Positions 1 to 16,241 of a stretch of DNA of 16,241 nucleotides are shown one piece after another. How positions within the stretch are numbered: position 1 is the first letter of the stretch; each line of letters begins with the position of its first letter. Under the pieces are notes generated by a model. The model was given only the letters and a program-made list of their open reading frames with translations, did not search any database and was not told where the DNA came from. The position numbers were made by a program, and so were the translations under genes. The stretch comes from Kofleriaceae bacterium (GTDB taxonomy: Bacteria; Myxococcota_A; Polyangia; Haliangiales; Haliangiaceae), in contig DASTLB010000022.1 of NCBI GenBank assembly GCA_035715365.1, positions 1 through 16,241 on the forward strand, read 5' to 3'.

Positions 1-854
1 GCGAGCTGCGCAGCTCGCGCTTCGCGATACGCGGCCCGGAACTCGCGGCTGCGCGCCGCGCACTCCTGCTGGCGCAGCTTGTCGCGCGTCGCGCGCGTCG
101 GCTTCACGCGGTTGCGCTTGAGCTTCCACTGGCGGTGGTTCGGGTCCTGCGGCGGAAAGTCCTCCCACGACTGCGTGCGTGCGCGATCGCGGCCGACGGG
201 CCGGCGGCCCTTCTTCGCGTGGTGCGCGAGCCAGTACTCGTGCGCGAAGTCCATGTGGTCCTTGATGTCCGCGAGCAGCTCGGCGCGCGTCCGCCCGTTG
301 AGGAGCTCGGGCGGCAGCTTCATGCGCAGCTCGACCTCGTCGGGTTGCCGCTCGGTCGCGATCGGGCGGAAGAACATCCGCGGCCGGCGGACCTTGATCG
401 CCGTGCCGTTCATCAGGTTGCGGTACGTGTTCACGCCCGGCCACTGCCGCGCGTCGGCGACCATGTTGTGGCGGACCGGATTGACGAGCGTGTAGCAGAT
501 CTTCTCGATCACGGCCGCGCGGTCCGCGAGCCACACGACGTTGACCTGCTCCGACGACCAGAAGTTCTCCCGGCGCTTGTTGCGCACGAGGTTCATGCAG
601 CGCGCGGTGAGGCGGTGGAAGTTCTCGAGGAACTCGGGATAGCGGCCGTCACGATCGAAGATCACCGTGTGGTGGTGGTTCGACATCGCACACGTGGCGA
701 TGACGTCGATCTTGTAGTGGTCCGCCGAGGTGGCGAGGCAGTACGCGAACACGTCGTTCGTGACCTTGTCGGGGCGCAGCAGGAACTGCCGCTGCGCGCA
801 GCGCCGGGTGATGAGGTAGAAGCGGCCGGGGACGACTTCGCGGGGGCGTGTCAT
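1..854 (-). CDS. HUH-superfamily Y1 transposase (IS200/IS605 TnpA / RAYT-like, COG1943-type). It is partial: the C-terminus runs off the window's left edge, giving at least 284 aa with no stop in frame.
   Basis: Minus-strand frame starting at ATG 854..852 translates MTRPREVVPGRFYLITRRCAQRQFLLRP. An HUH motif SNHHHTVIF (residues 50–58) was verified in frame at nt 662–680. A catalytic-Tyr block CYTLVNPVRHNMV (Y-x3-NPV, residues 111–123) lies ~60 residues after the HUH, as in IS200 TnpA and RAYT. It is missing from the ORF track because it has no stop inside the window. Confidence 0.6.
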   Translation of the reverse strand, partial: MTRPREVVPGRFYLITRRCAQRQFLLRPDKVTNDVFAYCLATSADHYKIDVIATCAMSNHHHTVIFDRDGRYPEFLENFHRLTARCMNLVRNKRRENFWSSEQVNVVWLADRAAVIEKICYTLVNPVRHNMVADARQWPGVNTYRNLMNGTAIKVRRPRMFFRPIATERQPDEVELRMKLPPELLNGRTRAELLADIKDHMDFAHEYWLAHHAKKGRRPVGRDRARTQSWEDFPPQDPNHRQWKLKRNRVKPTRATRDKLRQQECAARSREFRAAYREARAAQL

Positions 855-894
855 GGTGCGCCGCTCATCGGCCGCACCCGATCCCGGTTGCGGG

Positions 895-920
895 AAAAAC
901 GATACCCCGGACCGTTCCGG
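895..920 (-). terminator. Candidate intrinsic terminator downstream of the GDSL hydrolase gene.
   Basis: On the minus-strand transcript the hairpin CCGGA-acgg-TCCGG (plus strand 907–920) is followed by GGUAUCGUUUUU (plus-strand A-run 895–899). The stem is only 5 bp, so the call is weak. Confidence 0.25.
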
Positions 921-954
921 AGTAGCCTGGGATTCTGCGGCGTTGCGCGCGAAG

Positions 955-2133
955 TCAGCGCACCAGGCCGGCGAACAGGGCCTCGGCGATCCGGGCTGCG
1001 CCCTGGGTCGTCGGGTGCTGGAAGTCTTTGACGACCCAGCCGCGCTGGAACCAGGTGCGCGAGGCGCCGCGGCCGCCCATCCAGTCGTAGGTGTCCCAGA
1101 AGGCGCAGCCCTCGGCGGTGGCGGCGCGGTGCTGGGCTTCGACCATCGCGGGGATCGCGTCGCGCGGTGGCAGCTTGGGGTCGTGCCAGTCGAGCTGGTC
1201 GAGCGGCGAGATGACGAGGCAGCTCGAGTGCGGGTTCGCGCCGCGGATGGATTGCAGGAGCTCGTGGAAGACCTGCTCGTGCTCGACCATGCTCTGGCCC
1301 TTGGGGGCGAGCCACTCGGCCTCGTTGGTTCCGAGCATCACGATCACGAGGTCGGAGCCGCGATGCGCGAGCTGGTTGCGGAGGTGCTCGGGCATGTCGT
1401 GGCGGAGGAGGGCCTTCGCGGTCGCGTTCACGACGCCGAGGTTGTCGACGACGATGCCCTTCGCGGCCTCGAGCGAGGCGCCGAACAGGCGGACCTTGCC
1501 GCGCGCGCGCAGCTCGAGCTTCCTGGAGGCGGCCGGGAGCTCGACGCGCGAGAAGGCGGCCTTCTTCTTTTCGCCGGCGGTCTCGACGTCCTGGATCACC
1601 TGGCCGTCGGCGACGATCGCGAACGAGCCGCCGTGCGGTTGCTCGAGGTAGTGGACGTCGACGGTCGTGATCGGCGTCGTGGGGACGAGCTTGATCGTGC
1701 CGCTGCCTTCGGCGCTGCCGCCGAGACCGAGCAGGCGATCGGGGGTGCCGATCGTGGAGATACCGTTGACCTGCCACGTACCGCTCGCGACGCGCAGCAC
1801 GCCGTTGTGGTGGCAGTACGGGTGCGGCTCGGCGGCCCACACGAAGCCGGGACCGCCGGCACCGACGAGCTCGCCGAGCTTGTCGCGCAGCGCCTGCGGG
1901 ATGTGATCGTCGGCGGTGAGCGAGTCACCGAAGTAGGAGATGCGCAGCGGGCGCTCGGCCTTGCCGGTCTTTTGCTGCGCGAGGGCTTCGGTGAAGTGGT
2001 CGAGCGCGTGGCGCTTGCAGCTCGCGTCGAGACAGGTGTCGTCGAGCTTCGCCGCGGGGACCGGGTCTCGTCGCGGCGATGCATCCGCGATCGCGACGAG
2101 CCCGAGCAGCAGGAACCCAGCACGGAGCCGCAC
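955..2133 (-). CDS. Secreted SGNH/GDSL-family hydrolase (lipase/esterase-like).
   Basis: 392-aa ORF. Block I ISYFGDSLTADD; block III VIVMLGTNE; block V DFQHPTTQGAARIAEAL (DxxH). The N-terminus VRLRAGFLLLGLVAIADA is a signal peptide. The start is GTG 2133; an out-of-frame ATG lies 10 nt upstream (see findings). Confidence 0.75.
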   Translation of the reverse strand: MRLRAGFLLLGLVAIADASPRRDPVPAAKLDDTCLDASCKRHALDHFTEALAQQKTGKAERPLRISYFGDSLTADDHIPQALRDKLGELVGAGGPGFVWAAEPHPYCHHNGVLRVASGTWQVNGISTIGTPDRLLGLGGSAEGSGTIKLVPTTPITTVDVHYLEQPHGGSFAIVADGQVIQDVETAGEKKKAAFSRVELPAASRKLELRARGKVRLFGASLEAAKGIVVDNLGVVNATAKALLRHDMPEHLRNQLAHRGSDLVIVMLGTNEAEWLAPKGQSMVEHEQVFHELLQSIRGANPHSSCLVISPLDQLDWHDPKLPPRDAIPAMVEAQHRAATAEGCAFWDTYDWMGGRGASRTWFQRGWVVKDFQHPTTQGAARIAEALFAGLVR

Positions 2134-2184
2134 GGCTCGTCATGCTAGCACCGCTCCGGACGGCGGCCGGGCGGTGGCGCGCGC

Positions 2185-4038
2185 TCACTCGGTCGATCGC
2201 TTCAAGATCAGGAAGTCGACACGTCGGTTCTTCGCCCACGCGGCCTCGGTGTGCGCCTTCTCGACGGGCTGGGTCTCGCCGTAGCCCTGCGACTCGAGGC
2301 GTTTGTCCTCGACGCCGTGCTCGATCAGGTACTGCTTCACCGCGGCGGCGCGGCGGATCGAGAGGTCGAGGTTGTAGGCGTCGTCGCCGCGCTCGTCGGT
2401 GTGACCGGCGACCTCGACGAGCGTGATGTCCGGGTTGCCCTTCAGCGATGCGACCACGGCGTCGAGGATGTGGAAGCTGTCCGACTTGATCACGGCCTTG
2501 TTGAACTCGAAGTTGATCGGCTCGAGGATCACGAGCTGCGAGCCCTTGTCGATCACCGGGCCGCGATCCGGACAGCCGTCGGTGTCATCGACGCCGTTGT
2601 AGACCTCCTTCTCGTTCGGGCAGCGATCGTTGACGTCGAGGATGCGGTCCTTGTCGTTGTCGGTGTCCGGGCAGCCGTCCTCGTCCTCGAACTTGTCCCA
2701 GTCCTCCGGCGTGTCGGGGCAGAGGTCGTCGACGTCGAGGATCTTGTCGTTGTCGTTATCGTTGTCCGGGCAGCCGTCGTCGTCCTGGAAGCCGTCGTAG
2801 TCCTCCGGCTCGTCGGGACACTTGTCGACGGTGTCGTCGATCTTGTCGCCGTCGCGATCGTTCGCGGTGCCGTCGGGGCAACCGTCGGCATCCTGAAAGC
2901 CGTTGTAGTTCTCCGGGATCAACGGGCACTTGTCGTCGACGTCGAGGATGCGATCGCGATCGTTGTCCGGATCGGGGCAGCCGTCCTCGTCCTCGAAGTC
3001 GTCGCGATCCTCGGGCTCGGTCGGGCAGCGATCGACATCGTCCTTGAGGCCGTCGCCGTCGCGATCGCCGAGGTTCGGCTCGAACACGATGCCGACGAAC
3101 GCGCGCAGGTCGGGGTTCGCGCCCTTGCTCGGTGCGAGCCCGCGGCCGCCGCCGAGCGACAGGTAGCTGTTGCGCGCGAGGTAGAGCTTGACGCCGCCGA
3201 TTGCCTCGAGCGGCTGGTACGCCTCGCTGTTGCCGAGCGGCAGCGCGCCGAACACCTCGGCGACGACATCGAACTTCTGCGGTGTCACCGCGTACGCGAT
3301 GCCGAACCCGAACGGGATCTCCGGGCCGGCGCTGATCGTCTGGTTCGTCGGCGGCGCGCCCATGTCGCCGAGATCGGTGAACGTCGACTCCGGGCGCAGC
3401 CGGATGCCGGCGTTGATCGCCATGCGGAGCCGGCGCTCGCGGCCGAATTCCTTGTCGAGGATGCCGACGAGCTGCGGCGTCAGCTTCTTCTCGCCCATGA
3501 AGCGCTCGGGGCTCGCGGTCGGCAGGAACACGCTCGCGACCACGCCGAGCCCGACGCCGGGCGGCCGGCTCGACTTGAGGAACCGCGTCTTCAGGTGGAG
3601 GCCGGCGTTGCCGATGCCTTGACCGTCGAGCTTGTAGTCCTGATCGTCGTTCGGGTTGTCGAGCGCGCCGAGGTTGTCGGGGCCGCGATCGCCGGACAGG
3701 ATCGTGAGCGGCAGCGACGCGCCGAGCTCGAGATCCGCGGGCCCGAGCTTCAGGCCATACGCGGCGATCAGCGTCGCGGTCACGATGTTGTCGACGCTGT
3801 ACGTCGCATCGCCGCTCTGGAACGCGAGCAGGCGGTGGCCCCACGACAGCGAGCCGAGGCCGAACGAGACCTCGTTCTTGCCGAGCGTCTGCGACGCGTT
3901 GATCGTCAGGTAGCCGCGCGAGTCGATCGCCGGTCGAAACGGCTCGAGTGCGAGGTCGCCGGCGGGTTGGGCCGACGCGCTCGCGCTCAGCGTGCACAGA
4001 ACTGCAGACAGACGAAGGGCCGTGGCCAGGCGTGGCAT
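2185..4038 (-). CDS. OmpA-family outer-membrane protein: N-terminal beta-barrel-like region, about seven thrombospondin type-3 (TSP3) Ca-binding repeats, and a C-terminal OmpA peptidoglycan-binding domain.
   Basis: The start is moved to the internal ATG 4038, which gives the signal peptide MPRLATALRLSAVLCTLSASASA and a good SD (aaaggaacgtccATG). Repeated DxDxDGxxDxxDxCP units occur (e.g. DRDGDGLKDDVDRCP, DNDRDRILDVDDKCP). The C-terminus VEVAGHTDERGDDAYNLDLSIRRAAAVKQYL…NRRVDF is a canonical OmpA domain. Confidence 0.85.
   Translation of the reverse strand: MPRLATALRLSAVLCTLSASASAQPAGDLALEPFRPAIDSRGYLTINASQTLGKNEVSFGLGSLSWGHRLLAFQSGDATYSVDNIVTATLIAAYGLKLGPADLELGASLPLTILSGDRGPDNLGALDNPNDDQDYKLDGQGIGNAGLHLKTRFLKSSRPPGVGLGVVASVFLPTASPERFMGEKKLTPQLVGILDKEFGRERRLRMAINAGIRLRPESTFTDLGDMGAPPTNQTISAGPEIPFGFGIAYAVTPQKFDVVAEVFGALPLGNSEAYQPLEAIGGVKLYLARNSYLSLGGGRGLAPSKGANPDLRAFVGIVFEPNLGDRDGDGLKDDVDRCPTEPEDRDDFEDEDGCPDPDNDRDRILDVDDKCPLIPENYNGFQDADGCPDGTANDRDGDKIDDTVDKCPDEPEDYDGFQDDDGCPDNDNDNDKILDVDDLCPDTPEDWDKFEDEDGCPDTDNDKDRILDVNDRCPNEKEVYNGVDDTDGCPDRGPVIDKGSQLVILEPINFEFNKAVIKSDSFHILDAVVASLKGNPDITLVEVAGHTDERGDDAYNLDLSIRRAAAVKQYLIEHGVEDKRLESQGYGETQPVEKAHTEAAWAKNRRVDFLILKRSTE
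2545..3075 (-). repeat. In-frame tandem coding repeats (TSP3 units of about 70–100 nt) inside the OmpA-family gene.
   Basis: Recurring nucleotide blocks (gtccgggcagccgtcctcgtcctcgaa… / gtcgtcgacgtcgaggat…) correspond to DxDxDG…CPD peptide repeats. Confidence 0.7.
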
Positions 4039-4205
4039 GGACGTTCCTTTGGCAAGCGCGGTCACCGAAATCACGGCGGCCACGCGACGGGGATTGTCCA
4101 GAAAGTGCACGGACAGCTCGTCCGGGTTACACGCGTCGATCTCGCCGGGAGCGCACGCGTTTTGGGGTTGCACGATGGCGCGCGTCCCGCATACCACCGC
4201 ACTCC

Positions 4206-5516
4206 ATGTACAGCACGCTCGACTCGATCGACATCGTCGCGACCGACAAGGCCACCGGCCAGGAGATCTACGTCCAGACCGATCATCGCCAGCGTGACGA
4301 GCTCGAGTCCGAGCCCGAGATCACCGTGCTGTTCGGGCTGACGCGCATCCTCAAGGCGCACGAGTACGCGGCGAACAAGGGTGCGAAGGGACGCGTCGTG
4401 TACGCCGGGTTCGCCGACGATCCGCCGGCGTTCTTGCTCGAGCTGATCGCGGTCGCGGGCGGCGAGTACGAGCGCGCGAGCGATCAGACGTACCTGCCGC
4501 TGCAGGCGTCGAAGCGCACCGCGTCCGAGCTCGCCGACGAGGCGTATCGCGGGCTCGCGAAGCGCGTGCAGGAGCGCGTCGGGCTGAGCGACTGGGCCGC
4601 GGTGCTCAACGCGCTCCAGGCCGAGACGCTGACCGAGCCGCCGGACAAGGACGAGGATCAGATCGGCTACTGGACGCGCGTCGCCGAGCTCGCGGCCGTG
4701 ACCGGTGAGCTGCTGCGCGGCCGCAACCAGGGCAAGTGGGTGCAGATGGCCGAAGCCGACATCCCGTTCGGCTTCCAGTGCTCCGACGGCTCGGTGCTGC
4801 TGCCGACGAACCGTGCCCAGCGGTTCATCGCCGACGGCGAGGACGAGTCGATGTTCCGGCTGATCGAGCTCGACAACGATCGCGAGGCGATCACGAACGG
4901 CCCGCGCACGATGCTGCCGAGCTTGCGCGCGAAGTCCGATGCGCTGCGCGAGAAGATGGTGCACCGCGCGCTGCTGCAGAACGCCGGCGACAACCCCGAC
5001 ATCCCCGTGATCGTGTACGGCAACGACACGCCGCAGTCGTTCGGCATCATGAAGGAGCCGACGACCGAGGACGTCGAGAAGATCCACGCCGAGGCGCTCG
5101 CGAACATCGCGAAGCAGGAAGTCACCGTCGACGACGTCGAGGTCGGTGGCGTCAAGGTGCTCGCGGTCAGCGGCAGCTTCTACGCGACCGAGAAGCTGCT
5201 CGACGTCGCGTTCATGAAGACGCTGCACCGCCGGCTCGGCAACGAGATGCTCGTCGCGAGCGTGCCGCGGCGCGGCCTGATGTTCGTCGCGAACGGCGTC
5301 GATCCCGATCCGCGCCAGGTCGCGACCGTGCTCCGCGTGATGACCGATCACGAGTCGGGCACGACGCGCAGCATCAGCAAGGCGCTGCTGATCGTGATGA
5401 ACGGCGACGTCGTCGGGCACGTCCAGATGCAGACGTCCGAGGACGGCGAGCCGCCGATGCCGCCGCCCGAGAAGAAGAAGCCGAGCTTCTTGCGCCGGCT
5501 GTTCGGTCGCGCGTAA
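4206..5516 (+). CDS. Conserved hypothetical cytoplasmic protein of 436 aa. Its C-terminal third may be DUF1444/YtpQ-like (low confidence).
   Basis: High GC3 and a coding-like frame with no signal peptide. The first ATG not overlapping the divergent gene (4206) gives MYSTLDSIDIVATDK. The C-terminal pattern LLDVAFMKTLHRRLGNEMLVASVPRRGLMFVANG…ALLIVMNGDVVGHV is recalled similarity only. No named catalytic motif was found. Confidence 0.55.
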   Translation: MYSTLDSIDIVATDKATGQEIYVQTDHRQRDELESEPEITVLFGLTRILKAHEYAANKGAKGRVVYAGFADDPPAFLLELIAVAGGEYERASDQTYLPLQASKRTASELADEAYRGLAKRVQERVGLSDWAAVLNALQAETLTEPPDKDEDQIGYWTRVAELAAVTGELLRGRNQGKWVQMAEADIPFGFQCSDGSVLLPTNRAQRFIADGEDESMFRLIELDNDREAITNGPRTMLPSLRAKSDALREKMVHRALLQNAGDNPDIPVIVYGNDTPQSFGIMKEPTTEDVEKIHAEALANIAKQEVTVDDVEVGGVKVLAVSGSFYATEKLLDVAFMKTLHRRLGNEMLVASVPRRGLMFVANGVDPDPRQVATVLRVMTDHESGTTRSISKALLIVMNGDVVGHVQMQTSEDGEPPMPPPEKKKPSFLRRLFGRA

Positions 5517-5518
5517 TC

Positions 5519-5526
5519 AGGAGGGG
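5519..5526 (+). promoter_or_regulatory. Shine-Dalgarno sequence (AGGAGGGG) for the DUF481-like gene, placed 2 nt after the stop of the upstream gene.
   Basis: gcgTAAtcAGGAGGggATG. This supports translational coupling of 4206..5516 with 5527..6306. Confidence 0.5.
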
Positions 5527-6306
5527 ATGTGCAAGTGGTTCGTCGCGGTGACGCTCGTCATCGTGTCGGCGTGGTCGCGTCCCGCGAGCGCGCAGATCGT
5601 CAATGTCCAGGGCCAGCTCGCAAAGCCGCCCGCCACCGACGGCGCGCGCGCCCAGCTCGAGCTCGCGCTCAACTGGCGCGAAGGTAATAACCCGATCTTC
5701 GAGGGGGCGGCAGCCGGCGCGGTGCTCGTCCGCGAAGGTCGCGGGCTGTACCTGCTGATCGCGCGCGGCGAGTACGGCGAGAGCCGCGGCGTCACGCTCG
5801 CGCGCAAGACGTTCGAGCACCTGCGCGCCCGGGTCTCGATCGACGGCCCGTGGAAGTGGGAGGCGTTCCTGCAGCACGAGTACGACGCGTTCCGCCGGCT
5901 CAGCGTGCGCGGCGTCGCCGGCACCGGCCCGGCGTACCAGATCGTCGACGAGAAGACCGTCACGATGCTCGCTGGCGCGGCGGTGATGGCCGAGTACGAG
6001 GCCCTCGACGACCGCGCCGGCACGATCGACGCCGGCGAGACGAGCCTCGTCGCGCGCGCGTCGCTCTACGTCACCGGCACCGAGTCGATCGGCGAAGGCG
6101 TGTCGATCGTCGAGACCGTCTACGTCCAGCCTCGGCTCGACGAGCCCGGCGACGTCCGGCTGCTCGGCGAGCTCGCGGTGACGAGCAAGCTGAGCAAGCG
6201 CGTCGCCCTCACCGACGGCCTCACGGTCGCCTACGACCGAACGCCGCCCGACGGGATCAAGACGTACGACACGCAGCTCAAGGTCGGCGTGATCGTCACG
6301 TTCTGA
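5527..6306 (+). CDS. Outer-membrane beta-barrel protein, DUF481 (YdiY-like) candidate.
   Basis: 259 aa. Signal peptide MCKWFVAVTLVIVSAWSRPASAQ. Alternating amphipathic beta-strand pattern. C-terminal …KVGVIVTF ends in an aromatic residue typical of the OMP beta-signal. Size matches DUF481 proteins. Confidence 0.55.
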   Translation: MCKWFVAVTLVIVSAWSRPASAQIVNVQGQLAKPPATDGARAQLELALNWREGNNPIFEGAAAGAVLVREGRGLYLLIARGEYGESRGVTLARKTFEHLRARVSIDGPWKWEAFLQHEYDAFRRLSVRGVAGTGPAYQIVDEKTVTMLAGAAVMAEYEALDDRAGTIDAGETSLVARASLYVTGTESIGEGVSIVETVYVQPRLDEPGDVRLLGELAVTSKLSKRVALTDGLTVAYDRTPPDGIKTYDTQLKVGVIVTF

Positions 6307-6413
6307 CGCACGCACCCTCCTCGTCGCACCCTGGATCCGGCGCGGTGCCGACCCGCTGTCGCGCGAGCGCACGTGACGATCGCGCCTGCCGACACGTCGG
6401 TGCAGCGTCGGGC

Positions 6414-6437
6414 GCGAGCGGAATGGCGAGCGGAATG
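6414..6437. repeat. Perfect 12-bp tandem direct repeat (GCGAGCGGAATG x2) in the intergenic region upstream of the small tail-anchored gene pair.
   Basis: Read directly: gcgagcggaatggcgagcggaatg at 6414–6437. It is a candidate operator or direct-repeat binding site. Confidence 0.5.
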
Positions 6438-6478
6438 ACGTGCTCCGGAGGCACGACGTCTGCACTCGTCGGACGGTC

Positions 6479-6823
6479 ATGACATGGGAGCCGGAGGAAC
6501 CGACCTGCAAGATGCAGCGTGACGAGCTGCTCGGGTTGGTTCATGCATCGCGCGGAGTCGAGGTCCAGGAACCCACCTCGGTGATGTCGGCCGTCAGCCT
6601 CGAGGATCTGCTGCGGCAGGACCCCGAGCTGGCGCGCATCGCGAACGGCACACCGGCGACACCGATGCCGGCCGTCCAGCCGCCGATCACGCCGAGCGAG
6701 CCAGAAGTCCGCGTCGCCGCCGGCACCGGTACTGCGCTGCCGCCGCCGCGGCGATGGCCGGTGATCGTCGTCAGCTGTATCGTCACGCTCGGCGCCGGCG
6801 TGATGCTCGGGATGCTGATGTGA
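6479..6823 (+). CDS. Small tail-anchored membrane protein with one Rho_N-like (helix-extended-helix) motif, a Pro-rich linker and a C-terminal TM helix.
   Basis: MQRDELLGLVHASRGVEVQEPTSVMSAVSLEDLLRQD fits the Rho termination factor N-terminal domain pattern (sELxxLa…g…s.m.k.eLI..lLrq). The C-terminus WPVIVVSCIVTLGAGVMLGMLM is hydrophobic. GC3 is coding-like. The start is uncertain (ATG 6479, ATG 6512, or the track's 6440). Confidence 0.45.
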   Translation: MTWEPEEPTCKMQRDELLGLVHASRGVEVQEPTSVMSAVSLEDLLRQDPELARIANGTPATPMPAVQPPITPSEPEVRVAAGTGTALPPPRRWPVIVVSCIVTLGAGVMLGMLM

Positions 6824-7287
6824 GCGAGTCACGCGCCCCCGCACCGCCGCCTCAGCTCGCGTTGCCGATCCGCGCGCCGCGTCGACGAGCGGCCGAGGTC
6901 GCGAGCGCGCTCGGCTATCCGGCCGGCGAGTCGACCGAGTCGGAGACGCTACCCGGCAAGAAGCAGCGCCGCGAGCCCAGGCCGCTCGAGACAACCGCGC
7001 GCATGAGCCAGCCCGAGCTGCTCGAGCTCGTGAGGCTCACCTCGGGGCGGCCGCGCCGGACCTCGGAGATGCAACGTCCGGAGCTGATCGGCCTGCTGCG
7101 CCAGGACCTCGAGCTCGACGCGACGCCGGTGCCCGCGGGCGCCGAGTCGGATCGCGTCGTCGCGATCGATCCGGAGGCGACCGAGCTCGTCGGCCACCGG
7201 ACCGAGATCGAGTCGCGGCTCGCGCTCGGCGTCGCGTTTCTCGCCGCGGTGTTCACCGGCGTACTGCTGACGATCCCGTTCTGGTGA
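6820..7287 (+). CDS. Paralogous small tail-anchored protein: a Pro/Arg-rich N-terminus, a Rho_N-like motif and a C-terminal TM helix.
   Basis: The GTG start at 6820 overlaps the upstream stop (ATGTGA). MSQPELLELVRLTSGRPRRTSEMQRPELIGLLRQD is a strong Rho_N-like match. The C-terminus LALGVAFLAAVFTGVLLTIPFW is a TM helix. The start could instead be an internal ATG such as the MSQPELL Met. Confidence 0.45.
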   Translation: MSESRAPAPPPQLALPIRAPRRRAAEVASALGYPAGESTESETLPGKKQRREPRPLETTARMSQPELLELVRLTSGRPRRTSEMQRPELIGLLRQDLELDATPVPAGAESDRVVAIDPEATELVGHRTEIESRLALGVAFLAAVFTGVLLTIPFW

Positions 7288-10071
7288 TCACGGCTTGTTC
7301 ACCGCCTGCGGCGCCGCGTTGCCGGTCGGCTTCGGCAGCTTGATGCCGCCGAGCCACGCGCGCAGCTCCGGCTCGAGCAGCTTGCGGCGCGCGATGCACT
7401 GGTCCATGCGCTCGATCGCCTGCTTGACGACGCGCGGTCCGCCCGGCAGCTTGCCGAACGTCTTCGTGACGTAGTCGGCGATCGCGTCGCGCTGGTCGGC
7501 TGCGCACGACCACGTGTAGATGTACGCGAGCCCGGCGAGCGGCCCTGCGGTGTCGTCGGTCGGCACGCGCTTCATCACCTCTTCGTGATGCTCGCGGAAG
7601 AACTGCTGCGCGACCGTGTGATTCATCCGCGTCGTGCTGTTGCCGAAGATGTCGAGCGTCTCGCGAATGTCGAGCTTCGGATCGAGCACGAGCGCGAGCG
7701 CCTGCTTCTGACGCTCGACATCGCGCACCGACGCGAGCGCCGAGAACATCTCGCCGCGCCGGGTGCGATCCGGCTCGGTGTAGACGTCCTTGCGGATCTT
7801 CTCGAAGAACTCGGGCTTCGCATCGACGGCGATGTGCAGCACGAGCTCGCGGATCGACTGCGGCAGATCGCGCCACTTGTCGGACAGCTTCACCGCCTCG
7901 TCGACGAGCATGGGGTCGCGACCGATCCACGCGACCGCATGCAGCAGCTCGAGCCTCGTGATCTCGACGTCGAGCGTGTCCTTCGCGCGCGGCGTGAACC
8001 CGGCCTTGCGCGCTCCGGGGCCAAACGTCGTGCGCACCCACGCCTCGTACTTCGGCAGCAGCTCGTCGGGCACGAAGTCGCGGATCCAGATCGAGAAGTC
8101 GAGCGCGGGCGGTACCGTGAACCGATCGTTGCCGGCGAGCAGCTTCGGCACGAACGACAGCGCGGTCGCCAGCGGCAGCTTGCCGCTCGTTGCGAGATCG
8201 GTGACGTCGAAGTACAGCGTGCGGCGCTCGGTCCACGACAGCTTCGGCCACGCCTCGTCACGCAGCGCGGTGACCTGCGCCGTCGTGTACGGCGAGCGGT
8301 AGTAGCCGCGGCCGTTGACGTTCGGGTGCATCCACCGCGGGCACGCCTTCGTCTTCGACGCCGGCAGCTCGAGCGTGCCGGTCTCCGCCGACAGCAGCGT
8401 GCATGCCTCGCCGCGCGCGCCGCCGCCCTTGTCGTAGACGACGCACACCGGGACGATCCACGGCTTGCCCGCCGGCGGCGTCGGCGAGCCCGGCGGCACG
8501 TAGCGCTTCTGCGCGAGCGCGACGCTCGCCTTGCCGCCCTGGCACGACAGCGTCGCGGTGATCTCCGGCGCGCCCGCCTGCTCGAGGAACGAGGCGAACG
8601 CGGCGTCGACATCCTTGCCCGACGCCTGCGAGATCGACTGCGCGAAGTCGGTCGACGTCGCGTTGCCGTACGCGTGCTTCGCGAGGTGATCGCGCACGCC
8701 CTTCTGGAACACGTCGGCGCCGAGATAGCTCTCGAACATCGCGAGCACGCTCGCGCCCTTGTCGTACGTGATGCCGTCGAACGCGGTCAGGATATCGTCG
8801 GTGCTCTCGATCGGCTGGCGGATCTGGCGCGCGCTGACGATCGCGTCGGCGTTGAGCGCGTCGTTGCGCATCGTCAGCTCGGCCTGATCGTCGCGGTACG
8901 TCGGATCGATCTTCGCCGACGCCTTCGACTCGACCCAGTTCGCGAAGCCCTCGTTGAGCCAGATGTCGTCCCAGTACTTCATCGTCACGAGATCGCCGAA
9001 CCACTGGTGCGCGATCTCGTGCGCCGCGACGACGACGTAGCGGTGCTCGCGCTCCTTCGAGGCCTTGACCGGATCGATCAGGATCAGCCGCTCGGTGAAC
9101 GTGATGAGGCCTGCGTTCTCCATCGCGCCGAACCCGACGGTGAGCGGGATCGACATCAGGTCGAGCTTCTCGTACGGATAGGGCGAGCCGAACCAGTCCT
9201 CGAGTAGCTCGAGCAGCCGCGGCGAGGTCTTCGCGGCCCACGCACCCTCGGCGCGGCGCTTCGCGAGCGTGATCACGCGCACCGGGGTGCCGCGCTTCGT
9301 CTTGCCGGCATCGACGATCTCGAACGGCCCGACGCCGAACGCGACGAGGTACGACGGCAGCGGCTTGGTCTGCGCGAACTCGACGCGCTTCATCGTGTCG
9401 GAGACCTGGCTCTCGCCGGTCTGCGGCGTGTTCGAGACCGCGACGAGCGGCTTCGGGACGTCGAGCGTCAGCTTCCACGGCACCTTGTTGTCGGGCTCGT
9501 CGAAGCACGGAAAGATCCGCCGCGCGTACAGCGCCTCGAGCTGGGTGAACACGTATGACTGATCGGCCACGATCTGCTTGAACGCGCCCGCCGTGTTCAG
9601 CTTGTCGAGCTCGCCCTTGTAGTCGATCGCGAGCGTCCACGCGCCCGGGTCGAGCGGCTTCTGCGCGCGGATCTCGAGGAAGTCCTCGCCCTTCGGCGTC
9701 ACCGCGAGCGCGACCTCGACGCCGGCCTGCTGGGCGACCGCCTTGCGGATCGTCAGCTTGCGGCCGTGCAGCCAGATCACGCTCGAGCGTTCGCTGACCT
9801 CGCCCGCGATCTGGATCGAGCCGTCGAAGTCATCGCGCTTCGGATCGATCACGAGCCGCGCGGCATAGCTCGTCGGCAGAAAGTTGCGCGGCAGGCGCAG
9901 CGTCGGTTGTGGTGGCGCGAGCGCGTCCCCTTGCTTCGTCGGCTTCGGCTCCGCGGTGCCCTCGGTGGCACCGGTCCCGACGGGCGCGGGCACCGTCACG
10001 CTCGGCTTGGGGGGACCGCACGCGACGAGCGACGCGACGAGGGCGACAAGGCAGCGCTGCATGGCGCGCAT
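7288..10071 (-). CDS. M1-family zinc metallopeptidase (aminopeptidase N-like) lipoprotein.
   Basis: 927 aa. Exopeptidase motif FGAMENAGLITF. Zinc-binding motif VVAAHEIAHQWFGDLVT…WLNEGFANW (HExxH-x18-E). N-terminus MRAMQRCLVALVASLVAC has a lipobox (LVAC). Confidence 0.9.
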   Translation of the reverse strand: MRAMQRCLVALVASLVACGPPKPSVTVPAPVGTGATEGTAEPKPTKQGDALAPPQPTLRLPRNFLPTSYAARLVIDPKRDDFDGSIQIAGEVSERSSVIWLHGRKLTIRKAVAQQAGVEVALAVTPKGEDFLEIRAQKPLDPGAWTLAIDYKGELDKLNTAGAFKQIVADQSYVFTQLEALYARRIFPCFDEPDNKVPWKLTLDVPKPLVAVSNTPQTGESQVSDTMKRVEFAQTKPLPSYLVAFGVGPFEIVDAGKTKRGTPVRVITLAKRRAEGAWAAKTSPRLLELLEDWFGSPYPYEKLDLMSIPLTVGFGAMENAGLITFTERLILIDPVKASKEREHRYVVVAAHEIAHQWFGDLVTMKYWDDIWLNEGFANWVESKASAKIDPTYRDDQAELTMRNDALNADAIVSARQIRQPIESTDDILTAFDGITYDKGASVLAMFESYLGADVFQKGVRDHLAKHAYGNATSTDFAQSISQASGKDVDAAFASFLEQAGAPEITATLSCQGGKASVALAQKRYVPPGSPTPPAGKPWIVPVCVVYDKGGGARGEACTLLSAETGTLELPASKTKACPRWMHPNVNGRGYYRSPYTTAQVTALRDEAWPKLSWTERRTLYFDVTDLATSGKLPLATALSFVPKLLAGNDRFTVPPALDFSIWIRDFVPDELLPKYEAWVRTTFGPGARKAGFTPRAKDTLDVEITRLELLHAVAWIGRDPMLVDEAVKLSDKWRDLPQSIRELVLHIAVDAKPEFFEKIRKDVYTEPDRTRRGEMFSALASVRDVERQKQALALVLDPKLDIRETLDIFGNSTTRMNHTVAQQFFREHHEEVMKRVPTDDTAGPLAGLAYIYTWSCAADQRDAIADYVTKTFGKLPGGPRVVKQAIERMDQCIARRKLLEPELRAWLGGIKLPKPTGNAAPQAVNKP

Positions 10072-10138
10072 GCTAGCACCGCGGCGTCAGACGTCGTCGG
10101 TGAGGGCGTTCTGCGACAGCGTGCGACGCCTGCGACGA

Positions 10139-11008
10139 CTACTCCGCGATCGCCTGGCCGCAGCAGTGCTTCCACTTCTGCATCGAGCCGCACAGACACA
10201 GATCGTTGCGACCGAGCTTCTTCGGCCGGAGCCGGGCGACCTCGCGCGGTGATGGAAACTTGATCGGGCGCGCCGCGCGTCCGATCGCCTCGGCAGCCTC
10301 GAACTGCGCCGCGATCTCGTCGAGCTTGGCGTCGGTGAACCACGCACGCGCCTCGTCCTCGAGCTTGTGCGCGAGCGCGAGGTAGCGGCGCGTGTGCTGC
10401 GCGTGATCGTAGTGCGCGACGCGCCGGTAGCCCGGCGGCACGTCGACGAGCGCGTTGCCTCCCGCGAAGCCATACGTGCCGACCTCGCGCGCCGGCAGCA
10501 GCGTCCACTCGATCTGGAACAGCCGGTACGCGACGGCGCCGAGCCCGACGAACGCGCGCGCCTCGTTCTGGTTGAACGGATGCAGGTATGCCGCCTCCTC
10601 GGTCGGCTCGACCGATTCGGGAACGCCGTACGGCAAGCCGACCGGGGTGCCGTAGTTCGGCGCGCGCGGATCGCCGCACACGGCGTGGATGAGCTCGTGG
10701 ACGCAGAACCCGAGCAGCCGGCTGTGAATGCAGCCGCCGTCGCGCACGGCGACCCACTTGACCTCGCCGAGCTGCTGCTGGATCCGCCACAGCGTCGGTG
10801 CCGCGAGATCCCAGATCACCGTCTGGCCCCAGCCGCGCATCGCATCGTCGAACCGGTACAGCGCTTCGATGCCGGCGACGCGCTCGTCGTACGACAGCTG
10901 CTCGTGACAGCGGCACGCGCACGGCAACGGAAGCTGGACCGCATCTACGACGGTGGCGGGCACCTCACGAGCTTGCCAGCGCGCGAAGCTGCCGTCGACC
11001 GCTTGCAC
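10139..11008 (-). CDS. SEC-C metal-binding motif protein with an N-terminal HExxH-containing domain.
   Basis: C-terminal RNDLCLCGSMQKWKHCCGQAIAE is a SecA C-terminal-type Cys4/His zinc motif. Internal FCVHELIHAVCGD is an HExxH. The GTG start at 11008 is uncertain; an internal ATG (MRGWGQ…) is an alternative. Confidence 0.6.
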   Translation of the reverse strand: MQAVDGSFARWQAREVPATVVDAVQLPLPCACRCHEQLSYDERVAGIEALYRFDDAMRGWGQTVIWDLAAPTLWRIQQQLGEVKWVAVRDGGCIHSRLLGFCVHELIHAVCGDPRAPNYGTPVGLPYGVPESVEPTEEAAYLHPFNQNEARAFVGLGAVAYRLFQIEWTLLPAREVGTYGFAGGNALVDVPPGYRRVAHYDHAQHTRRYLALAHKLEDEARAWFTDAKLDEIAAQFEAAEAIGRAARPIKFPSPREVARLRPKKLGRNDLCLCGSMQKWKHCCGQAIAE

Positions 11009-11038
11009 CTACACCGGACACCGCGCGACGCTGCGGCG

Positions 11039-11389
11039 ATGCGCAATTTCATGATCATCGCGAGTGTGGTCCTCGGTCTCGGCGCGTGCGGCAAGAAGGG
11101 CGGCGCCGACGACGCGTTGGCCAAGATGGAAGACTTCAAGAAGCAGGTCTGTGCCTGTGCTGACATGGCGTGTGCCGAGAAGGTCAGCAAGGAGATGGAC
11201 AAGTACATGGAGGAGTTCGAGAAGAACAACAAGGACGTCAAGCCGACGAAGGAGCAGGACGAGAAGGCCGACAAGATCGGTGACGAGATGTCGGCGTGCA
11301 TGAAGAAGCTGTCCGAGAAGGCGGGCGGCGCGGCCCCGACGGGCGACAAGCCGGACGAGCCCGCTCCGACGCCGACCGAGACCAAGTAA
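11039..11389 (+). CDS. Small secreted lipoprotein, Lys/Glu/Asp-rich with clustered cysteines.
   Basis: 116 aa. MRNFMIIASVVLGLGACGKK has a lipobox (LGAC). The mature part is charged with Cys in VCACADMACAEK and MSACMKK. It is AAG/GAG-rich, so local GC is lower. The track's larger 10367..11389 ORF is an upstream shadow extension. Confidence 0.6.
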   Translation: MRNFMIIASVVLGLGACGKKGGADDALAKMEDFKKQVCACADMACAEKVSKEMDKYMEEFEKNNKDVKPTKEQDEKADKIGDEMSACMKKLSEKAGGAAPTGDKPDEPAPTPTETK

Positions 11390-11458
11390 GCCGTGTATCG
11401 CCGGGCGAGCGCACGAGCTGTGCTTGCCCGCCGAGCGCGCGGCCGGTAACGCTGTGGC

Positions 11459-12313
11459 GTGGCCAGCTACGCGTTCCGTATCGTCAACGTATTCACCGTC
11501 GACGGCGACCGGTTCTCCGGTAACCCGCTGTGCGTGTTCGAGGATGCGCGCGGGCTGGCCGATGGCCAGATGCAGGCGCTCGCGCGGCAGATGAACCTGT
11601 CGGAGACGACGTTCGTGCTGCCTCCCGCCGGCGGCGGCGACGCGCACGTCCGGATCTTCACGCCGGGCTTCGAGATGCCGTTCGCGGGCCACCCGACGCT
11701 CGGCACCGCGAGTGTCGTCGCGCGCGGCCGCGACCGCGTCGTGCTCGAGATGCGCGCCGGGCTCGTCGAGGTCACGACGCGCGACGGCGCGTACGAGCTG
11801 CGGACCGCGAAGCCGCCGGCGACACGCGCCGTCGACGGAACGCGCGCCGAGCTCGCGCGCATGCTGAGCTTGCCGGAGGCCGCGATCGCGGGCGAGCCGC
11901 TGTGGGTCTCGACCGGCACCGAACAGCTCGTGATTCCGATCGCGTCGCGGGAGCACGTGCGCGCCGCGAGACCGGTCGTCGACGAGATGCACCGGCTCGC
12001 GACGTCACCGACGCGCGAGGAGGCGATGGCGTATCTGTGGGCCGCGGGCACCGCCGACGATCCGGAGCACCTCGTGCGGTTCTTCTTCACGATCGGCTCG
12101 AGCGTGCTCGAGGATCCGGCGACCGGCTCGGCGTGCGCGAACCTCGGCGGCTACATCGTCGCGACGCGGCACGCGCTGCCGTACCAGGCGACGCTGCGCC
12201 AGGGCGAGGCGGTCGCCCGGCCGTCGCGGCTGCACCTGCGGGTCGACGCGAGTGGTGGGATCTTCGTCAGTGGCGCCGTGATCGAGCTCGGTCGCGGTGT
12301 CGTCGACGTGTAA
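11459..12313 (+). CDS. PhzF-family (phenazine biosynthesis-like, DAP-epimerase fold) isomerase.
   Basis: 284 aa. RIVNVFTVDGDRFSGNPLCVF; ETTFVLPP; FTPGFEMPFAGHPTLG; EDPATGSA. These are the conserved PhzF/YddE family blocks. The start is GTG 11459, immediately after an in-frame TAA. Confidence 0.85.
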   Translation: MASYAFRIVNVFTVDGDRFSGNPLCVFEDARGLADGQMQALARQMNLSETTFVLPPAGGGDAHVRIFTPGFEMPFAGHPTLGTASVVARGRDRVVLEMRAGLVEVTTRDGAYELRTAKPPATRAVDGTRAELARMLSLPEAAIAGEPLWVSTGTEQLVIPIASREHVRAARPVVDEMHRLATSPTREEAMAYLWAAGTADDPEHLVRFFFTIGSSVLEDPATGSACANLGGYIVATRHALPYQATLRQGEAVARPSRLHLRVDASGGIFVSGAVIELGRGVVDV

Positions 12314-12359
12314 CCCGACAGCGACCCCGCTTCACAGCGAACCACCGGGCGCGAACCGT

Positions 12360-12371
12360 GAACGCGCGTTC
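12360..12371. promoter_or_regulatory. Perfect 12-bp palindrome GAACGCGCGTTC, embedded in the longer inverted repeat gcgaacc…gttcgcg. It sits between the PhzF stop and the downstream OMP gene.
   Basis: Read directly from the sequence. It could be a terminator stem for the PhzF gene or an operator for the 12404+ cluster. Confidence 0.4.
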
Positions 12372-12403
12372 GCGGTACGAGCCTTGCCAGAAGCCGCGGC
12401 ATC

Positions 12404-12970
12404 ATGCGCCCGGCCCTGCTCATCCCGTGTCTGCTCACGCTTGCCGCCGGCACCGCCCGCGCGGGCGAGCTCGATCTCAACCTCGGCCTGCAGGCCACGA
12501 CGACCCAGTGGGAGGCCGACCACGGCGGCGGCCCGACGCTGACCGGCACGTGGTTCTTCCGCGACTGGATCGGCGCGAGCTTCACCGGCAAGGAGCAGTA
12601 CGCGACGATCGACGATCGCTACCTGTCGTACTTCAGCGTCAACGCGGTGTTTCGCAAGTCGTGGGACCGCGTGCGCGTCGCCGGCGCGCTCGGGCTCGTG
12701 CACCAGCACGAGGAGCCGGGCACCGTCGTCGATTCGATGCCGGTCGAGTCGCTGTTCGGCGTTGCCGACGGAATCCGGCATCGCGCCGGTTCGCGCGCCG
12801 GGCTGCAGCTCGCGGTGCCGATTCGCGATCGCGCGCACGGCGACTGGTACATCGCGTTCGACCTCGACGCGACCGCCTTCGCCGAGGACACGCGCGGTCC
12901 GCGGTGGATGTCGTCGGCCGGGCTGTCGCTCGGGTTCACGCACGACTTCGCGCAGGCGGCACCGCGATGA
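12404..12970 (+). CDS. Small outer-membrane beta-barrel protein (OmpW/OmpA-like 8-strand candidate).
   Basis: 188 aa. Signal peptide MRPALLIPCLLTLAAGTARAGE. Alternating aromatic/hydrophobic beta-strand pattern. C-terminal …GLSLGFTHDF is beta-signal-like. Confidence 0.55.
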   Translation: MRPALLIPCLLTLAAGTARAGELDLNLGLQATTTQWEADHGGGPTLTGTWFFRDWIGASFTGKEQYATIDDRYLSYFSVNAVFRKSWDRVRVAGALGLVHQHEEPGTVVDSMPVESLFGVADGIRHRAGSRAGLQLAVPIRDRAHGDWYIAFDLDATAFAEDTRGPRWMSSAGLSLGFTHDFAQAAPR

Positions 12971-13332
12971 CGCGGCCGCGGCTGCTCGGCGGCGTGATCG
13001 TCGGCTACCTCGCGTCGGTCGCGGCGTGCATCGAGCCGCAGGGCGACCCGCTCGATCCCGCGGCGTGCCCCGACACCGGCACGACGCTGACGTACGCGAG
13101 CTTCGGCGCCACGTTCTTCGCGGACCACTGCAACGCGTGTCATTCGCAGGCCAGGAACGGCGCGCCGAGCGCGTTCCGGTTCGACACGCTCGACGAGGTT
13201 CGCGCGCACGCGGACCGGATCTACATCCGCGCCGCCGGCTCGAACACGACGATGCCGCCCGGCCCCGACGATCCGCCGCGCGACGAGCGCGATCGGCTCG
13301 CCGAGTGGCTCGCGTGCGGCGCCCCCGAATAG
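12967..13332 (+). CDS. Mono-haem c-type cytochrome lipoprotein, PSCyt1 (Planctomycete cytochrome C)-type domain.
   Basis: The ATG overlaps the upstream stop (ATGA). MTRPRLLGGVIVGYLASVAAC has a lipobox (VAAC). CNACH is a CxxCH haem-binding site. Downstream …NTTMPPG…LAEWLACGA matches the PSCyt1 MPP…WI..GA tail. Confidence 0.55.
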   Translation: MTRPRLLGGVIVGYLASVAACIEPQGDPLDPAACPDTGTTLTYASFGATFFADHCNACHSQARNGAPSAFRFDTLDEVRAHADRIYIRAAGSNTTMPPGPDDPPRDERDRLAEWLACGAPE

Positions 13333-13397
13333 CCGGCTAGTCGATCAGCCACGACCAGCCACGTGCCGCCAACTGTGGGCAGTGCCTGGCCTCGATC

Positions 13398-14870
13398 GTG
13401 GCACGTCCGGTGCTCCTCGCTGGCGGCGTGCTGAGGCTGGCTGCTCTGGTATCCGTGCTCGGGTTCGGGCTCGTCGCGTGCGCGACCGACGGCGACGTCG
13501 CCGGCGAGGATCCGAACGCGGGCCTGCTGCGCGACTTTCTCGACGGCAAGTACGACGCCGCCGGTCACCCGCTGAACGCGAAGGTGATCGAGGCCGAGGA
13601 CGCGTGTCCGTCGGCCGGACCGGTCGGCGACGGCGCGCTCGAGCTCCGCGCGGCCTGCGAGGCCGCGATCCCCGACGGCGCGAAGACCGGCGATCTCGTC
13701 GCGAACGTGCGGCTGCGCGTGCGCACCGCGCCCGAGCGCGGGACGATCGCGACCGTGTCGCTCGTCGACGCGAGCGGCAGCGAGCTCGCGAAGGAGACGC
13801 TGACGGTGTCGCGGCTGCGGGCGCGGGGCGCGTGGATCGATGTCGCGGCGAAGCTCGCGAGCGTGGGTACCGCGGCGCGCGTGCGGATCACGCCGGCCGC
13901 GGGCGCGGTCGTCGACGTCGACTACGTCGAGATCTTTCCGTCGCACTTCGGGCTCGTGATCGCGCCCGGCAGCGGCGTGCTCGGCGACACCGAGCACCTG
14001 ACGTTCGAGGTGCCGCGCTATCGCCGGCTCGAGACGCTCGAGGCCGACGGCGTCGATCTCCTGCCGCGGCTCGACGCGCTCGTGTCGCAGGGTCGCGCGA
14101 CGCGCACGACGACCGCGTTTCGCACGCTGATCGACGTCGCGGTCGCCGACTTGCTGCCGGATCGCGGCGAGGTCGTCGAGCTGCGCGCGAAGGCCGGGAG
14201 CCAGGCGGCGCGTGCGCAGCTCCGCCGTGCGGCGCCGGCATGCAACTTCGAGGGCGATCCGGCCGCGGCGACGAAGGTGCTCGTCACCGGCTTCCAGCCG
14301 TTCCCCGCCGACGGCTGGCACGACAACGTCTCTGGCGTCGCGGTCACCGCGATGAACCCCGCGAGCCTGCGCGACGCGCGCGTGATGCGGCTCGTGCTGC
14401 CGGTCGAGTACGACCGCGCGGCGGCGCAGATCGCCGACGTGATCGCGCGCTGCGCGCCCGACGTCGTGATCAGCTTCGGTCAGGGCGGCGGCGCGATCGC
14501 GCTCGAGCGGACCGCGTACAACCTGCAGGACACCGGCGAGATCGCCGGCGGCGTCCCCGACAACCGCGGCATCGTGCGCGCGGCCGCGCCGATCGACGAG
14601 GCGGCGCCGGCGACGCGCGCGACGCTGCTGCCGCTGCCCGAGATCCGCAGCGCGCTCGAGGCGCTCGGCGAGTCGCCCCAGGACTCGACGGACCCCGGCC
14701 GCTACATCTGCAACAACGTCATGTTCGTCGACATCGCGACGATGGAGGCGCGCGGTGGCCGCGCCGGCTTCATCCACCTCCCGTACACGACGAGCTTCGA
14801 CGACAGCGTGCGCGCGCGCTACGCCAAGGTCGTCGAGGCCGCGATCCAGGCGACCGTCGACGCGCCGTAG
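13398..14870 (+). CDS. Lipoprotein with a novel ~270-aa N-terminal region and a C-terminal pyroglutamyl-peptidase I (peptidase C15, Pcp)-like domain with a complete catalytic triad.
   Basis: GTG start. VARPVLLAGGVLRLAALVSVLGFGLVAC has a lipobox. The C-terminal domain aligns to Pcp: KVLVTGFQPF; PDVVISFGQGGGAIALERTAYN (Glu); DPGRYICNNVMF (Cys); RAGFIHLPY (His). Confidence 0.7.
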   Translation: MARPVLLAGGVLRLAALVSVLGFGLVACATDGDVAGEDPNAGLLRDFLDGKYDAAGHPLNAKVIEAEDACPSAGPVGDGALELRAACEAAIPDGAKTGDLVANVRLRVRTAPERGTIATVSLVDASGSELAKETLTVSRLRARGAWIDVAAKLASVGTAARVRITPAAGAVVDVDYVEIFPSHFGLVIAPGSGVLGDTEHLTFEVPRYRRLETLEADGVDLLPRLDALVSQGRATRTTTAFRTLIDVAVADLLPDRGEVVELRAKAGSQAARAQLRRAAPACNFEGDPAAATKVLVTGFQPFPADGWHDNVSGVAVTAMNPASLRDARVMRLVLPVEYDRAAAQIADVIARCAPDVVISFGQGGGAIALERTAYNLQDTGEIAGGVPDNRGIVRAAAPIDEAAPATRATLLPLPEIRSALEALGESPQDSTDPGRYICNNVMFVDIATMEARGGRAGFIHLPYTTSFDDSVRARYAKVVEAAIQATVDAP

Positions 14871-14944
14871 CTCACGGTCGCCTTACGACGGTGGCACACG
14901 GTTCGCTTCGTGTAAGCACCGTGACGAGTCCTCGCCTGCGCGTC

Positions 14945-15652
14945 ATGAGCTACAACATCCGGTACGGACGCGGTACCGACGACCGGATCGATCTCGAGCG
15001 GATCGCGTCGGTGATCGCATCGTTCGAGCCCGATGTGGTCGCACTGCAGGAGGTCGACGTCCACCGCACGCGCAGCGGCGGGATCGACCAGGCCGCCGAG
15101 CTCGCGCAACGCCTCGGCCTGACCGCGACGTTCGCGCCCGCGATCGTCGAGGACGGCGACTCCCGCTACGGCAACGCGACGCTCACGCGACTTCCGGTGC
15201 TGAGCACCTACCAGCTCGCACTGCCGCACCGCGGTCACAACCGACGCTCGGAGCCGCGGTGCGCGCTCGTGACACGGCTGGCGTGGGACGGCGGCGAGCT
15301 CGACATGGTCAACACGCACCTGTCGATCTTCCCGAGCGAGCGCCCCGGCCAGGTCTCGACCCTGATGAGCGACCTCCACGGCGACGAGGTGATCATCGCC
15401 GGCGACTTCAACTGCACGCCGTGGTCGACCCCGTTCAAGACGCTGTGCTGCGGCCTCACGCCAGCGACGCGTCGCGCACGCACCTGGCCGTCGCGGCTGC
15501 CGTTCGTGCCGCTCGATCACATCCTGTTTCGCGGTCCGCTCGAGGTCGTGCGCTCCGGCTCGTGGGTCACCCCCGAGGCGCGGCGCGCGTCGGATCACCT
15601 GCCGGTGATCGCCGAGCTCGCGAAGCCCGAGGTCGTGCGAGGTGCCGCATGA
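14945..15652 (+). CDS. Endonuclease/exonuclease/phosphatase (EEP) family protein, YbhP-like.
   Basis: MSYNIRYG, VVALQEVD, IAGDFNCTP and SDHLPVIAEL are the canonical EEP catalytic blocks. An in-frame GTG at 14921 is an alternative start. The stop overlaps the next gene's ATG (ATGA). Confidence 0.8.
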   Translation: MSYNIRYGRGTDDRIDLERIASVIASFEPDVVALQEVDVHRTRSGGIDQAAELAQRLGLTATFAPAIVEDGDSRYGNATLTRLPVLSTYQLALPHRGHNRRSEPRCALVTRLAWDGGELDMVNTHLSIFPSERPGQVSTLMSDLHGDEVIIAGDFNCTPWSTPFKTLCCGLTPATRRARTWPSRLPFVPLDHILFRGPLEVVRSGSWVTPEARRASDHLPVIAELAKPEVVRGAA

Positions 15653-16241
15653 CGAAGCTGCTCGTTCCCGGCCTGACCTGCGGCAAGCTGATGACCGCGC
15701 CGCACTCCGGCCTGCTCGTCGACGGTCGCGACTTCTACAAGGCGGTGTACGACGCGTGCTGCAAGGCCGAGCGCACGATCATGATGGCCGGCTGGCAGTT
15801 CGAGACCGAGGTCGAGCTCGTGCGCGGCGAGGACGCCGACGGCTGCGAGCACCCGCCGCAGCTGATCCCGTTCCTGCGCTCGCTGTGCGAGCACAAGCCA
15901 GATCTCCAGGTCTACATCCTCGCGTGGGACGCGTCGCCGGTGTTCGTGTTCGAGCGCGAGCCGCTGCAGCGCTGGAAGTTCCGGCGCCACGGTCACGAGC
16001 GCATCCACTACAAGATGGACAACGCGCACCCGACCGGCGCGAGCCATCACCAGAAGATGATCATCGTCGATCGCGCGATCGCGTTCACCGGCGGCATGGA
16101 TGTCTGCAACTCGCGGTGGGACGACCGCGATCACGCCGCCGAGCAGCCGCTGCGCTGCTCGCGCAACAAGCCGTATCAGCCGTACCACGACGTCCAGGCG
16201 TTCGTGACCGGCGACGCGGTCGACGTGCTGCACGACTGGTT
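15649..16241 (+). CDS. Phospholipase D-family protein, cardiolipin synthase B (ClsB)-like. It is partial and continues past the window's right edge.
   Basis: The first HKD motif HHQKMIIVDRAIAFTGGMDV (HxKx4D…GG) is present. There is no N-terminal TM helix, as in ClsB. It follows an EEP gene with overlap, as in the E. coli ybhP–clsB arrangement. Confidence 0.75.
   Translation, partial: MTKLLVPGLTCGKLMTAPHSGLLVDGRDFYKAVYDACCKAERTIMMAGWQFETEVELVRGEDADGCEHPPQLIPFLRSLCEHKPDLQVYILAWDASPVFVFEREPLQRWKFRRHGHERIHYKMDNAHPTGASHHQKMIIVDRAIAFTGGMDVCNSRWDDRDHAAEQPLRCSRNKPYQPYHDVQAFVTGDAVDVLHDW

Follow-up and report, generated by a model that had tools for sequence, protein, structure and literature searches.

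The window analysed, i.e. the whole 16,241-nucleotide stretch of Kofleriaceae DNA, contains a 981-bp block (6307-7287, forward strand) that extends from the stop codon of a DUF481 gene to the stop codon of a convergent M1 aminopeptidase gene and holds two small ORFs, a sigma-54-type promoter element and a short tandem repeat. ORF1 (6479-6823, forward strand; NCBI VFQ53_07640) encodes a predicted tail-anchored protein of 114 aa belonging to the 'RDELLGL' subtype, and comprises repeat A (6503-6544), repeat B (6575-6616), a Pro-rich linker (6617-6760) and a TM helix (6761-6817). Its frame is open to the TGA at 6821-6823 from either the ATG at 6479, as called by NCBI, or the in-frame ATG at 6512 (103 aa), from which an initial annotation of this DNA had read it. 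ORF2 (6820-7287, forward strand; NCBI VFQ53_07645) encodes a predicted tail-anchored protein of the '...LT[IV]P[LIF]W' subtype, with a basic N-terminal extension (6820-6981), repeat A (6994-7035), repeat B (7060-7101) and a TM helix (7219-7275). It runs from a GTG at 6820 to a TGA at 7285-7287 (155 aa, as also given by NCBI), and its stop abuts that of the M1 peptidase gene at 7288. The GTG (6820-6822) overlaps the TGA of ORF1 (6821-6823) within ...CTGATGTGAGC..., as the initial annotation had described, and the two peptide motifs quoted there both occur exactly in the sequence. In-frame alternatives to GTG 6820 are a TTG at 6862 and an ATG at 7003. Initiation at ATG 7003 would drop conserved residues, and TTG 6862 is the only other start that retains the family-conserved residues before Met62 of ORF2; GTG 6820 is taken as the candidate start with TTG 6862 as the alternative.

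Third-codon-position GC (GC3) favoured coding throughout the pair, with values of 0.85 for ORF1 (0.71/0.52/0.85 at codon positions 1/2/3), 0.94 for the ORF2 core and 0.85 for the ORF2 N-terminal extension, where it was the best among the three frames. The motif regions of ORF1 and ORF2 exhibited 43% identity over 61 aa (BLASTP, E=2e-5); both are real genes and they are paralogous over this region. The first 54 residues of ORF2 have no homologue and form a lineage-specific basic extension. No DNA similarity was found between the region upstream of ORF1 and this extension, indicating that the extension does not obviously derive from a copy of the leader of ORF1.

Three related Kofleriaceae genomes lacked the 981-bp block at the DUF481/M1 junction, as assessed by tblastn and ORF maps. 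The DUF481 and M1 genes are 4 bp apart in L004, overlap in L013 and are 42 bp apart in L015, and DNA alignment of the relatives showed the 3' end of DUF481 to be conserved to its TGA with the 3' end of M1 immediately after. On this comparison, the ORF1/ORF2 pair is a lineage-specific addition at the junction. The intergenic sequence at 6280-6480 folded no better than shuffled sequence (z=0.33), and an Rfam search of the window returned no match.

Relatives of the pair were sought using an ORF1 and ORF2 profile and 1.84 billion representative proteins. Six full-length small relatives were obtained (E 2e-9 to 2e-5); further members were P0010, the only addition from an 8-sequence profile search, and L034 and L035, which came from a metagenome scan with an ORF1-subtype alignment. 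Word-index homology searches with ORF1 and ORF2 recovered only the query proteins themselves, a genome contig scan with ORF2 peptides recovered nothing, and a family HMM found no more copies among the six-frame ORFs of 27 syntenic Kofleriaceae loci. A small ORF starting 'REELLGW' (L011, 8782-9033) was rejected as a family member (E=4.9). All relatives have the architecture in common, and at least five independent lineages contain full-length members that match in length as well. ORF1 and ORF2 are members of a small family, not described before, of predicted tail-anchored inner-membrane proteins of ~80-120 aa, whose known occurrence is limited to Kofleriaceae-like, high-GC soil Myxococcota and whose genes lie in unrelated contexts. 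In every other contig, most of which are of no more than ~1 kb, the family gene is single, indicating that pairing is not a property of the family; the search for the paired architecture in other Myxococcota, as advocated in the initial annotation, yielded relatives but no second pair. Scans of the family against Pfam, NCBIfam and PHROGs gave nothing meaningful, and no annotated homologue bears on function, in agreement with the earlier statement that no function has been described. Weak matches to anti-sigma, ParD, DEC-1 and SgmX were discarded as being confined to a single member, far below cut-off, or in the linker or TM helix; the anti-sigma factor match, seen for P0010 only, reached 12.7 bits where the cut-off is 100, and lay over the linker and TM helix.

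Selection was examined by region, as whole-gene dN/dS values (0.34-0.9) were uninformative until split. The N-domain had a dN/dS of 0.07-0.19 within the P0003/P0008/L034 group and of 0.25 between ORF2 and P0005, and the linker a dN/dS of ~1. The N-domain is clearly under purifying selection, and this soluble domain, not the TM helix, is the conserved part of the family proteins. The N-domain of ORF1 is the most divergent in the family (R-x-T-S/A-E-M-P reads E-P-T-S-V-M-S), with saturated dN/dS values of 0.6-0.96 versus its nearest relatives, and ORF1 could therefore be drifting. The initial annotation had held that its proposal of membrane-tethered nucleic-acid-binding proteins would suffer if orthologous regions in related genomes lacked these ORFs or showed no coding conservation; the ORFs are indeed lacking in three related genomes, whilst coding conservation is evident in the N-domain.

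Hydropathy analysis detected one hydrophobic stretch in each protein, at residues 95-113 of ORF1 (1 residue after) and 134-152 of ORF2 (3 residues after), both with a mean Kyte-Doolittle hydropathy of 2.46. Family members each have a single hydrophobic 19-mer (mean hydropathy 1.9-2.6) followed by 0-7 residues. With this one TM at the extreme C-terminus, and neither a signal nor a hydrophobic segment at the N-terminus, the predicted architecture of the family is that of tail-anchored proteins. An Arg or Lys ahead of the TM helix is nearly invariant in the family and points to an N-terminus-in topology. The hydropathy profiles bear out the single C-terminal TM helix that the initial annotation gave to each ORF, and its description of adjacent tail-anchored proteins. 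Its Pro-rich linker is clear in ORF1 (10 Pro in ~44 residues) and only weakly so in ORF2 (3 in ~37). A catalogue of bacterial tail-anchored membrane proteins (TAMPs) exists for Streptomyces coelicolor (PMC3087755), and such proteins have been investigated in E. coli (PMC6794478). They share with ORF1 and ORF2, whose membrane anchoring is here a prediction, a small size, the lack of an N-terminal signal, one TM at the extreme C-terminus and a bulk predicted to be cytoplasmic. TAMPs are however an architectural class and not a homologous family, and the N-terminal domain of ORF1 and ORF2 matches no described TAMP.

The N-domain of ~45 residues comprises two homologous 14-residue amphipathic units (T-x-R/E-M-x3-E-L-x2-L-L/V) with a 24-residue spacing. 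The best ungapped 14-column self-match scored 17.0 as compared to a null of 2.6±2.8 (maximum 13.2 in 2000 column shuffles); the domain contains an internal repeat. AlphaFold2 models of low confidence (pLDDT 59-64) consisted of a helix-linker-helix plus the TM helix, with ~11 residues of linker between two short helices, and the two units probably form a helical hairpin. The linker that follows the N-domain is fast-evolving and disordered. Among ten members, the conserved domain had a net charge of -8 to +1 and a pI of 4.1-8.2, being strongly acidic in the ORF1 subtype.

A sigma-54-type promoter element (GGCACGACGTCTGCA) was located at 6450-6464 on the forward strand, with the -24 GG at 6450-6451 and the -12 GC at 6462-6463. 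This is the only match to GGCAY-N6-TGCA on either strand of the 16-kb window (0.15 expected). Relative to the sigma-54 consensus, TGGCACG-N4-TTGCW (PMC7910581, PMC9765219), the sequence AGGCACG-ACGT-CTGCA at 6449-6464 agrees at 10 of 12 positions with the correct GG/GC spacing; conservation does not extend to the T at -26 or to the TT of the -12 box. Each of eight homologue loci (L028-L035) contains the element once, on the strand of the gene and 9-20 nt before the start codon, and by this comparison the -24/-12 element is a conserved feature of the family. As background, 289 kb of unrelated Kofleriaceae DNA gave six matches to GGCAY-N6-TGCA, five of which precede the ATG of a single orthologous Ser/Thr kinase gene by 12-13 nt. 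From the position of the element, transcription would start near 6475, i.e. 4 nt before the ATG at 6479, and we infer sigma-54 dependence of the 6450-6464 promoter from sequence. No such element is present upstream of the conserved domain of ORF2, where homologues have it. A scan for sigma-70 promoters and terminators found nothing, neither rpoN nor an activator gene was seen within the window, and no sigma-factor gene lay next to family genes in any context examined. The same promoter-to-start-codon geometry was observed for the kinase gene in five related genomes and for a lipoprotein gene in the window.

The initial annotation had also noted a perfect 12-bp tandem repeat (GCGAGCGGAATG, two copies) at 6414-6437, and this was recovered by TRF (score 48, 100% match). 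The repeat sits 13-36 bp upstream of the -24 GG. The window, for which first-order Markov simulations predicted 0.013 such repeats with a period of at least 12, contains no other perfect tandem duplication of 10-20 bp period and no further good copy of the unit. It may be a site for an activator (EBP) or other regulator, or else a slippage duplication. A regulatory repeat, as hinted at earlier, is supported as a possibility. Activator sites usually lie 80-150 bp from the promoter (PMC7910581), and the repeat is nearer than this. Neither comparable repeats nor shared Nla28-like half-site pairs were found upstream of homologues. The hexamer GATCGC was frequent upstream of family genes and has a background frequency of 4.3 per kb.

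The initial annotation assigned the two motifs to the Rho_N/HeH class and proposed that a helix-extended-helix domain of the Rho_N/SAP/LEM type tethers DNA or RNA to the inner membrane. HeH-class motifs and the N-domain have in common two short helices with Leu-rich faces and a non-helical linker within ~45 residues, as predicted for the latter by the low-confidence AlphaFold2 models, and eukaryotic LEM/HeH domains occur on membrane proteins. Visually, 'TSEMQRPELIGLLRQ' is similar to helix 2 of Rho_N ('ARMRKQDIIFAILKQ'), and the sole hhalign alignment to Rho_N paired the family repeat unit with this same helix. Nevertheless, ORF1, ORF2, the ORF2 domain on its own and six relatives all failed to match any of four HeH-class Pfam models (PF07498, PF02037, PF03020 and PF12949) at E<=10, whereas all nine genuine ~50-aa Rho_N/SAP/LEM/HeH fragments included in the same scan scored 27-65 bits, above the gathering score (24.9 bits for Rho_N). 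These controls were the Rho N-termini of E. coli (65 bits), B. subtilis (61) and M. tuberculosis (47), of which the E. coli fragment alone was checked against PDB chains, together with SAF-A (47.6), PIAS1 (26.9), Ku70 (36.8), Tho1 (52.0), emerin LEM (58.4) and Src1 HeH (62.3); control fragments also matched each other's models weakly. In hhalign comparisons the family N-domain reached 1.2% with Rho_N (13 columns), 0.4% with SAP, 0.5% with LEM and 0.2% with HeH, as against 76% over 34 columns for a Rho_N versus SAP control, although the power of hhalign is low with such small alignments and single-sequence LEM and HeH templates, and SAP versus HeH also fell below 1%. Comparisons with the PDB by sequence and by fold gave no match to Rho, SAP or LEM, a profile search returning designed helical repeats only (E>=0.036). 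Unlike those of HeH domains, the two helices of the family duplicate one another in sequence; the linker between them is longer, the Gly conserved in HeH linkers is not conserved in it, the domain as a whole ranges from acidic to neutral, and P0010 is entirely without the second helix. The initial annotation had itself named a lack of HeH similarity in profile searches as counting against its assignment, and this is the outcome of the Pfam and hhalign comparisons. The Rho_N/HeH/SAP/LEM assignment is not upheld by these results, the nucleic-acid-tethering idea finds no support in a domain of this charge, and we regard such a function as unlikely. It is very unlikely that the domain is a highly divergent HeH-like module, beyond recognition by sequence methods and low-confidence structure models, through which ORF1 and ORF2 would attach nucleic acid, or some component of the nucleoid or ribosome, to the inner membrane in a sigma-54-controlled manner; if true, it would represent a bacterial analogue of LEM/HeH inner-nuclear-membrane proteins.

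Two further explanations concern the origin of the block and the status of its genes. The lineage-specific position at the DUF481/M1 junction, the unrelated contexts of family members and the small, membrane-bound nature of the proteins would be expected of cargo of a mobile or selfish element, or of a phage remnant such as a holin- or toxin-like membrane pair. This origin is highly improbable: IMG/VR viral contigs held no relatives, PHROG gave no significant matches and plasmids no match; the ends of the block lack an integrase, transposase, tRNA or flanking direct or inverted repeats; conservation resides in the soluble N-domain and not in the TM helix; and a conserved sigma-54 promoter of chromosomal type travels with the gene. 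Scarcely credible is the suggestion that one or both ORFs are non-functional, either as chance ORFs of a 70% GC genome or as a decaying duplicate. High-GC DNA does yield many long spurious ORFs (76 of at least 60 aa in 16 kb), the frame signal of ORF1 is moderate (GC3 of 0.85, with other frames locally at 0.63-0.80), ORF1 is the most divergent member and the start of ORF2 is without a homologue. These points are countered by the relatives matching in length and architecture across lineages, the purifying selection on the N-domain, the conserved promoter close to the start codon in homologue loci, and the calling of both genes by the NCBI pipeline.

The explanation that we favour, although with only even confidence, is that of a sigma-54-type two-gene operon encoding members of an undescribed tail-anchored family whose two-unit N-domain acts as an interaction module at the membrane. 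ORF1 and then ORF2 would be transcribed from the promoter at 6450-6464 as an operon transcript with almost no leader. ORF2 may have lost its own promoter and be expressed through coupling to ORF1; translational coupling, as suggested by the initial annotation, and co-expression of the two genes are probable given the GTG/TGA overlap and the lack of a separate sigma-54-type element for ORF2. Each product would consist of a cytoplasmic N-domain of ~45 residues, a disordered linker and a C-terminal TM helix, with the membrane-held hairpin domain mediating protein-protein interaction or dimerisation. The two proteins may bind one another; alternatively, a cytoplasmic partner may be recruited or sequestered by the domain. 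The net charge of -8 to +1 fits protein binding better than nucleic-acid binding, and a protein-interaction role is suggested entirely by this charge, the amphipathic repeats and the absence of other signals. Production would be limited to conditions in which an enhancer-binding protein activates sigma-54, i.e. a stress or developmental signal.

Small membrane proteins of comparable design are found in other bacteria. PspB, PspC and PspG of the enterobacterial phage-shock system are small inner-membrane proteins of bitopic topology that have Leu-rich cytoplasmic helices and act by contacting other proteins, and psp genes have sigma-54 promoters under an enhancer-binding protein. The resemblance to ORF1 and ORF2 would be one of mode of action only, with no sequence similarity, and the topology of PspB is reversed, its TM being N-terminal; pspA and pspF are not among the neighbours of ORF1 and ORF2. 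The E. coli proteins ElaB, YqjD and YgaM (DUF883) are tail-anchored, ribosome-associated and of ~100 aa, with stress-linked expression. They share with ORF1 and ORF2 this size, a helical cytoplasmic N-terminal part and a C-terminal TM anchor, but are RpoS-regulated as opposed to having a sigma-54-type promoter, and sequence similarity is absent at the Pfam level. Neither PspB/PspC nor ElaB (DUF883) profiles were matched by the family in Pfam or NCBIfam.

These results define a small uncharacterised family with a new ~45-residue cytoplasmic repeat domain on a predicted tail anchor, and remove the attractive but unsupported annotation 'Rho_N/HeH, nucleic-acid binding'. The narrow distribution and undescribed function of the family limit its wider importance; it carries an unusually clear regulatory signature in its sigma-54-type -24/-12 element. 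Given the short distance from this element to the start codon, a leaderless or almost leaderless mRNA is expected, and the recurrence of the arrangement at the kinase and lipoprotein genes suggests that sigma-54 transcripts of this near-leaderless kind are common in Kofleriaceae, a lineage in which a scan for sigma-70 promoters only would miss the relevant promoter class.

ORF1 and ORF2, annotated as hypothetical proteins in the source assembly, a Kofleriaceae bacterium MAG (VFQ53_07640, 114 aa, and VFQ53_07645, 155 aa, respectively), are real, paralogous genes for tail-anchored proteins. ORF1 runs on the + strand from ATG 6479 (or ATG 6512, the choice of the initial annotation) to TGA 6821–6823, and ORF2 from GTG 6820 to TGA 7285–7287 (+). 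Both reading frames were backed by third-position GC in this window of ~70% GC. The overlap of the ORF2 GTG with the ORF1 TGA and the single hydrophobic segment at the extreme C-terminus of each protein, both described previously, were confirmed, and the two quoted peptide motifs were exact. The proteins are paralogous over the motif region, where they share 43% identity (61 aa, E=2e-5). ORF2 has a unique 54-residue N-terminal extension, reaching back to the GTG at the ORF1 stop, in which third-position GC was 0.85, the highest among its three frames. At its other end, ORF2 abuts the convergent M1 aminopeptidase gene at 7285–7290 with zero intergenic bases (TGA followed by TCA), and no terminator-like structure was found at this junction on either strand.

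Word-index homology searches with ORF1 and ORF2 recovered only themselves. An exhaustive HMMER search of 1.84 billion representative proteins with an ORF1+ORF2 profile yielded six small proteins of 102–118 aa with end-to-end alignments (E 2e-9 to 2e-5); P0010 (77 aa) came from another profile search, and a metagenome scan contributed two loci (L034 and L035). All members consist of a short leader, a conserved block of ~45 residues, a variable Pro/Ala-rich linker and a C-terminal transmembrane (TM) helix, with Arg or Lys before the helix and 0–7 residues after it. Two subtypes were distinguished: ORF1 groups with P0006, P0007 and P0010 ('RDELLGL', '...GIATG...' tail), and ORF2 with P0003, P0004, P0005, P0008 and L034 ('...LT[IV]P[LIF]W' tail). 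The pair therefore comprises one gene of each old subtype rather than a recent duplicate. The family is undescribed, small and carries a new domain; its architectural class, bacterial tail-anchored proteins (PMC3087755, PMC6794478), and its regulatory class, sigma-54, are known.

Whole-gene dN/dS was uninformative, and ratios were recomputed by region. Among members of the P0003/P0008/L034 group the N-domain had values of 0.07–0.19, and the comparisons of ORF2 with P0005 and of P0006 with P0007 gave 0.25 and 0.51. The linker was at ~1 and the TM region exhibited compositional constraint only; the soluble N-domain is therefore the part under selection and the functional one. Column-wise self-comparison of the family alignment resolved this domain into an internal duplication of two 14-residue units, 24 residues apart, with the pattern T-x-(R/E)-(M/I)-x3-(E)-L-x2-L-(L/V)-x (self-match score of 17.0 against a shuffled null of 2.6±2.8, maximum 13.2, in 2000 shuffles). 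AlphaFold2 predicted, at low confidence, one helix per repeat unit plus the TM helix (alignments of 2 and 9 sequences gave pLDDT values of 58.8 and 64.1, respectively). The helix of the second unit is missing from P0010. Overall, the N-domain is a selected, internally repeated two-helix domain.

The initial annotation had assigned this region to the Rho_N/helix-extended-helix (HeH) class. A Pfam scan of the family members and of the isolated 52-residue ORF2 domain returned zero matches at E<=10. In the same scan, nine of nine HeH-class control fragments of ~50 aa (of which only the E. coli Rho N-terminus was verified against PDB chains) scored above gathering thresholds at 27–65 bits, and several weakly matched one another's models. 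With hhalign, which has little power for small alignments, the N-domain of the family reached 1.2% for Rho_N, over 13 columns only and with the first repeat unit matched to helix 2 of Rho_N, and 0.2–0.5% for SAP, LEM and HeH; a control of Rho_N versus SAP at the same setting gave 76%. A PDB profile search with the family found designed helical repeats only (E>=0.036). The domain is acidic to neutral (net charge −8 to +1), the ORF1 subtype being strongly acidic. Both the HeH/Rho_N assignment and nucleic-acid binding are therefore unsupported, with the reservation that a short motif, weak models and the low power of hhalign limit these tests. The original observation was accurate, and the attractive interpretation placed on it failed all tests run.

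The pair (6479–7287, +) is preceded by genes for a GDSL lipase (955–2133, −), an OmpA-family protein (2185–4197, −), a protein without a Pfam match (4206–5516, +) and a DUF481 outer-membrane protein (5527–6306, +), and followed by genes for the M1 aminopeptidase (7288–10071, −), a SEC-C motif protein (10139–11008, −) and a PhzF-like protein (11459–12313, +). Among 27 related Kofleriaceae loci fetched with the M1 peptidase, three (L004, L013 and L015) have convergent, directly adjacent DUF481 and M1 genes (4-bp gap, overlap and 42-bp gap, respectively) with no ORFs between them. DNA alignment showed the DUF481 3' end to be conserved up to the stop codon, followed immediately in relatives by the M1 3' end, in place of which the window has 981 unrelated bases. 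No family members were found in the 27 loci either, and the pair is thus a lineage-specific addition at this junction. No flanking repeats, phage or plasmid relatives or structured RNA were found for the 981-bp block, and nothing found marks it as mobile. The 436-aa ORF at 4206–5516 (+) has a strong coding signal and lies between the OmpA-family and DUF481 genes, which are directly adjacent and divergent in L004, L013 and L015; it has the appearance of another lineage-specific insertion next to DUF481. L002 and L003 differ from the window and most other loci in the orientation of the M1 gene, which is inverted with respect to the SEC-C and PhzF genes, and in L003 a 451-aa gene separates DUF481 and M1. 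In this family of genomes, the M1 junction is a rearrangement hot spot.

In other contigs the family gene is single and contexts differ. P0003-type genes are divergent from a gene encoding two WGR domains (E=1e-36) and a leucine-rich-repeat region (− strand; L030 1–357, L031 326–451, L034 1187–2917, L035 725–2653). This gene is always the divergent neighbour in the P0003/P0008/L034 subgroup and is the only conserved neighbour seen in any subgroup. P0007 and P0010 have M16 and M28 peptidases nearby and P0006 adjoins an alpha/beta hydrolase; no conserved functional partner emerges across the family contexts.

Alignment of upstream DNA revealed GGCA(C/T)-N6-TGCA at 9–20 nt before the start codon in all members with DNA available. 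In the window this is AGGCACG-ACGT-CTGCA (6449–6464, +), matching 10/12 positions, with correct GG/GC spacing, of the sigma-54 consensus TGGCACG-N4-TTGC(T/A) (PMC7910581, PMC9765219). The pattern occurs once on both strands of the window (0.15 expected) and exactly once per homologue locus (8/8), always just upstream and on the coding strand. The 27 syntenic Kofleriaceae loci, 289 kb in all, contained only six occurrences. Five of these, each from a different Kofleriaceae MAG, precede the ATG of the same orthologous Ser/Thr protein kinase gene by 12–13 nt (Pkinase E=1e-39; L007 2131–2145, −; L008 11030–11044, +; L012 10649–10663, +; L021 9901–9915, −; L024 11113–11127, +). The pattern therefore marks conserved promoters rather than background sequence. 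Since transcription usually starts ~12 nt from the −12 C, the predicted start is near 6475, which would leave a 4-nt leader before ATG 6479 and an mRNA that is leaderless or nearly so. For P0008, the database start is apparently 9 codons too late (L031 683/L032 186); an upstream in-frame ATG, 16 nt after the −12 GC, gives back the family-conserved leader 'MRRDDPTFRM'. A second, stronger element, TGGCACG-TCCG-GTGCT (13399–13414, +; 11/12 positions), is found 14 nt before an in-frame GTG at 13428 that opens a lipoprotein-like signal peptide (VLRLAALVSVLGFGLVAC) of an ORF carrying a Peptidase_C15 domain; the true start of this ORF is therefore probably downstream of its mechanical start at 13398. 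The 13428 gene and ORF1 share the same near-leaderless geometry.

Conservation of the sigma-54-type promoter extends throughout the family, and ORF2 lacks one of its own. ORF2-type homologues carry their own copy; at the corresponding place in the window there is none, the best site being a weaker sigma-54-like sequence inside ORF1, CGGCAC-CGGTAC-TGCG (6721–6736, +; 8/12, with GG and GC retained), which precedes ATG 6754 in the ORF2 frame by 18 nt. Since many sigma-54 promoters of M. xanthus lie within genes (PMC7910581), this site could be an internal ORF2 promoter, or chance; translation from ATG 6754 has no support from third-position GC. Given the missing element and the extension to the GTG at the ORF1 stop, the simplest reading is that ORF2 would be expressed as an operon from the ORF1 promoter, possibly with translational coupling. 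The perfect 12-bp tandem repeat noted previously (6414–6437) is real (chance expectation of 0.013 per window) and ends 13 bp, and begins 36 bp, before the −24 GG. Tandem repeats are recognised by enhancer-binding proteins (EBPs), but usually at 80–150 bp upstream (PMC7910581), and no comparable repeat was found at the homologue loci; the 12-bp repeat may be a site for a regulator or just the product of slippage. The DUF481 stop codon and the intergenic region are spanned by an imperfect 27-nt inverted repeat (6286–6312/6360–6386; 78% complementary with a 47-nt loop), and the predicted fold of this region did not exceed shuffled sequence in stability (z=0.33).

The anatomy and regulation described here are very probably correct. 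The two amphipathic units may form a hairpin too small for stability alone, which would probably dimerise or bind a partner; ORF1 might pair with ORF2. The anchor would confine this interaction to the inner membrane, on its cytoplasmic side, and the proteins would be present only when an EBP activates sigma-54, i.e. upon a stress or developmental signal. ORF1 and ORF2 might thereby work like the small sigma-54-dependent membrane proteins of the Psp system or like tail-anchored adaptors, with no homology to either. This membrane-held hairpin is a tentative and rather doubtful proposal, and for anatomy, regulation and function taken together the chances are about even. The conserved, start-codon-proximal sigma-54-type promoter is a more useful result than the interpretation offered initially, and its occurrence before the kinase ATG in five MAGs suggests that leaderless sigma-54 transcripts recur as a design in the Kofleriaceae lineage.

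Follow-up and report, generated by a model that had tools for sequence, protein, structure and literature searches.

Characterised pyroglutamyl peptidases I of peptidase family C15 are, to our knowledge, all small and cytosolic, and their physiological role in bacteria is vague. A gene of a Kofleriaceae bacterium raises the question of what such a catalytic domain could do outside the cytoplasm. It is located in a stretch of 16,241 nucleotides (contig DASTLB010000022.1; hereafter the window), and an earlier note on this DNA, based on the letters alone, had described its product as an exported lipoprotein in which an intact C15 domain is fused behind a lipoprotein signal and an N-terminal region without any recognisable motif. 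The gene and the parts of its product are as follows:

13398..14870 (+): whole gene, an open reading frame of 490 aa plus stop codon
13398..13481 (+): lipoprotein signal peptide with an Arg-containing n-region, a hydrophobic h-region and a lipobox, as seen in the sequence itself
13470..13481 (+): lipobox L25-V26-A27-C28, with Cys28 as predicted lipidation site and Ala at position +2
13512..13580 (+): linker motif PNxGLLRDFLDGK(F/Y)DAAGHPLNA, aa 39-61, with the core DGKxDxxGHP; invariant, modelled with low confidence
13581..13940 (+): beta-sandwich module 1, aa 62-181, a CBM-like jelly-roll with the conserved Cys70 and Cys87
13956..14225 (+): beta-sandwich module 2, aa 187-276, with one helix; Cys282 lies in the linker that follows
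14271..14861 (+): peptidase C15 (pyroglutamyl-peptidase I-like) catalytic domain, aa 292-488
14505..14507 (+): catalytic Glu370, equivalent to Glu81 of 1aug by alignment
14709..14711 (+): catalytic nucleophile Cys438, equivalent to Cys144 of 1aug by alignment
14775..14777 (+): catalytic His460, equivalent to His168 of 1aug by alignment

Reading frame and lipoprotein signal

The frame 13398..14870 shows a GC3 of 94.5% in a window with a GC content of 69.6%. A database entry of 100% identity, a "hypothetical protein" of 480 aa encoded by a MAG of the Kofleriaceae (Myxococcota), starts at the GTG at 13428, and the N-termini of homologues likewise favour this codon, which is probably the true start and would give a protein of 480 aa; the lipobox is retained with either start. 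No clear Shine-Dalgarno sequence was seen ahead of 13398 or 13428, a promoter and terminator scan over 12200-15800 gave no match, and neither did an Rfam scan of the window. Two Arg/Ala/Pro-rich open reading frames overlap the gene in alternative frames (13382..15652 (+), 756 aa, and 13221..14777 (-), 518 aa); both were rejected as genes and are regarded as artefacts of the 74% GC content.

In the N-terminus, M(A)RPVLLAGGVLRLAALVSVLGFG-LVAC-ATDGD, a hydrophobic core and a lipobox of canonical form follow a positively charged n-region; as read from the sequence, this N-terminus conforms to the lipoprotein pattern (charged n-region, h-region, [LVI][ASTVI][GAS]C) as M(A)R...LRLAALVSVLGFG-LVAC. 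In a family alignment of 155 close and distant sequences (430-700 aa), Cys28 is kept in all 148 homologues with a complete N-terminus, which bears out the lipoprotein signal proposed earlier at LVAC. A lipobox-like tetrapeptide was found in 108 of 119 close and 28 of 37 distant members, the remainder having mostly variant boxes or truncated N-termini. The earlier note had itself named a start downstream of the lipobox as a possible flaw of its reading. Such a start is impossible, since the in-frame start codons fall at aa 1, 5, 11 and 20, the next one follows only at aa 63, and aa 28-62, which lie in the gap between these starts, include aa 39-61, more strongly conserved than any other part of the N-terminal region. 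The fusion of the C15 domain to an export signal and an N-terminal region consequently stands, with the start moved to the probable position 13428.

The residue at +2 is mostly A, T or S throughout the family and never Lys. In Myxococcus xanthus, a Lys at this position marks lipoproteins that are kept in the inner membrane (PMC3222651), and its absence here makes the outer membrane, or a place beyond it, the likelier destination, with the rule being extrapolated from a different myxobacterial order. Lipidation and the final envelope location are thus what we infer from the N-terminal sequence. Moreover, the protein contains exactly six cysteines, namely Cys28, C70, C87, C282, C352 and the catalytic Cys438; C87, C282 and C352 are present in 155 of 155 family sequences and C70 in 150. 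Conserved pairs of this kind are the pattern expected of disulfides in an oxidising compartment, and judging from their position in the domains, C70 would pair with C87 and C282 with C352.

The C15 domain and its active site

[quoted passage not shown] Pfam model PF01470 matches aa 293-464 with 88.2 bits (gathering cut-off 22.7, E=9.7e-25), and solved Pcp structures are matched at E-values as low as 3.5e-17, the motifs around Glu, Cys and His lining up position by position. Profile and structure alignments place E370, C438 and H460 on E81, C144 and H168 of 1aug, and E370 also on E79 of 1iof; the alpha/beta fold of Pcp is found in the domain as well. The structures 1aug and 3rnz are those of the Bacillus amyloliquefaciens enzyme, 1iof that of Pyrococcus furiosus and 2ebj the Thermus thermophilus Pcp. 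Within the family, the triad is kept in 152 of 155 sequences, with one Gln at the Glu position and two sequences disrupted at the C-terminus. All motifs quoted beforehand are present, i.e., LVAC (aa 25-28), ALERTAYN (E370), YICNN (C438) and GFIHLPY (H460), and the triad residues indeed occupy equivalent positions in 1aug and 1iof.

For mapping the substrate pocket, the 1aug sequence (100% identical to the PDB entry) was aligned with the protein and 14 family members. The hydrophobic S1 pocket, which takes up the pyrrolidone ring of pGlu, is formed by F10, F13, T45, Q71, I92, F142 and V143 of 1aug, according to the structural work on the B. amyloliquefaciens enzyme. The equivalents are, in the same order, F299, F302, V336, Q362, V386, Y436 and I437; each of the seven is identical to the 1aug residue or equals the P. 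furiosus variant, and the pattern is kept with few exceptions even in distant relatives whose N-terminal region is only ~30% identical. Sequence, triad, pocket and fold all place the protein in peptidase family C15. The domain is genuine and, with triad and substrate pocket both complete, looks CATALYTICALLY competent; removal of pGlu is accordingly the activity that would be predicted from its sequence.

By the NCBI threshold, the protein is not a pyroglutamyl-peptidase I equivalog. The best score against the NCBIfam equivalog models (TIGR00504, NF00967x) was 97.5 bits with a cut-off of 201.75 bits, and all six pyroglutamyl-peptidase I models scored below half of their cut-offs, which therefore points to a divergent C15 subfamily. 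It also departs from the equivalog description of a single domain of ~200-220 aa without an export signal. Three family-specific changes adjoin the active site. Ahead of the PDN loop, five residues are inserted (TGEIAGG; invariant in close members and modelled with low confidence), the PF motif is followed by two additional residues (PFPADGW), and the GQAGG loop is two residues shorter. These indels could be a source of altered specificity.

N-terminal modules, family distribution and neighbourhood

The ~264 extra residues ahead of the C15 domain form two domains, which appear as beta-sandwiches both in the full-length model and in a separate model of aa 28-290 (pLDDT 89). The earlier impression of a region lacking motifs holds at the level of profiles, where aa 1-291 gave no credible Pfam or NCBIfam match even at E up to 1 and no defined CBM family, but not at the level of structure and conservation, given the two modules and the linker motif. 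Foldseek returned weak matches (E 1e-5 to 1e-3, low TM-scores, 8-20% identity) to CBM6/16/61, MAM-Ig, Lys-gingipain cleaved-adhesin domains and lectins, retrieving the protein-binding jelly-rolls (MAM, gingipain adhesin) about as well as the CBMs. The beta-jelly-roll fold that characterises CBMs is present, and on the strength of the models we read the modules as the generic binding type found on extracellular hydrolases and proteases, with either a glycan or a protein as candidate ligand. The core DGKxDxxGHP of the linker is kept even in the most distant members (~30% identical), and the AlphaFold pLDDT is ~50 over aa 39-61; placed between lipid anchor and module 1, this Asp/His-rich segment is possibly a site for a partner, for a metal or for self-docking. 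As a whole, the N-terminal region represents a domain family for which Pfam currently has no model.

When aa 28-290 alone were used for an exhaustive HMMER search of 1.84 billion representatives, only 83 clusters at 50% identity were recovered, and the full-length matches were mostly 450-520 aa long. Among the outliers scanned, C15 was present in 7 of 10; those without C15 were three proteins of 275-410 aa lacking a Pfam match and one repetitive Big_13 Ig-like protein. From this distribution it follows that the N-terminal region is almost exclusively fused to C15. GTDB species genomes contain 64 loci encoding relatives that include the N-terminal region, 63 of them labelled Myxococcota or with older delta-/Proteobacteria names and one binned as Acidobacteriota. 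Most members belong to the Kofleriaceae/Haliangiales, and those at 34-40% identity come from Polyangiaceae, a Haliangium ochraceum MAG (35%) and Bradymonadia; GTDB matches outside that group cover the C15 domain alone and resemble classic Pcp genes. In the source annotations, family members are named "hypothetical protein" or, automatically, "pyroglutamyl-peptidase". Four distant members (P0164, P0174, P0182 and P0197) of 555-680 aa have the same architecture with extra N- or C-terminal segments, and the C-terminus of P0164 gave a weak match to an InhA-like MAM domain, so that further binding modules were apparently added in some lineages.

In close Kofleriaceae relatives, the C15 gene follows genes for an M1 aminopeptidase, a SEC-C protein and PhzF. 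This synteny is lost in members below about 54% identity, and the sole recurrent neighbour at distant loci is a Ser/Thr kinase of a family that is very abundant in Myxococcota. The absence of synteny in distant members therefore speaks for an inherited gene order, with the C15 gene behaving as a stand-alone unit, and the neighbourhood was rejected as a clue to function because the synteny reflects shared ancestry rather than an operon. The M1-family aminopeptidase (7288..10071 (-), 927 aa, PF17900, PF01433 and PF11838) carries the lipoprotein signal MRAMQRCLVALVASLVAC, which also ends in LVAC, and is a predicted second exported exopeptidase at a distance of 3.3 kb from the C15 gene. Its presence would fit a joint extracytoplasmic breakdown of peptides, without counting as evidence for it.

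Directly upstream, the segment 12404..13332 (+) encodes a protein of 188 aa (signal peptide, no Pfam match) and, after it, a cytochrome c, a small lipoprotein of ~110 aa (PF13442, CNACH haem motif). Both genes were found in 14 fetched loci and two loci at contig ends show the cytochrome c, while the pair is missing from many other close relatives. Between PhzF and the C15 gene, the pair behaves as a cassette subject to insertion or deletion, and this variable presence led us to reject it as part of a C15 system. Downstream lies an EEP-family gene (~14945..15652, PF03372, no signal peptide) with a counterpart in none of the 78 fetched related loci; four relatives with called genes have an OMP beta-barrel gene (-), a metallophosphatase and a dCache Ser/Thr kinase at or near its position. 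The differing downstream genes therefore indicate a rearrangement breakpoint just past the C15 stop codon, in the part 14871..16241 of the window. Elsewhere in the window, an open reading frame of ~433 aa without Pfam match (4215..5516 (+), MYSTLDSIDIVATDK...) is placed between the genes for an OmpA-family protein and a DUF481 outer-membrane protein. The OmpA-family protein (2185..4197 (-), PF00691 at its C-terminus) has a long series of Asp-rich repeats (DxDxDGxxDxxD), which resemble thrombospondin type 3 repeats and are probably calcium-binding.

Possible function and relation to known systems

The computations show directly which domains the protein contains and which fold they have, that triad and pocket are equivalent to those of known enzymes, and that lipobox and cysteines are conserved. 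Starting from these results, the reading we favour, with reasonable though not strong confidence, is an envelope-tethered omega-peptidase that takes N-terminal pyroglutamate off extracytoplasmic peptides or proteins. In this scheme, Sec would carry the precursor across the inner membrane, Cys28 would become lipidated and the signal peptide cleaved off, and the lipoprotein, having no Lys at +2, would probably proceed to the outer membrane or beyond. There, the disulfides Cys70-Cys87 and Cys282-Cys352 could stabilise the protein outside the cytoplasm, while the beta-sandwich modules may keep the catalytic domain on a polymeric substrate or a partner. Glu370, Cys438 and His460 would then, together with the hydrophobic S1 pocket, cut off the N-terminal pyroglutamate in the envelope or outside the cell, and the uncapped peptides or proteins would be open to ordinary aminopeptidases. 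From this, we infer a role in nutrient acquisition.

There are bacterial predators among the Polyangia and Bradymonadia. Bradymonabacteria prefer Bacteroidetes as prey (PMC7460792), and most Bacteroidetes proteins that are exported via signal peptidase I bear an N-terminal pyroglutamate, which protects them from proteolysis (PMC5837995, PMC10653852). A more far-reaching option could hence be an envelope-anchored enzyme on the predator surface, equipped with a module for binding polymers or proteins, that strips the protective pGlu from prey proteins and thereby counters the "Q-rule", so that co-located lipoprotein aminopeptidases, e.g., the M1 enzyme 3.3 kb away, might then digest prey envelope proteins. 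We regard this version as speculative and give it little weight.

Several other explanations have to be set against an envelope-tethered pGlu-peptidase. With the same fold and triad, the enzyme could act on another substrate, such as an N-blocked or cyclised group on a glycoconjugate, a peptide linked to cell wall or exopolysaccharide, or another amide, and the CBM-like module would steer it towards a glycan. Such a shift would agree with the CBM-like fold, with the indels in the loops and with equivalog scores below the threshold; we nevertheless think it unlikely, if worth keeping in mind: all seven positions of the pGlu pocket are conserved or conservatively replaced, the likeness to CBMs is one of fold (8-19% identity, no Pfam CBM match), and Foldseek found the protein-binding MAM and gingipain adhesin jelly-rolls about equally well. 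The earlier note had also considered, speculatively, N-terminally cyclised secreted peptides and cell-wall-derived substrates; no result of the present analysis points specifically to the cell wall. Alternatively, a dedicated maturation or regulatory peptidase could uncap one or a few of the cell's own secreted products, e.g., a signal, a bacteriocin or a matrix protein, rather than bulk nutrients. The absence of a candidate substrate gene or a conserved neighbour across distant loci, and of any neighbouring protein marked as bearing pGlu, makes this distinctly improbable, although the strictly conserved modules and the invariant aa 39-61 motif do suggest a specific partner and the family is narrowly confined to one lineage.

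Pyroglutamyl-peptidase domains are listed among the domains of polymorphic and PVC-type toxins (Zhang et al., 2012, PMC3482391), which makes a toxin-type effector conceivable in principle. This is very improbable for a single-copy lipoprotein of uniform, not cassette-like architecture and with a stable chromosomal position in close relatives, which has neither trafficking or repeat domains (RHS, filamentous haemagglutinin, PAAR) nor an adjacent immunity-type gene. An annotation artefact, in which the true start would lie further downstream and the product would be an ordinary Pcp of the cytosol, extended at its N-terminus, could draw on the lack of a clear Shine-Dalgarno sequence at either candidate start and on the empty promoter scan. 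We attach practically no weight to it, as a start at aa 63 would remove both the invariant aa 39-61 motif and the Cys28 found in 148 of 148 homologues, and the paired conserved cysteines favour an oxidising compartment.

What is new about the protein is the location of a known enzyme, not the mechanism. As far as can be read from the sequences, one lineage has conserved a family in which the C15 machinery is apparently lipid-anchored outside the cytoplasm and equipped with binding modules, implying that pGlu-blocked substrates in the envelope or the environment are of importance to these myxobacteria, most of which are predators or saprophytes. If active, the protein would widen the known compartments and architectures of clan CF and would represent a natural, disulfide-stabilised and non-oligomeric pGlu-unblocking enzyme with a targeting module. 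Moreover, an active enzyme would allow for testing whether other bacteria counter the pGlu capping of exported proteins, as it occurs in Bacteroidota.

No characterised exported, lipoprotein or myxobacterial C15 enzyme was found in the literature, and the toxin domains are the only extracytoplasmic C15 precedent found, itself a computational one (PMC3482391). In both cases, the C15 domain is predicted to be active beyond the cytoplasm of the producing cell; in the toxins, however, it forms a C-terminal cassette of a large secreted protein accompanied by an immunity gene (PMC3482391), whereas the present protein is a stand-alone conserved lipoprotein that has none of these features. A precedent for a myxobacterial lipoprotein protease sent past the inner membrane is FibA of M. 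xanthus, a metalloprotease exported to the extracellular matrix (PMC3222651); it belongs to an unrelated catalytic family, and its +7 Ala matrix signal is replaced by Val in the C15 lipoprotein. Jelly-roll modules likewise occur in gingipain Kgp (cleaved adhesin), in the MAM proteases meprin and InhA and in CBM hydrolases, where the likeness is confined to the fold, the catalytic class differs and no family-level sequence match exists.

The closest relatives in catalytic terms are the classic Pcp enzymes (MEROPS C15, clan CF; 1aug/3rnz, 1iof, 2ebj), single-domain proteins of ~190-225 aa without a signal peptide, which are cytosolic homo-oligomers. Compared with these, the protein is 480-490 aa long and has a lipoprotein signal, two beta-sandwich modules and two conserved cysteine pairs; its active-site loops contain indels and its C-terminal tail is shorter. 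It thereby departs from all characterised C15 members in its architecture and in its predicted compartment.
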